The notes below the pieces were generated by a model. It searched no databases. It saw only the letters and a list, made by a program, of their open reading frames with translations, and was not told the origin of the DNA. A DNA stretch of 64,000 nucleotides, from positions 1,699-65,698 of the forward strand of contig CAJMGO010000007.1 of assembly GCA_905212975.1 (NCBI GenBank), read 5' to 3'. Positions within the stretch are counted from its first letter, which is position 1, and each line of letters begins with the position of its first letter. Origin of the DNA: an uncultured Bacillota bacterium (lineage in GTDB: Bacteria > Bacillota_I > Bacilli_A > RF39 > UBA660). The position numbers and the translations under genes were made by a program. This document shows positions 1 through 64,000 of this stretch, in pieces.

Positions 1-2040
1 TTAAAGATTATATTACTGTTTAGTTTTATACTAAGTATAGTTATTTTATTTTTTAGGATTAAAAATGATTCAGTAGAGGAAAGCAATATTACTAGTATAG
101 ATGGTATAGTAAAAGAATATAGCGTTGATGGAGATAAATTAAATATTATTATAGATAATTATAAAGTTATTTATTATTTTAAGAGTGAAAAAGAACTGAA
201 TGATTTTAATATATCATATGGGGATAAAATTAAATTTATAGGTAATTCTTATATACCTAAAAATAATACAAATTTTAATATGTTTAATTATAGGTTATAT
301 TTAAAGAGTAAAAAGATCAATTATATTTTTAATGCAGACAAATATACTGTTATAAAACATAATAAAAATATATTTTATAAAATAAAACAATCTATAAAAG
401 ATAGAATAGAGAGAAATAATAGTAGTATTTATTTAAAATTATTTTTACTTGGAAATAAAGAAGAATTAGATTATAATATAAGCTCTACATATTCAAATAA
501 TGGAATCAGTCATTTATTTGCTGTATCTGGTATGCATATATCTTTACTTACACTTATAATTTATTTAATACTTAATAAATTTATAAAAAATAAAATACTA
601 AATAATATTATAGTATCTATATTTTTAGTATTTTTTTCATTTTTAACTTCTTTTTCTTCTTCTGTATTAAGAGCAGTAATGTTATTTATTTTGTGCAAAA
701 TATTTAAAAGAATCAAAACTCAATATATACTTTTGATTATATTTATGTCACTTATTTTGTATAATCCGTTTTATATTTATGATATAGGCTTTTTATATAG
801 TTTTATTATAACTTTTGGTTTAATTATTTTTTCAGATAAAATAAATGGTAAAAATTATTTTATAAAAGTTTTTAAAACATCTTTAATTTCATTTTTATTA
901 GGTATACCAATATCTATATTAAATTTTCATGAAATAAACTTAATTAGTCCAATATTAAATATTATCTTTGTTCCATTTATTTCTTTTATAATATTTCCTC
1001 TTTCTATTATTACATTTGTATTTCCAACCTTATCTTGTATATTTAATTTTTTTATAAATATACTTGAAGGATTATCAATTTTTTTTAATAATATAACTTA
1101 TTTTAAATTAATACTTAAACATGTGAGCTTATTTTATATATTTTTATATTATTTTGTTATAACATTTATATTGTATAAAAATAAAGTAAAGTATTATGTT
1201 TTGTTTTTATTTATTTTGATTATTCATTCAAATATAAATTATATAAATAATAACTTTTATCTAACTATGTTAGATGTTGGACAAGGGGATTCTATTCTTA
1301 TTGAATTACCACATAATTCTTTAAATATATTGATTGATACAGGAGGTAAGTTTAAATATAATAATGACGTATGGAAAGTAAAAAAGAAAGAATATTCAAT
1401 TGCTTCATCTATTACAATCCCTTATTTAAAATCAAGAGGTATTAAAAAAATAGATTATTTAATACTTACTCATGGGGACTATGACCATATGGGAGAAGCA
1501 ATTAACTTAGTTAATAATTTTAAAATAGAGAGTGTAATATTTAATTGTGGAGAGTTAAATGATTTAGAGAAAAAATTAACTAAAGTATTGAATCAAAAAA
1601 ACATAAAACATGAAATGTGTATTAATAATATAAAAAAGGATAACTATAATTTAGAATTTTTAAATACAAGAATTTATGGTAATGAAAATGATAGTAGTAG
1701 TGTTATTTATACAGAACTTAATGGTTATAAATTTATGTTTATGGGAGATGCTGGGGTAGAAAGAGAAAAAGATATTCTAGATAAATATAATTTATCAGAT
1801 ATTGATGTTTTAAAAGTAGGACATCATGGATCTAATACAAGTAGTAGTGAGAATTTTATAAAGAATATTAGTCCTAAATATAGTTTAATATCTGTTGGAG
1901 AAAACAATAGATATGGACATCCAAAAGATAGTGTTTTAAATATATTAAGAAATAGTAAAATTTATAGAACAGATCAAGATGGTAGTATCATGTTTAAGAT
2001 TAGGAATAATAAATTAAAAATAAAGACTTGCAATCCATAG
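1..2040 (+). CDS. comEC: DNA internalization competence protein ComEC/Rec2 (5' partial; open from window edge)
   Basis: Frame 1 is open from nt 1 to the stop at 2040. Polytopic membrane region with SHLFAVSGMHIS. C-terminal metallo-beta-lactamase fold with HGDYDHMGE and VGHHGS motifs. Confidence 0.88.
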   Translation, partial: LKIILLFSFILSIVILFFRIKNDSVEESNITSIDGIVKEYSVDGDKLNIIIDNYKVIYYFKSEKELNDFNISYGDKIKFIGNSYIPKNNTNFNMFNYRLYLKSKKINYIFNADKYTVIKHNKNIFYKIKQSIKDRIERNNSSIYLKLFLLGNKEELDYNISSTYSNNGISHLFAVSGMHISLLTLIIYLILNKFIKNKILNNIIVSIFLVFFSFLTSFSSSVLRAVMLFILCKIFKRIKTQYILLIIFMSLILYNPFYIYDIGFLYSFIITFGLIIFSDKINGKNYFIKVFKTSLISFLLGIPISILNFHEINLISPILNIIFVPFISFIIFPLSIITFVFPTLSCIFNFFINILEGLSIFFNNITYFKLILKHVSLFYIFLYYFVITFILYKNKVKYYVLFLFILIIHSNINYINNNFYLTMLDVGQGDSILIELPHNSLNILIDTGGKFKYNNDVWKVKKKEYSIASSITIPYLKSRGIKKIDYLILTHGDYDHMGEAINLVNNFKIESVIFNCGELNDLEKKLTKVLNQKNIKHEMCINNIKKDNYNLEFLNTRIYGNENDSSSVIYTELNGYKFMFMGDAGVEREKDILDKYNLSDIDVLKVGHHGSNTSSSENFIKNISPKYSLISVGENNRYGHPKDSVLNILRNSKIYRTDQDGSIMFKIRNNKLKIKTCNP

Positions 2041-2056
2041 AAAGGAAGCTGATAAA

Positions 2057-2875
2057 ATGAATGAAATAAAAGAATATACAACAAAATTATTTGAAGATAT
2101 AAAACATATAGATGAACAAGATAATGAATATTGGTTAGCAAGAGAATTACAAAAAGTTTTAAGATATAATCAGTGGCGAAGTATAAATGATTTAATTGAA
2201 AGAGCTAAAGTTGCTTGTAAAGAAAGTAATAATAACGAAGATGATCATTTTGCGTTACAACGCAAAATGATAAAATTAGCAAAAGGTGCAACAAGAAAAG
2301 TTATAGATTATAAATTATCTAGATATGCATGTTATTTAATAGTAATGAATGGTAATCCTAGGAAAGACATTATAGCTTTAGGACAAACATATTTTGCCAT
2401 TCAAACAAGAAAGCAGGAATTATCAGAAAAAGAGTATAATAATCTTACTGAAGATGAGAAAAGACTATATCGAAGAAATCAAGCAAGAAAAGGTAATTAT
2501 AATTTAAATCAAACAGCAGTTAATAGTGGAGTAAAGGATTTGGCTAGATTTCATAATGCAGGATATAAAGGACTGTATAATGGAGAAACTGCAGATGATA
2601 TATTTAAAAGAAAGAAACTAAGATATAGAGAAGATATACTAGACAATATGGGTAGTGAAGAACTAGCTGATAATATATTCAGGATTGCTCAAACAGATGC
2701 CAAATTAAAAAGAGATAATGTAGATAATGAATATACGGCTAATAGTGTTCACTATGAAATAGGCAAGAAAGTAAGAAAGATAATTGAAGACATGGGTGGA
2801 ATCATGCCAGAAAATTTACCAATTCCAGATAAAAGTTTAAAAGAATTAGAAAAAGAAACTAAAAATAATAAGTGA
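2057..2875 (+). CDS. DinD-family protein (DNA-damage-inducible protein D-like)
   Basis: 272 aa. Motifs LSRYACYL, GQTYFAIQTRKQEL, DEKRL, NMGSEELADNIFR, TDAKLKRD and GGIMPENLPIPD match enterobacterial DinD as I recall it. An RBS lies 8 nt upstream. Confidence 0.6.
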   Translation: MNEIKEYTTKLFEDIKHIDEQDNEYWLARELQKVLRYNQWRSINDLIERAKVACKESNNNEDDHFALQRKMIKLAKGATRKVIDYKLSRYACYLIVMNGNPRKDIIALGQTYFAIQTRKQELSEKEYNNLTEDEKRLYRRNQARKGNYNLNQTAVNSGVKDLARFHNAGYKGLYNGETADDIFKRKKLRYREDILDNMGSEELADNIFRIAQTDAKLKRDNVDNEYTANSVHYEIGKKVRKIIEDMGGIMPENLPIPDKSLKELEKETKNNK

Positions 2876-2954
2876 AACATTATATAATTAATATGGCAAT
2901 AAACAGTTGTTAAATTAGCTGCTTTTCTTTGCTTAAATTCTTATACATAAACGT

Positions 2955-3530
2955 ATGCTACCACATGGTGATTATGATTATATTGGCGAGGCTGTAAATC
3001 TTTTTAATATTTTGAAAGTTAAAAAAGTAGTCTTTAACTGTGGGGAGTTTAATACTTTAGAATCTAGTTTAATAAAAGTTTTAGAAGCAAAAAAATTTCA
3101 TATCAGTCATGTATTAATAAACTTGGTATTGATAACTACCAATTAAACTTTTTAAATGCAAAAGTATTTTGTGATGAAAATAATAATAGTAATGTTATTT
3201 ATACAGATTTTAATGATATAAGTTTATGTTTATGGAATATGCGGGAATTGAACAAGAAAAAGATATTTTAGATAAGTATAACTTAGCAAATATTGAAGTA
3301 TTAAAAGTAGACATCATGGGAGTAAGACAAGTAGTAGTAAAGAGTTTATAGATGAAATAAATCCAAATTATTCCATTATTAGTGTTGGCAAAAACAACAG
3401 ATAAGGTCATCCCAATAAAGAAGTATTAAATAATTTGAGTGATTCAAAAATTTATAGAACGGATCAAGAGGGTAGTATCATGTTTAAGATTAGGAATAAT
3501 AAATTAAAAATAAAGACTTGTAGTTCGTAG
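2955..3530 (+). pseudogene. Decayed duplicate of the comEC 3' region (copy A): HGDYDYIGEAVNLF ... YRTDQEGSIMFKIRNNKLKIKTCSS, with several frameshifts and stops
   Basis: About 70-75% amino-acid identity to ComEC residues about 395-586 when read across three frames. Nt 3450-3530 are nearly identical to 1960-2040. ORF-track entries 2955..3146(+) and 3210..3410(-) are fragments or artefacts of this. Confidence 0.8.
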
Positions 3531-3535
3531 AAAAA

Positions 3536-3554
3536 GTGTCGCAAAATGCGACAC
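3536..3554. repeat. Perfect GC-rich inverted repeat GTGTCGCA-aaa-TGCGACAC at the module-1 junction
   Basis: Read directly. The 8-bp arms are unusual in a 26% GC context. It sits immediately after the comEC-copy stop (3528-3530). Confidence 0.7.
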
Positions 3555-3574
3555 AATTAAGAAAGAAGTTAGAT

Positions 3575-4483
3575 ATGAATTATTATGATCAAATAAAAGG
3601 ATTATTAATAAGCAACGAAGTATATAAGAAAGTAAAGGATTATAGTAAGAACAAGAGTGATGTTGAAACATATTATAATGTTGGAAAGTTAATTATTGAA
3701 GCCCAAGGTGGAGAAAAAAGAGCTAAATATGGCGATGGTTTAATAAAAGAATATTCACAAAGATTAATAATAGAATTAAATGATAAAAAATATAGTTATA
3801 GAAATCTTATGAATATGAGAAAATTTTATTTGTTATTTAGAGATAAAAAAGTGAACGCGCTGCGTTCACAATTGAGTTGGAGCCATTATCGTGAATTACT
3901 ATCAATTAAAAATTTTGATGAAATAATATATTATATAAATTTAGCTATATCAAATAGTCTTGGATATAGAGAGTTAGCAACAAGAATAAAGAATAATGAA
4001 TATAAAAGACTACCAATTGAAACTAAAAATAAATTGATTCTTGATGATAAACTTGAAGTAAAAGATTTGGTGCCAAATCCTATACTAATTAGAAATAAAA
4101 ATAATATTGAAATAGTTACTGAGAAAGCATTACATAATTTAATATTAGAAGATATTGAATCATTTATGAAAGACCTTGGGAATTCATTTAGTTTTATTGG
4201 TAGCAAATATAAAATCAAAATAGGTGACAGAAATCACTATATTGATTTATTGCTTTTCAATATAAAATACAATTGTTATGTAGTAGTTGAATTAAAAGTA
4301 ACAGAGTTTAAGGTAGAATATATTGCGCAAGTTCAAAAATATATGAATTATATAGATAAAAATGTAAAAGAAATAAGTAATAATTCTACTATTGGAATAT
4401 TAATATGTAAGAGAGAAAATAAATTTGTTATAGAATATTGTTCAGATGAAAGAATTGCTGTTAGAGAATATGAATTAGTGTGA
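3575..4483 (+). CDS. DUF1016 / YhcG-like PD-(D/E)xK nuclease family protein (alternative GTG start at 3536)
   Basis: The LSWSHYRELL motif is typical of the DUF1016 N-domain. The C-terminal IDLLLFN...CYVVVELK is a D...E-x-K nuclease core. The MNYY start matches the paralogous remnant at 5525. Confidence 0.75.
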   Translation: MNYYDQIKGLLISNEVYKKVKDYSKNKSDVETYYNVGKLIIEAQGGEKRAKYGDGLIKEYSQRLIIELNDKKYSYRNLMNMRKFYLLFRDKKVNALRSQLSWSHYRELLSIKNFDEIIYYINLAISNSLGYRELATRIKNNEYKRLPIETKNKLILDDKLEVKDLVPNPILIRNKNNIEIVTEKALHNLILEDIESFMKDLGNSFSFIGSKYKIKIGDRNHYIDLLLFNIKYNCYVVVELKVTEFKVEYIAQVQKYMNYIDKNVKEISNNSTIGILICKRENKFVIEYCSDERIAVREYELV

Positions 4484-4489
4484 TATAAT
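4481..4489 (+). promoter_or_regulatory. Extended -10 promoter TGaTATAAT overlapping the yhcG-like stop (GTGTGATATAAT), facing the cargo gene
   Basis: The identical 12-mer is found at 5880-5891 and 6932-6943 in the same relative position. RBS AGGTGG and an ATG at 4515 follow at the appropriate distance. Confidence 0.55.
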
Positions 4490-4514
4490 ATTAATTAGTT
4501 TGTAGGTGGTTTTG

Positions 4515-4991
4515 ATGATTATTAAAGGAACAAGTTGTTATGCAAGTGCCAAAGCCGGCAATTTAGTATCAATTACTGGTGATGGTGGAAATGCCTGGGG
4601 TTTTTATGGTAATGCATATAAGAAAATGTCTCCAAAATTATATTTATGGCAATATTATGATCGAAATACCGATAATTTATCAGAAGATGAATTAATTGAT
4701 TGGTATATAAAAGAATTTTATGATTTAAGGCTGAAAGACTTAAATCCATATGAATTAATGGATACTTTAAAACAAAAATTTGGAGAGGAAATAATATTGC
4801 TTTGTCATGAGTTGCCTGGATTAGAAATAAATAAAGAACATTTTTGCCATAGAAGATTATTAGCAGATTGGATTGAACTTGAAACGGGTATTGTAATTCC
4901 TGAATTATCAATTAATGAATCTGGTGAGATTACCCAAGAAGAAATTTATGATCTCAAACCAAGAATAAAAAAACTAATTAAAAAAGATTAA
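4515..4991 (+). CDS. Hypothetical protein, possibly DUF488-like (cargo 1)
   Basis: RBS AGGTGG lies 6 nt upstream. The C-terminal FCHRRLLADWIE resembles the conserved C-terminal motif of DUF488/YeaO proteins. The assignment is tentative. Confidence 0.5.
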   Translation: MIIKGTSCYASAKAGNLVSITGDGGNAWGFYGNAYKKMSPKLYLWQYYDRNTDNLSEDELIDWYIKEFYDLRLKDLNPYELMDTLKQKFGEEIILLCHELPGLEINKEHFCHRRLLADWIELETGIVIPELSINESGEITQEEIYDLKPRIKKLIKKD

Positions 4992-5022
4992 AGAATTATC
5001 ATAATGGTAATTCTTTTTCTTT
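4992..5022 (+). terminator. Rho-independent terminator (AGAATTATCAT-a-ATGGTAATTCT + TTTTCTTT)
   Basis: 11-bp stem with one mismatch followed by a T-run. A near-identical terminator follows cargo 2 at 6570-6598. Confidence 0.55.
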
Positions 5023-5044
5023 AGTGTTATTTGACTTACTTTTT

Positions 5045-5513
5045 GACAATCACCACATGGTGATTATGACCATATGGGTGAAGCTATTAATTTAGTTAAT
5101 AAATTAAAAAAAGATAATTATAATTTAGAGTTTTTAAATACAAAATTTATGATAATGAAAATGATAGCAGTAGTGTTATTTATTTGAACTATAATGATTA
5201 TAAGTTTTTATTTATGGGAGATGCTGGTGTAGGAAGAGAAAAAGATATTCTAGATAAATATAACTTATCAGATATTGATGTCTTAAAAGTAGGACATCAT
5301 GGTAGTAAGACAAGTAGTAGTAAAGAATTAATTAATGAAATAAAACCTAATTATTCTATAATTAGTGTTGGGAAGGACAATCGTTATGGTTATCCGAATA
5401 AAGAAGTATTAGATAATATAGAAGATTCAAAAATATATAGAACAGATCAAGTTGGTAGTATCATGTTTAAAATTAAAAATAATAAATTGAAAATAGAGAC
5501 TTGTAGTTTATAG
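5045..5513 (+). pseudogene. Decayed duplicate of the comEC 3' region (copy B): HGDYDHMGEAINLVN, then an internal deletion and a frameshift; the last 109 codons are intact (ORF 5184..5513)
   Basis: Direct alignment to ComEC 395-586. The deletion joins NLVNK to KDNYNLEFLN. The tail reads YKFLFMGDAGVGREKDILDKYNLSDIDVLKVGHHGSKTSSS... Confidence 0.8.
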
Positions 5514-5524
5514 GAAGGAGTAAT

Positions 5525-5885
5525 ATGAACTATTATAATGAAATTAAAAATGAATTAATAAATAATGAAATAAATAGAAAAGTTAAAAGTTATTCAATTA
5601 ATAAAAGTGATTTAAATACTTACTATAATGTCGGTAAGTTATTACTAGCTGTGGGTAATCAATATGGAGAAAGTATTATTAAAGAGTATTCAATTAAGAG
5701 AAAGAATAAAATCTAATGAATATGAAAGGCTTCCGGAATCTACTAAAAATAAATCAGTAGAACAAAAAGAATCCGATATAGTTGATTTTATCAAGAATCC
5801 AATTTTGATTAAGAATGATAATAAATATGTAATTAAATATTGCTCTGATGAGAGAATAATTGCTAGAAAATATGAATTGGTGTGA
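5525..5885 (+). pseudogene. Truncated or internally deleted yhcG-like (DUF1016) gene: N-terminal 60 aa plus C-terminal about 70 aa in different frames
   Basis: MNYYNEIKNELINNE...YYNVGKLL matches the N-terminus of the 3575-4483 protein. The tail ...NPILIKNDNKYVIKYCSDERIIARKYELV matches its C-terminus. Confidence 0.75.
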
Positions 5886-5891
5886 TATAAT
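5883..5891 (+). promoter_or_regulatory. Extended -10 promoter (TGTGATATAAT), second copy
   Basis: Same 12-mer GTGTGATATAAT fused to the ...YELV stop. GGAG RBS and an ATG at 5916 lie downstream. Confidence 0.5.
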
Positions 5892-5915
5892 AGATATAGA
5901 TTTGGAGATGATTAG

Positions 5916-6563
5916 ATGAAAATCGAACTTAGTAATTTTACTATTGAATATGACAAAGAGATTGATTATATGTCAAATATAATTTCAACATTAGAAAACA
6001 ATACCATTGAAATTTTAGAATTTTTTGAACTTGAAAAACTTTCTCAAAAAAAGAAAGTAGTGATTTTTACTGATAGAGAAAAATATAAGAAACATTTGTT
6101 GCCATTTGTAAAAGAATTTAAAGAATGGATGTGTGCAGATACATACGATGGTAATATTAACTTGTTAGAAATGTCTGAAGCAAGAAAATCTAAAGAACAT
6201 GAAGATATGGATATGGATGAATTTATAAAATGCATACTACATGAGTTTGTGCATTCATGTCAGCAAGAGTGGAATGAAAATTCTGAGGGTGTTAGTTGGT
6301 ATTGGGAAGCATTGGCAACTAATTTAAGTAATCAAGATTATTCAACAGTTAGTTTAGAAGATTGTGATTTTGAAAAATTAAAAAGTGATTTTAATGGAAC
6401 AGAAAACGGGTATAGTTACTCATATACTTTAGGAAAATACATGCTAGAAAATTATTCTAAAGAAAAATTGTTAGAATACGTTAAGAATCCAGATTTGTTA
6501 AAGCAAGATGCAAATCACATATTTGAAACAGTCAAACAATCACAAAAAAATAAAAAATTATAG
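5916..6563 (+). CDS. Hypothetical HExxH (zincin-like) protein (cargo 2)
   Basis: 215 aa with an HEFVH motif (ILHEFVHSCQQEW) and a downstream Glu (WYWEALA). RBS GGAG. I recognise no other domain. Confidence 0.55.
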   Translation: MKIELSNFTIEYDKEIDYMSNIISTLENNTIEILEFFELEKLSQKKKVVIFTDREKYKKHLLPFVKEFKEWMCADTYDGNINLLEMSEARKSKEHEDMDMDEFIKCILHEFVHSCQQEWNENSEGVSWYWEALATNLSNQDYSTVSLEDCDFEKLKSDFNGTENGYSYSYTLGKYMLENYSKEKLLEYVKNPDLLKQDANHIFETVKQSQKNKKL

Positions 6564-6569
6564 AAATAG

Positions 6570-6598
6570 GAATTATCAATTTGATAGTTCTTTTTATT
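6570..6598 (+). terminator. Rho-independent terminator (GAATTATCAA-t-TTGATAGTTC + TTTTTATT)
   Basis: Stem-loop plus T-run immediately after the stop at 6563. It is paralogous to the 4992-5022 terminator. Confidence 0.5.
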
Positions 6599-6624
6599 CG
6601 ACTTACTTTTTGACAACAACTACA

Positions 6625-6937
6625 TTGGACTATGATCATATGGGTGAAGCTATTAATTTAGTTAATAATTTTAAAATAGAGAGTGTAATATTTAATTGTG
6701 GAGAGTTAAATGATTTAGAAAAAATTAACTAAAGTATTGAATCAAAAAAACATAAAACATGAAATATGTATTAATAATATAAAAGAAGATAACTATAATT
6801 TAGAATTTTTAAATACAAAAATTTATGACAATGAAAATGATACAGTTAGAATTATTATTTGTAAATATAATAATGAGTATGTTATTAAATATTATTCGGA
6901 TGATAGAATAATCGTTAGAGAATATGAGTTAGTGTGA
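6625..6937 (+). pseudogene. Chimeric remnant: comEC 3' copy C (DYDHMGEAINLVNNFKIESVIFNCGELNDLEK...NENDT) fused to the last about 25 codons of a yhcG-like gene (...YVIKYYSDDRIIVREYELV)
   Basis: The first 150 nt are near-identical to comEC 1480-1570 apart from a 1-nt loss in an A-run. ORFs 6508..6732 and 6737..6937 are fragments of it. Confidence 0.75.
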
Positions 6938-6943
6938 TATAAT
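6935..6943 (+). promoter_or_regulatory. Extended -10 promoter (TGTGATATAAT), third copy
   Basis: Same 12-mer. The first ATGs of cargo 3 (6948 to 6963) lie within 5-20 nt, so the transcript may be leaderless or the start lies further downstream. Confidence 0.4.
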
Positions 6944-6947
6944 TAAA

Positions 6948-7586
6948 ATGGATGTGATGATGATGAATTTTAAACAAGAAATTAATGAATTAGAAATGTT
7001 TAATTGTTGTGATGATTTTGTTTTTTATAAAGGTGAAATTCCTATATTATTTTCTGCACCTCATACTATGAGGCAAAAAAAGGAAGATGGAAGTATAAAA
7101 TCATCTGAACCTTATACTAAAGCAATAGCATTATATTTAAATAAGTATTTTAATGTATTTTCAATTGTTAAGATTAATGATACTGGTCTTGATTCAAACC
7201 GCGATAATGATGATAATTATAAAAAAGAATTAATGAAAATAGTTAAAGAAAATAATATAAAATTAGTTATTGATCTTCACGGTGCTTCAAAAGAAAGGAA
7301 TTTTGATGTTGAATTTGGTACGTTAAATAATTTGTCAATAGATTTTTCTACGATAAAAGAGTTGGAAGATGCTTTTAAAGAAAATGGAATAAAAAATGTC
7401 TTATATAATGCACCATTTAAAGGTGGTGCGATTACTCAATATTTATATGGTATAAATGATATTGATGTAGTGCAAATAGAAATTAATGGAAAATATAGAA
7501 ATTCAGATAATATTGATTTATTAAAAAAGATTATTGATTCATTAGTAAATTTTATACATCAGTATAATACGTATATAAATAGATAA
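6948..7586 (+). CDS. Hypothetical hydrolase, possibly N-formylglutamate amidohydrolase (FGase) family-like (cargo 3)
   Basis: ILFSAPHT ... LVIDLHGASKER is reminiscent of the FGase/zinc-hydrolase HxxP...DLHS pattern. The start codon is uncertain (6948-6963). Confidence 0.45.
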   Translation: MDVMMMNFKQEINELEMFNCCDDFVFYKGEIPILFSAPHTMRQKKEDGSIKSSEPYTKAIALYLNKYFNVFSIVKINDTGLDSNRDNDDNYKKELMKIVKENNIKLVIDLHGASKERNFDVEFGTLNNLSIDFSTIKELEDAFKENGIKNVLYNAPFKGGAITQYLYGINDIDVVQIEINGKYRNSDNIDLLKKIIDSLVNFIHQYNTYINR

Positions 7587-7900
7587 TTAGGTTAGTGAAT
7601 ATGAATATTAATAGAATCTATATAGAATATTTAGAAAATAATAAATTTATAAAAAAATATAAATATAAACGCTGATAAACTATTTAAATTTATAGGAATT
7701 TTGAATTTATAGAAGATAATTTAATAATATAGAATATGATGTTATAATAAAAAAATAAAATAGTGTATTATTATGCATGTTTTTTTGTATAGTGTGTAAA
7801 CTTATAATGTATACAATAAAAAATAATTAGCATATAATATTATGTGTGTTATGAAGGGTAATATTGTTTGTACGCTACAGCAAATAGCGTTTATATAGAT

Positions 7901-7928
7901 AGAGAACAAATTTGTTCTCTTTTTTTTA
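7901..7928. terminator. Perfect 20-nt palindrome AGAGAACAAATTTGTTCTCT + T7 (terminator, possibly bidirectional)
   Basis: Read directly from the sequence. Confidence 0.55.
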
Positions 7929-7976
7929 AATTTATATTGAATAAAAAAAATTTTATGTTATAATTATTTATGTAAT

Positions 7977-8053
7977 GTCTCCTTAGCTCAGTTGGCTAGA
8001 GCACGTGACTCTTAATCTCGGGGTCCAGGGTTCGAATCCCTGAGGGGACACCA
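7977..8053 (+). tRNA. tRNA-Lys (anticodon CUU)
   Basis: Manual cloverleaf. Acceptor GTCTCCT/AGGGGAC. D arm GCTC/GAGC. Anticodon loop CTCTTAA. T arm CAGGG-TTCGAAT-CCCTG. Encoded CCA. One T-T mismatch in the anticodon stem. Upstream TTGAAT-16-TATAAT promoter. Confidence 0.85.
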
Positions 8054-8063
8054 TTATGAAAAT

Positions 8064-8096
8064 AACCGTTGAAATTCAGCGGTTTTTTATTTTTTT
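8064..8096 (+). terminator. Rho-independent terminator after tRNA-Lys (AACCGTTGA-aat-TCAGCGGTT + T-run)
   Basis: Stem-loop with one wobble pair, followed by TTTTTATTTTTTT. Confidence 0.6.
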
Positions 8097-8151
8097 AGTC
8101 TTGTTATTTTACTTGAAATTTTTTTAGGTTATTAGTATAATTGTTTTAGAG

Positions 8152-8538
8152 ATGATTTATGTGGAAAGAAATAAAATTGAAAAATTTATACAATTTGTTG
8201 TTGATCTTGTACAAGAAGATGATACTTTTATGAATGGTGGATCCGCTGGTTATTATTTTACTCATGGCGGATGTTATGAATTATTTAAAGTAGTAAATCA
8301 TTATATTCCTGAGACAGTTTGTATGATAAATAAAGAATTAGATCATTGTGCGATAGGTTATAATAACAATATTTATGATGCATTAGGAATTGTTGAAAAT
8401 AAAGATGAGTTTTCTATTGCTACAAAAGAAGATATAGAATATATGGAAAGATCTTTTGGCCTTAAAATTAAATCGTTAGAATCTGATAATATAATAAATG
8501 AGGTTGAAGAATGTAATATAAAAGGTATACTTTATTAG
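8152..8538 (+). CDS. Hypothetical protein
   Basis: 128-aa ORF with no motif I recognise. It abuts the accessory region and the tRNA. Confidence 0.4.
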   Translation: MIYVERNKIEKFIQFVVDLVQEDDTFMNGGSAGYYFTHGGCYELFKVVNHYIPETVCMINKELDHCAIGYNNNIYDALGIVENKDEFSIATKEDIEYMERSFGLKIKSLESDNIINEVEECNIKGILY

Positions 8539-9776
8539 TATGCCTTTTTAATTTCTTTATCTATTGATTTCGCAATAGCATCAATATATTTGTCTTTATT
8601 TGTTTTTATGTTGTTTAAATCAGTATTATCAATTATATATCCAAGTTCTATTAAGTAACTTTCAACTCCAATATTTGAGTTGTAATAAGGATTATTGCCA
8701 TATGTAGATATATTGTTTGCAACATATGCTCCAGTCATTATTCCACCAGTTTCTCTTATTATAAACAAATAATTAGTATTTGTAGATATTCTAGATAGTT
8801 CATATCCTTTTTCTTTAGCACTTTCTTTTGCATTATTTACATCATTTAAAGTTAAAGTTCTTACATAAACTCCGTCTTGTACTTTGTAATGAGTATTATT
8901 TGAATATGTTGTATTTGCTTTTTCTACTATATTTTTTACTATAGTACTTGCAAATTCAAGATTGGTATTATATGGAGCATAAACTTCAACTCCGTGAATA
9001 TTTCCTTTGATTGATAAACTATTTAAGTGAAGGGATATTAAATATTTTGCTTTAACATCTTGTGGGATGATAGCTCTTCCATTTTCTCCATAGGGTGATA
9101 AATATTTATTTTCATCTCTTGTTAATTTTACTTTATAGCCTAAATTTTCTAAATTTTCTTTTAATGAAATAGCATATTCTAATGTATAAAATGCTTCTGT
9201 ATCACTTCCATATATTGCTCCAGTATCATTACCACCATGTCCAGCATCTATTACAATATCGTATATGTTATTATCTTTTTTTGACTTAGTTGTTTTAATT
9301 TTAAATACATTTATATTATTTACTTTACTTGATGTTATAGTTGTTTTTTTATTTTCTTTTATTGCATAATACTCCGAATTGTTATATTCGGTATTATTGT
9401 TAAGACTATAATATTTATCGTTTATTTTTAAAAGTACATAATAATTTTTACATTTTAAATTTTCTAAATTTATGCCTTCATTTATATATTGAGACAAGTA
9501 GAATGTAGTTTTGTTATCATTTTGCTCATAATTTAATTTATAATTTATTTCTTCTTTGTTATTTTTTAATGCAATACTTATGTTTTTAATATCAGTATTT
9601 AAATTAATATTTCCTTTAATATTAAGATGTGTACCATATATTGTATATTCTTCTATATTAGCTTCTTGTTTTTCTATTATTTTTATTACTTTATCACTTA
9701 TATAAAGAGAGTATATAGTAATAATTGAAATAGATATACATAATATAATTATGATACTTATAATTCTTTTTTTCAT
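8535..9776 (-). CDS. N-acetylmuramoyl-L-alanine amidase (Amidase_3 family) with an N-terminal membrane anchor
   Basis: The VIDAGHGGNDTGA motif is typical of MurNAc-LAA catalytic domains. One N-terminal TM helix. Confidence 0.7.
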   Translation of the reverse strand: MKKRIISIIIILCISISIITIYSLYISDKVIKIIEKQEANIEEYTIYGTHLNIKGNINLNTDIKNISIALKNNKEEINYKLNYEQNDNKTTFYLSQYINEGINLENLKCKNYYVLLKINDKYYSLNNNTEYNNSEYYAIKENKKTTITSSKVNNINVFKIKTTKSKKDNNIYDIVIDAGHGGNDTGAIYGSDTEAFYTLEYAISLKENLENLGYKVKLTRDENKYLSPYGENGRAIIPQDVKAKYLISLHLNSLSIKGNIHGVEVYAPYNTNLEFASTIVKNIVEKANTTYSNNTHYKVQDGVYVRTLTLNDVNNAKESAKEKGYELSRISTNTNYLFIIRETGGIMTGAYVANNISTYGNNPYYNSNIGVESYLIELGYIIDNTDLNNIKTNKDKYIDAIAKSIDKEIKKAY

Positions 9777-9917
9777 ATGAGTTAACCACCACTTTAATTA
9801 TAACAAAAAAGTTTTATATATTCTATATACTGTGTTGACTTTTTATAAATATGTGTGTTAAAATTTATTTAGACACAGATAGGTGTTTTTATTTTAGAAA
9901 AAAATAAGAGGTGCAAT

Positions 9918-10097
9918 ATGAAGAAATTAGCTAGATTTCTAGATAGTGTAAAAAAAGAAATGAAGAAAGTTAGATGGCCAAAGAAAAATGAAATATTAAC
10001 TTATGGTACAGTTACAGTATTATTTGTTTTAACGTTTGCAGCATTTTTTGGTATACTTGATGTTGTAATATCAAGCATTAAAACATTAGTGGGGTAG
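9918..10097 (+). CDS. secE: Preprotein translocase subunit SecE (59 aa; below the ORF-track cutoff)
   Basis: MKKLARFLDSVKKEMKKVRWPKKNEILTYGTVTVLFVLTFAAFFGILDVVISSIKTLVG. It lies immediately upstream of nusG. RBS AGAGGTG. Confidence 0.85.
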   Translation: MKKLARFLDSVKKEMKKVRWPKKNEILTYGTVTVLFVLTFAAFFGILDVVISSIKTLVG

Positions 10098-10100
10098 ATT

Positions 10101-10634
10101 ATGGAAAAAGAATGGTATGTAGTTAATACTTATTCTGGGCACGAGAATAAGGTAAAAGAAAAATTAGAAATGCGTGCTAGTACAATGGGAATGGAAGATT
10201 ATATATTTAGAGTAGTTGTTCCAGAGCAAAAAGAAGTTGAATATAAAGATGGGAAAGAAAAAGTAAAAGTTAAAAAGATGTTCCCTGGATATATTTTAGT
10301 TGAGATGATTATGACTGATGAGGCTTGGTTTATAGTAAGAAATACACCTGGTGTTACAGGATTTATAGGTTCATCAGGAAAGGGAGCTAAACCATTTCCT
10401 TTAACTCCACAAGAAGTTGATAAAATACTTGGTAGTATGGGAATGAGCAGACTTGAAATTGGTAATAATTTAAATATTGGTGATATGGTTAAAGTAATAA
10501 ATGGTCCTTTTACATCAATGTATGGAAAAGTTAAAAGTATTGATATGGAAAACCAAAAATTAGAAGTTACTCTTGACTTATTTGGGCAAGAAACTGTTGT
10601 TGAACTTGGAATAAGTGAAATAGAGAAAGCTTAA
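10101..10634 (+). CDS. nusG: Transcription termination/antitermination factor NusG
   Basis: NGN domain (WYVVNTYSGHENKV) plus a KOW motif. Synteny secE-nusG-rplK. Confidence 0.9.
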   Translation: MEKEWYVVNTYSGHENKVKEKLEMRASTMGMEDYIFRVVVPEQKEVEYKDGKEKVKVKKMFPGYILVEMIMTDEAWFIVRNTPGVTGFIGSSGKGAKPFPLTPQEVDKILGSMGMSRLEIGNNLNIGDMVKVINGPFTSMYGKVKSIDMENQKLEVTLDLFGQETVVELGISEIEKA

Positions 10635-10773
10635 ATAAATTAATTGTTTACAAAACAGAAAAAATATGTTATTATTAATTAGCTATATTATTTATTAATA
10701 TAGATTAAGTGGGAGATGTTGGCGGATATCATTTGAACCACTCGCGAAAAAGTATAATATAGGAGGTGTTTTC

Positions 10774-11199
10774 GTGGCAAAAGAAATTACAAAAATAATT
10801 AATTTACAAATTCCTGCTGGAAAAGCTACTCCAGCACCACCAGTAGGTACAGTACTTGGACCTGCAGGTATAAATTTAGGGGAATTTGTTACAAAATATA
10901 ATGATGCTACAAGAGATAAAATGGGAGATATAATACCAGTTGAAATTACTGTTTATGATGACAGATCATTTGACTTTGTATTAAAAACTCCACCAACTGC
11001 ATTCTTAATTAAGAAATTTGCAAAAATTAATAAAGGATCAGTTAAAGGTTCAACTGAAACTGTAGCAACACTTACAAAAGAACAATTAAGAGAAATTGCT
11101 GAAATTAAATTGCCAGACTTAAATGCTTATGGAGTAGAAGAAGCTATGAGAATAGTTGAAGGAACTGCTCGTAACATGGGTGTTAAAGTATCTGAATAA
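10774..11199 (+). CDS. rplK: 50S ribosomal protein L11
   Basis: Conserved L11 sequence (PAGKATPAPPVGTVLGPAGIN). Confidence 0.95.
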   Translation: MAKEITKIINLQIPAGKATPAPPVGTVLGPAGINLGEFVTKYNDATRDKMGDIIPVEITVYDDRSFDFVLKTPPTAFLIKKFAKINKGSVKGSTETVATLTKEQLREIAEIKLPDLNAYGVEEAMRIVEGTARNMGVKVSE

Positions 11200-11265
11200 A
11201 AACATGTAGGTTAATTACCTATGTGGGAGGAAAAATCCGCAAATACCACATAAGGAGGAAATAAA

Positions 11266-11961
11266 ATGAAAAAAGGTAAGAAATATGTAGCTGCATCTTC
11301 AAAAATAGATAAGACTAAATCTTATACTAAAGAAGAAGCTATTAAATTAGTTAAAGAAACTTCAACAGCTAATTTTGATGCAACTGTAGAGCTTGCACTT
11401 AGATTAAATCTTGATACTAAGAAAGCTGATCAACAATTAAGAGGTGCATTAGTACTTCCAAATGGAACAGGAAAAACTAAAAAAGTATTAGTTATTGCAA
11501 AAGGACCTGCTGCTCAAGCTGCAAAAGATGCTGGTGCTGATTATGTAGGAGATACTGACATGCTTGAAAAAATCGAAAAAGAAAATTGGTTTGATTTCGA
11601 TGTTATGGTAGCAACTCCTGATATGATGCCTGCTTTAGGAAAACTTGGAAAAATTTTAGGGCCTAAAGGATTAATGCCAAATCCAAAAACTGGAACAGTT
11701 ACAATGGATACTAAAAAAGCTGTAGAAGAAGTTAAAAAAGGACGTGTAGAATACAGAACTGATAGTTATGGTAATTTACATGTTATCATTGGAAAGGTAT
11801 CTTTCGATGATGAAAAATTAGTTGAAAATCTTAATGCTTTCATGAACTTGATTAATAAAACTAAACCTATGACAGTAAAAGGTAAATATATTTTAAATGT
11901 TGCTGTTACTTCAACAATGGGACCAAGTGTTAAAATTAGTCAAGAAAGCTTTGACTTTTAA
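11266..11961 (+). CDS. rplA: 50S ribosomal protein L1
   Basis: Conserved L1 sequence. Synteny. Confidence 0.95.
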
Positions 11962-11984
11962 TTAAAAATATGTTAGAATTAAAT

Positions 11985-12125
11985 TGTTTCTTGAAAAATA
12001 TATATTAATACCGTAGACAGTAGGTGCTATTAGCTTAATTTCCTACCGAGGATCTTAAATAAATTTTTAAGTCTTTGGCCTTACTGTGAAAAGTTAGGCC
12101 TTTTTTATACGGTGACTCTAAAAAA
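11985..12125 (+). promoter_or_regulatory. rplJ (L10) leader region with hairpin/terminator-like structure (GGCCTTACTGTGAAAAGTTAGGCC + T-run): likely an autoregulatory leader
   Basis: 180-nt intergenic region between rplA and rplJ. The GGCC...GGCC hairpin is followed by TTTTTTAT. This is the classic position of the L10 leader. Confidence 0.45.
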
Positions 12126-12141
12126 ATGAGGAGGTGCTAAA

Positions 12142-12633
12142 ATGGCAAACCAAAAGATAATTGAAAGAAAATCTCAAACAGTATCAGAAATAGCTGATAA
12201 AATTAAAAATTCAAGTTCGGTTGTATTCTTTGAATATAGAGGACTTACTGTTGGAGAAACAAATGCTTTAAGAAAAATCTTAAAAGAAACAAATTCAGAG
12301 TATAAAGTTTACAAAAACACACTTGCATCACGTGCTCTTGATTCTTTAAACATTGATTTAAAAGAACACATGAATGGTCCAAAGGCTATCGCTTTTGGTA
12401 CAGATGCAATCGCACCAATTAAAGCTTTAAGTGATTTTGCAAAAACTCATAAAGCTTTAGAATTAAAAGTTGGTATCGTTGATGGTGAAATAGCTGATGA
12501 AAAAATGTTAAAAGAATTAGCTGCTATACCATCAAGAGAAGGATTACTTACAATGTTTGCTTCTGGTTTAATGCAACATGTAAGAGACTTCGCAATATGC
12601 TTAGATTTACATAGTAAAAATTTAGAAAAATAA
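12142..12633 (+). CDS. rplJ: 50S ribosomal protein L10
   Basis: Sequence and synteny. Confidence 0.93.
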   Translation: MANQKIIERKSQTVSEIADKIKNSSSVVFFEYRGLTVGETNALRKILKETNSEYKVYKNTLASRALDSLNIDLKEHMNGPKAIAFGTDAIAPIKALSDFAKTHKALELKVGIVDGEIADEKMLKELAAIPSREGLLTMFASGLMQHVRDFAICLDLHSKNLEK

Positions 12634-12658
12634 TTTATAGGAAAGTGGGGAATTTAAA

Positions 12659-13024
12659 ATGGCAAAAATAAGCGCAAAAGAAATTATTGATTCACTAAAA
12701 GAAATGACTCTTTTAGAAATTAAAGAAGTAGTAGATTTAATGAAAGAAGAACTTGGTGTTGATCCAAGTGCAGTAGCTGTAGCTGCAGCACCTGTAGCAG
12801 CAGTTGAAGAAGGACCAAGCACATTTAATGTTGTATTAACAGCTGCTGGAGCAAACAAAATTGCTGTTATCAAATTAGTTCGTGAAATTACTGGTTTAGG
12901 ATTAAAAGAAGCTAAAGACTTAGCTGATAACGGTGGAGTTGTTAAAGAAAAAGCTGCTAAAGAAGAAGCAGAAGGATTAAAAGCTCAATTTGAAGAAGCT
13001 GGAGCTACTATTGAATTACAATAA
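12659..13024 (+). CDS. rplL: 50S ribosomal protein L7/L12
   Basis: Ala-rich hinge and a C-terminal domain ending GLKEAKDL...VKE. Confidence 0.95.
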
Positions 13025-13102
13025 TTTTTAAAATTAAGATTTTAGCCTATACTACAAAAAATGTGGTATGGGCTTTCATCGTCTTTAAAAGTAGGTGAAA
13101 AT

Positions 13103-13699
13103 ATGAGTCATTATTTTGAAAATGATAAAGAGCTAAAAAGCAATAAAAAGTTAAATAAAGTTATTATTAATGATATTGAATTTTCTTTTTTATCTGATAA
13201 TGGAGTTTTTTCAAAACGTGGGCTTGATTATGGTACAAGAACGTTACTTGAAAATCTTGATACAAAACATATTCATGGAAATATACTTGATTTTGGATGT
13301 GGATATGGTCCAATTGGAATTTATTTATCTAAAGTATGCAATTGTAGTGTTGATATGATTGATATAAATAATAGAAGTCTTGAATTAGCACGTGAAAATT
13401 CAAATATTAATAATGTTAATACAAATATATTTTATAGTAATATTTATGAAAATATAAATAAAAAGTATGATTTTATAATTTCAAATCCTCCTATTAGAGT
13501 TGGTAAGGAAATATTATATAAAATTTTGTTTGAGGCATATGATCATTTAAATGAAAATGGTGAATTATGGATTGTTATAAATAAGGATCAAGGTGCAAAG
13601 AGTGTTGTTAGAGATTTAGAAAAAAAATATGAGACAAGTATAATAGAAAAAAATAAGGGTTTTTATGTTATTTGCTCTAAAAGAATTGACACTTTGTAA
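13103..13699 (+). CDS. Class I SAM-dependent methyltransferase (RsmC/YbxB-like small-domain MTase)
   Basis: LDFGCGYGPIG (motif I) and NPPIRVG (motif IV). It sits between rplL and rpoB, like B. subtilis ybxB. Start taken at M15, which has an RBS. Confidence 0.75.
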   Translation: MSHYFENDKELKSNKKLNKVIINDIEFSFLSDNGVFSKRGLDYGTRTLLENLDTKHIHGNILDFGCGYGPIGIYLSKVCNCSVDMIDINNRSLELARENSNINNVNTNIFYSNIYENINKKYDFIISNPPIRVGKEILYKILFEAYDHLNENGELWIVINKDQGAKSVVRDLEKKYETSIIEKNKGFYVICSKRIDTL

Positions 13700-13786
13700 T
13701 TATTTTGTTAAAATTATAAATTGGTGGCATATACGCGTATATATATGTTAGATCTTTAAAAAAATTTAGTATATAGGGGTGAAACA

Positions 13787-16700
13787 GTGGCTTATACAGT
13801 TAAAAAGTTTGGAGATCATAGAGAAAGAAGAAGTTATGCGAAAACTAAAAACGCAGTTGAATTAGGTAATTTACTTGAAATTCAAAAAAAATCATATAAT
13901 TGGTTTATTACAGATGGTATAAAAGAAGTATTTGATGATATTTTTCCAGTTGATAGTTTTACTGGAAATCTTTCATTAGAATTTGGTGATTATTCATTTG
14001 ATGAACCAAGATATAGTATAAAGGGTTGTAAAGAAAGATATGCAACTTATGCAGCTCCTTTAAAAGTTGAAGCTCGTTTATTTAACCATGAAACTGGTGA
14101 GGTAAAGGAACAAGAAATTTATTTAGGTGATATGCCTATAATGACAGATGGTGGTTCATTTATCATTAATGGTGCAGAAAGAGTAATTGTATCTCAATTA
14201 GTTCGTTCACCTAGTGCATATTATGGAAAAGAAACGGATAAAAATGGGCGTGTTGTAATTACATCACAAATCATTCCTAACAGGGGAACTTGGCTTGAAT
14301 ATGAATTAGATGCTAGGGATGTAATTTATGTTAGAATTGATAGAACTAGAAAAGTACCAGTTACTACATTATTAAGAGCAATTGGTTTATCTAGTGATGA
14401 TGATATAATTGATTTATTTGGTGAGAATAAATTTATAGATTATACTTTAGCAAAAGATACTAATAAAAATACAGATGAGGCTTTAATTGATATTCATTCA
14501 AAATTAAGGCCTGGTGAACCTTCTACATTAGATAGTGCTAAAAATCAATTAATTACAAGATTTTTTGATGCATTTAAATATGATTTAGCTCATGTAGGAC
14601 GTTATAAATTTAATAAGAAGCTAAATGTTATGAATCGTTTGCTTGGATGCAAATTAGCTGAAGATATTTCTGTTGATGGTAAAGTTGTAGCAGCAAAAGA
14701 TACTGTTATTGATAAACAAACTCTTGAAAATTTAAAACCTATTTTTGAGGGTGGATATGGAACTGTTGAAACATTAATTAATAATGAACTTGATACTTAT
14801 AATAAGGTTCAAATTGTTAAAGTTTATTCTAAAAAAGAGCCTGAAAAGGTTGTAAAAATAATTGGTAATGATCCAACGATTGATATTAGAAGATTAACAG
14901 TATCAGATATTTATGCATCAGTTTCTTATTATTTAAATTTACTTGATGGTATTGGTACTATTGATGAAATTGATCACTTATCAAATAGACGTGTTCGTCA
15001 AGTAGGTGAATTATTACAAAATCAATTTAAAATTGGTATTAGTCGTATAGAAAGAGTAATTAGAGATAGAATGTCTACTCAAGAAATTACTGAAGTAACG
15101 CCAAAATCTTTAATTAATATAAGACCACTTACTGCTGCAATAAAGGAATTCTTTGGTTCGTCACAATTGTCTCAATTTATGGATCAAACAAATCCTATAG
15201 CAGAACTTACTCATAAAAGACGTTTAAGCTCTTTAGGACCTGGTGGACTTTCTCGTGATAGAGCTGGTATGGAAGTTCGTGACGTTAATCCATCTCATTA
15301 TGGAAGACTTTGTCCAGTTGAATCTCCTGAAGGACCAAACATTGGTTTAATTACATCACTTGCAAGTTATGCTAAAATAGATGATTATGGATTTATAATG
15401 ACACCTTATCGTAAAGTTAATGACGGTGTTGTTACAGATGAAATAGTATATATGACTGCAGATGAAGAAATTGATTATTATATAGCAACTGCTGTAATTA
15501 AATTAGATGATAATAATAAAATTACAGATATTGATGTTCCTGTTCGTTATAGAGGGGAAAATTTAATAGTAGATAGTAGCAAAGTTGATTACATGGATGT
15601 TTCTCCACAACAAGTTGTATCAGTTACAACTCAAGCTATACCATTCCTTGAACATGATGATGGTAAAAGAGCATTAATGGGTTCAAACATGCAACGTCAA
15701 GCAATTCCACTTATTAAACCTGAAGCTCCAATTGTAGGAACTGGTGTAGAAGCAATTGCTGCTCGTGATTCAGGTGTTGTTATTATTGCTAAAGCTGATG
15801 GTGTTGTTGATTATGTTGATGGACGTAAGATAATAGTTAAGACTAAAGGTGGTATGGATACATATTATCTTGATGGTTATGAAAGAAGTAATAATGGTAC
15901 ATGCTATCATCAAAAACCTATTGTTAAAAAAGGTGACAAAGTTACAGCTGGTGAAGTAATTGGTGATGGACCAGCAACTGAAAAAGGTGAAATGGCTCTT
16001 GGACGTAATGTTAAAGTTGCATTTATGAACTATAATGGTTATAACTATGAAGATGCAGTTATATTAAATGAAAGATTAGTAAAAGATGATGCATTTACAT
16101 CTATTCATATAGAAGAATATGAATTAGAGTGTCGTGATACTAAACTTGGACCAGAAGAGTTTACAAGAGATATCCCAAATGTTGGAGAAGATGCTCGTCG
16201 TAACCTTGATGATTCTGGTATTATTAGAGTAGGTACTGAAGTAAAAAATGGTGATATTTTAGTTGGTAAAGTAACTCCAAAAGGTATGGCAGAACTTACA
16301 TCTGAGGAAAAATTATTACATGCAATATTTGGTGAAAAAACAAGAGAAGTAAGAGATTCTTCATTACGTGTACCAAATGGTGGTGAAGGTATTGTTTATG
16401 ATATTAAAATATTCACAAAAGAAGATTGCGATGAACTTCCTGCTGGTGTTTCTAAAATAGTTAGAGTTTATATTGCTCAAAAGAGAAAAATAACTGTAGG
16501 AGATAAAATGGCAGGACGTCATGGTAATAAAGGGGTTGTATCACTTATTTTACCAGAAGAAGATATGCCATATTTACCAAATGGTGAAACAGTAGATATC
16601 TTACTTAATCCACTTGGAGTTCCATCTCGTATGAATTTAGGTCAAATTTTGGAAATGCATTTAGGTATGGCTGCAAAAGAACTTGGTATTTATGTTGCTA

Positions 16701-17419
16701 CACCAGTATTTGATGGTGCAACTAAAGATGAGATTGTAGATGCATTAAAAGAAGCAGGACTTGATGAAGATGGTAAGACTATTTTACGTGATGGACGTAC
16801 TGGTGAACCATTTGATAATCGTATAAGTGTAGGTATAATGTATTTCATTAAATTACACCATATGGTTGATGATAAATTACATGCTAGATCTACAGGACCA
16901 TACTCACTTGTAACTCAACAACCTTTAGGTGGTAAAGCTCAATTTGGTGGTCAAAGATTTGGAGAAATGGAAGTTTGGGCGCTTTATGCATATGGTGCTG
17001 CTCATGTTCTTCAAGAAATGATGACTGTTAAATCTGATGATGTTGTTGGACGTGTTAAAGTTTATGAATCATTGGTTAAAGGATTGCCTCTTCCAACAAG
17101 TGGTGTTCCAGAAAGCTTTAGAGTTTTAATAAAAGAATTCCAAGCATTAGGTCTTGATATCACTGTACTTGATAATGAAGGAAAATTCGTTGATGTAAAA
17201 GAGTTGGAAGCTGAAGAGGAAGATATGTTAAATTCTTCTGAAATAATAGATGCTTCTACACTTCCAGAACCAGATGAACCTGAAGATTCTGTTGATGATG
17301 AAGAAGAATTTGACGATTTAGATGATATTTTAGATGATGAATTAGATGAGAAATTCTTAAAGGAAATGGAGAATGGATCTGATGAATATGAATTTACTGA
17401 TGAGGGGGTTGAGGATTAA
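13787..17419 (+). CDS. rpoB: DNA-directed RNA polymerase subunit beta
   Basis: 1210 aa with canonical RpoB motifs and an acidic C-terminal tail. Confidence 0.97.
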
Positions 17420-20400
17420 TGGATGCTAATAATTTTGAAGGTTTAAAAATTGCGATTGCCTCTCCTGAAAGAATCAGAGAATGGTCACATGGTGAGGTAA
17501 AAAAAGCTGAAACTATAAATTATCGTACATTAAAACCAGAAAAAGATGGACTTTTCTGTGAAAAAATATTTGGTCCAACAAAAGATTATGAATGTTCTTG
17601 TGGTAAATATAAAAGATTAAGATATAAGAATATCGTATGTGATAGATGTGGAGTAGAAGTTACTCGTTCTAAAGTACGTCGTGAACGTATGGGACACATA
17701 GAGTTAGCTACTCCTGTATCTCATATTTGGTTCTTTAAAGGTGTACCTTCCCGTATGGGGCTTGTACTTGATATGTCTCCAAGAGATCTTGAAGAAGTAT
17801 TATACTTTGTATCTTATGTTGTACTTGATCCTGGAAAAGCACCACTTGAAAAGAAACAAACAATAAGCGATAAAGAATACCGTGCTTATTATGAAAAATA
17901 TGGTAATGAGTTTAGAGTAGGTATGGGTGCTGAAGCTATAAAAGAACTTCTTATGCAAGTTGATCTTGAAAAAGAAGTTGCTGAAATAAAAGCTGAAATT
18001 GAAACAATTAAAGATACTGCTAGTCAAAAAAGAGTTCGTTTAATTAAAAGACTTGATGTGCTTGATGCATTCTTAGAGTCAGGTAATAAACCTGAATGGA
18101 TGATAATGGATGTAATTCCTGTAATTCCTCCAGAACTTCGTCCAATGATTCAACTTGATGGTGGTAGATTTGCAGCATCTGATTTAAATGATTTGTATAG
18201 ACGTGTTATTAATCGTAATAATCGTTTGAAAAAATTATTAGAGCTTGGAGCTCCTTCTATAATTGTTCAAAATGAAAAACGTATGCTTCAAGAAGCAGTT
18301 GATGCTTTATTTGATAATGGTAGACGTGGAAAAAATATAACTGGAGCTGGAAATAGACCTCTTAAATCATTATCAAGTATGTTAAAGGGAAAACAAGGAC
18401 GTTTCCGTCAAAACTTACTTGGTAAACGTGTTGACTATTCTGGTCGTTCAGTTATTGTTGTTGGACCATCTCTTAAAATGTATGAATGTGGTATACCAAA
18501 AGAAATGGCTCTTGAATTATTTAAACCACATGTTATAAATGGATTGGTATCAAAGGAAATAGCTTCTAATATAAAAGCTGCTAAAAAAATGATTGATAAC
18601 CAAGATGAAAGAGTATGGGATATAGTTGAGGAAAAGATAAAAGAACATCCTGTAATGTTAAACCGTGCTCCAACACTTCATAGACTTGGTATTCAAGCAT
18701 TCCAACCAAAATTAATAAATGGACGTGCTATTAGACTTCATCCACTTGTTTGTGCAGCATTTAATGCTGATTTCGATGGAGACCAAATGGCAGTACATGT
18801 TCCAATTAGTGAAGAAGCACAAGCAGAAGCAAGAATTTTAATGCTTGGTGCTAATAATATTTTGAAACCTTCTGATGGTAATCCAATTGTTACTCCAGGT
18901 CAGGATATGATATTAGGTAACTATTATATTACTATTGAAAAAGCTGGTGCTAAAGGAGAAGGAAGAATATTTAAATCTCCTGAAGAAGTATTATGTGCTT
19001 TAGGAAGAGGAGAGTTAGTATATCATACAAGAGTAGCTATTCCTGTTAAGTCATTTAAACACAAAGTATTCCCAGATGTATATATGGATAAATACTTAGT
19101 AACTACTCCAGGTAAATTAATTTTTAATGAAATATTCCCAGATTCTTTCCAATATGTAAGTGAAGGAACTTCTGAAAATATAGAAAAAATTACTCCTGCA
19201 AAATTCTTTATAGATAGAGGTAAAAATATACCTGAAGAGATAAAGAATATGGAAATTAATAAACCTTTTACAAAGGGTGTATTTAAAAAGTTAATTGCTC
19301 AAATATATAAGAGATATCAAACTACTGAAACATCTATTATGCTTGATAAATTAAAAGATATTGGATTTAAATATTCAACATTATCTGGTATTTCAATTGG
19401 TGTTGGAGATATTCATGAAACTGAAAAAAAACATGAAATAATTGATGCTGCTCACGACAAAGTTGCTTTAATAAATAAACAATTTAAACGTGGATTATTT
19501 ACTGAAGAAGAAAGATATCAAACTGTTGTTCAAACATGGAGCGAAGCAAAAGATAAAATTGCTGCTGAGCTTGCTAATATCATTAATAATGATAGAGAAA
19601 ATTCTATTTCTATGATGATTGAATCAGGTGCTCGTGGTGATTTAGGAAACTATAACCAAATGGCTGGTATGAGAGGACTTATGGCAAAACCAACTGGTGC
19701 GCCAGATGAAATTCCAATTACATCTTCATTCCTTGAAGGTGAAAGTGTTTCTGAATTCTTTGCTGCAACTCATGGTATAAGAAAAGGATTCGTTGATACA
19801 GCTTTAAAAACTGCAGATGCAGGATACTTAACAAGACGTCTTGTTGATGTAGCACAAGATATAATTGTTAAAGAGGATGATTGTGGTACTGATCAAGGTG
19901 TTGTAGTTGAGGCATTTATGAATCAAGATGGTACTGAAGTTGAATCATTAAGAAATCGTATTGTGGGAAGATTTACTTCTAAGAAAGTAATAAATCCTGA
20001 AACAAAAGATGTTATTGCTGATAAGAATACATATATAACTGAACAAATAGCTGACAAAATTATTTCTGCAGGTATTACAAAGGTTCCAATTAGAACAGTT
20101 CTTACTTGTAAATCTAAACATGGTGTATGTGCTAAATGTTATGGTCGTAACCTTGCTACAGGATTTATGGTTGAAGTTGGTGAAGCTGTTGGTATTATGG
20201 CTGCTCAATCAATTGGTGAACCAGGTACACAACTTACAATGCGTACTATTAACTCTGGTGGTGTTGCTGGAGATGATATTACTCAAGGTTTACCTCGTGT
20301 TCAAGAATTATTTGAAGCTCGTAATCCAAAAGGAAAAGCAACAATTTCAGAAATTAATGGTACAATTACAGATATAGTTGATCAAAATGGTAAATTTATT

Positions 20401-21051
20401 GTATCTGTTAAAAATGATGTTGAAACAAAAGAACATACAACTAACTATGGAGCTAAATTAGCTGTTAAAGTTGGGGATAATGTTGTTGCAGGTCAAAGAC
20501 TTACACATGGTGCTATATCTCCAAAAGAATTATTAGTTGTAACTGATCCAAATACTGTTCAACAATATATATTACTTGAAATCCAAAAGGTTTATGGCTC
20601 TCAAGGTGTTGATATTAATGATAAGCACGTTGAAATTATTGCTAAACGTATGATTTCTAAGATTAAAATTGTTACTTCCGGAAATTCAATGTTCTTACCT
20701 GGTACAATGGTTGATATTAATGAATTTACTGATGTTAATAAGAATTTAATACTTGAAGGAAAGACTCCAGCAACAGGTAGACCAGTTCTTCTTGGTATTA
20801 CAAAAGCATCTCTTGAAACTGATTCATTCTTATCTGCTGCTTCATTCCAAGAAACAACAAAGATATTAACTGATGCAGCAATTCATGGAAAAGTTGATCA
20901 TTTAAATGGTTTAAAAGAAAATGTTATATTAGGTAAATTAATACCTGCTGGTACAGGTGCTAAAAAATATAAGAATTGTGATTATAAATTAGAAAATGAT
21001 GAAACTGATGAAGAACCATTAGAGGCATTAGAAGAACAATTAATGGATTAA
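17419..21051 (+). CDS. rpoC: DNA-directed RNA polymerase subunit beta'
   Basis: 1210 aa. Zinc-finger cysteines and the NADFDGD catalytic motif. Its start overlaps the rpoB stop (TAATG). Confidence 0.97.
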
Positions 21052-21080
21052 AGCTTAAGATATCTTAAGCTTTTTTTCTT
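21051..21080 (+). terminator. Rho-independent terminator (AAGCTTAAGATATCTTAAGCTT + T-run)
   Basis: Perfect 22-nt palindrome followed by TTTTTTTCTT immediately after the rpoC stop. Confidence 0.7.
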
Positions 21081-21132
21081 GACTTATTTTCATATATTGT
21101 TTATACTGGTTTTAGAAATGAGGAGGAATAAT

Positions 21133-21882
21133 ATGTTTTGTACAAAATGTGGTACTAAGAATAATGATGGTGCAAAATTTTGCATTAAATGTGGAGAAAG
21201 ATTTAATATGGTTGTTTCAAATAAAAAGAAAGATAAAGAAAATTTATTTGTTAGTTATTTTAAAAACTTATTTAAATTTGTGACTAAACCAGCAACGTTT
21301 TTAAATGAAAAGAATAAGCTAGAAGATACAGGAAAATCATTTGTATATGCTGGAATAAGTACAGGAATGATGGTTGTTGTTAATATTTTAATTAAACTTA
21401 TATATGCGGGTATATATTCTGTAAAATTAAGTACAGCATTATATAAAGTAAATTTTGTTAAATATTTAAGTTTTCCTAAATTGATATTTTTAAATTTAAG
21501 TATATATGCTGCTATGATATTTGGTATTGCTGGAATTTTGACATTAGCAGGAGTAATTATAAAGAAAAAAGTTAAGTATACTAAAATGCTTAGTTTAGTT
21601 TCTTTAGCAATTATACCTTATGCTATAGGTGCTATAATTTTTTATACATTGTTCTCGACATTTAGTACTTTTTTAGCTTTATTTGCTGGAGCAATTGGAT
21701 TAATTTATACATTAATATTATTAGTATCTATGATTAATAAAGAATTTGAATTAAAGGATAATAAAAAAATATATGTTAATGCAATAATATTTATTGTTTT
21801 ATCTTTTTTCATTATTTTATATGTATATCTTGTATTGTATAAAGGCGTAAGCATTACATACAAATCTGATTTAAAAGCTTAA
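21133..21882 (+). CDS. Zinc-ribbon domain membrane protein (N-terminal CxxC...CxxC, about 5 TM helices)
   Basis: MFCTKCGTKNNDGAKFCIKCGERF zinc ribbon followed by a hydrophobic Yip1-like region. RBS AGGAGG. Confidence 0.65.
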   Translation: MFCTKCGTKNNDGAKFCIKCGERFNMVVSNKKKDKENLFVSYFKNLFKFVTKPATFLNEKNKLEDTGKSFVYAGISTGMMVVVNILIKLIYAGIYSVKLSTALYKVNFVKYLSFPKLIFLNLSIYAAMIFGIAGILTLAGVIIKKKVKYTKMLSLVSLAIIPYAIGAIIFYTLFSTFSTFLALFAGAIGLIYTLILLVSMINKEFELKDNKKIYVNAIIFIVLSFFIILYVYLVLYKGVSITYKSDLKA

Positions 21883-22011
21883 AAATATTTAAAATTATTT
21901 GAATAAGGCATGTAAAGCCTTATTTTTTAATGGCTAAACGTTAAAAATTGTTGCATATTATGTAATTTAGTGATACAATACGAATAGTGTCGAAGAAGGG
22001 AGGGATTATCG

Positions 22012-22218
22012 ATGGCTACAGTAGTTGTTAAAAACGGAAATGTAGATAGTGCCTTAAGAATTTTAAAACAAAGAAATGCAAAAGATGGTCACTCTAAAAA
22101 AATACGTGAAAGACAAGAAGGTTTCTTAAAACCAGGTGTAAAAAGAAGATTAGAAAAAGCTGAGAATACAAAAAACAGTAGAAAAAGAAATAGAGAAAAA
22201 AATAGAGAAAGATATTAA
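22012..22218 (+). CDS. rpsU: 30S ribosomal protein S21
   Basis: 68 aa. Basic C-terminus and a KPGVKRR motif. It is followed by yqeY as in Bacillus. Confidence 0.85.
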   Translation: MATVVVKNGNVDSALRILKQRNAKDGHSKKIRERQEGFLKPGVKRRLEKAENTKNSRKRNREKNRERY

Positions 22219-22255
22219 AAGCCATTTAGGCTTTTTATTTTAAGGAGATGCTAAT

Positions 22256-22699
22256 ATGAGAGAAAGAATTTTAAATGATATTAAAGAAGCAATGAAAGCT
22301 CAAGACAAGGAACTATTGAGTGTAATTCGTATGGTTAAAGGTGCAATGCAACTTGAAGAGATTAACTTAAAAAGAGAATTAAATGATGATGAAGTAATAT
22401 CAGTTATTCAAAAACAAATTAAAACACGAAAAGAATCAATTGAGGAATTTAAAAAAGCTAATAGAACTGATTTAGTTGAAAAAACTTCAAAAGAAGTTGA
22501 AATTTTAAATAAATATATGCCTGAACAGTTATCAGTTGAAGAGGTTAATAAAATAATTGATGAAGCTTTTGAATTAATTAAGCCAACAAGTATGAAGGAT
22601 ATGGGAAAAATAATGTCAGAAATTAATCCAAAAATTAAAGGTAAAGCTGATATGTCTTATGTTAGTTCTACAATAAAAGAAAAATTAAATAATATGTAA
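22256..22699 (+). CDS. yqeY: GatB/YqeY domain protein
   Basis: 147 aa. Conserved rpsU-yqeY synteny. YqeY-like sequence. Confidence 0.75.
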   Translation: MRERILNDIKEAMKAQDKELLSVIRMVKGAMQLEEINLKRELNDDEVISVIQKQIKTRKESIEEFKKANRTDLVEKTSKEVEILNKYMPEQLSVEEVNKIIDEAFELIKPTSMKDMGKIMSEINPKIKGKADMSYVSSTIKEKLNNM

Positions 22700-22751
22700 A
22701 AAACGACATGATATTCATGTTGTTTTTTTTATAATCATACTTGGTGATATT

Positions 22752-23540
22752 ATGAAACTATATCTTGATTTGTTATTTTTTTTGAATTTTAGTTTTGATT
22801 CTATTTTATTGTTTGCTACTTCATATATATTAAAGAGAAATACCTCTATAAAAAGGATTTTACTTGGTGGTATAGTAGGTGGATTGAGTATATTTATTCT
22901 ATTTTTTAGAATGAATTCTATTATGTTATTTTTTATTAAAATATTTATTAGCATATTAATGTGTTTAACTTCTTTTTCATATAAGAATTTGAAATATACA
23001 TTAAAAAATTTAATTTTCTTATATATGACAAGTATATTTTTAGGAGGGGCTCTATATCTTTTAAATATAAAATTTTCATATAAACAGAAAGGTTTGATTT
23101 TTTATCACAATCCTTTTTCTATAAATTGGATAGTTTTAATCATAATTACTCCTATAATTATATATATTTATATAAAGCAATTAAAATCTTTAAAAAGTGA
23201 TTACTCTAATTATTATAAAGTTGAGCTTGTTCTTAAAAATAAACTTAAATTAAAATATATAGGATTTTTAGATACAGGTAATAAACTAAAGGATCCATAC
23301 TTAAATAGATCTATAATAATTGTTGATGAGACTAAATTAAAAAATCTTACAATTGATAATTATTTGTTTGTACCAATAAATACAGTTTCAGGAAAAAGCT
23401 ATATAAAATGTATTCCTATAAAAGAAATTTATATAAATAATAAAAGAGTAAATAAAAAAGTTTTGCTTGGAATCAGTAAAAAGAAAATAAATATGGATGG
23501 TATTGATTGTATTTTGAATTCAAAAATATTGGAGGGATAA
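22752..23540 (+). CDS. spoIIGA: Sigma-E processing peptidase SpoIIGA
   Basis: Polytopic N-terminus and a GFLDTGN aspartic-protease motif. Directly upstream of sigE. Confidence 0.85.
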   Translation: MKLYLDLLFFLNFSFDSILLFATSYILKRNTSIKRILLGGIVGGLSIFILFFRMNSIMLFFIKIFISILMCLTSFSYKNLKYTLKNLIFLYMTSIFLGGALYLLNIKFSYKQKGLIFYHNPFSINWIVLIIITPIIIYIYIKQLKSLKSDYSNYYKVELVLKNKLKLKYIGFLDTGNKLKDPYLNRSIIIVDETKLKNLTIDNYLFVPINTVSGKSYIKCIPIKEIYINNKRVNKKVLLGISKKKINMDGIDCILNSKILEG

Positions 23541-23541
23541 T

Positions 23542-24225
23542 ATGTTAAAAAAAATAATTAATTGGATATTAAGTGTATTTGATAATAATATTTATTTTGT
23601 TGGAGCTGTAGATAAGTTGCCACCACCACTTTCAAAAGAAGAAGAAACTCGCCTTGTACTGTTAAGTCAGGATGGAGATTTGATGGCTAGAAATAAACTA
23701 ATAGAACATAATTTACGACTTGTTGTATTTTTATCTAAAAAATATGAAAATACCGGCTTAGAATTAGAGGATTTAGTTAGTATAGGCACTCTTGGTCTTA
23801 TTAAAGCTGTAAAGACATATAGACTTGATAAAAATATTAAATTAGCAACATATGCATCTAGGTGTATAGAAAATGAGATATTAATGGATTTAAGAAAAAA
23901 TAAAAAAAGAAGAAGTGAAATAAGCTTGGAGGATAGTTTAAGTTATGACTCTGAAGGAAATGAATTAAGACTAGAAGATATTTTAGGTACTGAAGATGAT
24001 ATTGTTACTAAAAATATTGAACAAGAACAAGAAAAAAAATTATTGATAAAAGAGATAAATGATTTGAATGAAAGAGATAGAAAAATAATGATAATGAGAT
24101 ATGGTTTATTTAATACAAAAGAAGTTACACAAAAAGATGTAGCTGAAATGCTTGGAATAAGTCAATCTTATATTTCTAGAATAGAAAAAAAAGTTATAAA
24201 AAAACTAAAAGAGGTTATAAAATAA
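23542..24225 (+). CDS. sigE: RNA polymerase sporulation sigma factor SigE (pro-sigma-E)
   Basis: Pro-sequence YFVGAVDKLPPPLS. Sigma-70 regions 2 and 4. Position after spoIIGA. Confidence 0.9.
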   Translation: MLKKIINWILSVFDNNIYFVGAVDKLPPPLSKEEETRLVLLSQDGDLMARNKLIEHNLRLVVFLSKKYENTGLELEDLVSIGTLGLIKAVKTYRLDKNIKLATYASRCIENEILMDLRKNKKRRSEISLEDSLSYDSEGNELRLEDILGTEDDIVTKNIEQEQEKKLLIKEINDLNERDRKIMIMRYGLFNTKEVTQKDVAEMLGISQSYISRIEKKVIKKLKEVIK

Positions 24226-24302
24226 TCTTTTTTTCTTTTTTTGTATTGAATTGAATTGAAAAAAATGTTATATTATTGATGAAAAATAGGAGGATTTGAA
24301 AT

Positions 24303-25385
24303 ATGAAATGTTTAAAATGTGGTATGGAAAACAAAGAAGAAAGCAAATTTTGTTTAAATTGCGGTAATAATTTGGAACAACAATCTCAACAACAAAATAT
24401 GCAACAACCTGTACAACCACAACAAATGGTAAATCAACCAATGTATACTCAACCAGCATATAATCAACAACCTAAGAAAAGTAATAAAGGATTAATAATA
24501 GGATTATCAGTAGGTGGTGGAGTTTTATTATTAATAATAATTGTTGTAGTGATTGTATTTAATTTTATTCATGGCACAAAGAAAGCTTTGGATAATATTG
24601 AAGTAGATGATAATATAACAATTAATGGTAATAATGATAAAAAAGATACTAAAAATGATACTAAAAATGATAAAAAAACATCTGCTTATTCTATAGGAGA
24701 TCCAGTTACTTTAGTAGATGGAAGTAAATGGCATGTATTAGAATATGATGGTAAAGATAACATTACATTAATGCTAGATGAATTAGTAGTCGAAGAAACT
24801 GGATACGGTAAAAGTGCAGCTGCTGAAGATCAAAAATATGAGAATTCTTTAGTAAAAGACTACTTAGAAAATACATATAAACCAAAACTTGAAAAATCAC
24901 TAAAAGAAAATGGAGGAACAGTTAAAAATTTAACTGTAAGAACTTTAAAAGCTGAGGAATTTGTTGAAAAAAGTGGTGAAAGCTGGGGTGAAAAATGTTA
25001 CTTTGATGTAACAGCTTTTGGATCCATACGATACTATATTGAAAATGGAAAATTTAAAGAATATTATGTATATGAGGGATCAAAAAAATTAACAGATCAG
25101 GATAAATTTGTTTCAACACTTGCATTAACTGGAAATTTTTGGACAATGTCTAATATTGATGAAAGAACAAATGATGATTGTGAAGTAGCCTCAGAGAACC
25201 ATGGAGCATACTATATTAAAATTTCAAGTACTGAATATGATGGTAATTCATTTTGGTCTGATGCAAGATTATCAATAGATTGGGAAGCTTATTATACATC
25301 TAGTGGTGGTAAGGTTGGAAATAGTGGTACTTCTGCAGGTATTCGCCCTGTTATAGAAACGTCTATTAAAAATATTAAGAAATAA
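24303..25385 (+). CDS. Zinc-ribbon domain protein with a Gln-rich linker, one TM helix and an extracellular domain
   Basis: MKCLKCGMENKEESKFCLNCGNNL, then a Q-rich segment, then TM (LIIGLSVGGGVLLLIIIVVVIVF), then about 250 aa of extracytoplasmic sequence. Confidence 0.6.
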   Translation: MKCLKCGMENKEESKFCLNCGNNLEQQSQQQNMQQPVQPQQMVNQPMYTQPAYNQQPKKSNKGLIIGLSVGGGVLLLIIIVVVIVFNFIHGTKKALDNIEVDDNITINGNNDKKDTKNDTKNDKKTSAYSIGDPVTLVDGSKWHVLEYDGKDNITLMLDELVVEETGYGKSAAAEDQKYENSLVKDYLENTYKPKLEKSLKENGGTVKNLTVRTLKAEEFVEKSGESWGEKCYFDVTAFGSIRYYIENGKFKEYYVYEGSKKLTDQDKFVSTLALTGNFWTMSNIDERTNDDCEVASENHGAYYIKISSTEYDGNSFWSDARLSIDWEAYYTSSGGKVGNSGTSAGIRPVIETSIKNIKK

Positions 25386-25470
25386 GTTATTTGAAAAAAT
25401 AACTTTTTTTGTATATATAGAATAATTGTACACAATATATAATATATTTAAATGAATTAGCACTTAACTA

Positions 25471-25499
25471 TTGACAATGCCAAAATAATAGCATATAAT
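25471..25499 (+). promoter_or_regulatory. Sigma-A promoter TTGACA-17-TATAAT for the hrcA operon
   Basis: Perfect consensus hexamers with a 17-nt spacer. Confidence 0.7.
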
Positions 25500-25503
25500 T
25501 ATT

Positions 25504-25530
25504 TTAGCACTAGGAAATAGATAGTGCTAA
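25504..25530 (+). promoter_or_regulatory. CIRCE operator (TTAGCACTA-N9-TAGTGCTAA), the HrcA binding site
   Basis: Matches the CIRCE consensus TTAGCACTC-N9-GAGTGCTAA at 16 of 18 positions. Located between the promoter and hrcA. Confidence 0.85.
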
Positions 25531-25541
25531 AGAGGTGATTT

Positions 25542-26546
25542 ATGATCAACGAAAGACAAAGAGAAATTTTAAAACTTATTATTGAAGAATATATTAAAAC
25601 AGCAAAACCTGTAAGTTCTAAAGCTTTAATGGATACTTTAAATTGTTCGAGTGCAACAATAAGAAGTGAAATGAATTATTTAGAAGAAATTGGCTTGCTT
25701 GAGAAAACTCATATTTCATCTGGAAGGGTTCCAAGTGAAGAAGGATACAGATATTATGTAAATAATATAATGGTTCCAAAAGAGTTAAATGGTGATGATA
25801 TATTAAAACTTCAAACTATTTTTAAAAATAATTCGTTAGTATTAAGTGATGCAATTGTAAAAAGTCTTGAGATTGTTTCACAACTAACTAATTGTACTCT
25901 TATAGCATTAGGTGAGTCTTCAAAGCAAAACAAAGTTAGTAAAGTTGAAGTAATACCTGTAAATGAGAATAATGTTGTAGCAATTATAGTTACTGATAAG
26001 GGACATGTTGAAAATAGAAATGTTTATATAGAAGAAAAAATTTCTCCGTTAGAAATAAAACAAACAGTAGATTTAATAAATAAATATGTTGTTGGTACTC
26101 CACTTGATGAGGTTAATGCAAAGCTTGAATTTGAAGTTAAACCTGTAATTGGAGAAAATGTAAATTACCAAAGAAAATTATTTGATGCTTTTTGTAATTT
26201 TGTTAATGATGTCGCACATGATTCTAGTTATAAAGTAACTGGTGCTTCTAATATTTTGAAGCAGCCTGAATTTGATGATACAAGTAAAATAAGAGATATT
26301 TTAAGCAAATTTGAAGATAAAGAATTTATTAAAAGAATTAAAGCTGATAATAATGAGGTTAGTGTATATATAGGAAGTGAAACAGAATTTGATGATAATG
26401 TTTCGATTATAAAAACTAAATATTCTATTGATGGCGAAGAGGGAACTATTGCTTTAATAGGTCCTACAAGAATGGAATATGATAAAGTTACTACCTTACT
26501 TAATTACATAAAAGAAGAAATAGAACATATTGATAATAAGCAATAG
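25542..26546 (+). CDS. hrcA: Heat-inducible transcription repressor HrcA
   Basis: 334 aa. Winged-helix N-terminus. Position upstream of grpE-dnaK. Confidence 0.9.
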   Translation: MINERQREILKLIIEEYIKTAKPVSSKALMDTLNCSSATIRSEMNYLEEIGLLEKTHISSGRVPSEEGYRYYVNNIMVPKELNGDDILKLQTIFKNNSLVLSDAIVKSLEIVSQLTNCTLIALGESSKQNKVSKVEVIPVNENNVVAIIVTDKGHVENRNVYIEEKISPLEIKQTVDLINKYVVGTPLDEVNAKLEFEVKPVIGENVNYQRKLFDAFCNFVNDVAHDSSYKVTGASNILKQPEFDDTSKIRDILSKFEDKEFIKRIKADNNEVSVYIGSETEFDDNVSIIKTKYSIDGEEGTIALIGPTRMEYDKVTTLLNYIKEEIEHIDNKQ

Positions 26547-26555
26547 GAGGTAAAC

Positions 26556-27203
26556 ATGGAAGAAAAAGAAAAAAATTGTGCTTGTGAAAAAGATACATGT
26601 AAGTGTGAAAATGAATGCAAATGTGATGATAATTGCAATTGCAATAATACATGCAAGTGCGATGATGAATGTTGTAAAGAGAATTATGAACAACATGAAT
26701 GTAATAATGGTTGCAGTATAAAAGACCATGAAAAAAAGAAAAAGAAACATGATAAACATGAAGATAAATTAAATGAAGCTTTTAATAAAATAAGTGAACT
26801 TGAAGATAAACTTTTAAGAGAAAAAGCTGAAAGTGCAAATTATAGAAAAAGAAAAGAAGAAGAGGTTGCAAAATTACTTAAGTACTCTAGTGAGGATATT
26901 GTTAAAGAAATTTTACCAATAGCTGATAATTTTGAAAGAGCACTTAGTATGAGTGAAAATCAAGATGATGAATTTTTTAAAGGATTTAAGATGATATATT
27001 GTAATCTTATTTCTGTATTAGAAAAGAATCAAGTAAAGGCAATAGATGGCAATAATAAACCATTTGATCCAACTTATCATGAAGCTGTTTTAACAGAACA
27101 TAAAGATGGTGTTAAAGAGGGAATGGTTTTAGAAGTTATGCAAAAAGGTTATCTATTGAAAGATAAAGTTATTAGACCAGCAATGGTTAAGGTTAGTATT
27201 TAG
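26556..27203 (+). CDS. grpE: Nucleotide exchange factor GrpE with an unusual Cys-rich N-terminal extension
   Basis: The C-terminal 150 aa are canonical GrpE. The N-terminal about 55 aa contain 13 Cys in CxC/CxxxC repeats. RBS GGAGG lies 6 nt upstream of the ATG. Confidence 0.88.
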   Translation: MEEKEKNCACEKDTCKCENECKCDDNCNCNNTCKCDDECCKENYEQHECNNGCSIKDHEKKKKKHDKHEDKLNEAFNKISELEDKLLREKAESANYRKRKEEEVAKLLKYSSEDIVKEILPIADNFERALSMSENQDDEFFKGFKMIYCNLISVLEKNQVKAIDGNNKPFDPTYHEAVLTEHKDGVKEGMVLEVMQKGYLLKDKVIRPAMVKVSI

Positions 27204-29045
<1,842 letters not shown>

Positions 29046-29102
29046 TAATTAAGGTAGTGAAGTTCTAGTTTTCTAGAACTTTGCCTTTTATAAAGGAGAA
29101 AT

Positions 29103-30881
29103 ATGGAAAAGAATAAAATTGATAATAAATATAAGTGGGATTTAACTAAAATTATTAAAGATGATAATGAATTTGATAAAGTATATAATGAAGTTTTAGA
29201 ATTAGGTAAAAGTTTAAGTGAATATAAAGGCAAAATAGCTTTAAATAAAGATAATTTTAAATCATTTTTAGAACTAGATGAAAAATTAGATAGGTTATTT
29301 ACTAAACTTTATATATATGCTAATTTATATTGTGATTTAGATACTACAAATGAACATGGTAAAGTTTTAAAATTTAAAGTTGAAAAATTATCTGAAAAGG
29401 TAAATGATTATACTGTATTTGTTACTCCAGAATTATTAAGTAATGATATAGATGTATATTTTAAGTTTATTGAAGAGGATAAATCTTTAGAAAAATATAG
29501 ATTTGAAATAGAGCAAATATTTAGATATAAAAAACATACTTTATCTATTGAGGAAGAAAATATCATAAATCAATCAAGTAATGCTTTAGGTGTTGGTAGT
29601 GAAGTATTTTATAATTTAGATAATTCTGATATAAGACTTGGTAATATTATTTGTGATGGAAAAGAAGTAGAGCTTACTAATAGTAATTATATTAAATTTT
29701 TAAGTAATAAAGATAGAAATGTAAGAATACAAGCTTTTCAAAAATTATATGAATACTTTGCTAATCATAAAAATACATTAGCTGCTTGTTTAAAAGGTAA
29801 TGTTAAAGAAAATTGGTATATAAGTAAGGTAAGAGGATATAAAAGTCCTTTAAGTCAAAGTTTATATGCTGATTCTATAGATGAAAGTGTATATACTAAT
29901 TTAATTGATACTGTACATAAAAATTTAAATCTTATTTATGATTTTATGGAGGTAAGAAGAAAAGCTCTTAATTTAGATGAGTTACACATGTATGATATAT
30001 TTGTAAATTTATCTGATGGTATTGATAAAGATATTCCATTTGAAGAAGGTAAGAAAATAGTGTTGGAAGCATTAAAACCTCTTGGAGACAAATATATTAA
30101 TGATTTAAGTCAAGCTTTTACTAATAATTGGATTGATGTATATCCTGCTCGTGGTAAAAAATCTGGAGCTTATCAATGGGGATGTTATGACACAACTCCA
30201 TACGTGCTTTTGAATTATGAGAATACTGTTGATGATGTAAGTACTATGGCTCATGAATTAGGTCATGCTATGCATTCTTATTATTCAAATGAAAATCAAG
30301 ATTATATTTATTCTAATTATCCTATTTTTCTAGCCGAAATTGCTTCTACTGTAAATGAAATATTATTAAATGAATATTTGTATAGAAATGCAACAAGTAG
30401 GGAAGACAAAATTACTTATTTAGTAGATTTTCTAGATAAGGTAAGAACGACTATTGTAAGGCAAACTATGTTTGCTGAATTTGAAAAAATAATACATGAA
30501 AAAGAAAATGAAGGAGTTCCTTTAACGTCAGAAAAATTATGTAATATTTATTATGATTTAAATAAACTATATTTTGGACCAAATGTTGTAAGCGACGAAG
30601 AAATAAAATATGAATGGTCTAGAATACCTCATTTTTATACTTCATTTTATGTATATAAATACGCAACTGGATTATCTAGTGCTATAGCTTTAGCTTCAAA
30701 TATTTTAGATAATAAACCAAATGCTAAAGAAGCTTATTTAGAATTTTTATCTAGTGGTGGTAAAGACTATCCATTAAATATTTTAAAAAAAGCTGGAGTA
30801 GATATGACTAATCCAGAATCTATACAAATATCATTTGATTTGTTTAGTAAAAAGTTAGAAGAATTGAAAACTTTATTATAA
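29103..30881 (+). CDS. pepF: Oligoendopeptidase F (M3B family)
   Basis: 592 aa. HELGHAMH zinc motif. Typical PepF length. Confidence 0.8.
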   Translation: MEKNKIDNKYKWDLTKIIKDDNEFDKVYNEVLELGKSLSEYKGKIALNKDNFKSFLELDEKLDRLFTKLYIYANLYCDLDTTNEHGKVLKFKVEKLSEKVNDYTVFVTPELLSNDIDVYFKFIEEDKSLEKYRFEIEQIFRYKKHTLSIEEENIINQSSNALGVGSEVFYNLDNSDIRLGNIICDGKEVELTNSNYIKFLSNKDRNVRIQAFQKLYEYFANHKNTLAACLKGNVKENWYISKVRGYKSPLSQSLYADSIDESVYTNLIDTVHKNLNLIYDFMEVRRKALNLDELHMYDIFVNLSDGIDKDIPFEEGKKIVLEALKPLGDKYINDLSQAFTNNWIDVYPARGKKSGAYQWGCYDTTPYVLLNYENTVDDVSTMAHELGHAMHSYYSNENQDYIYSNYPIFLAEIASTVNEILLNEYLYRNATSREDKITYLVDFLDKVRTTIVRQTMFAEFEKIIHEKENEGVPLTSEKLCNIYYDLNKLYFGPNVVSDEEIKYEWSRIPHFYTSFYVYKYATGLSSAIALASNILDNKPNAKEAYLEFLSSGGKDYPLNILKKAGVDMTNPESIQISFDLFSKKLEELKTLL

Positions 30882-30900
30882 GAAGTAAAGGAGTATATTT

Positions 30901-32016
30901 ATGGAAAAAAGAGATTATTATGAGGTCTTAGGCGTTGCTAAAACAGCAAGTCAAGATGAAATAAAATCAGCATTTAGAAAATTAGCAAAAAAATATCACC
31001 CTGATGTTTCAAAGGAACCAAATGCTGCTGAAAAATTTAAAGAAGCACAAGAAGCATATGCAGTATTATCTGACGAAGATAAGAGAAAACAATATGATCA
31101 ATATGGTCATGCTGCTTTTGATCAAATGAATGGAGCTCAAGGCGGTTATGATTTTTCTGGATTTGATTTTTCAGATATCTTTGATGATTTATTTGGTGGT
31201 GGATTTGGATTTTCTGGTTTTGGAGGTGGATCTAGATCAACAAGATCTAATTCCAGACAAAAAGGAAATGATTCTCTATTACATATGAATTTGACATTTG
31301 AAGAAGCTGTATTTGGATGTAAAAAAACAATTAATGTTGACATTGATGAAAAATGTGATGCTTGTGATGGATTAGGTGGACATGGAAAAAGTACATGTAA
31401 AACATGTCATGGAAGTGGCACTGTATCAAGACAACAATCAACTTTATTTGGTACATTTATGACAAAAACAACTTGTCCTGATTGTAAAGGTACTGGTTAT
31501 ACATTTGATACAAAATGTAGTAAATGTTCTGGTAAAGGAAGAAAAAGAGTTAATAAAAATCTTGATGTAAAAATACCTGCTGGTATAGATACTGGAAATA
31601 GATTAAGACTTGCAGGAAAAGGAGAAGCTGGTGTTAATGGTGGACCTAATGGTGATATTTATATTGAATTTAATGTAAAAGATCATCCTATTTACAAAAG
31701 AGATGATAAAGATATTTATTTAACTTTACCAATAACTATAACAGATGCAGTGTTGGGTGCTAAAAGAGATGTACCAACACTTGATGGTAGTGTTAAGTTA
31801 TCTATTCCAGAAGGATGCAAAACAGGAGATAAATTAAGAATAAAAGGAAAAGGTATTGAAGATGTCCAAGGTGGTAGACGTGGAGATATGTATGTTGTCC
31901 TTGAAATACAAGTACCAAAAAAATTATCTCGTGATCAAAAGAAATTGTTTGATGAATTATCTAAAACAGATTTAGAAGATTCAAGAGAATTTAAAAAAAT
32001 TAAAGAGTATTTATAA
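30901..32016 (+). CDS. dnaJ: Molecular chaperone DnaJ
   Basis: J domain (HPD), G/F-rich region, and four CxxCxGxG zinc-finger repeats. Confidence 0.95.
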
Positions 32017-32169
32017 TATTCTTTTTTTGTTATATTTAATAATATAGAATTTAATAATTTGTATAATGAATTATTATTTTTTGATATTTTTTTGATGTAT
32101 ATTTAAATTATTTGTCATTTGTTTAATTATTTTAATTGTGATATTCTTTCTAAGAAGGGAGATGAGTGT

Positions 32170-32343
32170 ATGTCAAAAATATTATATGGAACACAATTAG
32201 AAAAATTTAAAGAAAGGTTTTTTAGAGGTGAAAATGATATTTTCAGCATTATATTATCAATAGATTCCAATATAGTACATTGTTATATTAATGGAGAAAG
32301 GAAAATTGATTTTGATATAAAAGAAGTAGAATCATATTTATAA
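32170..32343 (+). CDS. Small hypothetical protein (57 aa)
   Basis: ORF with a GGGAG RBS and no known motif. The ORF track extends it upstream to 32119. Confidence 0.35.
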   Translation: MSKILYGTQLEKFKERFFRGENDIFSIILSIDSNIVHCYINGERKIDFDIKEVESYL

Positions 32344-32437
32344 TTTATTTTAAAGGTATATATAATTATATACCTTTTTTGATTGATAAAAATTTATTAA
32401 TGTGGTATTATTCTATTGTTAGAAAAGAAGTGATATT

Positions 32438-33856
32438 ATGAATTTACCTAATTTAAATGAAGCCAAGAAAAGAAAAGCAGAAGATGTTGTTAAAACTAAA
32501 GATTATATTAGAAATAATAATTTAAATAATTTAGGTTGTAATAAAAAATATTTTATAAAAACTTATGGTTGTCAAATGAATGAACATGATAGTGAAAATA
32601 TAAAAGCATTACTTGAAGAAATGGGATTTAAAGAAACTTTTGATATGGAAGATGCTGATTTAATATTACTAAATACATGTGCTATAAGGGAGAATGCTCA
32701 TAATAAAGTATTTGGTATGATTGGAAGAATTAAAACTATAAAAGAAAAGAAGCCTCATGTTATTGCTGGTATATGTGGTTGTATGGCTCAAGAAGAAAGT
32801 GTTGTAAATGAGATTCTTAATAAATATAAACATATTAATATAGTATTTGGTACTCATAATATTTATCAATTACCTGAAATTTTAAATAATGCTATTGTTA
32901 AATGTGAACGTGAAATTGAAGTTATGTCATATGAAGGTGATATTGTTGAACATATGCCTGTAAAAAGAGATAGTAAATATAAAGCTTGGGTTAATATTAT
33001 GTATGGTTGTGATAAATTTTGCACATATTGTATAGTACCATATACACGTGGTAAGCAAAGAAGTAGAAGACATGAAGATATATTAGAAGAGGTAAAAGAT
33101 TTAGTAAAAGAAGGGTATAAAGAAGTTACTTTATTGGGGCAAAATGTTAATGCTTATGGTAAAGATTTATCTGATGGTTATACAATGGAGAATTTACTTG
33201 AGGATACAGCAAAAACTGGAATAGAAAGAATAAGATTTGTTACAAGTCACCCATGGGATTTTACTGATGGTATGATTGATGTTATAGCTAAATATGATAA
33301 TGTTATGCCATATATCCATCTACCTATTCAATCTGGAAGTAATAAAATACTTAAGCTTATGGGAAGACGTTATACTAAAGAAAGTTATTTAACTTTATTT
33401 AAAAAAATAAAAGAAAAAATACCAAATTGTTCTGTAACTACTGATATTATTGTAGCTTTTCCAGGAGAAACAGAAGAAGATTTTCAAGATACTCTTGATG
33501 TAGTAAATGAATGTAAGTATGATTCGGCATTTACATTTATATTTTCTCCTCGTGTTGGAACTCCAGCAGCTCGTATGGAAAATAATTTAAGTGAAGAAGT
33601 TAAGAGTGAAAGATTACAAAGATTAAATGAAATTGTTAATAAATATTCTAAAGAAGCTAATGATAGATATTTAGGAAAGATTGTACCAGTACTTTTAGAA
33701 GGTGTTTCTGAAAAGGATGATGAGTGTCTTATGGGGTATACAGATACTATGAAATTGGTAAATGTAAAATGTGATAAAAAATTAATTGGTAATATAGTAA
33801 ATGTTAAGATAACAGATGTAAAAACATGGAGTATGGATGGAGAAATAGTAGAATAA
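32438..33856 (+). CDS. miaB: tRNA-2-methylthio-N6-dimethylallyladenosine synthase MiaB (radical SAM methylthiotransferase)
   Basis: UPF0004 domain with TYGCQMN, a radical-SAM CxxxCxxC motif (CTYCIVP), and a C-terminal TRAM domain. Confidence 0.85.
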   Translation: MNLPNLNEAKKRKAEDVVKTKDYIRNNNLNNLGCNKKYFIKTYGCQMNEHDSENIKALLEEMGFKETFDMEDADLILLNTCAIRENAHNKVFGMIGRIKTIKEKKPHVIAGICGCMAQEESVVNEILNKYKHINIVFGTHNIYQLPEILNNAIVKCEREIEVMSYEGDIVEHMPVKRDSKYKAWVNIMYGCDKFCTYCIVPYTRGKQRSRRHEDILEEVKDLVKEGYKEVTLLGQNVNAYGKDLSDGYTMENLLEDTAKTGIERIRFVTSHPWDFTDGMIDVIAKYDNVMPYIHLPIQSGSNKILKLMGRRYTKESYLTLFKKIKEKIPNCSVTTDIIVAFPGETEEDFQDTLDVVNECKYDSAFTFIFSPRVGTPAARMENNLSEEVKSERLQRLNEIVNKYSKEANDRYLGKIVPVLLEGVSEKDDECLMGYTDTMKLVNVKCDKKLIGNIVNVKITDVKTWSMDGEIVE

Positions 33857-33960
33857 TATCTACTATTTTTTTGAAACTAAATAAATTTATTGTAAAAAAA
33901 TAATAAATATGATTAAATTGTTTTAGAGATAATTTGTTTTATGTAATAAGGGGAAGATAT

Positions 33961-35976
33961 ATGACAGAAATTGAATTTAAAAGAGAAAATGAATATTTAT
34001 CTAACGTAAGAGAACTAATAACAGATTTAATAGTTGATAAAAATAAAAGTATTTCTAAATCGACAGAATCTATTTATGAACAAAAGAAATTTTTATGGGA
34101 TAATAGTTCTGATTATACAGATGAAGAATTGGTTGGATCAATGAATGAAGTTGATTTAAATACTAAAATAACAAGTTTTGATTTGATTCAATTAAATAAA
34201 TATAAACAATCTTTAAATAGTCCTTATTTTGCTAAGGTTGTTTTTGAGGATAAAGAATACAATGAAATAATGAATATATATATAGGAATATGTACTATTG
34301 AAAAAAATCATGATTACTATGTTTTTGATTGGAGAGCTCCTATATCAAGTCTATTTTATAATTATGAAATTGGATCGTCTTCGTATGAGTCTTCTAATGG
34401 AATTATTTATGGTGAGACTTTATCAAAAATGCAGTTTAAAATTATAGATGGAAAATTAATAAGATGTTTCAATAGCAGTTTAAATATAGATGATGATTTT
34501 CTTCAGGAAATATTAGCTAACTCACAATCAGATAAAATGAAAAATATTGTTAGTACAATTCAAAGAGAACAAAATGAGGTTATAAGAAATATAAGTGATC
34601 CATATTTAATTGTTCAAGGGGTTGCAGGTTCGGGCAAGACCAGTGTAGCGCTTCATAGAATAGCTTATTTGCTATATAAAAACAAATCTTTAAATTCAAA
34701 TAATATATTAATTTTTTCTCCTAATGATGTTTTTTCTGATTACATATCAAATGTTTTACCAGAATTGGGAGAAGAAAATGTTTTAACCACTACTTTTAGT
34801 GATTTTGCTAAGGTATGTTTAAAACCATATAAAAAAATAGAAGGTTATACTGAATTTTTAGAAAAAATTTATTCATCAAATAATTTTGATAAAAAATTAA
34901 TTGAAAAGAAAATGTCTTATGAATATAAAAATGAAATAGATGAATATTTAGAAAATATTGAAAACAATATTAAATTTGATCATGATATAGAAATTAATAA
35001 CCATATTATTGAAAAGGATGAAATAAGAAACTTATATTTAAGTAAGTACTTAAAATTTCCATATTCAGAAAGATTAGACTTTATTGCCGAAGATATATGT
35101 TATAAAGCTCATATTTCTTTGAAGCATAAAAACAAAGTAAGAAATGTAATTGTTAAAGAATATAATATATGTGTTAATCAATTTGAATTATATAAAGATT
35201 TTTTAATAAAGAGTAATTATTTGGGTAGTTTTATTTCAAAAGGTAAAGTTAAATATGAAGATATTATGGGATTAATGCTAATATATTTTAAAATAAATGG
35301 ATATCCTAATTTTTATGGAATTCAACAAGTTGTTATAGATGAAGCACAAGATTATACATATTTACAAATGGAAATATTTAAAAACATTTTTCCTAATGCT
35401 AAATTTACAATATTAGGAGATGTTAATCAAACTATTAATCCTTTTTACAAATATAAATCATTGGAATCATTAAAAGATATTTTTCCAAAATCAAAATATA
35501 TTGAACTTAAAAAAGCATATAGATCAAGTAGTGAAATAATAGATTACACTAATAAAATTCTTGGTATTTCAAATATTGTGGCTGTTAGAAAAGAAAATAA
35601 TTATAATGTAGATATAATTGAGTTGGATGAAAGTAATAAAATTTATCAAGTAAACTCAATACTAAATTTAATGAATAAAAATAATATTCATAAAATTGCT
35701 ATAATTACTAAAAATGTAGAAGAAGCAAAAATTCTTTATAAAAATTTAGAAAATGATAATATACAATTTATTCAAAATACAGATGATTCTATACAAAAAG
35801 ATGTAATAATTATTCCATCATATTTATCTAAAGGTTTAGAATTTGAAGGAGTTATTGTATATAATGATAAAGAGACATATAAAGAAGATGATATAAATTT
35901 ATATTATGTTGTATGTAGTAGGGCACAACATATGTTAAGTATTTTTAATGAACCACAAAAGATACTAAAAAAATAG
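33961..35976 (+). CDS. UvrD/HelD-like superfamily-1 DNA helicase
   Basis: Walker A motif GVAGSGKTSVALHR, Walker B motif VVIDEAQD, and an N-terminal HelD-like region. Start chosen at M10. Confidence 0.7.
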   Translation: MTEIEFKRENEYLSNVRELITDLIVDKNKSISKSTESIYEQKKFLWDNSSDYTDEELVGSMNEVDLNTKITSFDLIQLNKYKQSLNSPYFAKVVFEDKEYNEIMNIYIGICTIEKNHDYYVFDWRAPISSLFYNYEIGSSSYESSNGIIYGETLSKMQFKIIDGKLIRCFNSSLNIDDDFLQEILANSQSDKMKNIVSTIQREQNEVIRNISDPYLIVQGVAGSGKTSVALHRIAYLLYKNKSLNSNNILIFSPNDVFSDYISNVLPELGEENVLTTTFSDFAKVCLKPYKKIEGYTEFLEKIYSSNNFDKKLIEKKMSYEYKNEIDEYLENIENNIKFDHDIEINNHIIEKDEIRNLYLSKYLKFPYSERLDFIAEDICYKAHISLKHKNKVRNVIVKEYNICVNQFELYKDFLIKSNYLGSFISKGKVKYEDIMGLMLIYFKINGYPNFYGIQQVVIDEAQDYTYLQMEIFKNIFPNAKFTILGDVNQTINPFYKYKSLESLKDIFPKSKYIELKKAYRSSSEIIDYTNKILGISNIVAVRKENNYNVDIIELDESNKIYQVNSILNLMNKNNIHKIAIITKNVEEAKILYKNLENDNIQFIQNTDDSIQKDVIIIPSYLSKGLEFEGVIVYNDKETYKEDDINLYYVVCSRAQHMLSIFNEPQKILKK

Positions 35977-36068
35977 TAGAATAATATCTACTATTTTTAT
36001 TTACATATATTTACAAAGTCATTTTACTTTATAGTTTTGTTTTTGTATAATATTAAGGGTGATTACTT

Positions 36069-36689
36069 ATGAAGGAAAAAATATCTTTAATATATAAAAT
36101 ATTAATAGTGGTAGTAAGTGGTATAGGTTTATATTTAAATTTTAAGTTATATTCTTTTAAAACAGCAATTTTATATTTTACAAATTTAAGTAATATTTTA
36201 GTATTTGTTTTTTATTTAGTAGGATTAATACTATATTTTACTAAAAAATTGAAAAAAAATGATACATATTATATTATAAAAGGTATGATTACAATGGCTA
36301 TAACAATTACAATGTTTGTATATCAAATTATATTATCTGGTAGTATGAATGCATTTGTAGGTCATGAAGTAGAAAATGCTTTTGTACATTTAATAGTGCC
36401 ATTTTTAGTAATATTTGATTATATAATATTTGGAAAAAAGGGAAATTTAAAGAAAAATTATCCATTTATATGGAGTTTTATATTAATAGTTTATCAATTA
36501 TTTGTAATAATATATTCATTATTGGGTGGTAAATTCATGGGATCAGATGTACCATATCCATATATGGATGTAAGTAAAAATGGTATATGGACTGTTATAC
36601 TAAATTGTGTACTTGTATATGTTTTTTTTGTAGGATATGGTACAATAGTACAAACATTAGATAATAAATTGGGTAAAAAGAATAAGTAA
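36069..36689 (+). CDS. Hypothetical integral membrane protein (about 6 TM helices)
   Basis: Hydrophobic ORF with an RBS. No motif I recognise. Confidence 0.5.
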   Translation: MKEKISLIYKILIVVVSGIGLYLNFKLYSFKTAILYFTNLSNILVFVFYLVGLILYFTKKLKKNDTYYIIKGMITMAITITMFVYQIILSGSMNAFVGHEVENAFVHLIVPFLVIFDYIIFGKKGNLKKNYPFIWSFILIVYQLFVIIYSLLGGKFMGSDVPYPYMDVSKNGIWTVILNCVLVYVFFVGYGTIVQTLDNKLGKKNK

Positions 36690-36753
36690 TTTAATATATA
36701 GATTAAAAAATTAATAATAAATTAATTTTTTTTATAAAAACATACTTTTTTAA

Positions 36754-36978
36754 ATAATAATTAATGATAAAAAAATAATAGGTTTATATGATAAAGAAGT
36801 TGTTGAAAAGAAAATACTTAATTCTAGATTAATTGAAGCTCGTGAAGAGGGTGAAAATAAGAAAGAAAAAGAAGTAGCTTTAAATATGATTAATATGGAT
36901 TTGGATGATAATATAATAATTAAATCTTTAAATATTTCTAAAGAGGATTTAGACAATATAAAAGGAAGTAGACTTTAG
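36754..36978 (+). pseudogene. Start-less fragment resembling the C-terminal repeat region of Rpn/YhgA-like PD-(D/E)xK transposase-like proteins
   Basis: Reading frame IIINDKKIIGLYDKEVVEKKILNSRLIEAREEGENKKEKEVALNMINMDLDDNIIIKSLNISKEDLDNIKG has no start codon. The EEG...NMI..LD...II.KS.GLS.EDL pattern is typical of the Rpn-family C-terminus. Confidence 0.4.
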
Positions 36979-37580
36979 TTGCTATTTCCTTTTTTTATTA
37001 GTATTTCTTTTAATATTTTTAATTGTGATATTTTATTTAATGAATTAATTAATTGTTTATTGTTTTTATCTATATCTATTACATAAGTTATATCATTATT
37101 AAATTCTTTACTTAATATTTTTATATCTTTTAAATAATTGTCTATTTGTTTGATATTATCATAACTGAAAGTTATTTTAAGTTCTATACCTGGTATAAGA
37201 TTACATATATTATTTTCATCTATGCAGTTTGTAACGCTTTTTGTATATGCTCTAACTAATCCTCCAGCGCCTAATTTTATTCCGCCAAAATATCTTGTTA
37301 CAATGCATAATATATGATTTAATTCATTATTTTTTAATACGTTTAATATTGGAATACCTGCTGTTCCTGCTGGTTCACCATCATCTGAGCATTTTTCAAA
37401 TCCATCTACAATATATGCATAACAGTTGTGTGTTGCGTCTTTATATTTATTTTTAATTTCTAAAAGATATTTATCTACATCTTCTATATCATTAACGTAA
37501 ATCATATTACATATAAAGCGTGATTTATTTATAATGTATTCTTTTTTATTATTGTTAATAATAGATTTCATAAAAGTCAC
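36975..37580 (-). CDS. yigZ: IMPACT/YigZ family protein
   Basis: CSDDGEPAGTAGIPIL is the IMPACT family signature (GEPxGTAG). Confidence 0.8.
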   Translation of the reverse strand: MTFMKSIINNNKKEYIINKSRFICNMIYVNDIEDVDKYLLEIKNKYKDATHNCYAYIVDGFEKCSDDGEPAGTAGIPILNVLKNNELNHILCIVTRYFGGIKLGAGGLVRAYTKSVTNCIDENNICNLIPGIELKITFSYDNIKQIDNYLKDIKILSKEFNNDITYVIDIDKNNKQLINSLNKISQLKILKEILIKKGNSN

Positions 37581-37651
37581 CTTTATTTATTATAAAGTAA
37601 AGTTTAAAAAAAATCAAAGTATGGTATAATAATTAACAAGAGGTGATAAAT

Positions 37652-39412
37652 ATGATACTTGAAAAACTATTACTTGTACCACATAAACCTGGATGTTATC
37701 AAATGAAAAATAAAGATGGAGTTATTATATATGTTGGTAAGGCAAAAGATTTAAGAAATAGACTTAATTCATATTTTCATCAATCACATACTGGTAAAAC
37801 TCAAAAGTTGGTTAGTGAAATAGCTGATTTTGAATATATAGTTGTAGGCAGTGAATCAGAAAGTTTAATACTTGAAATTAATTTAATAAAAAAATATGAT
37901 CCTAAATATAATATATTACTTCGTGATGATAAAAGTTATCCTTATATTGAACTTACTAATGAACGTGTACCAAGACTTACAATAGTAAGAGATTTAAATA
38001 GAAAAAGAAATAAAAATTATTTATATGGACCTTATCCAAATGTTAAGGCTGCTCGTGATACAGTTAATCTTCTAAATAGATTATATCCTCTTCGTAAATG
38101 TAGAACTTATAGTAAGAAACCCTGCCTTTATTATCACATAGGACAGTGTCTAGGATATTGTACTAATAATGTAAACACTGAATTAATTAATTCTATGAAG
38201 AATGATATTATTAAATTTTTAAAGGGTGATGATAGTGTTGTAACAAAAAAATTAAAAGATGAAATGAAAAGAGAAGCTGATAATTTGAATTTTGAGGCAG
38301 CACTTGAATTAAAAGAATTAATAAATAATATAGAGGTTACTCTTACTCATCAAAAAGTAGAAATAAATGATTATGTAGATAGAGATATATTTGGATATTA
38401 TGTTGATAGGGGTTATTTATCTATACAAGTATTTTTTATACGTGGTGGGAAGATAAAGGAAAGACATAGTAAAATTATGCCTTTGATAGATGAAATAGAT
38501 GAACAGTTAACAGATTATATAGCTAAGTTTTATAATAATTTTTTAATACCTAAAGAAGTTCTTGTACCACAAATTATTAATGTATCTTTACTTGAAGAAT
38601 ATTTAAATACTAGTGTTAAGATACCTGTTAAAGGAGTAAAAAAACAATTATTAGATATGGCATGTGATAATTCTAAAATAGCTCTTGATAATGAATTTGA
38701 ACTTATTAAAAGGGATGAGTTTAGAACAATAGAAGCAAATGAAGAACTTAAAAATATTTTAAATATGGATAAGCTTGATAAAATAGAAATATTTGATAAT
38801 GCCCATCTTTTTGGTACATTTAATGTATCTGGTATGGTAGTTTATGAAAATGGTAAACCAAATAAGAATGAATATAGAAAATTTAAAATAACTAATGATG
38901 TTAATGATGATTATGGAACAATGCGAGAAGTAATATATAGAAGGTATTTTAGAGTATTAAAAGATGATTTAGTACGCCCTGATTTAATTATTGTAGATGG
39001 CGGTATAGGACAAATTAATGCTGCAAAAGAAATAATAGATTCTCTTCATATGAATATAAAGATAGTAGGTCTTAAAAAAGATGATAGACATACTACAGAA
39101 AGTTTAATTGATACTGATTTAAGAGAAATAAAAATAGATAAAACTAGTAATGTATTTTATTTGCTTGAGAGAATGCAAGAAGAGGTACATAATTTTACTA
39201 TAAATTATCATAAACAAATAAGAAGTAAGGGTGCTTTGGCTAGTGTACTTGATAGTATTTCTGGAATAGGTGAGGTAAGAAAAAAGGAATTACTTAAAAA
39301 GTATAAAAATGTTAAAACTTTAAAAGAAGTAAGTATTCAAGAATTAAATGAAATACTTCCAATTAAGGTTGCTGAAGAATTACATACATTTTTAGAAAAC
39401 TATGAAATATAG
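37652..39412 (+). CDS. uvrC: Excinuclease ABC subunit C
   Basis: N-terminal GIY-YIG domain (GCYQMKN...IYVGKAKDLRNR), UvrBC-interaction region, and a C-terminal HhH. Start taken at the ATG with RBS AGAGGTG. Confidence 0.9.
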   Translation: MILEKLLLVPHKPGCYQMKNKDGVIIYVGKAKDLRNRLNSYFHQSHTGKTQKLVSEIADFEYIVVGSESESLILEINLIKKYDPKYNILLRDDKSYPYIELTNERVPRLTIVRDLNRKRNKNYLYGPYPNVKAARDTVNLLNRLYPLRKCRTYSKKPCLYYHIGQCLGYCTNNVNTELINSMKNDIIKFLKGDDSVVTKKLKDEMKREADNLNFEAALELKELINNIEVTLTHQKVEINDYVDRDIFGYYVDRGYLSIQVFFIRGGKIKERHSKIMPLIDEIDEQLTDYIAKFYNNFLIPKEVLVPQIINVSLLEEYLNTSVKIPVKGVKKQLLDMACDNSKIALDNEFELIKRDEFRTIEANEELKNILNMDKLDKIEIFDNAHLFGTFNVSGMVVYENGKPNKNEYRKFKITNDVNDDYGTMREVIYRRYFRVLKDDLVRPDLIIVDGGIGQINAAKEIIDSLHMNIKIVGLKKDDRHTTESLIDTDLREIKIDKTSNVFYLLERMQEEVHNFTINYHKQIRSKGALASVLDSISGIGEVRKKELLKKYKNVKTLKEVSIQELNEILPIKVAEELHTFLENYEI

Positions 39413-39579
39413 TTTTTTTTTAAATTTATTAATAAAACATTGTATAAAATAATAAAATTTGGTATACTAATCATGGCTTTTTCAAATACACACATTATTG
39501 ATTTTTATGCCTAGTGCCTAAATGGTGGTAATAAAAAGAAGATATAATGGAGGAAAATAACAAAAGGAGGAATGAAAAT

Positions 39580-40611
39580 ATGGCAGTAGTGTCAATGAGT
39601 TATTTATTAGAAACTGGTGTTCACTTTGGTCATCAAACTAAAAGATGGAACCCAAAAATGAAAGAGTATATTTTTACATCAAGAGATGATATTTATATTA
39701 TCGATTTACAAAAAACAGCTAAAAAAATAGAGGAAGCATATGCAGCTTTAAATAAAATTGCAGCTGATGGTGGTAAAGTTTTATTTGTAGGTACAAGAAA
39801 ACAAGCACAAGAAGCAATTGTTGAAGAAGCTAAAAGAAGTGATTCTTACTATGTAGCTGAAAGATGGTTAGGTGGAACTTTAACAAACTTCAAAACTATC
39901 AGAAGAAGAATTAAAAGATTAGAAGATATCGAAAAAATGGAAAAAGATGGAACTTTCGATTTACTTCCAAAGAAAGAAGTAATTGGTATTAAGAAAGAAT
40001 ACGAAAAATTAAACAAAGTTTTATGTGGTATTCGTGAAATGACTAAATTACCTCAAGCTTTATATATAGTAGATCCTTCTAAAGAAGAAATTGCTATAAG
40101 AGAAGCTAGAAAATTAAATATTCCAGTATTTGGTATTGTAGATACAAATTGTGATCCAGATATGGTAGATTATGTAATTCCTGGAAATGATGATGCAATT
40201 CGTGCAGTTAAATTAATTACAGGTGTTATGGCTAATGCTATTGTTGAAGCAAATGGTGGTAAAGTTGTTGATTATGTAAAAGAAGACGACAAAAATGGTG
40301 CTGAAATAATGGAAAAAGCATTAGAAACAGTAAAAAGAAAAGAAGATAGAAATAAACCAAGATTTGAAAAGAAACCATTTAACAAAGATAATAAAAGAGA
40401 ATTTAAAAAAGAATTCAAAAAAGAAGAAAAAGTAGAAAAAGAAACTAAAAAAGTTGAAAAAGTAGAAAAAGTTGAAAAAGTTGAAAAAAAAGAAGAAGCC
40501 AAAGATTTAACTAAATTAACTGTAGCTGAATTAAGAGATTTAGCTAAGAGTAAAGAAGTTAAAGGATACTCAACAATGAAAAAAGCTGAATTATTAGATG
40601 CTTTAAAATAA
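39580..40611 (+). CDS. rpsB: 30S ribosomal protein S2 with a Lys/Glu-repeat plus Rho_N-like C-terminal extension
   Basis: Canonical S2 core up to about residue 232, then about 110 extra residues. Start at the MAVVSM ATG with a GGAGG RBS. Confidence 0.9.
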
Positions 40612-40633
40612 AATCCAAAATAAGGAGAAATTT

Positions 40634-41509
40634 ATGATAAGTGCAAGTTTAGTAAAAGACTTAAGAGAAAAAACAGGAGCAGGAATGCTTGATTGTAAGA
40701 AAGCTTTAGAAGCAACTGAAGGAAATATTGAAAAAGCAATCGATTGGTTACGTGAAAAAGGTATTTCTAAGGCTGCTAAAAAAGCTGACAGAATTGCTGC
40801 AGAAGGATTAAGCTCAATTTTAATTAAAGGTGATAAAGCTGTTGTGTTAGAAGTTAATTCTGAAACAGACTTTGTTGCTAAAAATGAAGAATTTAAAGAA
40901 TTAGTTAATACTATAGCAAGTACAATTATTGATTCAAATTTAACAGATGAAGTAGAAGAAGCTTTAAAACTTCAAACTTCTGGATGTACAATTGAAGAAT
41001 TAATAATAGAAAAAACTGCTAAAATTGGTGAAAAACTTTCTTTAAGAAGATTTGTTAAAATTGAAAAAACTCCATCTGAATCTTTTGGAGAATATATCCA
41101 TATGGGAGGAAAAATAGCTGTTCTTACAGTTTTAGATAATGCTTCAAGTGAAGTTGCTAAAGATGTAGCAATGCATGCTGCAGCAATGAGACCTCAATAT
41201 GTAAGAAGAGAAAATGTTCCAGCAGATGTAGTTGAAAGAGAAAGAGAAGTTTTAAAAGAACAGGCTATGAATGAAGGAAAAACTGCTGAAATAGCTGAAA
41301 AAATGGTTGAAGGTAGAGTTCAAAAGTTCTATAAGGAAATTTGCTTAGAAGAACAACCATTTGTTAAAGATTCTGATGTTTCTGTTGGAAAATTCGTTTC
41401 AAACAATGGAGGAACAATTGTTAATATGATTCGTTTTGAAGTTGGAGAAGGAATTGAAAAGAAAGAAGAAAATTTTGCTGAAGAAGTAGCAAAACAAATT
41501 AATCAATAA
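40634..41509 (+). CDS. tsf: Elongation factor Ts
   Basis: N-terminal UBA-like region LVKDLREKTGAGMLDCKKAL. Conserved rpsB-tsf synteny. Confidence 0.93.
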   Translation: MISASLVKDLREKTGAGMLDCKKALEATEGNIEKAIDWLREKGISKAAKKADRIAAEGLSSILIKGDKAVVLEVNSETDFVAKNEEFKELVNTIASTIIDSNLTDEVEEALKLQTSGCTIEELIIEKTAKIGEKLSLRRFVKIEKTPSESFGEYIHMGGKIAVLTVLDNASSEVAKDVAMHAAAMRPQYVRRENVPADVVEREREVLKEQAMNEGKTAEIAEKMVEGRVQKFYKEICLEEQPFVKDSDVSVGKFVSNNGGTIVNMIRFEVGEGIEKKEENFAEEVAKQINQ

Positions 41510-41569
41510 AATAGGTATAAAAAATACCTATTTTTTTTTAATGTATGATATAATTAAAATGGTGATAAT

Positions 41570-42160
41570 ATGAAATTAAAAAGAATAATTGCTTATATAA
41601 TTGATTCTATATTTGTGAGTTTGATAACATCTATGATAGCTTTAATTAGCTTTTTAAATCCAACTATAAATGAATATAACAAAACTTATAAAGAATACCA
41701 ACAATTTAATCAAGATATTGTAGCAACTGAAAGTAAAATTGATACAGATAAATTAATAAATGAGTCAACAGAATATTATTATAAACTTCAAAAATATTCT
41801 TTATCTACAAATATAATTGAAATATTTTGTTTAGTAGGATATTTTGTTATATTTGTTTCATCAAATAATGGTCAATCTCTTGGCAAAAAAATAATGAAAA
41901 TTAGAATAGCTCCTAATAAAGGAAATGTAAAATGGTATAACTATTTAGTTAGAATGATAATTTTAAATGGTACATGGATTACAATTTTATCTTGTATTAT
42001 GTTATTTATGTTACCACATAAAGCATTTTATATTACATCTATGGTTATGACTTATATAGGTTATGTAATAATATTAACTGATTTATTATTTATGTTATTT
42101 AGAAAAGATGAAAGAAGTTTACATGATATAGCTTCTAATACAAAAGTAATAGAAGCATAA
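41570..42160 (+). CDS. Hypothetical membrane protein, possibly RDD family
   Basis: Three or four TM helices. The N-terminal IAYIIDSIFVSL pattern resembles the RDD domain. Weak assignment. Confidence 0.45.
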   Translation: MKLKRIIAYIIDSIFVSLITSMIALISFLNPTINEYNKTYKEYQQFNQDIVATESKIDTDKLINESTEYYYKLQKYSLSTNIIEIFCLVGYFVIFVSSNNGQSLGKKIMKIRIAPNKGNVKWYNYLVRMIILNGTWITILSCIMLFMLPHKAFYITSMVMTYIGYVIILTDLLFMLFRKDERSLHDIASNTKVIEA

Positions 42161-42292
42161 AGATATAAATTACCTAATTCAATAAAGAGTTAGGTATTTT
42201 TTTTATAAAAATAAAAAATTATTTTTTTTCATTTCTTTGCAGGAGTTTTAAATATACATCTTGTATGTTTTAAGTAGGAGGTGAGAAAACGT

Positions 42293-44365
42293 ATGAAATT
42301 TCCAATTACAAGACAAGAAGGATTTAAAGATTGTGGAGCAGCCTGTCTTTCAATGATAATAAAATACTATAAAGGATATGCTTCAATGGAATACTTAAGA
42401 GAAATAACACATACAACTAAATCTGGTACAAATGCTTATCATTTAATAGGAGGAGCGAGTGATATTGGATTTGATGCTAAAGGATTTAAGGTTGATATGG
42501 AAAATATTGATTCATTAGTTTTCCCTTGTATAGCGCATGTGACACTTGATAAAAAATATAATCATTTTGTTGTTATTTATGGTGTTTCTAAGAATTATAT
42601 AAAGATTGCTGATCCAGCAAATGGTTTAAAAAATTTAAAAAGAGAAGATTTTAAAAAGATATTTAATAATGTAATTATAATACTTCATCCCTTAAAAAAT
42701 ATGCCAATTCAAAATAAGACTCAATCTTTTTTAGAATTTTCTTTTAGTATAGTAAAAAAATATAAGAAATTATTTACATGTATTATTTTATTTTCATTGT
42801 TTATTACAACTCTTTCAATAGTAACTAGTTTTTATTTTAAAAATATATATGAGGCAACTTTATCATCAAAAACTAGTATAATATTGATATTTATCCTATT
42901 TTTTATTGTTTATTTATATAAAGTATTTACTGAATATTTTAGAAATAAACTTGTTATAGATTTAAACCAAAAGATAAATCTTAACTTGACTCAAAGTGTT
43001 TTTCAAGATGTTTTGTCACTTCCGTATAATTATTTTAAAAGTAGAACTACAGGAGAAGTAATCTCTAGAATTAATGATTTAAATAGTATTAAAGATTTTA
43101 TTGGTCAATTTTTTGTTACAATTTTTGTTGATATTGTTTTAACTTTATTAGTTTCGTTAACTCTTTATTTTGTCTGTAAGCCTTTATTTTTATTTTCTAT
43201 TTTGATTATAGTTATATATGTTTTAGCATCTTTAATATTTTTAAAACTATATGAAAAAAATATTGAGAAGATTCAAAGACAAAGAGCTGATATAAATTCT
43301 TTTATGACTGAAAGTATTTCTGCATTTGAGACTATAAAAGGATTAAACTTAAAAGAAAAAATAACTAAAAAATTTAATAGAAAATACGTATTACATATAA
43401 AACAATTATTTAAGTTTAATACGATATATAATTTGGAATATTTTTTTAAAGAATTTATAAGTCAACTTGGTGTAGCTATTATGATTTTAATAGGATGTAT
43501 TCTTTTATATGAAAATAAAATAACAGTAGGTGAATTGTTAGCTTTTAATGCATTGTTTTCTTATTTACTTGAACCAATTAAAAATATTATAAATACATCA
43601 TCAAGCTATAAAGAAGCAAAAAGCGCTATAAAAAGAGTACAAGAATTACATATGGATATAAAAGATGAAGGTGTTAATGTTGCTAAAATAAAGTCTATAG
43701 AATTTAAAAGTACTAATTATTCTTATGATAATGATTTAAGTTTATTAAAAGATATAAATTTAAGAATTGATGAACGAGAAAAAATAGTTATTATGGGAGA
43801 AAGTGGTAGTGGCAAAAGTACTATGCTTAAATTAATAAAGAAATATTATCAAGCAAAAGATAATTCTATTTATATAAATGATATTAATTTAAACTCTATT
43901 ACTAAAAGTTCTATTGATTCTAAAATAGTATATATTTCTCAAAATGAAATGCTTTTTACTGATACTTTAATTAATAATATTAAATTAGAACGAAATATAA
44001 AAGATAATAACTTAATAGAAATTTGTAAATTATGTCTAGTAGATAGTATTTATAAAAATAATAATTTAGGTATTAATATGCTTATAGAAGAAAATGGTTT
44101 TAATTTATCAGGGGGAGAAAGGCAAAGAATAATTTTAGCTAGAAGTTTAGTAAATTATTTTGATGTTTTAATTATTGATGAGGGATTAAATCAAACTGAT
44201 ATAAGTACAGAAAGAAAAATACTTAAAAATCTTATTAATAAATATAAAGATAAAATTATTATTTATGTAACTCATAGAAAAAATAATATAGATTTATTTA
44301 ATAGATTTATAAATATTGAAAAAGGAGAAATAAAAATAGATGAAACCAGAAATAGATTTATTTGA
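42293..44365 (+). CDS. Peptidase-C39-containing ABC transporter (bacteriocin processing/export; ComA/LagD/SunT-like)
   Basis: N-terminal C39 domain with the catalytic Cys in QEGFKDCGAACLSMII, six TM helices, and an ABC ATPase with Walker A GESGSGKST and signature LSGGERQRIILAR. Start taken at the ATG with RBS GGAGGTG. Confidence 0.88.
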   Translation: MKFPITRQEGFKDCGAACLSMIIKYYKGYASMEYLREITHTTKSGTNAYHLIGGASDIGFDAKGFKVDMENIDSLVFPCIAHVTLDKKYNHFVVIYGVSKNYIKIADPANGLKNLKREDFKKIFNNVIIILHPLKNMPIQNKTQSFLEFSFSIVKKYKKLFTCIILFSLFITTLSIVTSFYFKNIYEATLSSKTSIILIFILFFIVYLYKVFTEYFRNKLVIDLNQKINLNLTQSVFQDVLSLPYNYFKSRTTGEVISRINDLNSIKDFIGQFFVTIFVDIVLTLLVSLTLYFVCKPLFLFSILIIVIYVLASLIFLKLYEKNIEKIQRQRADINSFMTESISAFETIKGLNLKEKITKKFNRKYVLHIKQLFKFNTIYNLEYFFKEFISQLGVAIMILIGCILLYENKITVGELLAFNALFSYLLEPIKNIINTSSSYKEAKSAIKRVQELHMDIKDEGVNVAKIKSIEFKSTNYSYDNDLSLLKDINLRIDEREKIVIMGESGSGKSTMLKLIKKYYQAKDNSIYINDINLNSITKSSIDSKIVYISQNEMLFTDTLINNIKLERNIKDNNLIEICKLCLVDSIYKNNNLGINMLIEENGFNLSGGERQRIILARSLVNYFDVLIIDEGLNQTDISTERKILKNLINKYKDKIIIYVTHRKNNIDLFNRFINIEKGEIKIDETRNRFI

Positions 44366-44798
44366 TGAATTTTATATGAATGAAATAATAATAAACCGTA
44401 AGGTACCTAAAAATACTTTAATTTATATAATAATTTTAATTTTATCTATTTGTCTTTTATTTACTGTATCTTTATTTAAATATCCTAAGTATATGACATA
44501 TCAGGGATATGTTGAAGAAAGAGGTGATTTGATTGTTATTAAGACTTATGTTAAGAGTGATGAGAATGTTTTTCATGATATAAAATATTTAATATATAAT
44601 AATGAAAAAATAAAAATAGAAGATATTAATTATGGACAAGATATTATTTATGAAAATAGTAATGAATATAAAGAGGTTAATATAAAAATAGGAAGAAAAG
44701 TAAGAGATGAAACTTATATTCAATTTAAATTATTTAAAGAAAATACTACTTTATTAAAAGAATTATACAATAGAATAAGAAAGGATTTGGTTATATGA
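44340..44798 (+). CDS. Short bacteriocin-export accessory-like protein (single N-terminal TM helix, 152 aa)
   Basis: Overlaps the end of the ABC gene (translational coupling). One TM helix. Position typical of an HlyD/LcnD-type accessory protein but much shorter. Confidence 0.5.
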   Translation: MKPEIDLFDEFYMNEIIINRKVPKNTLIYIIILILSICLLFTVSLFKYPKYMTYQGYVEERGDLIVIKTYVKSDENVFHDIKYLIYNNEKIKIEDINYGQDIIYENSNEYKEVNIKIGRKVRDETYIQFKLFKENTTLLKELYNRIRKDLVI

Positions 44799-44935
44799 AA
44801 CAATTACAAAATGATGATTTGAAAAAAGTAAATGGAGGGGCTTTTAATTGGGCTATTGCAACAGCAGTTATTGCTGGAGTTACATTTATTATAGGTGTAA
44901 TAGATGGTTACACTAGAAAGTTAGCATGTCATTAG
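44795..44935 (+). CDS. Double-glycine-leader bacteriocin precursor peptide A (46 aa; not in the ORF track)
   Basis: MKQLQNDDLKKVNGG | AFNWAIATAVIAGVTFIIGVIDGYTRKLACH. Canonical GG leader. Hydrophobic core with GxxxG motifs (AIATAV, GVIDG). ATGA overlap with the upstream gene. Confidence 0.75.
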   Translation: MKQLQNDDLKKVNGGAFNWAIATAVIAGVTFIIGVIDGYTRKLACH

Positions 44936-44945
44936 GAGGTAAAAT

Positions 44946-45104
44946 ATGAAGCAATTAAAAAAAGAAGAATTAAAAGAAATAAATGGAGGAGCATTTACTG
45001 CATCACTTTTAAATGCTATTTCAAGAGCTGGAAGTCTTATACTTGAACTTGGTAGAAGTGTAGGCTCTTCGATAAGAAGATTCATGACTAATTCGTTATG
45101 TTAA
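44946..45104 (+). CDS. Double-glycine-leader bacteriocin precursor peptide B (52 aa; not in the ORF track)
   Basis: MKQLKKEELKEINGG | AFTASLLNAISRAGSLILELGRSVGSSIRRFMTNSLC. RBS GGAGG lies 6 nt upstream. GxxxG (GRSVG). Cationic amphipathic core. Confidence 0.75.
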   Translation: MKQLKKEELKEINGGAFTASLLNAISRAGSLILELGRSVGSSIRRFMTNSLC

Positions 45105-45106
45105 AA

Positions 45107-45259
45107 AAATTATATAAGTATAAAAAGATAGTTATAATTTTAGGTATAATTATTACACTTCCTTTTACTTTACCTTTAATTACAATTATATTTAAATTTA
45201 TATTTGATGCAGGATTTTGTGTAGGAAAATTTGTGTTTCAATATGCATTAAAACCATAA
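45107..45259 (+). CDS. Possible small hydrophobic immunity protein with no canonical start codon (tentative)
   Basis: Open frame KLYKYKKIVIILGIIITLPFTLPLITIIFKFIFDAGFCVGKFVFQYALKP. Hydrophobic. Located before the locus terminator. No ATG/GTG/TTG in frame. Confidence 0.25.
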   Translation, partial: KLYKYKKIVIILGIIITLPFTLPLITIIFKFIFDAGFCVGKFVFQYALKP

Positions 45260-45260
45260 G

Positions 45261-45283
45261 GAAGCTTGATTAAGCTTCTTTTT
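45261..45283 (+). terminator. Rho-independent terminator (GAAGCTT-gatt-AAGCTTC + TTTTT)
   Basis: Read directly. It closes the bacteriocin operon. Confidence 0.65.
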
Positions 45284-45348
45284 AAGTAGACTAATTTTAA
45301 TTTATCTGATATAATGTTTAAAGCAATTAATTAGAAAGGAGAAAAAAT

Positions 45349-46995
45349 ATGTCAAAAATAAAAATTTTCGCACTTGGCGGATTAAATGAAACCGGAAAAA
45401 ATATGTATGTTGTAAATGTGGATGAGAATATATTTATACTTGATGCTGGTTCAATGTATCCAGATGATAAAATGCTTGGTATTGATTATATAATTCCATC
45501 TTATGATTATATAAAAGAAAATGAGAAAAAAATAAAAGGTATATTTTTAACTCATGGACATGATGACCAAATTGGTGCTGTATCTGATATAGTATCAGCA
45601 TTACCAAATATTCCTATATATGGTACTGAATTTACTATTGAAATATTAAAAAGTGAATTAGAGGAAGATAATATTAAATGTAATAATTTAAATGTTATTA
45701 CTCCTCACAAAAGTATTAATTTTGGACATATTAGCATATTTCCAATTTCTGTTACGCATTCTGTTCCAGGAAGTGTTGCTTATGTAATAAATACACCTGA
45801 TGGAGCAATCGTTTATACAGGAAACTTTATATTTGATCAAAAGATGCAAGATAGTTATAAAACTGATATTGGTAAACTTGCGTATGTTGGTAAACAAGGA
45901 GTATTATGTTTATTAAGTGAGTCATTATATGCTGAAAAATCAGGATATACATCACCTAAAAACAGAATAAATAAGTTTATAAGTGAGTTATTAAATCAAA
46001 ATGACGGTAGAATTATATTTAATTGTTCTCAGACACAATTTTATAGAATTCAAGAATTATTAGATGAGGCAACTAATTATAAGAGAAGTGTTGTAATTCT
46101 TGGTAAAAGATTAGAAAAAATCGTTAATAAAGCTATTGAACTTGGATATATGAAATTTAATCCAAAATATTTGAAATCACTTTCTCATATAAATGATGAT
46201 GGTGTTATTGTAATTGTATCTGATGAAAGAGAAAGACCTTTTTCTAATATAAATAGGATAATTAAGGGTTATGATAAATTTATTAAATTAAGACAAGAAG
46301 ATATAGTAGTTTTCGCACAACCTGTTTATGATGGTATGGAAAAATCAGCTACTAAAACTTATGATGATATTGCTAAATTTGGTTGTAGTTTAAATATTAT
46401 ATCAGATAAAAAATATTTAGGATATCATGCTTCAAGTGAAGATTTAATGATGATGATTAATCTTATGAATCCAAAATATTATTTTCCGGTTATTGGTGAA
46501 TATAGACATTTAGTTGAAAATGCTAATGCTGCTAAAAAAGTAGGTATTAAGGATAAAAACATTTTAGTTAAGTTAAATGGACAAGTAGTTACTTTTTTAA
46601 ATGGTAAATTAGTTGAAAATGATGAAACTATAAAAGTAGATGAAATTTTAATTGATGGAAAAACTGTTGGTGACATTAGTGAATTAGTAGTTAAAGATAG
46701 AGAACTTTTAAGTGAAAATGGTATTGTTCTTGTAAGTACTACTATAGATAGAACAAGTAAAAAGATATTATCTGGTCCAGAAATATTAACTCGTGGTTTT
46801 ATTTATGTAAAAGATAATATAGATATAATTAAAGAGGCTGAAAAAATTGCTCTTTCTGTAATTAATGAAAATATAAATAATAATTATGTTGATTTTAATA
46901 AAATTAAAACTGGTATTAGAGATAAACTTGGACGTTATTTATATAAAGAAACTGAATGTAAACCAATGATATTAATTGTAATAGGTGAAGTATAA
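45349..46995 (+). CDS. rnj: Ribonuclease J (metallo-beta-lactamase / beta-CASP family)
   Basis: LTHGHDDQIGA (HxHxDH) motif, beta-CASP region, and a C-terminal domain. 548 aa. Confidence 0.9.
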   Translation: MSKIKIFALGGLNETGKNMYVVNVDENIFILDAGSMYPDDKMLGIDYIIPSYDYIKENEKKIKGIFLTHGHDDQIGAVSDIVSALPNIPIYGTEFTIEILKSELEEDNIKCNNLNVITPHKSINFGHISIFPISVTHSVPGSVAYVINTPDGAIVYTGNFIFDQKMQDSYKTDIGKLAYVGKQGVLCLLSESLYAEKSGYTSPKNRINKFISELLNQNDGRIIFNCSQTQFYRIQELLDEATNYKRSVVILGKRLEKIVNKAIELGYMKFNPKYLKSLSHINDDGVIVIVSDERERPFSNINRIIKGYDKFIKLRQEDIVVFAQPVYDGMEKSATKTYDDIAKFGCSLNIISDKKYLGYHASSEDLMMMINLMNPKYYFPVIGEYRHLVENANAAKKVGIKDKNILVKLNGQVVTFLNGKLVENDETIKVDEILIDGKTVGDISELVVKDRELLSENGIVLVSTTIDRTSKKILSGPEILTRGFIYVKDNIDIIKEAEKIALSVINENINNNYVDFNKIKTGIRDKLGRYLYKETECKPMILIVIGEV

Positions 46996-47061
46996 AGCAA
47001 TTTTTATTGCTTTTTTTCATATTTATTATTATTTTTTAATAAAATTTATTGGTGATGCTTT

Positions 47062-47301
47062 TTGAAAATAATAGATGAAATTAGAAGTTACGTAATGGAA
47101 GAAAAGTTTGAATTTAGATTTATTGATAATAAACTAGATGTTATTAATTATAAAAGTATCACTCATTTTGATTCAAATAAAATTATTATTAGTCATAATA
47201 ATGGGTATATAACTATAAATGGTATTAATCTATCAGTGTCAAAGCTTTTAAATAATGAAATAATGATTAATGGGAAATTGAATAGTATAGAAATAAGGTG
47301 A
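47062..47301 (+). CDS. yqfC: Sporulation protein YqfC (YabP family)
   Basis: 79 aa. YabP-like pattern NGYITINGINLSVSKLLNNEIMINGKLNSIEI. Upstream of yqfD. Confidence 0.7.
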   Translation: MKIIDEIRSYVMEEKFEFRFIDNKLDVINYKSITHFDSNKIIISHNNGYITINGINLSVSKLLNNEIMINGKLNSIEIR

Positions 47302-48449
47302 TTTATATTAATAGTAAGGTAAGGGTAAGAATAACTGGAAAGAATATAGATCGTTTTATAAATAGATTAATAAGAAATGATTTTACTATTTATAATTTAA
47401 CTCGTATAAATAGAAAGAGTATAATTGTTTTAATTCCATATATAGAACTTGATAAGTTATATGAAATAAAAACAATTTATGAAATAGATGTTGTAGATTA
47501 TAAGGGTGGAAAAAAAGTAAATAAAATATTTAAGGAAAACAAATATATAATTATATCTATTATTATTGGATTTATTATACTTAGAATTTTAACTTCTTTA
47601 ATTTTTAATATAGAAATAGTACATAATAATAAAGAGTTAAGAAATATAGTTGAAAATGAATTAAGTAAAAATGGGATAAAAAAATATTCATTTAAAAAAA
47701 ATTATAATGAATTAAATAAAATCAAAGATACAATCTTAACTAAATATAAAGATAATATTGAATGGATAGAAATAGAAGAAAAAGGTACAAAATATATTGT
47801 AAGACTTGAAGAAAGAATAAATAAAAATATAATTGATGATAATAAGATGCAAGATATAGTGGCGTCAAGAGATGCTCTTTTATTAAATGTAGAAGCTGAT
47901 AAGGGTGAAGTTATAAGAAATAAGAATGATTATGTTCATAAGGGTGATGTTGTAATTAGTCATAATATAACTTTAAATGGAGAGGTAAAAAGAAGTGTAA
48001 AAGCAATAGGAAAAATTTATGGTGAGGTATGGTATAATGTTTCTATTGAGTATCCTTATCATTATAAAATTGAAAAGATAACTGATGAAAACAAAAAAGT
48101 ACTTGCTTTTTATTTCTTTAATAAAAAAATAGAACTTTTTAATTTTAAAAAGTATAAAACTAAGAAAATAACTATAAATAAACAATTAACTAATAATGTA
48201 TTTCCAATAAAATTAGTTTTAGAGAATCAAAAAAAAACAAATATAATAGAAGAAAATAATACAAAAGAAGAAGCTATCAAAAAAGCTGAATTAAAAGCTA
48301 AAGAAGAAATAGAAAAAGATTTAAATGAAAAAGAATATATAATTGATATAAAAAAATTGAAAGTTTCTGAAAATAATAGTAAAATAAAGGTAGATTTTTT
48401 TGTTTCTGTATACAAGGATATAACTGAAGTATTAGAAATAGTAGAATAG
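47298..48449 (+). CDS. yqfD: Sporulation protein YqfD (stage IV sporulation)
   Basis: 383 aa. One TM helix. Conserved yqfC-yqfD-ybeY order. Confidence 0.7.
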   Translation: MIYINSKVRVRITGKNIDRFINRLIRNDFTIYNLTRINRKSIIVLIPYIELDKLYEIKTIYEIDVVDYKGGKKVNKIFKENKYIIISIIIGFIILRILTSLIFNIEIVHNNKELRNIVENELSKNGIKKYSFKKNYNELNKIKDTILTKYKDNIEWIEIEEKGTKYIVRLEERINKNIIDDNKMQDIVASRDALLLNVEADKGEVIRNKNDYVHKGDVVISHNITLNGEVKRSVKAIGKIYGEVWYNVSIEYPYHYKIEKITDENKKVLAFYFFNKKIELFNFKKYKTKKITINKQLTNNVFPIKLVLENQKKTNIIEENNTKEEAIKKAELKAKEEIEKDLNEKEYIIDIKKLKVSENNSKIKVDFFVSVYKDITEVLEIVE

Positions 48450-48457
48450 AGGTATTT

Positions 48458-48898
48458 ATGTTTGAAATAAATAATTTAACAGATGAAAAAATAGAAGAAT
48501 TAAAATATTTAGATGAGGTAATTAAATATACATTAAAATGTGAAAATGCAATAGATGCTGAATTAGATGTAATTATAGTGGATAATGAATATATTCATAA
48601 AATAAATAAGGAATATAGAGGTGTTGATAGACCAACTGATGTTATATCTTTTGCGCTTGAAGATGAACCTGATATTAAGTTAGATCATAGAATACTTGGT
48701 GATATATATATATCAATTGATAAGGCAAGAGAACAAGCAAATGAATATGGTCATAGTTTAAAAAGAGAATTATGTTTTTTAACTGTACATGGTGTACTTC
48801 ATTTACTTGGGTATGATCATATGAAAAGTAAAAAAGATGAAGAGGTAATGTTTGGAAAACAAGATAAGATATTAAATGATTTAGGAATTGAGAGGTAA
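48458..48898 (+). CDS. ybeY: rRNA maturation RNase YbeY
   Basis: HGVLHLLGYDH metal-binding motif. 146 aa. Confidence 0.9.
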   Translation: MFEINNLTDEKIEELKYLDEVIKYTLKCENAIDAELDVIIVDNEYIHKINKEYRGVDRPTDVISFALEDEPDIKLDHRILGDIYISIDKAREQANEYGHSLKRELCFLTVHGVLHLLGYDHMKSKKDEEVMFGKQDKILNDLGIER

Positions 48899-48901
48899 TT
48901 T

Positions 48902-49285
48902 ATGAAAGAGAAGTTAGAAAAAGTTTTAAAAAACGCTTATAGTCCTTATTATAATTTTAAAGTTGGTTCTATAGTTGTTATGAAAGACGGTAGTGAGTTT
49001 ATTGGAGTAAATGTTGAAAACGCAAATGGTACTAGTATATGTGCTGAAAGACATGCTATAGGTTCTGCTATTGCTCATGGATATAAAAAGGGTGATTTTG
49101 ATAGAATATATGTAATGCTTGAAAATGGTGAATTTGGTACTCCTTGTTTTGCATGTAGACAGGTAATTTTAGAATTTTTTGATAAGGATAGTAAGGTAAT
49201 TTGTGTTAATAAAAATGGAGAAGAAAAAAATTATACAGTATCTGAGTTATGCCCTTTTCCATTTGATAGTGAGGATTTAAAATGA
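48902..49285 (+). CDS. cdd: Cytidine deaminase
   Basis: CAERHAI ... PCFACRQ zinc motif. 127 aa. Confidence 0.85.
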   Translation: MKEKLEKVLKNAYSPYYNFKVGSIVVMKDGSEFIGVNVENANGTSICAERHAIGSAIAHGYKKGDFDRIYVMLENGEFGTPCFACRQVILEFFDKDSKVICVNKNGEEKNYTVSELCPFPFDSEDLK

Positions 49286-50169
49286 AAAGTGGATTTGTAG
49301 GAGTAGTTGGAAGACCAAATGCTGGTAAATCAACTTTAATTAATGCAATAATTGGTAAGAAGGTAGCAATTACAAGTAATAAACCTCAAACAACAAGAAA
49401 TGTGATTCATGGTATATATAATGAAATTGATACACAAATAATATTTGTAGATACACCTGGTATACATAAACCAAATCATAAACTTGGAGATTATTTAAAT
49501 AAGCAAGCATATACTAGTAGTTATGATGTTGATGTTATTTTATTTATGATTGATGCAAGTGAAGAATTTGGTAGAGGTGATATGTTTGTTTTAGATAAAA
49601 TCAAAAATAATAATAAACCTATAATTTTAGTTTTAAATAAAATAGATAAATTTTCTAAAGAAGAATTATTTAAAAAGATATTAGAGTATCAAAAAATATA
49701 TGAATTTAATGATATTGTACCTGTATCTGCTTTAAAAAAGAATAATATAAAAGAGTTAATTAAAACAATAAAGAAGTATTTGACTGATGATATAAAGTAT
49801 TATGATGATTCATATATTACTAATAAACCTATTTCATTTTTAGTATCAGAAATTGTACGTGAAAAGATTTTTAATATGACAAAAGAGGAAGTACCACACT
49901 CACTTACTTGTGTTATAGAGGGTATAAAAAATAAAAAGGATAGTAGTTATATAAATGTTGCTATTATTGTAGATAGAGAATCTCTTAAAAAGATAATAAT
50001 TGGTAAGGGTGGCAATATGATTAAAAATATAGGTATAAAAGCACGCCCTGAAATAGAAGAACTATTAGGTAAGAAAGTATATTTAGAATTATATGTTAAA
50101 GTAATTGAAAATTGGAGAGATAGAGAAAAATATTTAAGAGATTTTGGTTTTAATGATTTTGATGAATAA
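49282..50169 (+). CDS. era: GTPase Era
   Basis: G1 motif GRPNAGKST, G3 motif DTPG, G4 motif NKID, and a C-terminal KH domain. Confidence 0.93.
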   Translation: MKSGFVGVVGRPNAGKSTLINAIIGKKVAITSNKPQTTRNVIHGIYNEIDTQIIFVDTPGIHKPNHKLGDYLNKQAYTSSYDVDVILFMIDASEEFGRGDMFVLDKIKNNNKPIILVLNKIDKFSKEELFKKILEYQKIYEFNDIVPVSALKKNNIKELIKTIKKYLTDDIKYYDDSYITNKPISFLVSEIVREKIFNMTKEEVPHSLTCVIEGIKNKKDSSYINVAIIVDRESLKKIIIGKGGNMIKNIGIKARPEIEELLGKKVYLELYVKVIENWRDREKYLRDFGFNDFDE

Positions 50170-50300
50170 TTTTTTATATTAGTACCAAAATAAAATAGGT
50201 GATAATATGAAAAAAGAAATTTTATGGGAATTATTTCAAAATACTGGAAAGATAGAATATTATTTAAAGTATAAAGAAGAAAAAAGAAAAGAAGGATAGT

Positions 50301-50528
50301 ATGAGAGAAGTTATAGTAGGACAAGTATATAAACATTTTAAAGGAAAGATGTATAAAGTTTTAAATATTGGTTATAGTGCTGATAATTTAGAAAAAATGG
50401 TTATATATCAAGCTTTATATGATGATAATAAAATATGGGTTAGAAATTATGATGAATTTAACTCATATGTTGATAAAAATAAGTATCCTAATATAACTCA
50501 AAAATATAGATTTGAAGAAGTATGCTAA
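50301..50528 (+). CDS. DUF1653 family protein
   Basis: 75 aa. YKHFKGKMY ... YQALY ... WVR pattern typical of DUF1653. Confidence 0.6.
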   Translation: MREVIVGQVYKHFKGKMYKVLNIGYSADNLEKMVIYQALYDDNKIWVRNYDEFNSYVDKNKYPNITQKYRFEEVC

Positions 50529-51256
50529 AGAAAATAGAGGGAATTGTAATAAGTGAGAAAGCTCATGGTGAAACGAGTAAAATAATAAATATTCTAACTA
50601 AAGATTATGGTGTTTTAGGAATAATGGCTAAAGGTGCTAGAAGTTTAAAAAGTGAATACAGAAATTCAACAACTAAATTGACTTGTGGAATATTCAATTT
50701 AAGTTATAAAGAGAATAAATTATCTACATTAATTGGTGTTGATGTTATAGATAGTTTTAAAAATATAAAAAAAGATATTTCTAAAATAAGTTATGCATCA
50801 TATTTATGTGAACTTTCACATCAGGTTATGAAACATAATAACAATGAAAATATTTATACTTTGTTAATAGATTCTTTAAAGAAAATTGATGAAGGATTTA
50901 ATGAGGCTATAATAACTAATATATTAGAGTTAAAATATTTAGATTATCTTGGAGTAATGCCAATTATAAATAGTTGTGCTATATGTGGTTCTAAAACTGC
51001 TATCGCAACTATTTCATCTGAAAAAGGTGGATATATTTGTAATAATTGTTTAAGTACTGAAAAAATTGTTAGTGATAAGGCTATAAAGCTTATTAGAATG
51101 TTTTATTATGTTAATATATCTCAAATATCTACATTAAATATAAGTAGTAATGTAGAAAAAGAAATTAATGATTTTCTTGATGATTATTATGATAGATATA
51201 CAGGGTTATATCTTAAAACCAAAAATTTTTTGAAGAACTTAAGTAAAATTAATTAA
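50522..51256 (+). CDS. recO: DNA repair protein RecO
   Basis: N-terminal OB fold, a C-terminal CxxC...CxxC zinc motif, and the conserved era-recO order. Confidence 0.85.
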   Translation: MLKKIEGIVISEKAHGETSKIINILTKDYGVLGIMAKGARSLKSEYRNSTTKLTCGIFNLSYKENKLSTLIGVDVIDSFKNIKKDISKISYASYLCELSHQVMKHNNNENIYTLLIDSLKKIDEGFNEAIITNILELKYLDYLGVMPIINSCAICGSKTAIATISSEKGGYICNNCLSTEKIVSDKAIKLIRMFYYVNISQISTLNISSNVEKEINDFLDDYYDRYTGLYLKTKNFLKNLSKIN

Positions 51257-51353
51257 TTTTACTTTTTTTTGTAAATAAAATGCAAAAAAGCTTTGAATTA
51301 ATTGCTTATATTAAATAATTGGGTTATAATTAATAATAGGAAAGAGTGTATAT

Positions 51354-51626
51354 ATGATAGAGTTTAGTGAGTTATTCTATAATAGTCTTCCATCAATTGA
51401 TTTACATGGCTTGGATAGAGACAGTGCTAGAGTAATTATAAATGATTTTGTGAATGATAATTTAAAGCAAAAGAATGAATATTTTGTTATAATACATGGT
51501 AATGGTAGTGGAGTACTCAGAAATACAACTAAAGATACACTTTTAAAGAATAAATATGTTGTAGATTTTAAATTGATATATAATAATACAGGCAGTACGA
51601 TTGTTCGTATAAAACTTGACAAATAA
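51354..51626 (+). CDS. Smr domain protein (stand-alone, 90 aa)
   Basis: IDLHGLDRDSA ... VIIHGNGSGVLR matches the Smr (MutS2 C-terminal) pattern. Confidence 0.65.
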   Translation: MIEFSELFYNSLPSIDLHGLDRDSARVIINDFVNDNLKQKNEYFVIIHGNGSGVLRNTTKDTLLKNKYVVDFKLIYNNTGSTIVRIKLDK

Positions 51627-51778
51627 AATAAATAGTGTTATTATATGTCCCAACAACTGGAGAAATCCCTTATTTTATAATGAAAAACGCTAAAATAATG
51701 GGATTACAGCGAAAGAACTTGACTTATTTGCACTTTAGTGCTAATATAGGCGTCATAAAATTTAAAGGGGGAGTATTT

Positions 51779-53164
51779 ATGTATACTGCAGAAAATAAAA
51801 ATAGTTTTTCATTTAAGAATGTAATTTTACAATTCTTATTTGTAGCCTTATTCATTTTCATAATGATTTGGCTATTTCCATTAAAGAGTGATTTAAAGAA
51901 AGTAGAAAACAAGATTGAATCAACTCAAACTGATTTTTCAGTGCTATATGATCGTATATTTAACGAAAATGTAATAGCAATGAAAGATGGAGCAAAAAGT
52001 TATTTCACAACTTCTAGATTGCCTAAAAATGTTGGTGATAAAGTTAAAATGACTTTAAAAGAAATGCTTAATGCTAAGATTGTTTTACCATTTACTGATA
52101 AAAATGGTGATACATGTGATGAAGAAGCTTCATATGTTGAAATTACAAAATATAAAGATGAATACGTTATGAAAGTTAACTTAAAATGTGGAAAACAGGA
52201 AAATTATTTACTTGTTTATATGGGATGCTATGATTACTGTTCTACAACTATTTGTGAAAAGAATAAATCAGATGTAAAAACACCAGTAATTTATACACCA
52301 ACACCAAGTAATCCTGAACCAGCTCCAGTGCAACCATCACAAACAATAATAAATAATAATACAACAATAAATAACAATACAACAACTAATACAACGACTA
52401 ATACAACAACTAATACAACAACAATTATAGTTAATCCAATTATGCCAAATCCAAAACCAACATATGAGACTTGGTATGAATATAAAAAAACAACTGCTGA
52501 ATCTTATTCAAATTGGTCTGATTGGTCACAAACTAAACCAGAATCAAAAGATAATAGAGAAATCGAATGGAGAAGAATCCAATCTAAAGTTTTAGTAGGA
52601 TACAAAAAAATTACTTCAGATGATTATTCTAAACCAATTTATGGTACTGTAGATGCTATTGTTGGTCAAGTAACAAAAACTTATTGTGAAAAATATGATT
52701 TTGTAGCAACAGGTGAAGTAAAATATACTGATTGGAAATATCAATATACTGCTAAATTTGAGTCTGCTCCAATAGAAACTGCAACAACTCATTATGAAAA
52801 AGTAGGAGACTACAATTGGTATTGTGAAGATGATTGCTCATCAGGTACTGTATTCTTATATAAAGTTTATACAAGAACACCTGTTAATGTAGCAGAATAT
52901 AAATGTGTATCTACAAAAACTGCTAAAACAGCTGTTACTGCTAAAAAAACAGTTATAACTGGATATGAGAAAAAAGTAACTAAAGAACCTGTTTATGAAT
53001 ATCCTGAAAGAGATGAATGGAGATATCGTGAACTTACAAATAAAGCAACAATTGATATTAAATGGAGTAAATCAAATAAAGATGAAACATTATTAAATCA
53101 AGGATATGTATTAACTGGAAATACAAAAACAATTCAAGTATCTACAACTACTACAAGTAATTAA
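51779..53164 (+). CDS. Membrane-anchored extracellular protein of unknown function with a TTNTTTN low-complexity linker
   Basis: RBS GGGGGAG upstream of the ATG at 51779 (the ORF track over-extends to 51635). N-terminal TM helix. Cys-containing domain. (TTNTT)n linker. Trp-rich C-terminal domain. Confidence 0.6.
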   Translation: MYTAENKNSFSFKNVILQFLFVALFIFIMIWLFPLKSDLKKVENKIESTQTDFSVLYDRIFNENVIAMKDGAKSYFTTSRLPKNVGDKVKMTLKEMLNAKIVLPFTDKNGDTCDEEASYVEITKYKDEYVMKVNLKCGKQENYLLVYMGCYDYCSTTICEKNKSDVKTPVIYTPTPSNPEPAPVQPSQTIINNNTTINNNTTTNTTTNTTTNTTTIIVNPIMPNPKPTYETWYEYKKTTAESYSNWSDWSQTKPESKDNREIEWRRIQSKVLVGYKKITSDDYSKPIYGTVDAIVGQVTKTYCEKYDFVATGEVKYTDWKYQYTAKFESAPIETATTHYEKVGDYNWYCEDDCSSGTVFLYKVYTRTPVNVAEYKCVSTKTAKTAVTAKKTVITGYEKKVTKEPVYEYPERDEWRYRELTNKATIDIKWSKSNKDETLLNQGYVLTGNTKTIQVSTTTTSN

Positions 53165-53199
53165 TAATTTTATGGAAATAGAAAAGGGGATGACTTCTT

Positions 53200-55116
53200 A
53201 TGCAAGGTAATGGAATTAATTTAAACAAAGAATATAAAAAATTAATTAAAAAAGCATATAGTGAACCGTTAACAGCTGAAGAAATATCTGAATTTGAAAC
53301 AATGGTTAATAATGCAAAGGATGCTGGTAAATTATCAAGTGTTCAGATTAAAAATCAAGAAAAACATATAGAAGAATTAAAAAAATATGTAAATGATACT
53401 AAAAAAGTTAAAAAATTAGCTATACTTACAGGAGTTGCAGGAACAGTTTTAGCTGCAGGAACACTTGCTGCTATAGCAGTATCATGCGGAAAAAATGGAA
53501 ACAAGAATAGTAATATAGTTGCTGAAACCACTACTGAAGATGAAACTAAAAATGATTTTGAAAATGATTCTACTAAATTTGATACTGAAGAATTAAAATC
53601 ATTGGAAAATAACGCTAAAGAATTAGTAAATGCTTTAGTTGAAAGAGGTTATAAAATAGATGATAAAGAAACTTTTACTAAAAAAATTGTAGAAGGAAGA
53701 ATAGCTTTATCTATAGATAAATTAAGCCCTTATAAAGAAATTTCTCAATTATTAACATCTGGAAATATTAATGCTAAAAATGCTGCAATTGAAATGCAAA
53801 ATTTAATTCCAACAGTATTCAAAACTGTTATGGTATCTAATAAAAATATTGATTGGAAATTAATGGGTGTAAATGATGCAACTGCTAAATTTTTAAATAA
53901 TTATACTGATAAGTTGTTAGGTATAAAAAATGCTAAAACTGTTGAGGAAAGACAATCTTTAGTTACTGATTTACAAAGCTTTTTAACTGATTATCAAAAA
54001 ATAGCTATTGACAGTAGTGAGTCTTATGAGTCAACTGATTTATATGTTATGCATACAGCTACTTTATATGGCGATGAATTAGTTAAATCAGCAACTAATA
54101 TAAGTCAATTTGTTGGTACAGATGTATCTAAATTTATAAATTCACTTCCTTGTGATAAACCTGTATATATTGAAGAATTTGATTATGATAATTCTGATAA
54201 GTTTGTTAATGAAGTTAGCAGTTCTTTGGGTATAGATGTTAGAGCTGATCAATTCAATGATACAATTAGAAATTTAAGTGCTTCTTTTGATTCAGCTGAA
54301 AAAATGGTAGTTAATGGAACTGTAATAGATTCAGAATATGGATATGGAAAAATAGTTTCAAGAATATATGATCAAATTAAAGAAAATGAAAGCCAAATAG
54401 ATGTAGAAGCTTCATATGATTCAATGGTTAATTCTTTAAGAACTGAATTAAGTCAATATATTAGTTCAAAAAGCAATTTAAATACTGTTGATAAAAATGA
54501 TCACTTCGTTACAGATAGCAATGGTAATTCATATGTTGTACCTGATTCAACAATTAAAAATAATGGTGCAACTAATATTAATGACTATAAACAAAATGTT
54601 GAAAATAAAACTAATAATGAATTAAGTAAAAATAACACATTTACCGATAACAATGGAAAAGATATTTCTAAGGGTGATTCTTCAAGTGTAGATGATGCGG
54701 CTAAGAAATATTCAGAAGATTATACTAAAGGTAGTTATGCTGGAGCTACTAATGGATATATTGATGGATATTATAATAATGCATATAATGCAAATGTATC
54801 TGGTACTGAAGGGTATAAAGCTGGTTATAGGGATTCTTATGAAGAAAATTATAAGTTAGGTAATAAGAATAGAACTACAACTCCTGAAACTAAAGTTGAA
54901 TATGAAACAACTACTCCAAAAAAAGAATCTGAAACTATAACTGAACAGAAAAAAGTTGAGTCTGTAAAAGATTATGAAACTGAAACCACTGTATCTTCAA
55001 CTATTCCATCTTATGATTTTGATTATTCACAATATGGTGATGATTTTGAACCAATAGAAGGTGGACCTATTGATATGGGTGAGGATGTAGTTATTAGTTC
55101 CGGAAAAGTAAGATAA
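53200..55116 (+). CDS. Type-II membrane protein of unknown function (70-aa cytoplasmic N-terminus, one TM helix, about 540-aa extracellular region with a Tyr/Gly/Asn-rich C-terminal segment)
   Basis: TM helix LAILTGVAGTVLAAGTLAAIAV. No motif I recognise. Adjacent to and co-oriented with 51779-53164. Confidence 0.6.
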   Translation: MQGNGINLNKEYKKLIKKAYSEPLTAEEISEFETMVNNAKDAGKLSSVQIKNQEKHIEELKKYVNDTKKVKKLAILTGVAGTVLAAGTLAAIAVSCGKNGNKNSNIVAETTTEDETKNDFENDSTKFDTEELKSLENNAKELVNALVERGYKIDDKETFTKKIVEGRIALSIDKLSPYKEISQLLTSGNINAKNAAIEMQNLIPTVFKTVMVSNKNIDWKLMGVNDATAKFLNNYTDKLLGIKNAKTVEERQSLVTDLQSFLTDYQKIAIDSSESYESTDLYVMHTATLYGDELVKSATNISQFVGTDVSKFINSLPCDKPVYIEEFDYDNSDKFVNEVSSSLGIDVRADQFNDTIRNLSASFDSAEKMVVNGTVIDSEYGYGKIVSRIYDQIKENESQIDVEASYDSMVNSLRTELSQYISSKSNLNTVDKNDHFVTDSNGNSYVVPDSTIKNNGATNINDYKQNVENKTNNELSKNNTFTDNNGKDISKGDSSSVDDAAKKYSEDYTKGSYAGATNGYIDGYYNNAYNANVSGTEGYKAGYRDSYEENYKLGNKNRTTTPETKVEYETTTPKKESETITEQKKVESVKDYETETTVSSTIPSYDFDYSQYGDDFEPIEGGPIDMGEDVVISSGKVR

Positions 55117-55218
55117 AATTGTAAATAAAGAGTCTAATTTTGACTCTTTTTTTGTTATTTATTGATAAATAAAATTTAATATGTTAATATAAATATAGAG
55201 AATAGGAGGATGGTATTT

Positions 55219-55638
55219 ATGAAAGAAAATTTTGTTGTTGATTATGTTAATGAGAATGAATTTCATAAGCTTGAAAGATCTTTAAAAAAATATAATATGT
55301 TAGCATATAAAAAGTTGTATTTTGAATATTATCCTAAAATTAAGGAAGGTGTATTTTTAGGAGAATTGAAATCTCAAAATAAAGAAAAAAATACTGAAAA
55401 TTATGAATTGAGATTACCAACTGATTCTTTATTTGCTAAAGTACATGGCTATATAACTCTTCATTATACTATCTATAAATCTGAAAATCTTGTAATGTTA
55501 AATACTATTACTCCAGAAGACATTTTGACGGAAGGACATCAATCAGAACTTGAAACATATAAGGGTGTTATGGTTTCAAAAGAACACTCTGATAAAGATA
55601 TTTTTAAAATTAATTTATTAAATATGATACAAAAATAA
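55219..55638 (+). CDS. Hypothetical protein (weak resemblance to the RelE/ParE toxin fold in the C-terminal half)
   Basis: AGGAGGA RBS. The ELRLP...GYITLHYTIYKSENLVMLNTI pattern is only suggestive. Confidence 0.4.
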   Translation: MKENFVVDYVNENEFHKLERSLKKYNMLAYKKLYFEYYPKIKEGVFLGELKSQNKEKNTENYELRLPTDSLFAKVHGYITLHYTIYKSENLVMLNTITPEDILTEGHQSELETYKGVMVSKEHSDKDIFKINLLNMIQK

Positions 55639-55656
55639 GACTACATTTGTAGTCTT

Positions 55657-56181
55657 TTATAATTCAATTTTTTTAATATTACCATTTTGATATTCTAATG
55701 TTAAAAACTCTCCATTCTTTTTATACTTTGAATATTTAACTCCTGCTGAATCTAACATTTTTTGTGATGCTTGCATTTCTGGTTTATGATTACCATAATC
55801 ATATGGGTAATAATAAATTATTTCTTTTATTCCTGATTGTATTATGCTTTTTGTACATTCGTTGCAAGGAAAGTACATAACATATATTTTTGCACCTGAT
55901 AGTTCTTTACCTTTAGCATTCAATATTGCATTTTCTTCTGAATGAACTATATAGTAATATTTTTTATCTAATTCATTTTCTCCATCTCTATTCCATGGAT
56001 ATTCATCATCACTGCAACCACGTGGTAATCCATTATATCCAAGTGATAAGACAATATTATTATTATCTGCTATTGCGCACCCAACTTGTGTATTTGGGTC
56101 TTTACTTCTTTGTGATGATATAAATGCTAAAGACATAAAAAAACTATCCCAATTTAAATATTCTTCTCTTTTATTAATCAT
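55657..56181 (-). CDS. comEB: dCMP deaminase (ComEB-like)
   Basis: HSEENAI ... PCNECTKSI zinc-binding CDA-fold motifs. 174 aa. Confidence 0.85.
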   Translation of the reverse strand: MINKREEYLNWDSFFMSLAFISSQRSKDPNTQVGCAIADNNNIVLSLGYNGLPRGCSDDEYPWNRDGENELDKKYYYIVHSEENAILNAKGKELSGAKIYVMYFPCNECTKSIIQSGIKEIIYYYPYDYGNHKPEMQASQKMLDSAGVKYSKYKKNGEFLTLEYQNGNIKKIEL

Positions 56182-56251
56182 AAATATTCCTCCGAAATAA
56201 CTATATCATAAGCTTTGTAATAAGTAAATAATATGATATAATGTACTTGAG

Positions 56252-56929
56252 ATGATGATTATGTTAGAAAGACTAGAAATACTTGTTGGAAAAGAAAATG
56301 TAAATAAAATAAAATCTAAGAATATCGCTGTTATTGGAATCGGTGGAGTTGGAGGATACGTTGTTGAAAGTTTAGTTAGAAGTGGTGTAGAAAATATAAC
56401 CATAATTGATTATGATAAAATAGATGTAACAAATAAAAATAGGCAAATTATTGCATTAGACTCAACTATAGGTATGAAAAAGGTTGATGCAATTGAGGAG
56501 AGAATTAAATCTATTAACTTCAATTGCAAAGTTAAAAAAATAGATTGCTTTTTAGATGAAAGTAATATTGATATTTTAAATGGATATGATTATGTTATTG
56601 ATTCGTGTGATAGTATATTAACTAAATTTGAAATAATAAAATATTGCTTAGACAATAATATTTGCTTTATTAGTTGTATGGGTACGGGTAAAAGGTTGGA
56701 TCCAAGTCTTTTGAATATAACTGATTTAATGAAAACTGAATATGATCCTTTGGCTAAAAGATTAAGAAAAATGGTAAGAGACGCTAAAATAAATAAAAAA
56801 ATACCAGTTGTTTGCAGTACTGAGGTACCAAGAAAGCAAGATACAAATGTGATTGGTTCGAATTCTTTTGTACCAGCAACAGCTGGACTTTTAATTACAA
56901 GTTATATAGTTAATGATATAATTAAGTAG
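56252..56929 (+). CDS. tcdA: tRNA threonylcarbamoyladenosine dehydratase (ThiF/MoeB-family E1-like)
   Basis: IAVIGIGGVGGYVVESLVRSGV Rossmann/ThiF motif. Typical length. Confidence 0.8.
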   Translation: MMIMLERLEILVGKENVNKIKSKNIAVIGIGGVGGYVVESLVRSGVENITIIDYDKIDVTNKNRQIIALDSTIGMKKVDAIEERIKSINFNCKVKKIDCFLDESNIDILNGYDYVIDSCDSILTKFEIIKYCLDNNICFISCMGTGKRLDPSLLNITDLMKTEYDPLAKRLRKMVRDAKINKKIPVVCSTEVPRKQDTNVIGSNSFVPATAGLLITSYIVNDIIK

Positions 56930-56938
56930 GTGATATAA

Positions 56939-57478
56939 TTGAAATTAGAAAATGGTATTAAGAATAATTTAAAAGATATTTATGGTAGTTTAAGTGTTTT
57001 TGGAAAAATATATGATAGTACACTTTCATTTATAAATAAAAATAAAAAGATTGTATCTTGCGATTTAATTAGTGAATATTCTTTTATTAAATCAGGTAAT
57101 TCAACTAAAAATGGAAAGATAAAAAAATTTAATATAAAAAAGATAAGAAAAATTTATAAAAAAAATGGTGTTGATACAATTGTTATTAATCTTGATGAAT
57201 TTGATAAATATAAGAAAACTCTAATAAGGGATTCTTCTTATATAGCTAATAAAAATATTATTGTTTTTTCTTCTAATAAAGATTATGATTATGAAATAAT
57301 TATTAAAAGATATAAAAGATACAAATGTAGTTGTAATTTTTTTGAGTATGAAGATGGTTTTATAGTAAATATTAATTCTACTTTTAGTAGACAAAATAAA
57401 ATTTTAAACAAGCTTTATTTTATAAAAGATACACTTTACGATGTTTCAGAGGCAATAAGTAATTTTATTATAAACTAG
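56939..57478 (+). CDS. Hypothetical protein (TTG start)
   Basis: 179-aa ORF. AGGTGA RBS lies 7 nt upstream of the TTG. No motif I recognise. Confidence 0.4.
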   Translation: MKLENGIKNNLKDIYGSLSVFGKIYDSTLSFINKNKKIVSCDLISEYSFIKSGNSTKNGKIKKFNIKKIRKIYKKNGVDTIVINLDEFDKYKKTLIRDSSYIANKNIIVFSSNKDYDYEIIIKRYKRYKCSCNFFEYEDGFIVNINSTFSRQNKILNKLYFIKDTLYDVSEAISNFIIN

Positions 57479-57536
57479 TTGTAAATAATTTATAAAAATG
57501 CTAAAATATAGTTGTATTATGATAGGTGGTGGTTAT

Positions 57537-57776
57537 ATGGGAGAAACCAAAATATATAAAGTTGATGATTTTCAAAGTGCATATATATTGAATGAAATTA
57601 AAAGTGTTATGCATATATTGGAAGAGAAAGGGTATAATCCTGTTAACCAGGTAGTTGGATATCTTATGAGTGGTGATCCTGGATATATAACAAGTTATAA
57701 AAATGCTAGAGGAAAAATAGCTGCATTTGATAGAAGTAAAATTTTAGAAGTTTTATTAAAAGAGGTAGAAAAATAG
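57537..57776 (+). CDS. ireB: IreB-family regulatory phosphoprotein (UPF0297)
   Basis: 80 aa. Sits upstream of ruvX/mltG, like yrzL in Bacillus. Start at M14 with an AGGTGG RBS. Confidence 0.75.
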   Translation: MGETKIYKVDDFQSAYILNEIKSVMHILEEKGYNPVNQVVGYLMSGDPGYITSYKNARGKIAAFDRSKILEVLLKEVEK

Positions 57777-57784
57777 CTCGTTAT

Positions 57785-58204
57785 ATGGGACTTGATTTAG
57801 GTATGAGAACGCTAGGTGTGTCACTTAGTGATACAACCTTAACTATATCTAATTTGTATAAGACAATTAGATATGCTGAAGGAATGTATAATGATTCTAT
57901 ATCTGAATTAAGAGAGATAGTAAAAGAAAATGATGTAACTAAAATTATATTAGGATTTCCTAAGAATATGAATAATACAATTGGACCAAAAGGTGAAATT
58001 GCAATAGAATTTCAAAAAGAATTGCAAGAAAAATTAAATATTGAAGTAATATTACAAGATGAAAGACTTTCGACTGTAGAAGCAACTAATTATATGATAC
58101 AGGCTGATGTTTCAAGAAAGAAAAGAAAGAAAAAGATAGATGGACTTGCAGCAAATATAATACTTCAAACATATTTAGATAAGGAGAAAGGAAGACGTTT
58201 ATGA
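57785..58204 (+). CDS. ruvX: Holliday-junction resolvase-like nuclease RuvX/YqgF
   Basis: MGLDLGMRTLGVSLSD N-terminus (RNase H-like). 139 aa. Confidence 0.88.
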   Translation: MGLDLGMRTLGVSLSDTTLTISNLYKTIRYAEGMYNDSISELREIVKENDVTKIILGFPKNMNNTIGPKGEIAIEFQKELQEKLNIEVILQDERLSTVEATNYMIQADVSRKKRKKKIDGLAANIILQTYLDKEKGRRL

Positions 58205-58503
58205 AAGAAGAAAAAATGACTGTAATAGCACCAGGAGCAAATGGGGAACCAGTGGAGTATGATGTTTTGTTTACTTTTGATAGTGATGTAACTGGTAAAA
58301 GTTATATTGCTTATACAGATAATACTTTAGATGAAAAAGGTAATATTAAGGTTTATGCTTCAATTTATGATCCTGATAATTTAGAAAATTTAAGTGATAT
58401 TGAAACAGAAGAAGAATGGAATTTAGTTAATAATGTATTAAATAGAATTATTGAAGAAGCTAATACAATAAAAAATGAAATAGAGGAGGGAAAAAACGAG
58501 TAG
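58201..58503 (+). CDS. DUF1292 (UPF0473, YrzB-like) protein
   Basis: 100 aa. Conserved position between ruvX and mltG. Confidence 0.65.
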   Translation: MKEEKMTVIAPGANGEPVEYDVLFTFDSDVTGKSYIAYTDNTLDEKGNIKVYASIYDPDNLENLSDIETEEEWNLVNNVLNRIIEEANTIKNEIEEGKNE

Positions 58504-58513
58504 AACTCGTTTT

Positions 58514-59605
58514 TTGAAAGTTGTGAAAAGAAAAGTTAGTTTAAAAAAAATATTATTGTTTGCTTTAATTATTATTGTTATATGTGTTATATCTTTATTT
58601 CTAATTTACTTAAGAGGAATTTCTCATGTTGGAAAGGATAATACAAATATTATTTTTGAAGTAAATGAGAATAGTACGTTTTATAGTATATCGGATGAAT
58701 TATATAAAGAAAATTTAATAAGATCTGAATTATTTTATAAAATATATCTGAAATTAAATAAACCTACAGGTTTAAAAAAAGGAGTATATAGTTTGAATAA
58801 AACTATGAGTGTTAAAGAAATTGTTGGTGTATTAAGTGGGGATCCTGATTATAATTATGGTAGTGTATCTGTTACTTTTAAAGAAGGAATCAATATGCGA
58901 AAGGTTGCTTCAATAATAGCTGATAATACAGATAATTCTTTAAATGATGTATTTGATTTATTAAAGGATGAATCATATTTAGATGAACTTATAAATAATT
59001 ATTGGTTTATAACTGATGAGGTAAAAAATAGTGATATTTATTATTCTCTTGAAGGATATTTATTTCCTGATACATATCAGTTAAAGAAAAATATGAATGT
59101 AAAAGATATATTTAAAATTATGTTAGATAATTTAGAAGTTAAATTAAAACCATATAAAAAAGAAATAGAAAATAGTGATTATTCATTTCATGAATTGCTT
59201 ACTTTAGCGTCTATTGTAGAACTTGAGGCTTCTAATTCTAATGATAGAGCTGGTGTTGCTAGAGTATTTTATAATAGACTTGATAATAATTGGTCATTAG
59301 GTAGTGACGTTACAACATATTATGGAATTAAAGTTGATATGAATGAAAGAGATTTATATAAAAAAGAAATAGAAGAAAAAAATGCATATAATACAAGATC
59401 TAGTTCTATGAGTGGTAAACTTCCTGTTGGTCCTGTTGGTAATCCTGGAATTGAATCAATTAAAGCAGTTATAGAGCCAGAGGATAATGATTATTTCTAT
59501 TTTGTTGCTGATAAAACTGGTAAAACCTATTTTACAAAAAGTTATAAAGAACATACAAATACAGTTGCGTCTTTAAAGGAAAATGGTTTATGGTACACTT
59601 ATTAG
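58514..59605 (+). CDS. mltG: Endolytic murein transglycosylase MltG (YceG-like)
   Basis: N-terminal TM helix and a YceG domain (GYLFPDTY ... catalytic E in IVELEA). Confidence 0.85.
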   Translation: MKVVKRKVSLKKILLFALIIIVICVISLFLIYLRGISHVGKDNTNIIFEVNENSTFYSISDELYKENLIRSELFYKIYLKLNKPTGLKKGVYSLNKTMSVKEIVGVLSGDPDYNYGSVSVTFKEGINMRKVASIIADNTDNSLNDVFDLLKDESYLDELINNYWFITDEVKNSDIYYSLEGYLFPDTYQLKKNMNVKDIFKIMLDNLEVKLKPYKKEIENSDYSFHELLTLASIVELEASNSNDRAGVARVFYNRLDNNWSLGSDVTTYYGIKVDMNERDLYKKEIEEKNAYNTRSSSMSGKLPVGPVGNPGIESIKAVIEPEDNDYFYFVADKTGKTYFTKSYKEHTNTVASLKENGLWYTY

Positions 59606-60177
59606 ATATAGAAAATTATGCTAAGGAAAATAATATTCCAATAATGCAAAAAGATGGGATAGAGTTTTTAACTAATTATATAAAAGAGCATAATGTAAAG
59701 AAAATTCTTGAAATAGGTTGTGCGATTGGATATTCAGCAATTAGAATGTGTTTAGTTCATGATGATATAAGCGTTGTTACTGTTGAAAGAGATGAATCTA
59801 GGTATAAAGAAGCAATAAAAAATATAAAAGAATTTAATTTAGAAAAAAGAATTAATGTTATATTTGATGATGCTTTTAATGTTGATTTATCTGATAAATT
59901 TGATTTGATTTTTATTGATGCAGCTAAGAGTCAATATATAAAATTCTTTGAAAAATTTAAAAATAATCTTTCAAATAATGGTGTAATTGTGTCTGATAAT
60001 TTAGATTTTCATGGACTAGTTCATAAGGATTTAAATCAAATAGAAAGCAGAAATGTAAGGGGAATAGTAAGAAAACTTAATAATTATATTGAATTTTTAA
60101 ATACAAATAAAGAATTTAAAACTGATTTTTATAGTATTGGTGATGGAATTGGAATAAGTTATAGAATAAATTGTTAA
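59590..60177 (+). CDS. Class I O-methyltransferase (YrrM-like)
   Basis: LEIGCAIGYSAIRM SAM-binding motif. Position after mltG, as yrrM is in Bacillus. Confidence 0.75.
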   Translation: MVHLLDIENYAKENNIPIMQKDGIEFLTNYIKEHNVKKILEIGCAIGYSAIRMCLVHDDISVVTVERDESRYKEAIKNIKEFNLEKRINVIFDDAFNVDLSDKFDLIFIDAAKSQYIKFFEKFKNNLSNNGVIVSDNLDFHGLVHKDLNQIESRNVRGIVRKLNNYIEFLNTNKEFKTDFYSIGDGIGISYRINC

Positions 60178-60215
60178 ATTTATTCTTTTTTGTTATAATA
60201 TATCTGGTGATTTTT

Positions 60216-61061
60216 ATGTCTAAAATATGTATTATACCCAATAGTATAGAAATGATAAATAAAACATTAAAGTATTCTGATGCTTATATTATAGGAATAG
60301 ATAAATTAAGCATAAATATGCCTTTTTATTTTAGTTTAGATGAAGTATATATGATTAATAATATATTAAAAGAAAGTAAAAAGGAATTGTTTATATGCTT
60401 AAATAAGAATATGTTTAATTCTGATATTAATTTACTTGAAGAAATTTTAAAAAGCATAGATAAATTAAATATAAAAGGTATTTTATATTATGATATAAGT
60501 TTAGTTGAATTAAAAGAAAAATTGAATTTAAAAACTGATTTGGTATGGAGTCAAGAACATTTTACAACTAATTATTATACTATTAATTATTGGTATGATT
60601 TAGGTGTTAAATATACATATATGTCTAATGAAATAACACTAGATGAATTGGAAGAAATAAGAAAAAATACTGATTCAAAATTAATGCTTCAAGTATTTGG
60701 TTATATTCCTCTTTTTACATCTAAAAGAAGACTTGTAAATAATTACAAAGAGTATTTTAAGTTGAATAATAATTCTGATATTTATTATATGGAAAAAGAA
60801 GGGGATAAATATCCTTTAAAAGAAAATAAAGATGGTACAGTTGTATATAGTGCTTCTCCTATAAATAGTATTAAAGATTTTGATAAAATAGATAAAATTG
60901 TAGATTATTCAGTGTTGAATTGTTTTTTAATAGATGATTTAGAATTTATAGAAATTGTTAAACATTATTTTAATAGAGAAAAGTTTGATTCAATATATAA
61001 TGATACATATTTTTTACATAAAGAAAGTATTTATAAGGTGATTAGGAATGCAAAAAATTGA
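60216..61061 (+). CDS. Peptidase U32 family protein (YrrN-like)
   Basis: Paired with the following U32 gene, as yrrN-yrrO are in Bacillus. Start chosen at the ATG with a GGTGA RBS. Confidence 0.65.
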   Translation: MSKICIIPNSIEMINKTLKYSDAYIIGIDKLSINMPFYFSLDEVYMINNILKESKKELFICLNKNMFNSDINLLEEILKSIDKLNIKGILYYDISLVELKEKLNLKTDLVWSQEHFTTNYYTINYWYDLGVKYTYMSNEITLDELEEIRKNTDSKLMLQVFGYIPLFTSKRRLVNNYKEYFKLNNNSDIYYMEKEGDKYPLKENKDGTVVYSASPINSIKDFDKIDKIVDYSVLNCFLIDDLEFIEIVKHYFNREKFDSIYNDTYFLHKESIYKVIRNAKN

Positions 61062-62241
61062 ATTATTAGCTCCTGCTGGAGATTTAGAAAGATTAAAAGT
61101 AGCTATTGATTATGGAGCTGATGCTGTATATTTAGGAGGACCTATTTTAGGACTTAGAGCAAATGCTAAAAATTTTACTTATGAGGAAATAAAAGAGGGA
61201 TGTACATATGCTCATGAAAGAAATAAAAAGGTATATGTTACTGTAAATATAGTATTACATAATAAGGAAGCTAATTTAGTAGAAGAATCATTAAAACAAT
61301 TAGAAAAATGTGGCGTTGATGCTATTATAGTTAGTGATCCTGCAGTAATTTCTATTGCTAAAAAAAATACAAATCTTGAAATACATTTATCAACTCAGCA
61401 ATCAACATTAAATATGGAAGCTTGTCGTTTTTGGAAAAAAAAAGGAGTTAGTAGAATTGTTTTAGGAAGAGAAGTTTCAAAAGAAGATATATTAGAAATA
61501 AGAAAAAATGTTGATATAGAGATTGAATGCTTTGTTCATGGAGCTATGTGTGCTGGATTATCTGGAAGATGTGTTTTATCTAATTATTTGACAAATAGAG
61601 ATGCAAATAGAGGCGGATGCAGTCAAATATGTAGATGGGATTTTGATTTAAGGGATAAAGATTTAAATTTAATTAAAGGTGAAAATAATTTTACATTTTG
61701 CTCTAAGGATTTATCTATGTTAACTGTACTTCCAGATATGATAAAATGTGGTATTTCTTCTTTGAAAATAGAAGGTAGAATGAGATCTATATATTATGTA
61801 GCGACAATTGTAAATATTTATAGAAAAGCAATTGATGAGTATTATGAAAATGAATGTATTAAAAATATAGAGGAAAAAATAAAAATTGTAAGAAGATGCG
61901 CTAATAGAGATAGTATTGTTCAATTTTTTAATGGCGTAAATGATTATACTTGTGGTTATTATAACGGAAGATTTGAAGAATCTAATCAAGACTTTTTAGG
62001 GGTTGTACTTGAATACAATGATAAAACAAAAGTTGCAGTAATAGAACAAAGAAATTATTTTAAAAAAGGTGATATTGTAGATATATTCGGACCTAAACAT
62101 GATACTTATACAATAAAAATTGATGACATATTTGATGAAAATAATAATATAATTGATGTAGTAAGGCATCCAAGACAGGTTATTAGTATGGTAATAGATA
62201 AAGACATAAAAAGTGGCGATATAATCAGAATTCATATTTAA
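61048..62241 (+). CDS. Peptidase U32 family protein (YrrO-like)
   Basis: Contains E..GAMC..SGRC, the U32 signature region. 397 aa. Confidence 0.8.
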   Translation: MQKIELLAPAGDLERLKVAIDYGADAVYLGGPILGLRANAKNFTYEEIKEGCTYAHERNKKVYVTVNIVLHNKEANLVEESLKQLEKCGVDAIIVSDPAVISIAKKNTNLEIHLSTQQSTLNMEACRFWKKKGVSRIVLGREVSKEDILEIRKNVDIEIECFVHGAMCAGLSGRCVLSNYLTNRDANRGGCSQICRWDFDLRDKDLNLIKGENNFTFCSKDLSMLTVLPDMIKCGISSLKIEGRMRSIYYVATIVNIYRKAIDEYYENECIKNIEEKIKIVRRCANRDSIVQFFNGVNDYTCGYYNGRFEESNQDFLGVVLEYNDKTKVAVIEQRNYFKKGDIVDIFGPKHDTYTIKIDDIFDENNNIIDVVRHPRQVISMVIDKDIKSGDIIRIHI

Positions 62242-62303
62242 CTTGACAAAAATTATAATTTATAGTAATATTTTAGGCGTTGATAAGAAAAGAGTTGATA
62301 ATT

Positions 62304-62777
62304 ATGGCTGATAAGGCTAAAGAAATATATTTAACACAATCTGGCTTAGATGATTTAAAAAAAGAACTTGAATATTTAAGAACAGAAAAAAGACCAGAAG
62401 TAATTAATTCATTAAAGGAAGCAAGAGCATTAGGTGATTTATCTGAAAATTCTGAATATGATGCTGCACGTGCTGCTCAAGCTGAAGTTGAAGGTAGAAT
62501 AAAAGAGATTGAAGCAATGCTTGAAAATGTGGTTGTAATAACTGGTGAAAAAAGTGATGTTGCTTCAATTGGTTCAAATGTAAAAATTAAATATGTTGAT
62601 GATGGTGAAGTAGAAGAATATTCAATAGTTGGAAGTCAAGAAGCTGACCCATTTCAAAATAAAATTTCTAATGAATCTCCAATAGCAAAAGCAATTATAG
62701 GATCAAGTGTAGGTTCTGTTGTAGAAGTTGATAGTCCTAGTGGAAAATATCAAGTAGAAATTATTTCAATTTCATAA
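62304..62777 (+). CDS. greA: Transcription elongation factor GreA
   Basis: N-terminal coiled coil with acidic tip residues, and a C-terminal FKBP-like domain. Start at MADKAKE. Confidence 0.88.
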   Translation: MADKAKEIYLTQSGLDDLKKELEYLRTEKRPEVINSLKEARALGDLSENSEYDAARAAQAEVEGRIKEIEAMLENVVVITGEKSDVASIGSNVKIKYVDDGEVEEYSIVGSQEADPFQNKISNESPIAKAIIGSSVGSVVEVDSPSGKYQVEIISIS

Positions 62778-62868
62778 AAAGTACTATGTACTTTTTTTCT
62801 ATTGAACTTGAAAAATGTATTATTTTGTTGTATACTATATATCATATGATTTGAAAGGAATGAATTAA

Positions 62869-64000
62869 ATGAGTAAAGAGAAAAACATGAAAGAAATTAA
62901 AATAAAAGTTGAAGGAAAAGAATGGAAAGATGCTATAGATAAAGCATATAAAAAGATTTCATCAAAGGTTAAAGTTGATGGTTTCCGTCCTGGAAAAGCA
63001 CCTCGTGATATGATAATTAAAAAATATGGTCAAGGTAATTTATGGATGGACGCAGCTGATGAAAGTATCCAAGCAGCATATACAAAAGTTATGGATGAAA
63101 ATAAAGACTTAGAAATAGTTTGCCAACCAGAAGTTAATGTAACATCTGTAAGTGATGATGCTATTGAATTTAATTTTACTTTAACTTTAAAACCAGAAGT
63201 TAAGTTAGGAAAATATAAAGGTCTTGGAGTAAAAAAAGAAGAAGTTAAAGTATCTAAAAAAGATATAGATGAAGCTGTTCTTGCTATGCAAAAACGTTAT
63301 GCAGAAAGTGTAATTAAAGAAGGAACTGTTGAAAATGGTGATACAGCAGTTATTGATTTTGAAGGTTTTAAAGATGGAGTAGCATTCGAAGGTGGAAAAG
63401 GAGAAAACTATTCATTAGAAATTGGTTCAGGATCATTTATACCTGGTTTTGAAGAACAATTAATTGGAATGAAAAAAGGAGAAACAAAAGAAATTAACGT
63501 TACTTTCCCAGAAAATTATCATGCTGAGGAATTGAAAGGTCAACCTGCTATATTTAAAGTTACAGTAAATGAAATTAAAACAACTAAAATTCCAGAGTTA
63601 GATAAAGATTTCTTTGAAGATTTAGGAATGGAAGGAATTGAAACAGAAGAAGCTTTAAGAAAACAATTAGAAGAAAATATTAAAACAAGAAGAGAAAGCG
63701 AATTTGAAAATAAATTTATTGATGATTTATTAGATGCTGCAGTTAAAAATATGGAAGTAGAAATTCCTCATGTAATGATTCACGAAGAATTAGATAGAAT
63801 GTTAAGACAATATGATGAAAATTTAAAAATGCAAGGAATTACTTTAGAACAATTTTATCAATTTACAAATTCTAATGAAGAACAATTAAAAGCTGAAATG
63901 CATGGTGAGGCTGAAAAAAGAGTTCTTGAAAGATTATTATTAGAAGAAATTGTTAAAAGTGAAAAAATTGAAGTTAAAAATGAAGATGTTAAAAAAGAAG
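62869..64000 (+). CDS. tig: Trigger factor (3' partial; runs off the window)
   Basis: N-terminal ribosome-binding domain with GFRPGKAP, followed by a PPIase domain. Confidence 0.9.
   Translation, partial: MSKEKNMKEIKIKVEGKEWKDAIDKAYKKISSKVKVDGFRPGKAPRDMIIKKYGQGNLWMDAADESIQAAYTKVMDENKDLEIVCQPEVNVTSVSDDAIEFNFTLTLKPEVKLGKYKGLGVKKEEVKVSKKDIDEAVLAMQKRYAESVIKEGTVENGDTAVIDFEGFKDGVAFEGGKGENYSLEIGSGSFIPGFEEQLIGMKKGETKEINVTFPENYHAEELKGQPAIFKVTVNEIKTTKIPELDKDFFEDLGMEGIETEEALRKQLEENIKTRRESEFENKFIDDLLDAAVKNMEVEIPHVMIHEELDRMLRQYDENLKMQGITLEQFYQFTNSNEEQLKAEMHGEAEKRVLERLLLEEIVKSEKIEVKNEDVKKE

Follow-up and report, generated by a model that had tools for sequence, protein, structure and literature searches.

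The locus studied here raises the question of why one promoter-like 12-mer, GTGTGATATAAT, is fused to the stop codon of each of three yhcG-like copies while facing a different gene each time, and whether this element belongs to the conserved upstream part or to the variable cargo gene behind it. The window, i.e. the whole stretch of 64,000 nucleotides that was analysed, comes from an uncultured Bacillota bacterium. A sequence-only reading of it had assigned the promoter to the conserved module, with any inserted gene being expressed automatically. Our analysis confirms the element and favours another owner. The 12-mer is very probably a real promoter heading each small accessory gene of an island downstream of comEC. 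The whole account, in which it is the -16/-10 promoter of self-contained cargo units in an island that arose at a phage attachment site, is considered likely.

Promoter-like boxes in the window

A search of the whole 64 kb gave three exact copies of the 12-mer, at 4478-4489 (box 1), 5880-5891 (box 2) and 6932-6943 (box 3), all on the plus strand. Every copy comes after ...(E/K)YELV and provides the TGA stop codon of a yhcG copy, box 1 ending the intact gene and boxes 2 and 3 ending decayed remnants, and the exact search and the reading frames agree with the triplet fused to YELV-TGA that had been claimed. In the alignment of the three ends, column identity was about 76% upstream, the 12 columns of the box were invariant, and homology stopped after TATAAT. 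The extended -10 proposed earlier for this boundary between the conserved yhcG end and the variable gene is a perfect TGnTATAAT and in fact extends to TRTGnTATAAT, with TGTGATATAAT present in all three copies. Upstream, at a spacer of 16, the -35 hexamer (TAGAGA or TAGAAA) is a poor one.

Repeat-family analysis identified the boxes of the window as paralogous parts of a single repeated module, and they therefore do not represent three independent occurrences. With up to two mismatches, the 12-mer had 21 matches in the window versus 19.3 expected, so that loose versions are uninformative in such AT-rich DNA. The 9-mer TGATATAAT occurred 8 times versus about 6.5 expected from a rough base-composition estimate and is not rare in this AT-rich genome. 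A single-sequence promoter scan of the window gave 65 promoter-like sites versus 59.9 expected, which is chance level, and the single-sequence promoter and terminator scan was therefore not used as evidence.

Layout of the island downstream of comEC

comEC and all features of the island lie on the plus strand. An intact comEC (1-2040; Pfam Competence and Lactamase_B), 682 aa long in conspecific contigs, runs off the left end of the window, and its 3' part from 1471 on belongs to the newest module. In this module a dinD-like gene (2057-2875; Pfam Bro-N; NCBIfam DNA damage-inducible protein D, 338 bits; PADLOC PDC-S13) replaces yhcG as the first gene. It is followed by displaced comEC 3' end no. 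1 (2958-3530), a frameshifted pseudogene matching residues 1-189 of the C-terminal part of comEC (tblastn, 48%; repeat families D1-D14), and by the sole intact yhcG-like gene (3575-4483; Pfam DUF1016_N and YhcG_C; PADLOC PDC-S02), which encodes a PD-(D/E)XK nuclease and whose TGA stop codon lies within box 1. No exact match to this YhcG protein was on record, the gene call probably using another start. Displaced comEC 3' end no. 2 (5053-5513; repeat families and tblastn) has an internal deletion, and the yhcG remnant behind it (5525-5885; reading frames and homology) has an internal deletion and a frameshift and is less decayed in the conspecific loci L080 and L096. Displaced comEC fragment no. 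3 (6619-6850), at 91-95% identity to the intact copy, was probably the native 3' end that the gene had originally, and a deletion has fused it to the terminal ~100 nt of a yhcG copy (6836-6937; alignment and homology). The distal edge of the island (7870-7920) is a conserved ACGCTA..TAGCGTTTATATAGAT element with a terminator hairpin, just before tRNA-Lys (7977-8053), and an Rfam search of positions 1-12000 gave tRNA only, with no family for this element.

The repeated unit consists of a displaced comEC 3' end, yhcG or dinD, promoter, cargo, terminator and then a 30-nt attP half. Three such modules are stacked in the window and up to five in locus L023, all of them recombinase-less and each bounded by the target repeat. 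Since the distal comEC fragments are more truncated than the proximal ones, and since conspecific strains share distal modules and differ in the proximal ones, the newest module is taken to be the proximal one, which would adjoin the working comEC.

The sequence-only reading overlooked both the displaced comEC 3' end that opens every module and the attP half-site that closes it. A role of yhcG as homing nuclease or recombinase was also considered and is unsupported, as dinD or no gene can replace yhcG in the modules.

Probable origin of the repeats from a phage attachment site

All displaced comEC fragments begin at the position of an attB site inside comEC (1465-1493, CTTACT-CATGG-GGACTATGACCATATGGG; codons L-T-H-G-D-Y-D-H-M-G), the core CATGG being at 1471-1475. 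In the window, a 30-nt attP P arm precedes each fragment, and the fragments are therefore read as attR-type junctions. The arms are a degenerate type B arm plus core at the junction with comEC fragment 1 (2937-2968), a type A arm with one mismatch (5029-5060; motif search) and a degenerate type A arm with three mismatches (6596-6628; motif search). The canonical type B arm stands at the same place in the conspecific locus L090, and a similar arm lies within the attP of phage L104.

The P arm at 5029-5060 is, bar one mismatch, the P arm of the attP found beside the serine integrase in the viral contigs L101 and L103. There, a 466-aa protein with Resolvase, Recombinase and Zn_ribbon_recom domains (Pfam) is encoded, and the type A motif follows its stop codon at a distance of 27 nt. 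The integrase-bearing phage also encodes a CI repressor, Erf and an exonuclease. The attP is an imperfect palindrome of P with P' arm (ATTCGACTTACT..ACCACAT / GGAG / (G)TATGTGGT.AGTAAGTCGAAT), and the core CATGG(A)G is common to attP and comEC. The phage relatives L104-L107 have variant attPs, one of them with a type-B-like arm. Hybrid junctions of both kinds were found, namely an attL in prophage L102 (a viral contig), where comEC ...ACTCATGG is joined to the phage P' arm, and attR-type P-core-comEC' junctions at 2937, 5029, 6596 and more than 130 other places.

In a wider search, 80 genome loci contained 31 P arms and 110 metagenome contigs contained 114, all on the plus strand. About 100 of the 114 metagenome arms run directly into a comEC H-G-D-Y-D-H fragment, and for nearly all P arms a yhcG, a dinD or a comEC 3' end is present 0.04-1.5 kb upstream. 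High P-arm conservation could mean present use, which is not predicted by the part of the account that regards the arms as passive scars.

When 190 chromosomal loci were searched for a P' arm or attL, L142 was the sole match, with complete P-core-P' sites and with cassettes of one gene each between P' and P. The attR-type sites of the arrays should be no substrate for canonical serine integrases, yet L142 resembles one such site that has taken up cassettes. The array loci contained no prophage or attL. For recombinases in or beside the arrays, ORF clustering of the 80 loci gave just a housekeeping-looking Xer-like gene in 3 loci, and Pfam found none among 20 cargos. The viral contigs contained no relatives of the yhcG end, box or cargo, no attR with host flank and no match to the type B motif.

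Two other interpretations of the junctions were dropped. The weak resemblance by eye to a dif/Xer site or tyrosine-recombinase core gave way to the identification of the motif as a serine-integrase attP. The type A junction reads TTGACA-16 nt-TATGAT and could drive the displaced module; the type B junction lacks this sequence, and a junction promoter is therefore not a general explanation.

These arrangements suggest that temperate phages with a large serine integrase would integrate into comEC at codons H-G-D-Y-D-H. As the comEC fragments are each preceded by a P arm, the array would be a stack of former comEC 3' ends with their old downstream genes (yhcG or dinD, then cargo). The order of these events is an inference, and the joining of a cargo terminator to a P arm and the restoration of comEC after each integration are postulated steps.

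Exchange of modules between genomes

The borders of shared blocks were mapped by sliding identity; BLAST at 90% identity ran on into diverged flanks. Module 1 of the window and L052 share only 45-70% identity over the first two thirds of yhcG versus 97-100% in the stretch that begins near 4125, spans the box, the cargo and the terminator and reaches the P arm. The displaced comEC fragment of L090 is a mosaic, and L082 lacks module 2, with a breakpoint inside the repeated terminator-P-comEC segment. The alignments indicate a mosaic transfer of cargo blocks from genome to genome, the crossovers falling within yhcG. The comEC 3' end, yhcG or dinD and the P arm would act as homology arms, by which cargo blocks or modules may be exchanged, added and lost between strains and species.

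Alternatively, the modules could be mobile circles (comEC 3' end, yhcG or dinD, cargo, terminator, P arm) inserted at comEC in trans by a phage serine integrase. Each insertion would regenerate an intact comEC and hence a new attB, leading to proximal growth of the array as for SCC at rlmH and cassettes at attI, and the variable modules are indeed the proximal ones. Such circles would fit the finding that at least 5-6 different comEC 3' sequences are joined, precisely at the core, to one and the same cargo-terminator-P block, the P arms kept at 0-1 mismatch beside truncated comEC fragments, the retention of exactly the minimal half-site with other phage DNA absent, and the full P-core-P' sites and cassettes between P' and P in L142. 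However, a circle would carry a P-core-B' (attR-type) site, and large serine integrases are not known to recombine such sites with attB. No circular junction was seen, no integrase was found in or near any array, and the left borders of the shared blocks vary within yhcG. Ordinary homologous recombination, which would likewise favour crossovers in P arms that are perfectly conserved, would give the same pattern. We regard this alternative as unlikely, albeit worth keeping in mind.

The same limited credence applies to the idea that the comEC site is the acceptor of a cassette system run by phage large serine integrases. Small units lacking an integrase would then be inserted in trans, each carrying no more than a minimal att half-site (in L142, a full attP), a standard -16/-10 promoter, a gene and a terminator, and units with a replacement comEC 3' end would regenerate the target, so that the array would keep growing and competence would be restored after each hit.

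Conservation of the box across related loci

In the preferred account, the box is the promoter of the following gene, and its conservation was compared in 80 related gut-bacterial loci with 70 comEC-linked yhcG 3' ends and in 19 yhcG genes elsewhere. The sequence-only reading had suggested looking for the 12-mer in homologous arrays; there, TGATATAAT (TGA-TATAAT) ends 42 of the 70 comEC-linked yhcG genes versus 1 of the 19 not beside comEC (p = 1e-5), counts that are not fully independent since the loci are related to each other and exchange DNA. TATAAT within one mismatch was present at 51/70 comEC-linked ends. A TGA stop codon was used by 55/70 comEC-linked yhcG genes versus 91/509 (18%) long ORFs of the same loci (Fisher p = 6e-24). 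At these ends, conservation falls to background from the first base after TATAAT, the box being conserved at orthologous positions while its flanks vary, and the last yhcG codon varies among GTG, GTA and ATG, all of which retain TRTG.

The box is not confined to one type of neighbour. TGA-TATAAT precedes more than 25 unrelated genes among the 80 loci, and TRTGnTATAAT was found within 60 nt upstream of 36/44 island ORFs versus 28/486 other ORFs (p = 1e-30), with mostly 18-22 nt from the -10 to the ATG. Cargos linked to dinD also bear the box (15/30 exact, most others one base off). The box is retained beside yhcG pseudogenes (copies 2 and 3 of the window, L023, L063) and where it is no longer the yhcG stop codon (L040, L041, L050, L142). 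The earlier view of a conserved promoter-like element therefore stands, with a constant distance to the Shine-Dalgarno (SD) sequence and ATG and persistence despite yhcG decay.

Cargo genes and the owner of the probable promoter

The -16 TRTG and -10 TATAAT of box 1 form the promoter-like element of cargo 1 (4515-4991), a DUF488-like gene of 158 aa (weak Pfam DUF488-N3a match) with the SD GTAGGTGG upstream, whose copies at 90-97% identity stand behind yhcG or dinD in other genomes. Its hairpin terminator and T-run (TTTTTCTTT; 4992-5022, sequence reading) have the same architecture as those ahead of all P arms. Cargo 2 (5916-6563) encodes a protein of 215 aa that contains an HEFVH motif and matches no family, ends in a hairpin terminator (6569-6595; sequence reading and terminator comparison) and is missing with its module from L082. 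The proposed spacing was borne out for both genes, the ATG being 25 nt past the box in cargo 1 (4515) and 24 nt in cargo 2 (5916). For cargo 3 (6963-7586; Pfam FGase), a leaderless transcript or a misplaced start had been suggested. Its 207 aa begin at ATG 6963, 19 nt past the box and behind the SD-like GGATGTGAT at 6950-6958. The start is set by homologues, whose proteins open with MNFEQ or MFEQ, and by gene callers, which predict 207-208 aa, so that a leaderless transcript is not needed.

The cargo repertoire is diverse and patchy, including GNAT, ADP-ribosylglycohydrolase, metallopeptidases and DUF488 (Pfam on 20 cargos). The same cargo keeps its box and leader behind unrelated upstream sequences: DUF488 and MALP... 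cargos have the same box type and leader behind yhcG and behind dinD, the FGase cargo behind a yhcG remnant, behind a terminator and elsewhere, and the single-gene cassettes of L142 behind a phage P' arm. In L040, L041 and L050, the box lies 12 nt beyond the TAA stop codon of yhcG at an unchanged distance to the cargo, and the mosaic comparison places the box inside the exchanged block, not on its edge. For these reasons the cargo is regarded as a self-contained unit of promoter, SD, ORF and terminator, and the idea of a module-owned promoter that expresses any inserted gene is not supported. At the junction that the two share, the box and the stop codon of yhcG have been compacted into one element.

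We infer that the 12-mer acts as a sigma-A type '-16' extended -10 promoter (TGTG-A-TATAAT), which would start the ~12-nt SD-bearing leader of the next gene. The box would form the 5' edge of a compact accessory unit (promoter, SD, ORF, hairpin terminator), and in units behind yhcG the TGA within it would double as the yhcG stop codon. The shared leader was also considered as a recombination arm; its SD motif is only mildly enriched (13/52 versus 29/677), too weak for this purpose.

An integron-like platform, with the promoter fixed in the yhcG module facing an insertion site and promoterless genes expressed automatically, is improbable. It would explain the fusion of the box to the yhcG stop codon ahead of so many different genes with homology ending there, and arrays that appear to grow beside a conserved gene. 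Like integron arrays, the island has ordered single-gene units beside a fixed site, the newest being proximal. Unlike promoterless cassettes read from one Pc, the cargos of an array each come with a box and a terminator, and the box stays with its cargo behind dinD, terminators or P' arms. No integrase is adjacent in the modules and flanks of the 80 loci, where no linked recombinase gene recurs, and exchange by homologous recombination is demonstrated here. Each unit ends with a variable hairpin, a conserved T-run, a spacer and the P arm, more readily read as a terminator and a serine-integrase half-site than as attC. Still more doubtful is a box conserved by descent or hitch-hiking only, as a repeat end or recombination joint without promoter function. 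In favour of it, the boxes of the window are paralogous, promoter-like strings occur in its DNA about as often as by chance, and modules spread between species; in addition, sequence reading and terminator scan found no terminator between yhcG and cargo, so that comEC-yhcG read-through could express the cargo without the box. Against it, the box is preserved amid variable synonymous and flanking positions, and TGA is favoured over TAA, the usual stop codon, only in the presence of the box. The box is also kept beside decayed yhcG in window modules 2 and 3, where read-through is stopped by the terminator of the cargo upstream, and it recurs at the fixed 18-22 nt from the ATG ahead of cargos outside the yhcG context.

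Comparison with known systems

Voskuil and Chambliss reportedly described in 1998 the Gram-positive '-16 region' extended -10 promoters, TRTGnTATAAT. The boxes resemble them in the perfect match TGTG-A-TATAAT, the weak -35 and the short distance to SD and ATG; they differ in that the TG also serves the preceding gene as its stop codon and in that their promoter activity is putative.

SCC composite islands of staphylococci lie at the 3' end of rlmH (orfX) and are mobilised by Ccr large serine recombinases. As in the island studied here, they consist of small elements in tandem, of which many lack a recombinase, at a single site in a conserved gene, with target repeats and an intact target. In contrast, SCC repeats comprise about 15-18 nt of the target versus 570 nt of comEC plus yhcG here, the island has no ccr-like gene, its recombinase is phage-borne, and module mobilisation is only putative.

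In rhs/cdiA orphan modules, displaced 3' ends encode toxins with immunity genes and there is no att site. Old 3' ends and partner genes also pile up downstream there, with the conserved part as recombination arm, whereas the displaced ends described here start at the phage crossover point and carry the phage P arm. The cargo units also resemble phage morons or lysogenic-conversion units, which are promoter-gene-terminator units near prophage ends, in that each cargo is a single gene that brings its promoter and hairpin terminator and directly adjoins a phage att arm. Unlike them, the arrays are chromosomal without prophage, and no cargo, yhcG end or box was found in the viral contigs.

Gene-disrupting prophages with serine integrases include A118 in comK and SPbeta in spsM. 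In Streptococcus pyogenes, the serine-recombinase phages Phi1207.3 and Phi10394.4 integrate inside comEC (PMC4260502). Both systems have a large serine recombinase, an attB in the coding sequence of a competence gene and a gene split in the lysogen (attL of L102 here), while the host here is an uncultured gut member of the Bacilli. Stacked arrays of attR-type junctions with a restored comEC were not found in the literature on comEC serine-recombinase phages.

Biological meaning

Phage integration into competence genes is regarded as a strategy against self-curing of the host by transformation. Mobile elements that strike competence genes block such curing (PMC12637031). The locus looks like a host-side record of the phage-competence conflict in a large group of uncultured gut bacteria, in which comEC would have been hit many times and be intact again each time, with old 3' ends and phage half-sites stacked behind it. 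These leftovers appear to have become a gene-exchange hotspot, where the conserved pieces would serve as recombination arms for accessory genes with a compact near-consensus promoter. The box is a candidate for a strong, portable promoter in organisms without genetic tools, and a defined candidate attP/attB pair with its integrase is available for the same bacterial group. The P arm with the adjoining comEC fragment may serve as a marker for counting past phage integrations in metagenomes.

Three box copies in a module array downstream of comEC

The 12-mer GTGTGATATAAT was found exactly three times in the 64-kb window (4478, 5880 and 6932, all on the + strand), and every copy overlaps the end of a yhcG-type frame, ...(E/K)YELV, with the TGA stop lying within the 12-mer, which confirms what the sequence-only reading had observed. 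In an alignment of the three ends, identity was about 76% upstream, the 12 box columns were invariant and similarity was nil beyond TATAAT. Loose matches to the 12-mer were at chance level in the AT-rich DNA of the window, and since all three copies belong to a single repeated segment, their mutual agreement alone carries little weight.

The window starts inside an intact comEC (up to 2040), followed by a dinD-like gene (2057-2875) and three modules. Module 1 consists of a pseudo comEC 3' end, the only intact yhcG copy (3575-4483; DUF1016_N and YhcG_C domains), the box, a DUF488-like gene and a hairpin terminator. Module 2 carries a comEC 3' fragment, a yhcG remnant with an internal deletion, the box, a gene for a 215-aa HEFVH protein and a terminator, and module 3 a comEC 3' fragment, the final ~100 nt of yhcG, the rest being gone, the box and an FGase-like gene; tRNA-Lys and secE-nusG-rplK-rplA follow. 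All displaced comEC fragments begin at one and the same position, that of the codons H-G-D-Y-D-H (1471 of the window, where comEC is intact).

Between the dinD stop and the first phage-type P arm (2876-2936) lie a degenerate box (TATATAAT) and a 7-codon mini-ORF, while the equivalent position of the conspecific contig L090 holds a TGTGTTATAAT box and a 169-aa transglutaminase-like cargo; a cargo of this type seems to have been lost from the window. At the distal edge of the island, directly before tRNA-Lys, a conserved element ACGCTA...TAGCGTTTATATAGAT with a terminator hairpin (7870-7920) had no Rfam match, and it also stands past the last cargo in the related loci L004, L030, L034, L035 and L038. 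After tRNA-Lys, a phage YunG-like gene (8152-8538) shares its last 4 nt with the end of a convergent gene of 413 aa (8535-9776; an Amidase_3 product in conspecific gene calls), and may represent a further small insertion next to the tRNA. In addition, GC-rich perfect palindromes of 19-28 nt occur in very AT-rich DNA within dinD (2244-2271), between a displaced comEC end and yhcG (3536-3554) and within yhcG (3851-3869), and are called on the - strand by the terminator scan.

Conservation of the box and its probable role as a promoter

A YhcG search with one genome per species gave 79 loci, every one of which belongs to an uncultured bin from gut or rumen (Bacilli, Mycoplasma sp. CAG:472 or Tenericutes). 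At about 60 of these loci yhcG comes directly after comEC, at many there are arrays of 2-5 modules of the same design, and in some modules the yhcG position is taken by dinD or by no gene. Among comEC-linked yhcG genes, 55 of 70 stop with TGA, compared to 18% of long ORFs in the same loci; TATAAT was found within one mismatch at 51 of the 70 ends, with conservation already at background at the first base past it. The check for conservation in homologous arrays was borne out, with TGATATAAT at the end of 42/70 comEC-linked genes and the box in only 1/19 yhcG genes outside the comEC context. The genes after the box are mutually unrelated across loci and include MA-type metallopeptidases, Zn-phospholipase-C-like proteins, a phosphodiesterase, GNAT, ADP-ribosylglycohydrolase, peptidase S51, transglutaminase-like proteins, DUF488, FGase and many without a family; no recombinase was found among the cargo genes examined.

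The box matches the Gram-positive "-16" extended -10 form, TRTGnTATAAT, perfectly. Where the last yhcG codon varies in other species (GTG, GTA, ATG), TRTG is kept in all, and TRTGnTATAAT was present within 60 nt upstream of 36/44 ORFs that start immediately behind a yhcG, a dinD or a 3' end of comEC, versus 28/486 other ORFs. The distance from the -10 end to ATG is mostly 18-22 nt, with an SD between. The exact box beside decayed yhcG (window copies 2 and 3, and related loci L023 and L063) argues for a promoter, because the coding constraint is gone there and the terminator of the upstream cargo should block read-through; the box is also retained where it is no longer the yhcG stop (L040, L041, L050 and metagenome contig L142). 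Single-sequence promoter scans were uninformative in window DNA, and it is the comparative evidence by which the predicted promoter function is well supported. The puzzle at cargo 3, where a leaderless transcript or misplaced start had been suspected, is removed by homologues beginning with MNFEQ or MFEQ and by gene calls of 207-208 aa, which place the start at ATG 6963, 19 nt past the box with GGATGTGAT ahead.

The proposal that the promoter belongs to the module, so that any inserted gene is expressed, holds for the conserved box at the yhcG end but not for ownership, since in the comparisons the box travels with the cargo. The DUF488 gene has an identical box and leader (ATTAATTAGTTTGTAGGTGG) behind yhcG and behind dinD, the same applies to the box and leader of the MALP... 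gene, and the FGase gene carries a TRTGnTATAAT box behind the yhcG remnant, behind a terminator and elsewhere. The same box and leader for the same cargo in differing contexts indicate that cargos are compact promoter-SD-ORF-terminator units. The dinD frame ends ...TTG TGA TATAAT in two metagenome loci. The box fused to the yhcG stop is, from these sequences, best described as a shared, compacted junction.

Phage attachment half-sites at the module borders

A conserved 30-nt motif stands ahead of every displaced comEC fragment, just past the hairpin and T-run of the previous cargo, in two main types, A (ATTCGACTTACTTTTTGACAATCACCA followed by CATGG) and B (ATTCGTATGCATAAACGTATGTCACCA followed by CATGG). 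Type A was found in the viral contigs L101/L103, 27 nt past the stop of a 466-aa large serine recombinase (Resolvase, Recombinase and Zn_ribbon_recom domains) of a phage also encoding a CI-like repressor, Erf and an exonuclease. There it runs on as ...CATGGAG GTATGTGGTTAGTAAGTCGAAT, an imperfect palindrome, as attP should be. Viral contig L102 is the same phage in its integrated state, and its integrase-side end reads TTAATAATAACTCATGG joined to AGGTATGTGG..., that is, comEC codons L-I-I-T-H-G joined to the P' arm. Relatives with integrases 65-74% identical have variant attPs beside CHAP endolysin genes, one with a type-B-like arm. The window junctions at 2937, 5029 and 6596 are therefore of attR type, each running from a P arm through the core into an old comEC 3' end. 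Scanning metagenomes for the type A arm gave 114 instances on 110 contigs, about 100 of them followed by a comEC fragment and nearly all within modules, not prophages; the array loci themselves yielded neither an attL nor a prophage.

Near the attP of the L101/L103 phage lie a GmrSD-like/HNH nuclease and an EcoRI-type adenine methyltransferase (L103 8808-11100). Two other comEC-targeting phages, L104 (10110-11168) and L107 (9844-10902), carry a reverse transcriptase (RVT_1, phrog_1423) adjoining tail-fibre-like genes, an arrangement as in diversity-generating retroelements. At L179 4263, a type A P arm and a short comEC fragment stand in unrelated surroundings, behind genes for a 558-aa glycosyltransferase and a teichoic-acid-type ABC transporter, with comEC, yhcG and dinD absent from the 3.5 kb upstream. 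The comEC amino acid identity to the window in loci L003-L079 (tblastn) was 58-74% downstream of the att core versus 36-50% upstream, a difference that may stem from conservation of the domain or from a 3' part exchanged again and again.

Gain, loss and exchange of modules

Conspecific contigs, 98-100% identical elsewhere, differ by entire modules. L082 is without module 2, the breakpoint falling inside the terminator-P-comEC repeat; the additional 169-aa cargo behind dinD is present in L090 and L095, together with an intact, mosaic displaced comEC fragment (first 370 nt native-like, last 200 nt matching the window); L092 has a deletion running from dinD into yhcG, and L094 a different proximal module. 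Distal modules are common to these contigs and more decayed, proximal modules are variable, and the third displaced comEC fragment is 91-95% identical to the working comEC, indicating that the newest module lies beside comEC and that the oldest is native.

Between window module 1 and the proximal module of related locus L052, identity is 45-70% over most of yhcG and 97-100% from ~4125 through box, cargo and terminator to the P arm, a shift that marks a homologous crossover inside yhcG. The right-hand identity ends at the att core, and one cargo-terminator-P block is joined to at least 5-6 different comEC 3' sequences.

A reduced module recurs (L050 10988, L067 9571, L182, L184, L207, L211 and others) in the order P arm, ~10 nt of comEC, a shared ~25-nt stretch (ATCAGTTCATGCATAT...), the final ~45 nt of yhcG, box and cargo; decay strips comEC and yhcG and spares the flanking P arm and box, likewise in window module 3 and L022. 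In L012 (6395-9723) the same cargo (MALPKIMFKE...) opens two consecutive modules, the first copy being truncated after ~130 nt and joined, without a P arm, to a comEC fragment from residue 16; this pair looks like a tandem duplication or unequal crossover, not an att event.

Proposed history of the island

Phages, perhaps also smaller attP-bearing units, would integrate into comEC, which would later become whole again through a new 3' end, accompanied by new genes downstream, leaving the old 3' end behind together with the P arm. From then on the repeated conserved pieces could provide the arms for homologous exchange, plausibly following natural transformation, a process that comEC itself serves. 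The joining of cargo terminator to P arm and the restoration of comEC may have occurred via ordinary or short-homology recombination.

Alternatively, modules may be inserted in trans by an integrase with regeneration of the target, as the right border is sharp at the core and just a minimal half-site is strictly kept. L142 (Ga0129307_1000331, motif on +; 5592-7470) also favors this option: behind a normal comEC-yhcG-cargo module stands a complete P-core-P' site, then two single-gene units (255 aa and a 201-aa HTH protein), each with its own TRTGnTATAAT box and terminator and each between a P' arm and a third P-arm type (TTTTCGACACTTAAAAATTGG), the P-core-comEC fragment following only after both. 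It looks as though cassettes bearing full attP sites had inserted into a site of attR type. However, large serine integrases are not known to act on attR-type sites, and an integrase near the arrays is absent.

Known kinds of arrangement include moron-like units, promoters of the extended -10 type and tandem accretion at sites of integration. In a limited literature search, neither stacks of comEC 3' ends with serine-integrase half-sites nor yhcG/dinD-cargo modules were found to have been described. Serine-recombinase phages are known inside comEC of Streptococcus pyogenes (PMC4260502), and it is an established idea that mobile elements target competence genes, thereby escaping curing by transformation (PMC12637031). 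The more interesting result concerns the surroundings of the box, where an accessory-gene island, probably scarred by phages and driven by recombination, occupies the comEC locus and is widespread among uncultured Bacilli of the gut.

Follow-up and report, generated by a model that had tools for sequence, protein, structure and literature searches.

A lineage-specific cysteine-repeat tail on GrpE of uncultured gut Bacilli is a candidate metal-thiolate module

GrpE is treated as a nucleotide-exchange factor, and just two further inputs to it are known: temperature for the bacterial proteins and, for vertebrate GrpEL2, one redox cysteine. The DNA analysed here, a 64-kb stretch (64,000 nucleotides, 25.6% GC; hereafter the window) from a very AT-rich, spore-forming gut bacterium, encodes a GrpE whose translation starts MEEKEKNCACEKDTCKCENECKCDDNCNCNNTCKCDDECCKENYEQHECNNGCS and continues as a cysteine repeat. 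What is an array of cysteines doing at the N-terminus of a co-chaperone? A first-pass annotation of the window had proposed a metal-binding or redox-sensing module. We examined whether the segment is a real part of GrpE, how it is conserved and which ligand chemistry it would best fit. The features on which the argument depends are as follows.

25471 to 25499, forward strand: sigma-70-type promoter-like site, TTGACA-17-TATAAT, upstream of hrcA (12/12 positions; consensus match only).
25504 to 25530, forward strand: predicted CIRCE operator, the HrcA binding site, an inverted repeat TTAGCACT-N-AGTGCTAA (motif match).
25542 to 26546, forward strand: hrcA (334 aa; Pfam HrcA, E = 4.7e-51).
26545 to 26550, forward strand: Shine-Dalgarno sequence AGGAGG of grpE, read directly from the sequence and overlapping the hrcA stop codon.
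26556 to 27203, forward strand: grpE, full open reading frame (215 aa plus stop; translation, Pfam and PDB match).
26556 to 26717, forward strand: Cys-repeat tail, residues 1–54 (14 Cys; CxC/CxxxC with acidic or Asn spacers).
26631 to 26645, forward strand: AATTGC x2.5 micro-repeat (TRF), encoding N26-C27-N28-C29-N30.
26718 to 26771, forward strand: Lys/His-rich linker IKDHEKKKKKHDKHEDKL and start of the stalk helix (AlphaFold2 helix from residue 55).
26721 to 27197, forward strand: GrpE domain, residues 56–214 (stalk helix, helical bundle and beta domain; PF01025, E = 6.3e-50).
27219 to 29045, forward strand: dnaK (608 aa; Pfam HSP70, E = 2.4e-247).
29057 to 29084, forward strand: terminator-like hairpin after dnaK (pattern match only).
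29103 to 30881, forward strand: oligoendopeptidase F-like (pepF-like) M3 peptidase gene, between dnaK and dnaJ (Pfam Peptidase_M3 and M3_N).
30901 to 32016, forward strand: dnaJ (371 aa; J domain, normal CxxCxGxG zinc-finger domain and C-terminal domain).

The protein that carries the tail is a bona fide GrpE: profile, architecture and operon context all agree, and the earlier assignment of the Cys-rich segment to a genuine GrpE is borne out. In the PDB it matches the GrpE structures 4ANI (E = 1e-31) and 1DKG (E = 5e-21), and the alignment with every solved GrpE structure begins at residue 56 or beyond. AlphaFold2, run with a 46-sequence alignment, predicted a core of helices at residues 55–111, 113–132 and 139–157 followed by six strands, with a pLDDT of about 80. 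Residues 1–54 had a pLDDT below 50 and no secondary structure; because AlphaFold cannot model metal clusters, this low confidence is uninformative about the tail. The domain at 56–214 is ordinary when set beside the canonical GrpEs of E. coli (1DKG), G. kaustophilus (4ANI) and T. thermophilus (3A6M). The difference lies ahead of it, where canonical proteins have 40–50 unstructured charged residues and the window GrpE has its Cys-repeat module. Characterised GrpEs have no counterpart of this tail, in agreement with the annotation's remark that canonical GrpE N-termini are free of cysteine.

The operon likewise has the ordinary Firmicute order hrcA-grpE-dnaK-dnaJ, and the placement of the M3 peptidase gene between dnaK and dnaJ is the same in relatives. 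Directly upstream of the operon lie spoIIGA and a sigma-E-like sigma factor gene, a synteny shared with a 59%-identical relative. The CIRCE element has two mismatches to TTAGCACTC-N9-GAGTGCTAA, for which 0.01 matches would be expected by chance. Because a consensus promoter and a CIRCE element precede hrcA, the operon is predicted to be induced by stress. The promoter-like site stands immediately 5' of CIRCE, a position that fits a class I heat-shock promoter. An Rfam scan of the window returned nothing near grpE.

The reading frame leaves no alternative to translation of the tail. The hrcA stop codon TAG (26544–26546) is an in-frame stop directly upstream of grpE, and codon 1 is the only in-frame ATG, GTG or TTG before codon 132, which is deep in the GrpE domain. 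The tail must therefore be translated, as had been proposed, and a functional GrpE cannot be made without it; a true start downstream of the cysteines is ruled out. The N-terminal sequence quoted in the annotation matches the translation of this frame. The annotated ribosome binding site, GGAGG at 6 nt, is present in the slightly different form of AGGAGG ending 5 nt before the ATG. An assembly artefact as the origin of the tail is excluded by recurrence in many independent assemblies: a 98%-identical GrpE with the same neighbours is found once in an NCBI assembly and in three Logan assemblies of independent origin, and the 90%-identity cluster of the window GrpE holds 67 member sequences from independent assemblies, some of them on hundreds of contigs.

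The tail contains 14 cysteines, at residues 8, 10, 15, 17, 21, 23, 27, 29, 33, 35, 39, 40, 49 and 53. The count of 13 in 55 residues given at first was thus one too low, all 14 falling within the first 53, but the CxC/CxxxC arrangement described with it was correct. The GrpE core has one more Cys, at residue 149. Cysteine makes up 26% of the tail and 0.96% of the 12,754 codons in the 28 other open reading frames of the window; against this background, a stretch of 53 residues would contain 14 or more Cys with a probability of about 1e-16. The motifs are five CxC, five CxxxC and one CC, with CxxC absent; the tail also has 15 acidic residues, one His and one Tyr, the sole aromatic. We found no other Cys-repeat reading frame in the 64-kb window or in the flanks of 87 GrpE loci. 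A recent slippage expansion was considered and rejected: TRF shows just a 6-nt x2.5 micro-repeat, and the Cys codons mix TGT and TGC. On these two grounds the repeat is old and degenerate at the DNA level. The micro-repeat coincides in position with a 2-aa ‘NC’ deletion variant within the species.

Considering the composition, we compared the tail with the classes of Cys-rich protein that it might represent. In operational terms a metallothionein has a high Cys content (about 15–30%), in CxC, CxxC or CC motifs, and few or no aromatics; the tail fits this description, as do those of 117 homologs. Metallothioneins are, however, stand-alone proteins under about 10 kDa, whereas the tail makes up residues 1–54 of a GrpE of 215 aa. 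Against Pfam, at E-values up to 10, no metallothionein family came near the cutoff and no zinc finger matched; the best E-value, 0.047, was obtained with a relative's His/Cys tail, and the window's own tail gave none. Nothing significant was found among PDB sequences, the best metallothionein match having E = 1.6. The label ‘metallothionein-like’ used in the annotation is therefore justified by composition and motif pattern, and does not extend to any metallothionein sequence family recognised through Pfam or the PDB. An Hsp33-like centre has four Cys as CxCx(27-32)CxxC, whereas here CxxC is missing and the homologs have anywhere from 5 to 20 Cys; DnaJ-type and zinc-ribbon domains have paired CxxC (CxxCxGxG), of which the tail has none.

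A phmmer search with the tail alone against 1.84 billion representative proteins recovered its own cluster representative and nothing else; because composition correction all but hides this repeat from HMMER, that search does not allow us to infer that the repeat is absent elsewhere. In a scan of metagenome DNA for (TGY NNN TGY N9)x4, the matches were overwhelmingly (TG)n and other, mostly eukaryote-like, microsatellites, and the scan was not informative.

We next consider selection, for which the window grpE was compared codon by codon with an 89%-identical ortholog (L085).

Tail Cys codons (14): 8 identical, 6 synonymous, 0 replaced.
Tail spacer codons (40): 16 identical, 4 synonymous, 20 replaced.
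Core codons (159): 145 identical, 12 synonymous, 2 replaced.

Replacement differed between Cys and spacer codons (Fisher p = 7.6e-4), and the contrast of 0/14 with 20/40 indicates that selection acts on the cysteines. All substitutions in the tails of the 15 sequences listed for the 90% cluster fall in spacers, and no Cys is affected; the number of Cys in these sequences changes solely through in-frame deletions, as in 213-aa variants that lack one NC and a 203-aa variant that lacks 12 aa. Within the tail, then, purifying selection falls on the cysteines and essentially on those alone. Constraint of this kind reads as the signature of a ligand array rather than of a folded domain.

Far from being peculiar to one gene, the tail turns out to be the norm in a large uncultured lineage. 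When GrpE N-termini in related genomes were compared, as had been suggested, Cys-repeat N-termini with 5–20 Cys were found in 119 of the 120 best homologs. In 117 homolog tails the Cys–Cys spacing was 2 in 637 and 4 in 436 of 1313 intervals (1073 together) and 3 in just 19, and the repeating unit is C-x-C-[E/D/N/G]3. Glu and Cys each account for 21% of the residues in these tails, Lys for 17%, Asn for 10% and Asp for 9%, and hydrophobic or aromatic residues are all but missing. Hosts of the related GrpEs are uncultured gut metagenome-assembled genomes and Acholeplasma sp. CAG:878, at 25–33% GC, labelled as Bacilli, Tenericutes, Mycoplasmatota or Erysipelotrichaceae.

A survey of 80 genomes of uncultured low-GC gut Bacilli, one per species, showed a wider range of tails: Cys type in 41, Cys plus His-rich in 7, His-rich in 4 and plain Lys/Glu in 28. 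Tails rich in Cys, Cys/His or His are thus found in 52 of the 80 species, and 11 have the Cys/His- or His-rich forms. In sister lineages the Cys/His-rich tails consist of HEHKHEECKCHE repeats at the same position as the Cys tail; another example reads HEHKHEECKCHEHHEHKHEECKCHE. In a rough neighbour-joining tree built from the GrpE core, one large subclade is made up mostly of the Cys type, with sporadic losses, and the types that contain His are spread over three or four distinct positions. Because 28 of the 80 related species have no such tail, it is dispensable for GrpE function.

The repeat is also found on other proteins. A search with a profile of the tails gave one truncated GrpE at E<=1e-3, and relaxing the threshold to E<=10 brought up the tails of ferredoxins. 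Thirteen small single-cluster ferredoxins (Fer4_13/Fer4_15) carry the repeat as a C-terminal tail, in which a 56-residue core is followed by 33–70 residues with the same period and 10–19 Cys. A DUF1292 protein in which the repeat is internal came from the same search, and there are also short stand-alone reading frames with the repeat (P0140 and P0141). E-values of these non-GrpE matches are individually non-significant, and the link rests on reading the sequences, in which the repeat is plain to see; an irregular sub-motif, CxCT/SE-x-NKCS-x-x-CxC, is common to the ferredoxin tails and some GrpE tails. The ferredoxin contigs have 23.4% GC and carry the sporulation genes yunB, yutH and cotJB/cotJC, and these features place their hosts with that of the window. 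Occurrence of the repeat on ferredoxins and a DUF1292 protein favours a carrier-independent role, such as metal or thiol buffering, over a switch specific to GrpE. The ferredoxin tails suggest that this buffering would be achieved by decorating abundant proteins rather than through dedicated metallothioneins. The ferredoxin fusion could instead point to iron or Fe-S chemistry.

Taken with the survey of relatives, these features lead us to a reading in which the tail would be a lineage-specific, metallothionein-like metal-thiolate module on a CIRCE/HrcA-controlled co-chaperone, with a role in buffering or storage; we regard the chances of this full account as about even. Metal binding itself is probable. 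The density and spacing of the cysteines, the missing CxxC, the few aromatics, the free spacers and the variable copy number all fit a metal-thiolate module, as judged from sequence. In the proposed arrangement, the module (C-x-C-[E/D/N/G]3)n would occupy the N-terminal tail that precedes the stalk helix and is normally disordered, and its thiolates may hold clusters of soft metal ions. The metals would most likely be Zn(II) and/or Cu(I), with Cd(II) possible, and 14 Cys per chain would accommodate about 4–5 divalent ions. Since GrpE forms a parallel dimer, two tails with 28 Cys would emerge side by side. Because the operon has the sigma-A/CIRCE/HrcA type of control, the amount of tail should rise with protein misfolding, metal stress included. 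Titration of HrcA by GroEL in Bacillus implies that such a response would extend to metal-induced misfolding. An abundant co-chaperone might in this way also serve to sequester, buffer or donate metal, a role that the tail of H. pylori HspA plays for nickel.

The principal competing account is a redox or thiol switch, in which the Cys tail, possibly loaded with Zn, senses oxidants, and disulfide formation with or without Zn release alters the GrpE-driven release of nucleotide and substrate. DnaK would then hold its substrates during oxidative stress, in the manner of the Hsp33 Zn centre, GrpEL2 Cys87 and yeast Mge1; a variant of this account has the tail as a sacrificial protein-thiol buffer in an anaerobe. 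GrpE proteins are established stress sensors, as thermosensors in bacteria and through the Cys87 disulfide of GrpEL2, the N-terminal tail of bacterial GrpE has been reported to aid substrate release from DnaK (the pseudo-substrate model being without structural proof), the cysteines are preserved by selection, and the hosts are gut organisms and presumably oxygen-sensitive. Nevertheless, a defined switch would not be expected to vary between 5 and 20 Cys and to undergo indels and losses so often; CxxC, the usual redox-active pair, is lacking in the tail and spacing 3 is rare among homologs (19/1313 intervals); and a module that ferredoxins and other carriers have as well is not specifically adapted to the DnaK cycle. 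The sister lineages, moreover, have His-rich sequence in its place, which is unable to sense redox. His-rich tails are not redox-active, and the property that they share with Cys/His-rich and Cys-rich tails is metal ligation; this argues most strongly for metal binding rather than redox chemistry alone. We regard the switch as unlikely. For a generic sink, buffer or donor over a switch, the strongest argument is the presence of the module on unrelated abundant proteins together with its length variation within the species. Variable copy number (5–20 Cys) and repeated loss are, by analogy, features of metal-storage tails such as that of HspA and not of a switch with fixed geometry.

Metal ligation by the repeat could also take the form of binding Fe(II)/Fe(III) or assembling Fe-S clusters, with the tail as an iron or sulfide store or a DnaK-linked cluster carrier. 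A model for such a link is Mge1 of mitochondria, which acts as exchange factor for Ssq1, an Fe-S chaperone. The identical module is C-terminal on ferredoxins of the single-cluster [4Fe-4S]/[3Fe-4S] type, a NifU-like gene lies about 5 kb from a tailed ferredoxin gene, and the tail has a weak, non-significant PDB match to an NCOA4 fragment. The CxC/CxxxC period is, however, no known Fe-S pattern, the tail has no CxxCxxC...CP, the His-rich variants fit Ni or Zn better and no Fe-S assembly gene is found beside grpE; an iron role is accordingly improbable. Spore coat proteins are often Cys-rich, and a tag for disulfide cross-linking could serve covalent multimerisation or deposition, for example in sporulation. 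The hosts have sporulation genes, with spoIIGA-sigE directly upstream both here and in the 59%-identical relative and with yunB, yutH and cotJB/cotJC on the ferredoxin contigs. GrpE and ferredoxin are, however, soluble proteins of the cytoplasm for which no structural role is known; the tail, which lacks a signal sequence, is strongly acidic; and the His-rich alternatives cannot cross-link, which makes such a tag very improbable. That the tail has no function, as a neutral low-complexity expansion, an assembly error or a mis-called start, would agree with the DNA micro-repeats, the in-frame indel variants and the 28/80 related species that do without it. This we hold to be extremely improbable: the stop directly upstream and the missing start before codon 132, the reproduction of the sequence in many independent assemblies, the 0/14 replaced Cys codons (6 synonymous changes) against 20/40 spacers and the conservation of the pattern in 119/120 homologs stand against it, and the comparative data largely refute it. 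Against the metal-thiolate reading itself are the failure to match a recognised metallothionein family, spacers that are unusually acidic for a metallothionein, the related species that do without the tail, and the ferredoxin fusion with its hint of iron chemistry.

The metal-thiolate reading has parallels in known systems. Coupling of a chaperone to metal, which the annotation called unusual, has a precedent in H. pylori, where the His/Cys-rich C-terminal tail of the GroES protein HspA binds Ni and serves storage, detoxification and hydrogenase maturation. As in the window GrpE, an essential heat-shock co-chaperone carries a terminal, low-complexity, ligand-rich tail that is dispensable for chaperoning and lineage-restricted, and the Cys/His GrpE tails of the sister lineages resemble the HspA tail in composition. 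The differences are that HspA is a GroES with a C-terminal tail, whereas the window protein is the GrpE of the Hsp70 system with an N-terminal one; that HspA is regulated by NikR and the window operon, by prediction, by CIRCE/HrcA; and that the window tail, whose potential ligands are nearly all Cys with a single His, would be expected to prefer soft metals (Zn, Cu, Cd) to Ni. HspA is one well-studied case from the Hsp60 system and the closest parallel to the tailed GrpE clade.

Metallothioneins offer a second comparison. Plant type 1 metallothioneins have a CxCxxxCxCxxxCxC N-domain, and animal ones a CxC-rich beta-domain. The window tail is alike in its roughly 26% Cys, CxC/CxxxC spacing, near-absence of aromatics and lack of predicted structure without metal; it differs in being part of a larger protein, in having no significant similarity to Pfam or solved metallothioneins, and in its strongly acidic spacers and highly variable repeat number. 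To our knowledge, few bacterial metallothioneins have been described, and those that are known (SmtA/BmtA, MymT and Pseudomonas PmtA) have an architecture different from that of the tail. The redox elements of Hsp33 (CxCx27-32CxxC), GrpEL2 (Cys87) and M. tuberculosis Ruc resemble it in linking Cys chemistry, some of it Zn-bound, to chaperone activity under stress, but they have few Cys in fixed geometry, whereas tails of the window type have 5–20 Cys in a variable repeat with no CxxC. GrpEL2 Cys87 does show that a GrpE-family protein can be redox-regulated, in vertebrates. A 2025 review of GrpE-like exchange factors covers nucleotide exchange, thermosensing, mitochondrial import and redox sensing by GrpEL2, and the words metal and zinc are absent from it. 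Our literature search found no report of Cys-rich tails on GrpE or ferredoxin; its coverage was incomplete, and this is not proof of novelty.

On present comparisons the window GrpE is best described as a co-chaperone with a tail rich in candidate metal ligands or, equivalently, as the carrier of a new metallothionein-like repeat. A selected tail of this kind would add metal handling to the Hsp70 system, and would define a new class of bacterial metallothionein-like sequence in abundant uncultured gut bacteria. A further-reaching version is possible, although we think it doubtful: a promiscuous (CxC-xxx)n module would have spread in very-low-GC, spore-forming gut Bacilli on GrpE, ferredoxin and a DUF1292 protein, and would make GrpE metal- and/or redox-responsive, with metal loading or oxidation of the paired tails altering substrate release by DnaK. 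More speculatively, folding of the tail around metal, or oxidative loss of the metal, might tune that release, with a metal- or oxidation-dependent change in tail compaction modulating the DnaK cycle. If true, the bacterial Hsp70 cycle would thereby gain a new input in addition to temperature. Between the tail and the domain, K62, D66, K67 and K71 of the linker and stalk start are invariant or nearly so, and the K-rich stretch is also present in relatives whose tails have no Cys.

The cysteine repeat of the GrpE N-terminal tail (residues 1–54, 14 Cys) was found on other carriers among proteins that a profile of GrpE tails matched at a permissive threshold (P0137–P0158); individual E-values were weak, and the repeat was recognized by inspection. 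Thirteen of these proteins are small single-cluster ferredoxins of the Fer4_13/Fer4_15 type, in which a core of 56 amino acids is followed by a C-terminal tail built from the same CxC-xxx repeat as in GrpE. The ferredoxin tail is 33–70 amino acids long and contains 10–19 Cys (n = 13). The contigs bearing tailed ferredoxins have a GC content of 23.4%, and the gene neighbourhood is conserved, comprising among others yunB, yutH and cotJB/cotJC together with genes for a NifU-like protein and a P-type ATPase.

Loci encoding tailed ferredoxins
L208, 6001–6276: tailed ferredoxin
L209, 2014–2325: tailed ferredoxin
L210, 5488–5844: tailed ferredoxin

The GrpE-type repeat is also inserted within P0147, a DUF1292 protein, and is carried by the short stand-alone ORFs P0140 (65 amino acids) and P0141 (77 amino acids). 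The hydrophobic segment at the N terminus of P0141 suggests that this protein may be exported or membrane-anchored.

In some related species, the N-terminal tail of the orthologous GrpE is rich in His or in both Cys and His. These tails recall Ni/Zn-binding tails such as those of Hpn or of HspA, the Helicobacter pylori GroES. The L053 tail contains 22 His, and that of L017 has HEHKHEECKCHE repeats.

Loci of relatives with His-containing GrpE tails (GrpE starts at approximately position 3001 in most)
L053, L016, L029, L031: His-rich N-terminal tail
L017, L019, L032, L033, L040, L047, L050: Cys- and His-rich N-terminal tail

Tail length is not constant even within the species from which the window comes, and every insertion or deletion is in frame, leaving 14, 13 or 10 Cys. 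The 213-residue GrpE variants, one of which is present on 211 contigs, are missing one NC at the position of the AATTGC repeat unit (window 26631–26645), and a 203-residue variant is without 12 tail residues. Comparison with L085, an ortholog whose GrpE is 89% identical, revealed that the tail DNA (window 26556–26717 versus L085:1399–1560) is far more diverged than the core, synonymous positions included: synonymous differences affect 6 of the 14 tail Cys codons but only 12 of the 157 core codons for identical amino acids (p = 0.001). This higher synonymous divergence suggests that the tail may have been recombined or replaced, or that the mutation rate may be locally raised. The tail Cys codons are also enriched in TGC (6 TGC and 8 TGT) relative to those of the 28 other ORFs in the window (15 TGC and 108 TGT; Fisher p = 0.009), which could reflect translational optimization or avoidance of perfect DNA repeats. 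Within the core, the single Cys of the GrpE helical region, Cys149 in the motif KMIYCNL (window 27000–27002), is almost invariant across the clade.

The stretch directly upstream of the heat-shock operon (window 22752–25385) holds spoIIGA and a gene for a sigma-E-like factor; the gene after them encodes a zinc-ribbon protein of 360 residues that has a hydrophobic stretch and is Gln-rich in one segment. The organism looks like a spore former, despite the Tenericutes or Bacilli MAG labels of the GrpE relatives. A terminator-like hairpin follows dnaK, ahead of a pepF-like M3 oligoendopeptidase gene that separates dnaK from dnaJ (window 29057–30881, hairpin included); relatives keep this gene order.

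Elsewhere in the window, ribosomal protein S2 (39547–40611) is 354 residues long, approximately 100 above the usual length, and its C-terminal extension terminates in a Rho_N (SAP-like) domain (residues 320–353; Pfam E = 2.3e-8). Adjoining comEC are two genes (2057–4483), one for a protein with a BRO-N domain and the other for a PDDEXK nuclease of the YhcG/DUF1016 type, a pair that may be a mobile-element remnant or a defence-related locus.

Follow-up and report, generated by a model that had tools for sequence, protein, structure and literature searches.

Class IIb bacteriocins are encoded by a pair of neighboring peptide genes within a single operon, and their precursors carry double-glycine leaders of 15 to 30 residues (PMC2850506). 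According to the same source, from which the class criteria used here were taken, the operon also encodes its own C39-ABC exporter together with an accessory protein, as in lactococcin G, both peptides hold a GxxxG motif, and the immunity gene adjoins the peptide genes (PMC2850506). Short single-pass immunity proteins whose genes immediately follow those of class IIb peptides have been documented, and the proteins described include CbnZ (42 residues, with a measured N-in/C-out topology), BrcI (53 residues), EnkIaz (52 residues), and AbpIM (55 residues) (PMC6957408).

The locus described here lies in a window of 64 kb, i.e., the whole stretch of DNA that was analyzed, and it features adjacent peptide genes, 15-residue double-glycine leaders, a C39-ABC exporter, and a GxxxG motif in both peptides. 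A preliminary description had read it as encoding a class IIb two-peptide bacteriocin; this reading is supported at the sequence level, and the about 115 related loci that form our comparative set agree with it. We consider it quite probable that this operon encodes a two-peptide bacteriocin of the class IIb type.

Operon layout and genomic setting

The operon is compact and comprises five genes on one strand, namely those for an ABC exporter, a 152-residue accessory protein, the peptide precursors pepA (46 residues) and pepB (52 residues), and ORF3, followed by a terminator-like hairpin. All of the open reading frames reported previously were present at the positions given for them. The regularity with which the genes were said to be joined by ATGA overlaps and preceded by GGAGG ribosome-binding sites was overstated, however: an ATGA overlap occurs at one junction only, that between the accessory gene and pepA, whereas the exporter and accessory genes overlap by 26 nucleotides. 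The two peptide genes are spaced 10 nucleotides apart, with the GGAGG of pepB overlapping the pepA stop codon. ORF3 is translationally coupled to pepB, its ATG overlapping the stop codon of the latter (ATGTTAA).

At the 3′ end, a hairpin on the + strand (positions 45258 to 45281) with a 10-bp stem, a 4-nucleotide loop, and a T-rich tail begins at the ORF3 stop codon, and its stem was also flagged by the terminator scan. The hairpin, proposed earlier as a clean terminator, follows ORF3 rather than pepB, and its folding energy of -10.1 kcal/mol is modest (z = -2.2 relative to shuffles). At the 5′ end, the scan revealed another terminator-like hairpin on the + strand (positions 42171 to 42196; a 10-pair stem, then a T run), which ends the upstream RDD-family gene. 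This hairpin marks the 5′ boundary of the bacteriocin unit, and the promoter must fall between positions 42197 and 42276. A promoter scan called no sigma-70-like site on the + strand from 42197 to 42292, and an Rfam search returned no elements near the locus.

The neighbors of the locus are rpsB, tsf, the RDD-family gene, the gene for RNase J, yabP, yqfD, ybeY, cdd, era, and recO, and the locus occupies one and the same site in each of the 24 long contigs read for this species. Bacteriocin loci are often strain-variable, and a single fixed site within a species is unusual for them, which counts against the bacteriocin reading. The fixed site among housekeeping genes would rather suit exported peptides that are not antimicrobial and serve the producer itself, for example as membrane-active signals or cell-envelope factors, the locus then being retained in a reduced genome much like a housekeeping function. 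The small genome (about 1.1 to 1.27 Mb), the near identity of the mature peptides between strains, and the fact that Mycoplasma, a genus without a described bacteriocin, has homologues of both the exporter and the accessory family point in the same direction. However, pepA is included in a curated bacteriocin family (see below), the gene order, which ends with a small membrane protein, corresponds to the canonical layout of a bacteriocin plus its immunity protein, and mobile elements disrupt pepA in several genomes, which argues that this gene is dispensable. Having weighed both sides, we regard a non-antimicrobial function as unlikely and retain the bacteriocin reading in the following.

Exporter and accessory protein

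The first gene (positions 42293 to 44365, + strand) encodes a peptidase-containing ABC exporter of the PCAT type with 690 residues. Its start was assigned to the ATG at 42293, 11 nucleotides after a GGAGG at 42277 to 42281; an alternative GTG start at 42281 falls inside this Shine-Dalgarno sequence, and the corresponding 694-residue form is absent from public gene calls. The preliminary description as a C39-ABC exporter was borne out. Specifically, an N-terminal C39 peptidase, a six-helix membrane domain, and an ATPase follow one another, with Pfam matches above the cut-offs for all three (Peptidase_C39, 3.4e-37; ABC_membrane, 4.3e-40; ABC_tran, 6.8e-24), and the protein could be aligned over its full length with PCAT1 (4ry2, 8e-105) and with ComA (8hf7, 4e-102), its second-best structural homologue. 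The peptidase residues Gln8, Cys14, His91, and Asp107 are kept, and the ATPase motifs comprise Walker A at 502, LSGG at 605, Walker B at 625 to 630, and His661. On TIGR01193 (peptide cleavage/export ABC transporter), the exporter scored 418.4 bits, below the curated cut-off of 523.85 bits, and on NF045998 (Mycoplasma Mbov_0121-family C39-ABC transporter) 343 bits, below the cut-off of 500 bits. Judged by its sequence, it is a divergent relative with intact domain content and catalytic residues. The locus has the dedicated exporter typical of class IIb, with a C39 domain that is predicted to cut after Gly-Gly. PCAT1 of Clostridium thermocellum and ComA of Streptococcus share with the window exporter the order of the three domains, the catalytic Cys in a DCGAACL motif, and the conserved His, Asp, and oxyanion Gln, whereas their substrates are unlike those encoded here; furthermore, ComA has the large HlyD-like ComB as its partner, in contrast to the 152-residue protein, or no partner at all, in the present case.

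The accessory gene (positions 44340 to 44798, + strand) encodes a single-pass membrane protein of an uncharacterised family and is present in 18 of the 33 related loci having the ABC gene. The AF2 model of the protein, which was predicted using family sequences from a protein search, displays an N-terminal membrane helix, a small β-barrel, and a C-terminal helix (pLDDT, 79.9), and the protein may serve the exporter as a minimal adaptor. No Pfam family was matched, and a comparison with membrane-fusion proteins of the HlyD/LcnD/ComB type revealed neither an HlyD family match nor their fold of barrel, lipoyl domain, and coiled-coil hairpin. The window protein gave no match to NF045999 (MAG1140 family, Mycoplasma; cut-off, 35 bits). 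Its relatives scored in the range of 13 to 29 bits, with 10 of 19 matching nearly the whole profile at 25 to 29 bits, i.e., below the cut-off, which indicates distant homology and not membership. The Mycoplasma families defined by NF045998 and NF045999 are an exporter and an accessory family homologous to those described here, with both scores under the curated cut-offs; a literature search found no functional paper on Mycoplasma Mbov_0121/MAG1140-family proteins. AvtR, the sole weak PDB match of the accessory profile (E 7.6e-4), was considered as a homologue and rejected, the match being judged compositional.

The peptide pair

The pepA precursor (positions 44795 to 44935, + strand) consists of the 15-residue leader MKQLQNDDLKKVNGG (44795 to 44839) and the 31-residue mature peptide AFNWAIATAVIAGVTFIIGVIDGYTRKLACH, which is hydrophobic (Kyte-Doolittle 19-mer hydrophobicity, 2.05) and has a mass of 3292.8 Da. 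The pepB precursor (positions 44946 to 45104, + strand) consists of the 15-residue leader MKQLKKEELKEINGG (44946 to 44990) and the 37-residue mature peptide AFTASLLNAISRAGSLILELGRSVGSSIRRFMTNSLC, which is amphipathic, with a charge of +3, a mass of 3913.5 Da, and a hydrophobic moment of 0.67 around GxxxG. The assignment of double-glycine leaders to both peptides was confirmed, since both leaders end in NGG, with the GG being invariant in both alignments. They fit the double-glycine consensus and weakly match TIGR01847 (bacteriocin_sig); their best PDB match, which was non-significant, was CtA, the substrate of PCAT1. A PDB search with the mature cores revealed no sequence similarity to any solved peptide structure. 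In a search of all six frames of the whole window, pepA and pepB were the only matches to the double-glycine-leader pattern or the family profiles. The locus had been called unannotated, which is true for the ORF track used at that time, but public gene calls already hold both exact peptides, unnamed, on hundreds of contigs.

On TIGR03949 (class IIb bacteriocin, lactobin A/cerein 7B family), pepA scored 30.6 bits and thus passed the curated cut-off of 21.5 bits, whereas pepB fell short with 19.6 bits. The pepA match spans the leader but extends no further than mature residue 20 (profile positions 2 to 35 of 45), and the same profile was matched by 35 of 37 pepA relatives at E ≤ 0.1. pepB matches known families by its leader alone, and its mature core matched no known bacteriocin family, which, like the low TIGR01193 score of the exporter, counts against the bacteriocin reading. 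While a word-indexed search with pepA retrieved 4 relatives only, wider sets were obtained by pattern scans and an exhaustive profile search, which yielded at least 327 clusters of pepA relatives at 50% identity in 1.84 billion representatives. The pattern for the pepB scan was built from a subset of the alignment, as the full pepB alignment is too diverse. The motifs recognized earlier, GVIDG in pepA and GRSVG in pepB, are present, and their GxxxG pattern is invariant in both families. Specifically, G34xxxG38 and Cys45 are invariant in an alignment of 37 pepA sequences; in the alignment of 36 pepB sequences, G36xxxG40 and Cys52 are invariant and Arg44 and Arg45 nearly so. The GxxxG motif was also found in 62 of 62 further unique pepA and 61 of 61 further unique pepB sequences. 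GxxxG together with the C-terminal Cys occurs in 99/99 unique pepA and 98/98 unique pepB sequences, and the GG site is likewise kept in each intact copy that was examined. Both genes are under purifying selection, with dN/dS values of 0.11 to 0.16 for pepA and 0.18 to 0.34 for pepB. A conserved salt bridge between the Asp of pepA (IDG) and the Arg of pepB (GRS) was considered and dropped, because several lineages have Gln, Lys, or Glu in place of the Arg while their pepA shows no corresponding substitution.

In loci seeded with pepA, pepB follows in 38 of 38 cases; in loci seeded with pepB, pepA is located 0 to 26 nucleotides upstream in 76 of 78, the two exceptions being mobile elements inserted in pepA. 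These counts support the view that pepA and pepB form an obligate adjacent pair, and such fixed-order co-occurrence argues against two independent one-peptide (class IId) bacteriocins, or a bacteriocin and an induction pheromone, that use one common exporter without being a complementary pair. The possibility deserved attention because double-glycine exporters also carry pheromones, e.g., ComC via ComA, the homologue noted above, and the pepB leader weakly matches an induction-factor model (EntF family, E 0.048). Nevertheless, a single conserved GxxxG and a single conserved Cys are found in each peptide, genes for a histidine kinase or a response regulator are absent within about 6 kb on either side, and pepB, with 37 residues and an amphipathic character, is unlike short pheromones. 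We therefore consider independent peptides improbable and continue to treat the two as partners.

Nearly all relatives of pepA and pepB possess exactly one Cys in the mature peptide. This residue is located near Thr or Ser, the C terminus of pepA reading DGYTRPLKC in relatives and DGYTRKLAC in the window, and the corresponding context in pepB being TNSLC. An invariant single Cys in this setting, together with weak leader-level matches of a few relatives to lanthipeptide/RiPP models, would be compatible with precursors of a post-translationally modified product, carrying a Cys-derived thioether or other cross-link introduced by an enzyme encoded elsewhere. We hold this to be very improbable, as no modification enzyme is encoded within or next to the locus, be it that of the window or any related one that was inspected, and the five-gene core stays constant across lineages while the genomic flanks vary. 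Lactobin A and cerein 7B contain two Cys each, allowing an internal disulfide, whereas the pepA/pepB family has one per peptide. The literature was searched for the core motifs and for disulfides linking the partners of a two-peptide bacteriocin, with no relevant result.

ORF3, proposed mechanism, and comparison with known systems

The unit had previously been taken to consist of four genes (exporter, accessory gene, and two peptides), and the fifth, ORF3 (positions 45098 to 45259, + strand), had been overlooked; in this species, it is also without a public gene call. ORF3 encodes a hydrophobic candidate immunity protein of 53 residues, composed of a Lys-rich N terminus, one predicted membrane helix, and a pepB-like C-terminal segment with GxxxG. 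The gene is intact in 9 of 9 strains, with dN/dS values of 0.34 to 0.61, and its position is conserved in relatives; it was seen in 55 of 80 metagenome loci and went undetected in about a third of loci. The window protein lacks the C-terminal Cys that most relatives carry; this and the incomplete occurrence of ORF3 weigh against the proposed reading. In an hhalign comparison, mature pepB and ORF3 were aligned with a probability of 95.7%, an E value of 1e-8, and a score of 38, compared with a mean score of 8.1 and a maximum of 16.1 for 200 column shuffles. On this profile evidence, the core of pepB, not that of pepA, has its homologue in the C-terminal half of ORF3. ORF3 is likely the immunity gene of the locus. 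Compared by description only, it resembles CbnZ, BrcI, EnkIaz, and AbpIM in its size, single helix, and downstream place, and from the Lys-rich N terminus and the one predicted helix, the N-in/C-out topology measured for CbnZ would be expected for ORF3 as well. We know of no report that any of these four proteins is homologous to its own bacteriocin peptide, a respect in which ORF3 differs.

In the mechanism that we propose, pepA and pepB would be made with their 15-residue double-glycine leaders and cut after Gly-Gly by the C39 domain during export, possibly with the help of the membrane-anchored β-barrel protein. Once exported, the two helices, that of pepA being hydrophobic and that of pepB amphipathic and cationic, would pack via their invariant GxxxG motifs, and the packed pair would enter the membrane of a competitor, rendering it leaky and presumably killing the cell. 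The single Cys in the C-terminal region of each peptide would probably be joined to the other as an inter-peptide disulfide clamp, giving a linked pair with an expected mass of 7204.3 Da. The anaerobic gut habitat, where this bond would have to form, was counted against the clamp. ORF3 would protect the producer: anchored N-in/C-out by its one helix, it would present its version of the pepB core at the outer surface, where it could capture either pepA or the target of the pair and thereby block pore formation. A more far-reaching proposal combines several such elements into a distinct sub-type, with disulfide-clamped helices and ORF3 as a decoy, i.e., a membrane-anchored, leaderless pepB paralogue that binds pepA; the most conserved pepA codons, those for Asp-Gly-Tyr, would be the att site of serine-recombinase elements, so that lysogeny would silence the toxin, which could be restored by excision. 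Taken as a whole, we regard this combination as tentative and rather doubtful.

If the bacteriocin reading is correct, class IIb gains a large family, with the clusters counted above, whose hosts are uncultured bacteria with small genomes from the guts of humans and farm animals. To our knowledge, almost nothing is known about how these bacteria compete. As the peptides are short, predicted to be unmodified, and easily synthesised, their activity is testable without culturing the producer. If the Cys clamp and the decoy-type immunity also hold true, they would offer a simple, designable rule for pairing and immunity in two-peptide bacteriocins.

Overall, the window locus has its operon layout, leaders, exporter, and GxxxG motifs in common with lactococcin G, plantaricin EF and JK, and enterocin 1071, as well as one hydrophobic or amphipathic helix per peptide, whereas the mature cores of those bacteriocins show no sequence similarity to pepA or pepB. 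It is a further member of the class IIb kind and belongs to a family that is large, so far unstudied, and found in gut bacteria not yet cultured. This family differs from the systems named in having one invariant C-terminal Cys per peptide, an accessory protein of 128 to 166 residues from a different family, a candidate immunity protein homologous to the second peptide, and, as hosts, uncultured low-GC gut bacteria instead of lactic acid bacteria.

Organization of the locus and properties of the exporter

Our reading of the sequence places five packed genes on the forward strand, with an ABC exporter of 690 residues (42293-44365) and an accessory protein of 152 residues (44340-44798) followed by pepA (46 codons; 44795-44935), pepB (52 codons; 44946-45104), and ORF3, a hydrophobic frame of 53 codons (45098-45259). 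A terminator scan detected a forward-strand hairpin closing the upstream gene (42171-42196). The ATGA overlaps and GGAGG sites claimed in the preliminary description apply in part: GGAGG precedes the ABC gene (42277-42281; spacing, 11 nt) and pepB (44935-44939, 6 nt ahead of the start and overlapping the pepA stop), but ATGA occurs only at the accessory/pepA junction, while the ABC and accessory genes overlap by 26 nt and the ORF3 start codon overlaps the pepB stop (ATGTTAA). Likewise, the clean terminator assigned to the end of the unit exists as a forward-strand hairpin (45258-45281; -10.1 kcal/mol, z = -2.2) but lies behind ORF3, a gene missed in that description. An Rfam scan of the window matched only an L10 leader (11993-12115) and one tRNA (7977-8050), with no RNA element near the locus.

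The exporter was correctly recognized as a C39-ABC protein: its Peptidase_C39, ABC_membrane, and ABC_tran domains score far above the Pfam cut-offs, and it aligns over its full length with the peptidase-containing ABC transporters PCAT1 (4ry2; 8e-105) and ComA (8hf7). Cys14 (in DCGAACL), the upstream Gln8, His91, and Asp107 are retained, as are Walker A, Walker B, LSGG, and the H-loop; judged by its sequence, the protein should function as a peptidase-containing ABC exporter. Since it remains below the curated NCBIfam cut-offs of TIGR01193 (418 versus 524 bits) and of the Mycoplasma Mbov_0121 family NF045998 (343 versus 500 bits), it represents a divergent member.

In the surrounding DNA, ribosomal protein S2 (39547-40611; 354 residues) carries a Lys/Glu-rich repeat in its tail, and precomputed Pfam hits for the same gene in other strains place a Rho_N-like domain at its C terminus. 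Some strains (L001, 1487-2639; L002, 1489-2641) contain two added genes immediately ahead of the locus, between tsf and the RDD-family gene, encoding a 190-residue protein and a NUDIX hydrolase, both of which the window strain (41510-41569) and L003 lack.

Conservation of the peptide pair and its interruption by mobile elements

As described previously, pepA and pepB specify double-glycine leaders (15 residues each, ending in NGG) and mature parts of 31 and 37 residues with the motifs GVIDG and GRSVG, respectively. No other ORF in the six-frame translation of the 64-kb window (G+C content, 25.6%) matched the leader pattern or a family profile, so that chance in AT-rich DNA does not explain the pair. 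From sequence, mature pepA is predicted to form a helix of hydrophobic character that ends in a short cationic tail, and mature pepB is amphipathic with a computed net charge of +3. PepA scored 30.6 bits (cut-off, 21.5) against TIGR03949, the lactobin A/cerein 7B family of class IIb bacteriocins, the match extending from the leader through mature residue 20; pepB reached a leader-level score of 19.6 bits, and its core was without a match among NCBIfam and Pfam families and solved structures. A search of the accessible literature found no paper with the core motifs. The label "unannotated" holds only for the ORF track of the preliminary description, as the exporter, the 152-residue protein, and the two peptides in identical form are unnamed public gene calls on hundreds of contigs, the longest spanning 1.08 to 1.27 Mb. 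Public gene calls also include fusions of the accessory protein with pepA (185 to 190 residues) and of pepA with pepB (102 residues) (P0151, P0253, and P0157), which probably arose as artefacts, by read-through or frameshift, from neighbouring genes.

A pepA profile retrieved 327 clusters (50% identity; E ≤ 1e-3) from 1.84 billion representatives, nearly all of 44 to 52 residues. A pepA-seeded pattern scan with one genome per species, in which the window's own species was not among the hits, yielded 35 loci from uncultured MAGs labelled Bacilli, Tenericutes, Mollicutes, Erysipelotrichaceae, or Clostridium, with gut hosts including human, rabbit, chicken, goat, and reindeer; for the counts, three closer relatives and the window were added. 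PepB followed pepA in 38/38 loci with a full pepA gene, and a C39-ABC gene lay ahead of the pair in all 33 with enough upstream sequence. In the reverse test, in which the pepB core served as seed for a metagenome scan (80 loci), 76 of the 78 loci with upstream sequence had pepA ahead of pepB, at a distance of -12 to +26 nt. As the two exceptions are insertions, the pair is obligate, and this strict pairing is, among the comparative findings, the chief argument for a putative two-peptide system. It also makes it improbable, together with the lack of a two-component system nearby, that the locus encodes two independent peptides or a bacteriocin and a pheromone. In three lineages (L014, 8141-9924; L017, 8144-8855; L025, 8132-8885), other genes, including a 227-residue ORF in L017, separate pepA from a downstream pepB and ORF3 that are still intact.

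In the two exceptions (L055, 3955-3995; L079, 3961-4001), a prophage or serine-recombinase element is inserted, and the final pepA codons (LDGYTRPLACK and GYVRPLKCN, each followed by the stop) stand directly before pepB. These and further insertions (L132, 868-1002; L133, 598-2337; L134, 513-769) all occupy one place, the conserved Asp-Gly-Tyr codons, leaving on one side a pepA 5' part with a new Cys-less tail and on the other the last 9 to 11 pepA codons before an intact pepB; a large serine recombinase is present in two elements, and prophage tail-fibre, holin, and endolysin genes in one. The four pepA copies that lack the C-terminal Cys among the best 146 short representatives all diverge straight after Asp-Gly(-Tyr); of the three that were traced, L133 runs into a serine recombinase gene, L134 into DNA other than pepB, and the L132 contig stops just past the break. 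These Cys-less copies are disrupted genes rather than natural variants, and an attachment site seems to lie in the pepA stretch of highest conservation.

A non-antimicrobial role of the peptides would agree with the Mycoplasma relatives and with the fixed, housekeeping-like context, an interval between the RDD-family gene and RNase J occupied in 24/24 long contigs with this RNase J; however, the family membership of pepA, the canonical layout, and the dispensability revealed by the insertions make such a role unlikely.

Conservation is complete, across 37 unique pepA and 36 unique pepB sequences, solely at the leader Gly-Gly, at both Gly of a single GxxxG, and at a Cys 0 to 4 residues from the C terminus. 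The same positions recurred in 62 further unique pepA and 61 pepB sequences, of which 60 each have a single Cys in the mature peptide. This one-Cys-per-peptide rule suggests an inter-peptide disulfide, for which the expected heterodimer mass is 7204.3 Da; a literature search found no report of such a bond in a two-peptide bacteriocin. Among near relatives, dN/dS amounted to 0.11 to 0.16 for pepA, 0.18 to 0.34 for pepB, 0.21 for the exporter, 0.34 to 0.61 for ORF3, and 0.39 to 0.79 for the accessory gene, values based on small counts with dS close to saturation.

ORF3 and the accessory protein

ORF3 is intact in 9/9 compared strains, where gene callers do not report it. An ORF3-like gene overlaps the pepB stop in 15 pepA-seeded loci by profile and in about five more by eye, and it was detected in 55 of the 80 pepB-seeded loci. 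Its N terminus is rich in Lys and is followed by a single, strongly hydrophobic helix, and its C-terminal segment contains an invariant GxxxG; 13/17 and 34/44 relatives, but not the window copy, have a Cys no more than three residues from the end. In profile-profile comparisons, the 26 C-terminal columns of mature pepB (ending in ILDLGRSLGSAIRRxxxxxxC) aligned with the last 26 of ORF3 (ending in IIFxxGxxVGTxIRxIxxxxIC), with a probability of 88.5% for the first alignments and of 95.7% (E = 1e-8; score, 38) for 98 and 56 sequences, compared with 8.1 ± 1.8 (mean ± SD; maximum, 16.1) for 200 column shuffles and 13.7 for a reversed alignment; pepA displayed no such similarity. Because the match lies far above the shuffles and pepB is the best non-self match of the ORF3 profile over all window frames, ORF3 looks like a leaderless, membrane-anchored paralogue of pepB. 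Short single-pass immunity proteins encoded directly 3' of the peptides are an established feature of class IIb systems, e.g., CbnZ (42 residues; N-in/C-out), BrcI (53), EnkIaz (52), and AbpIM (55) (PMC6957408), so that immunity is the natural reading of ORF3 by analogy; it may act by mimicking pepB.

The accessory protein belongs to no Pfam family, and the system can do without its gene, which is present in 18 and missing in 15 of the 33 related loci with enough upstream sequence. Of 19 relatives, ten align with almost the entire Mycoplasma profile NF045999 ("MAG1140 family protein") at 13 to 29 bits, below the 35-bit cut-off, and the window protein has no match; the protein might conceivably be a minimal adaptor for the exporter. 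The exporter and accessory families (window, 42293-44798; relatives L011, L018, and L021) have curated Mycoplasma counterparts with the neighbouring numbers NF045998 and NF045999, matched at scores below the cut-offs, and a literature search found no functional paper on the Mbov_0121 and MAG1140 families. Within the species of the window (compared with L001 to L003 and L046 to L051), nearly every nucleotide change in the accessory gene alters an amino acid (7/7, 6/5, 5/5, 2/2, 6/6, 4/4, and 6/4 nucleotide/residue differences), as against about half in the exporter, a pattern that points to relaxed or diversifying selection on this accessory protein.

Comparison with known two-peptide bacteriocins

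By analogy, the locus is best explained by the accepted class IIb scheme (PMC2850506), in which both peptides would be exported with leader cleavage, pepA and pepB would pair helix to helix via GxxxG in the target membrane and cause leakage, and a small membrane protein would protect the producer. A modified RiPP is very unlikely, given that neither the window locus nor the inspected related loci contain a modification enzyme. Sequence-level tests of class IIb membership gave positive results for the adjacent peptide genes, the leaders, the exporter, and the GxxxG motifs, with ORF3 as a candidate for the immunity gene, and the likeness to lactococcin G-type loci would extend to the whole working scheme. 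Unlike those loci, the present system has unrelated mature cores, one invariant Cys per peptide, a small, non-HlyD accessory protein, and a candidate immunity protein that shares homology with pepB. We tentatively consider, as a possibility with less than even chances, that it constitutes a distinct two-peptide sub-type combining a Cys-Cys disulfide clamp, decoy immunity by ORF3, and pepA codons serving as an attachment site.
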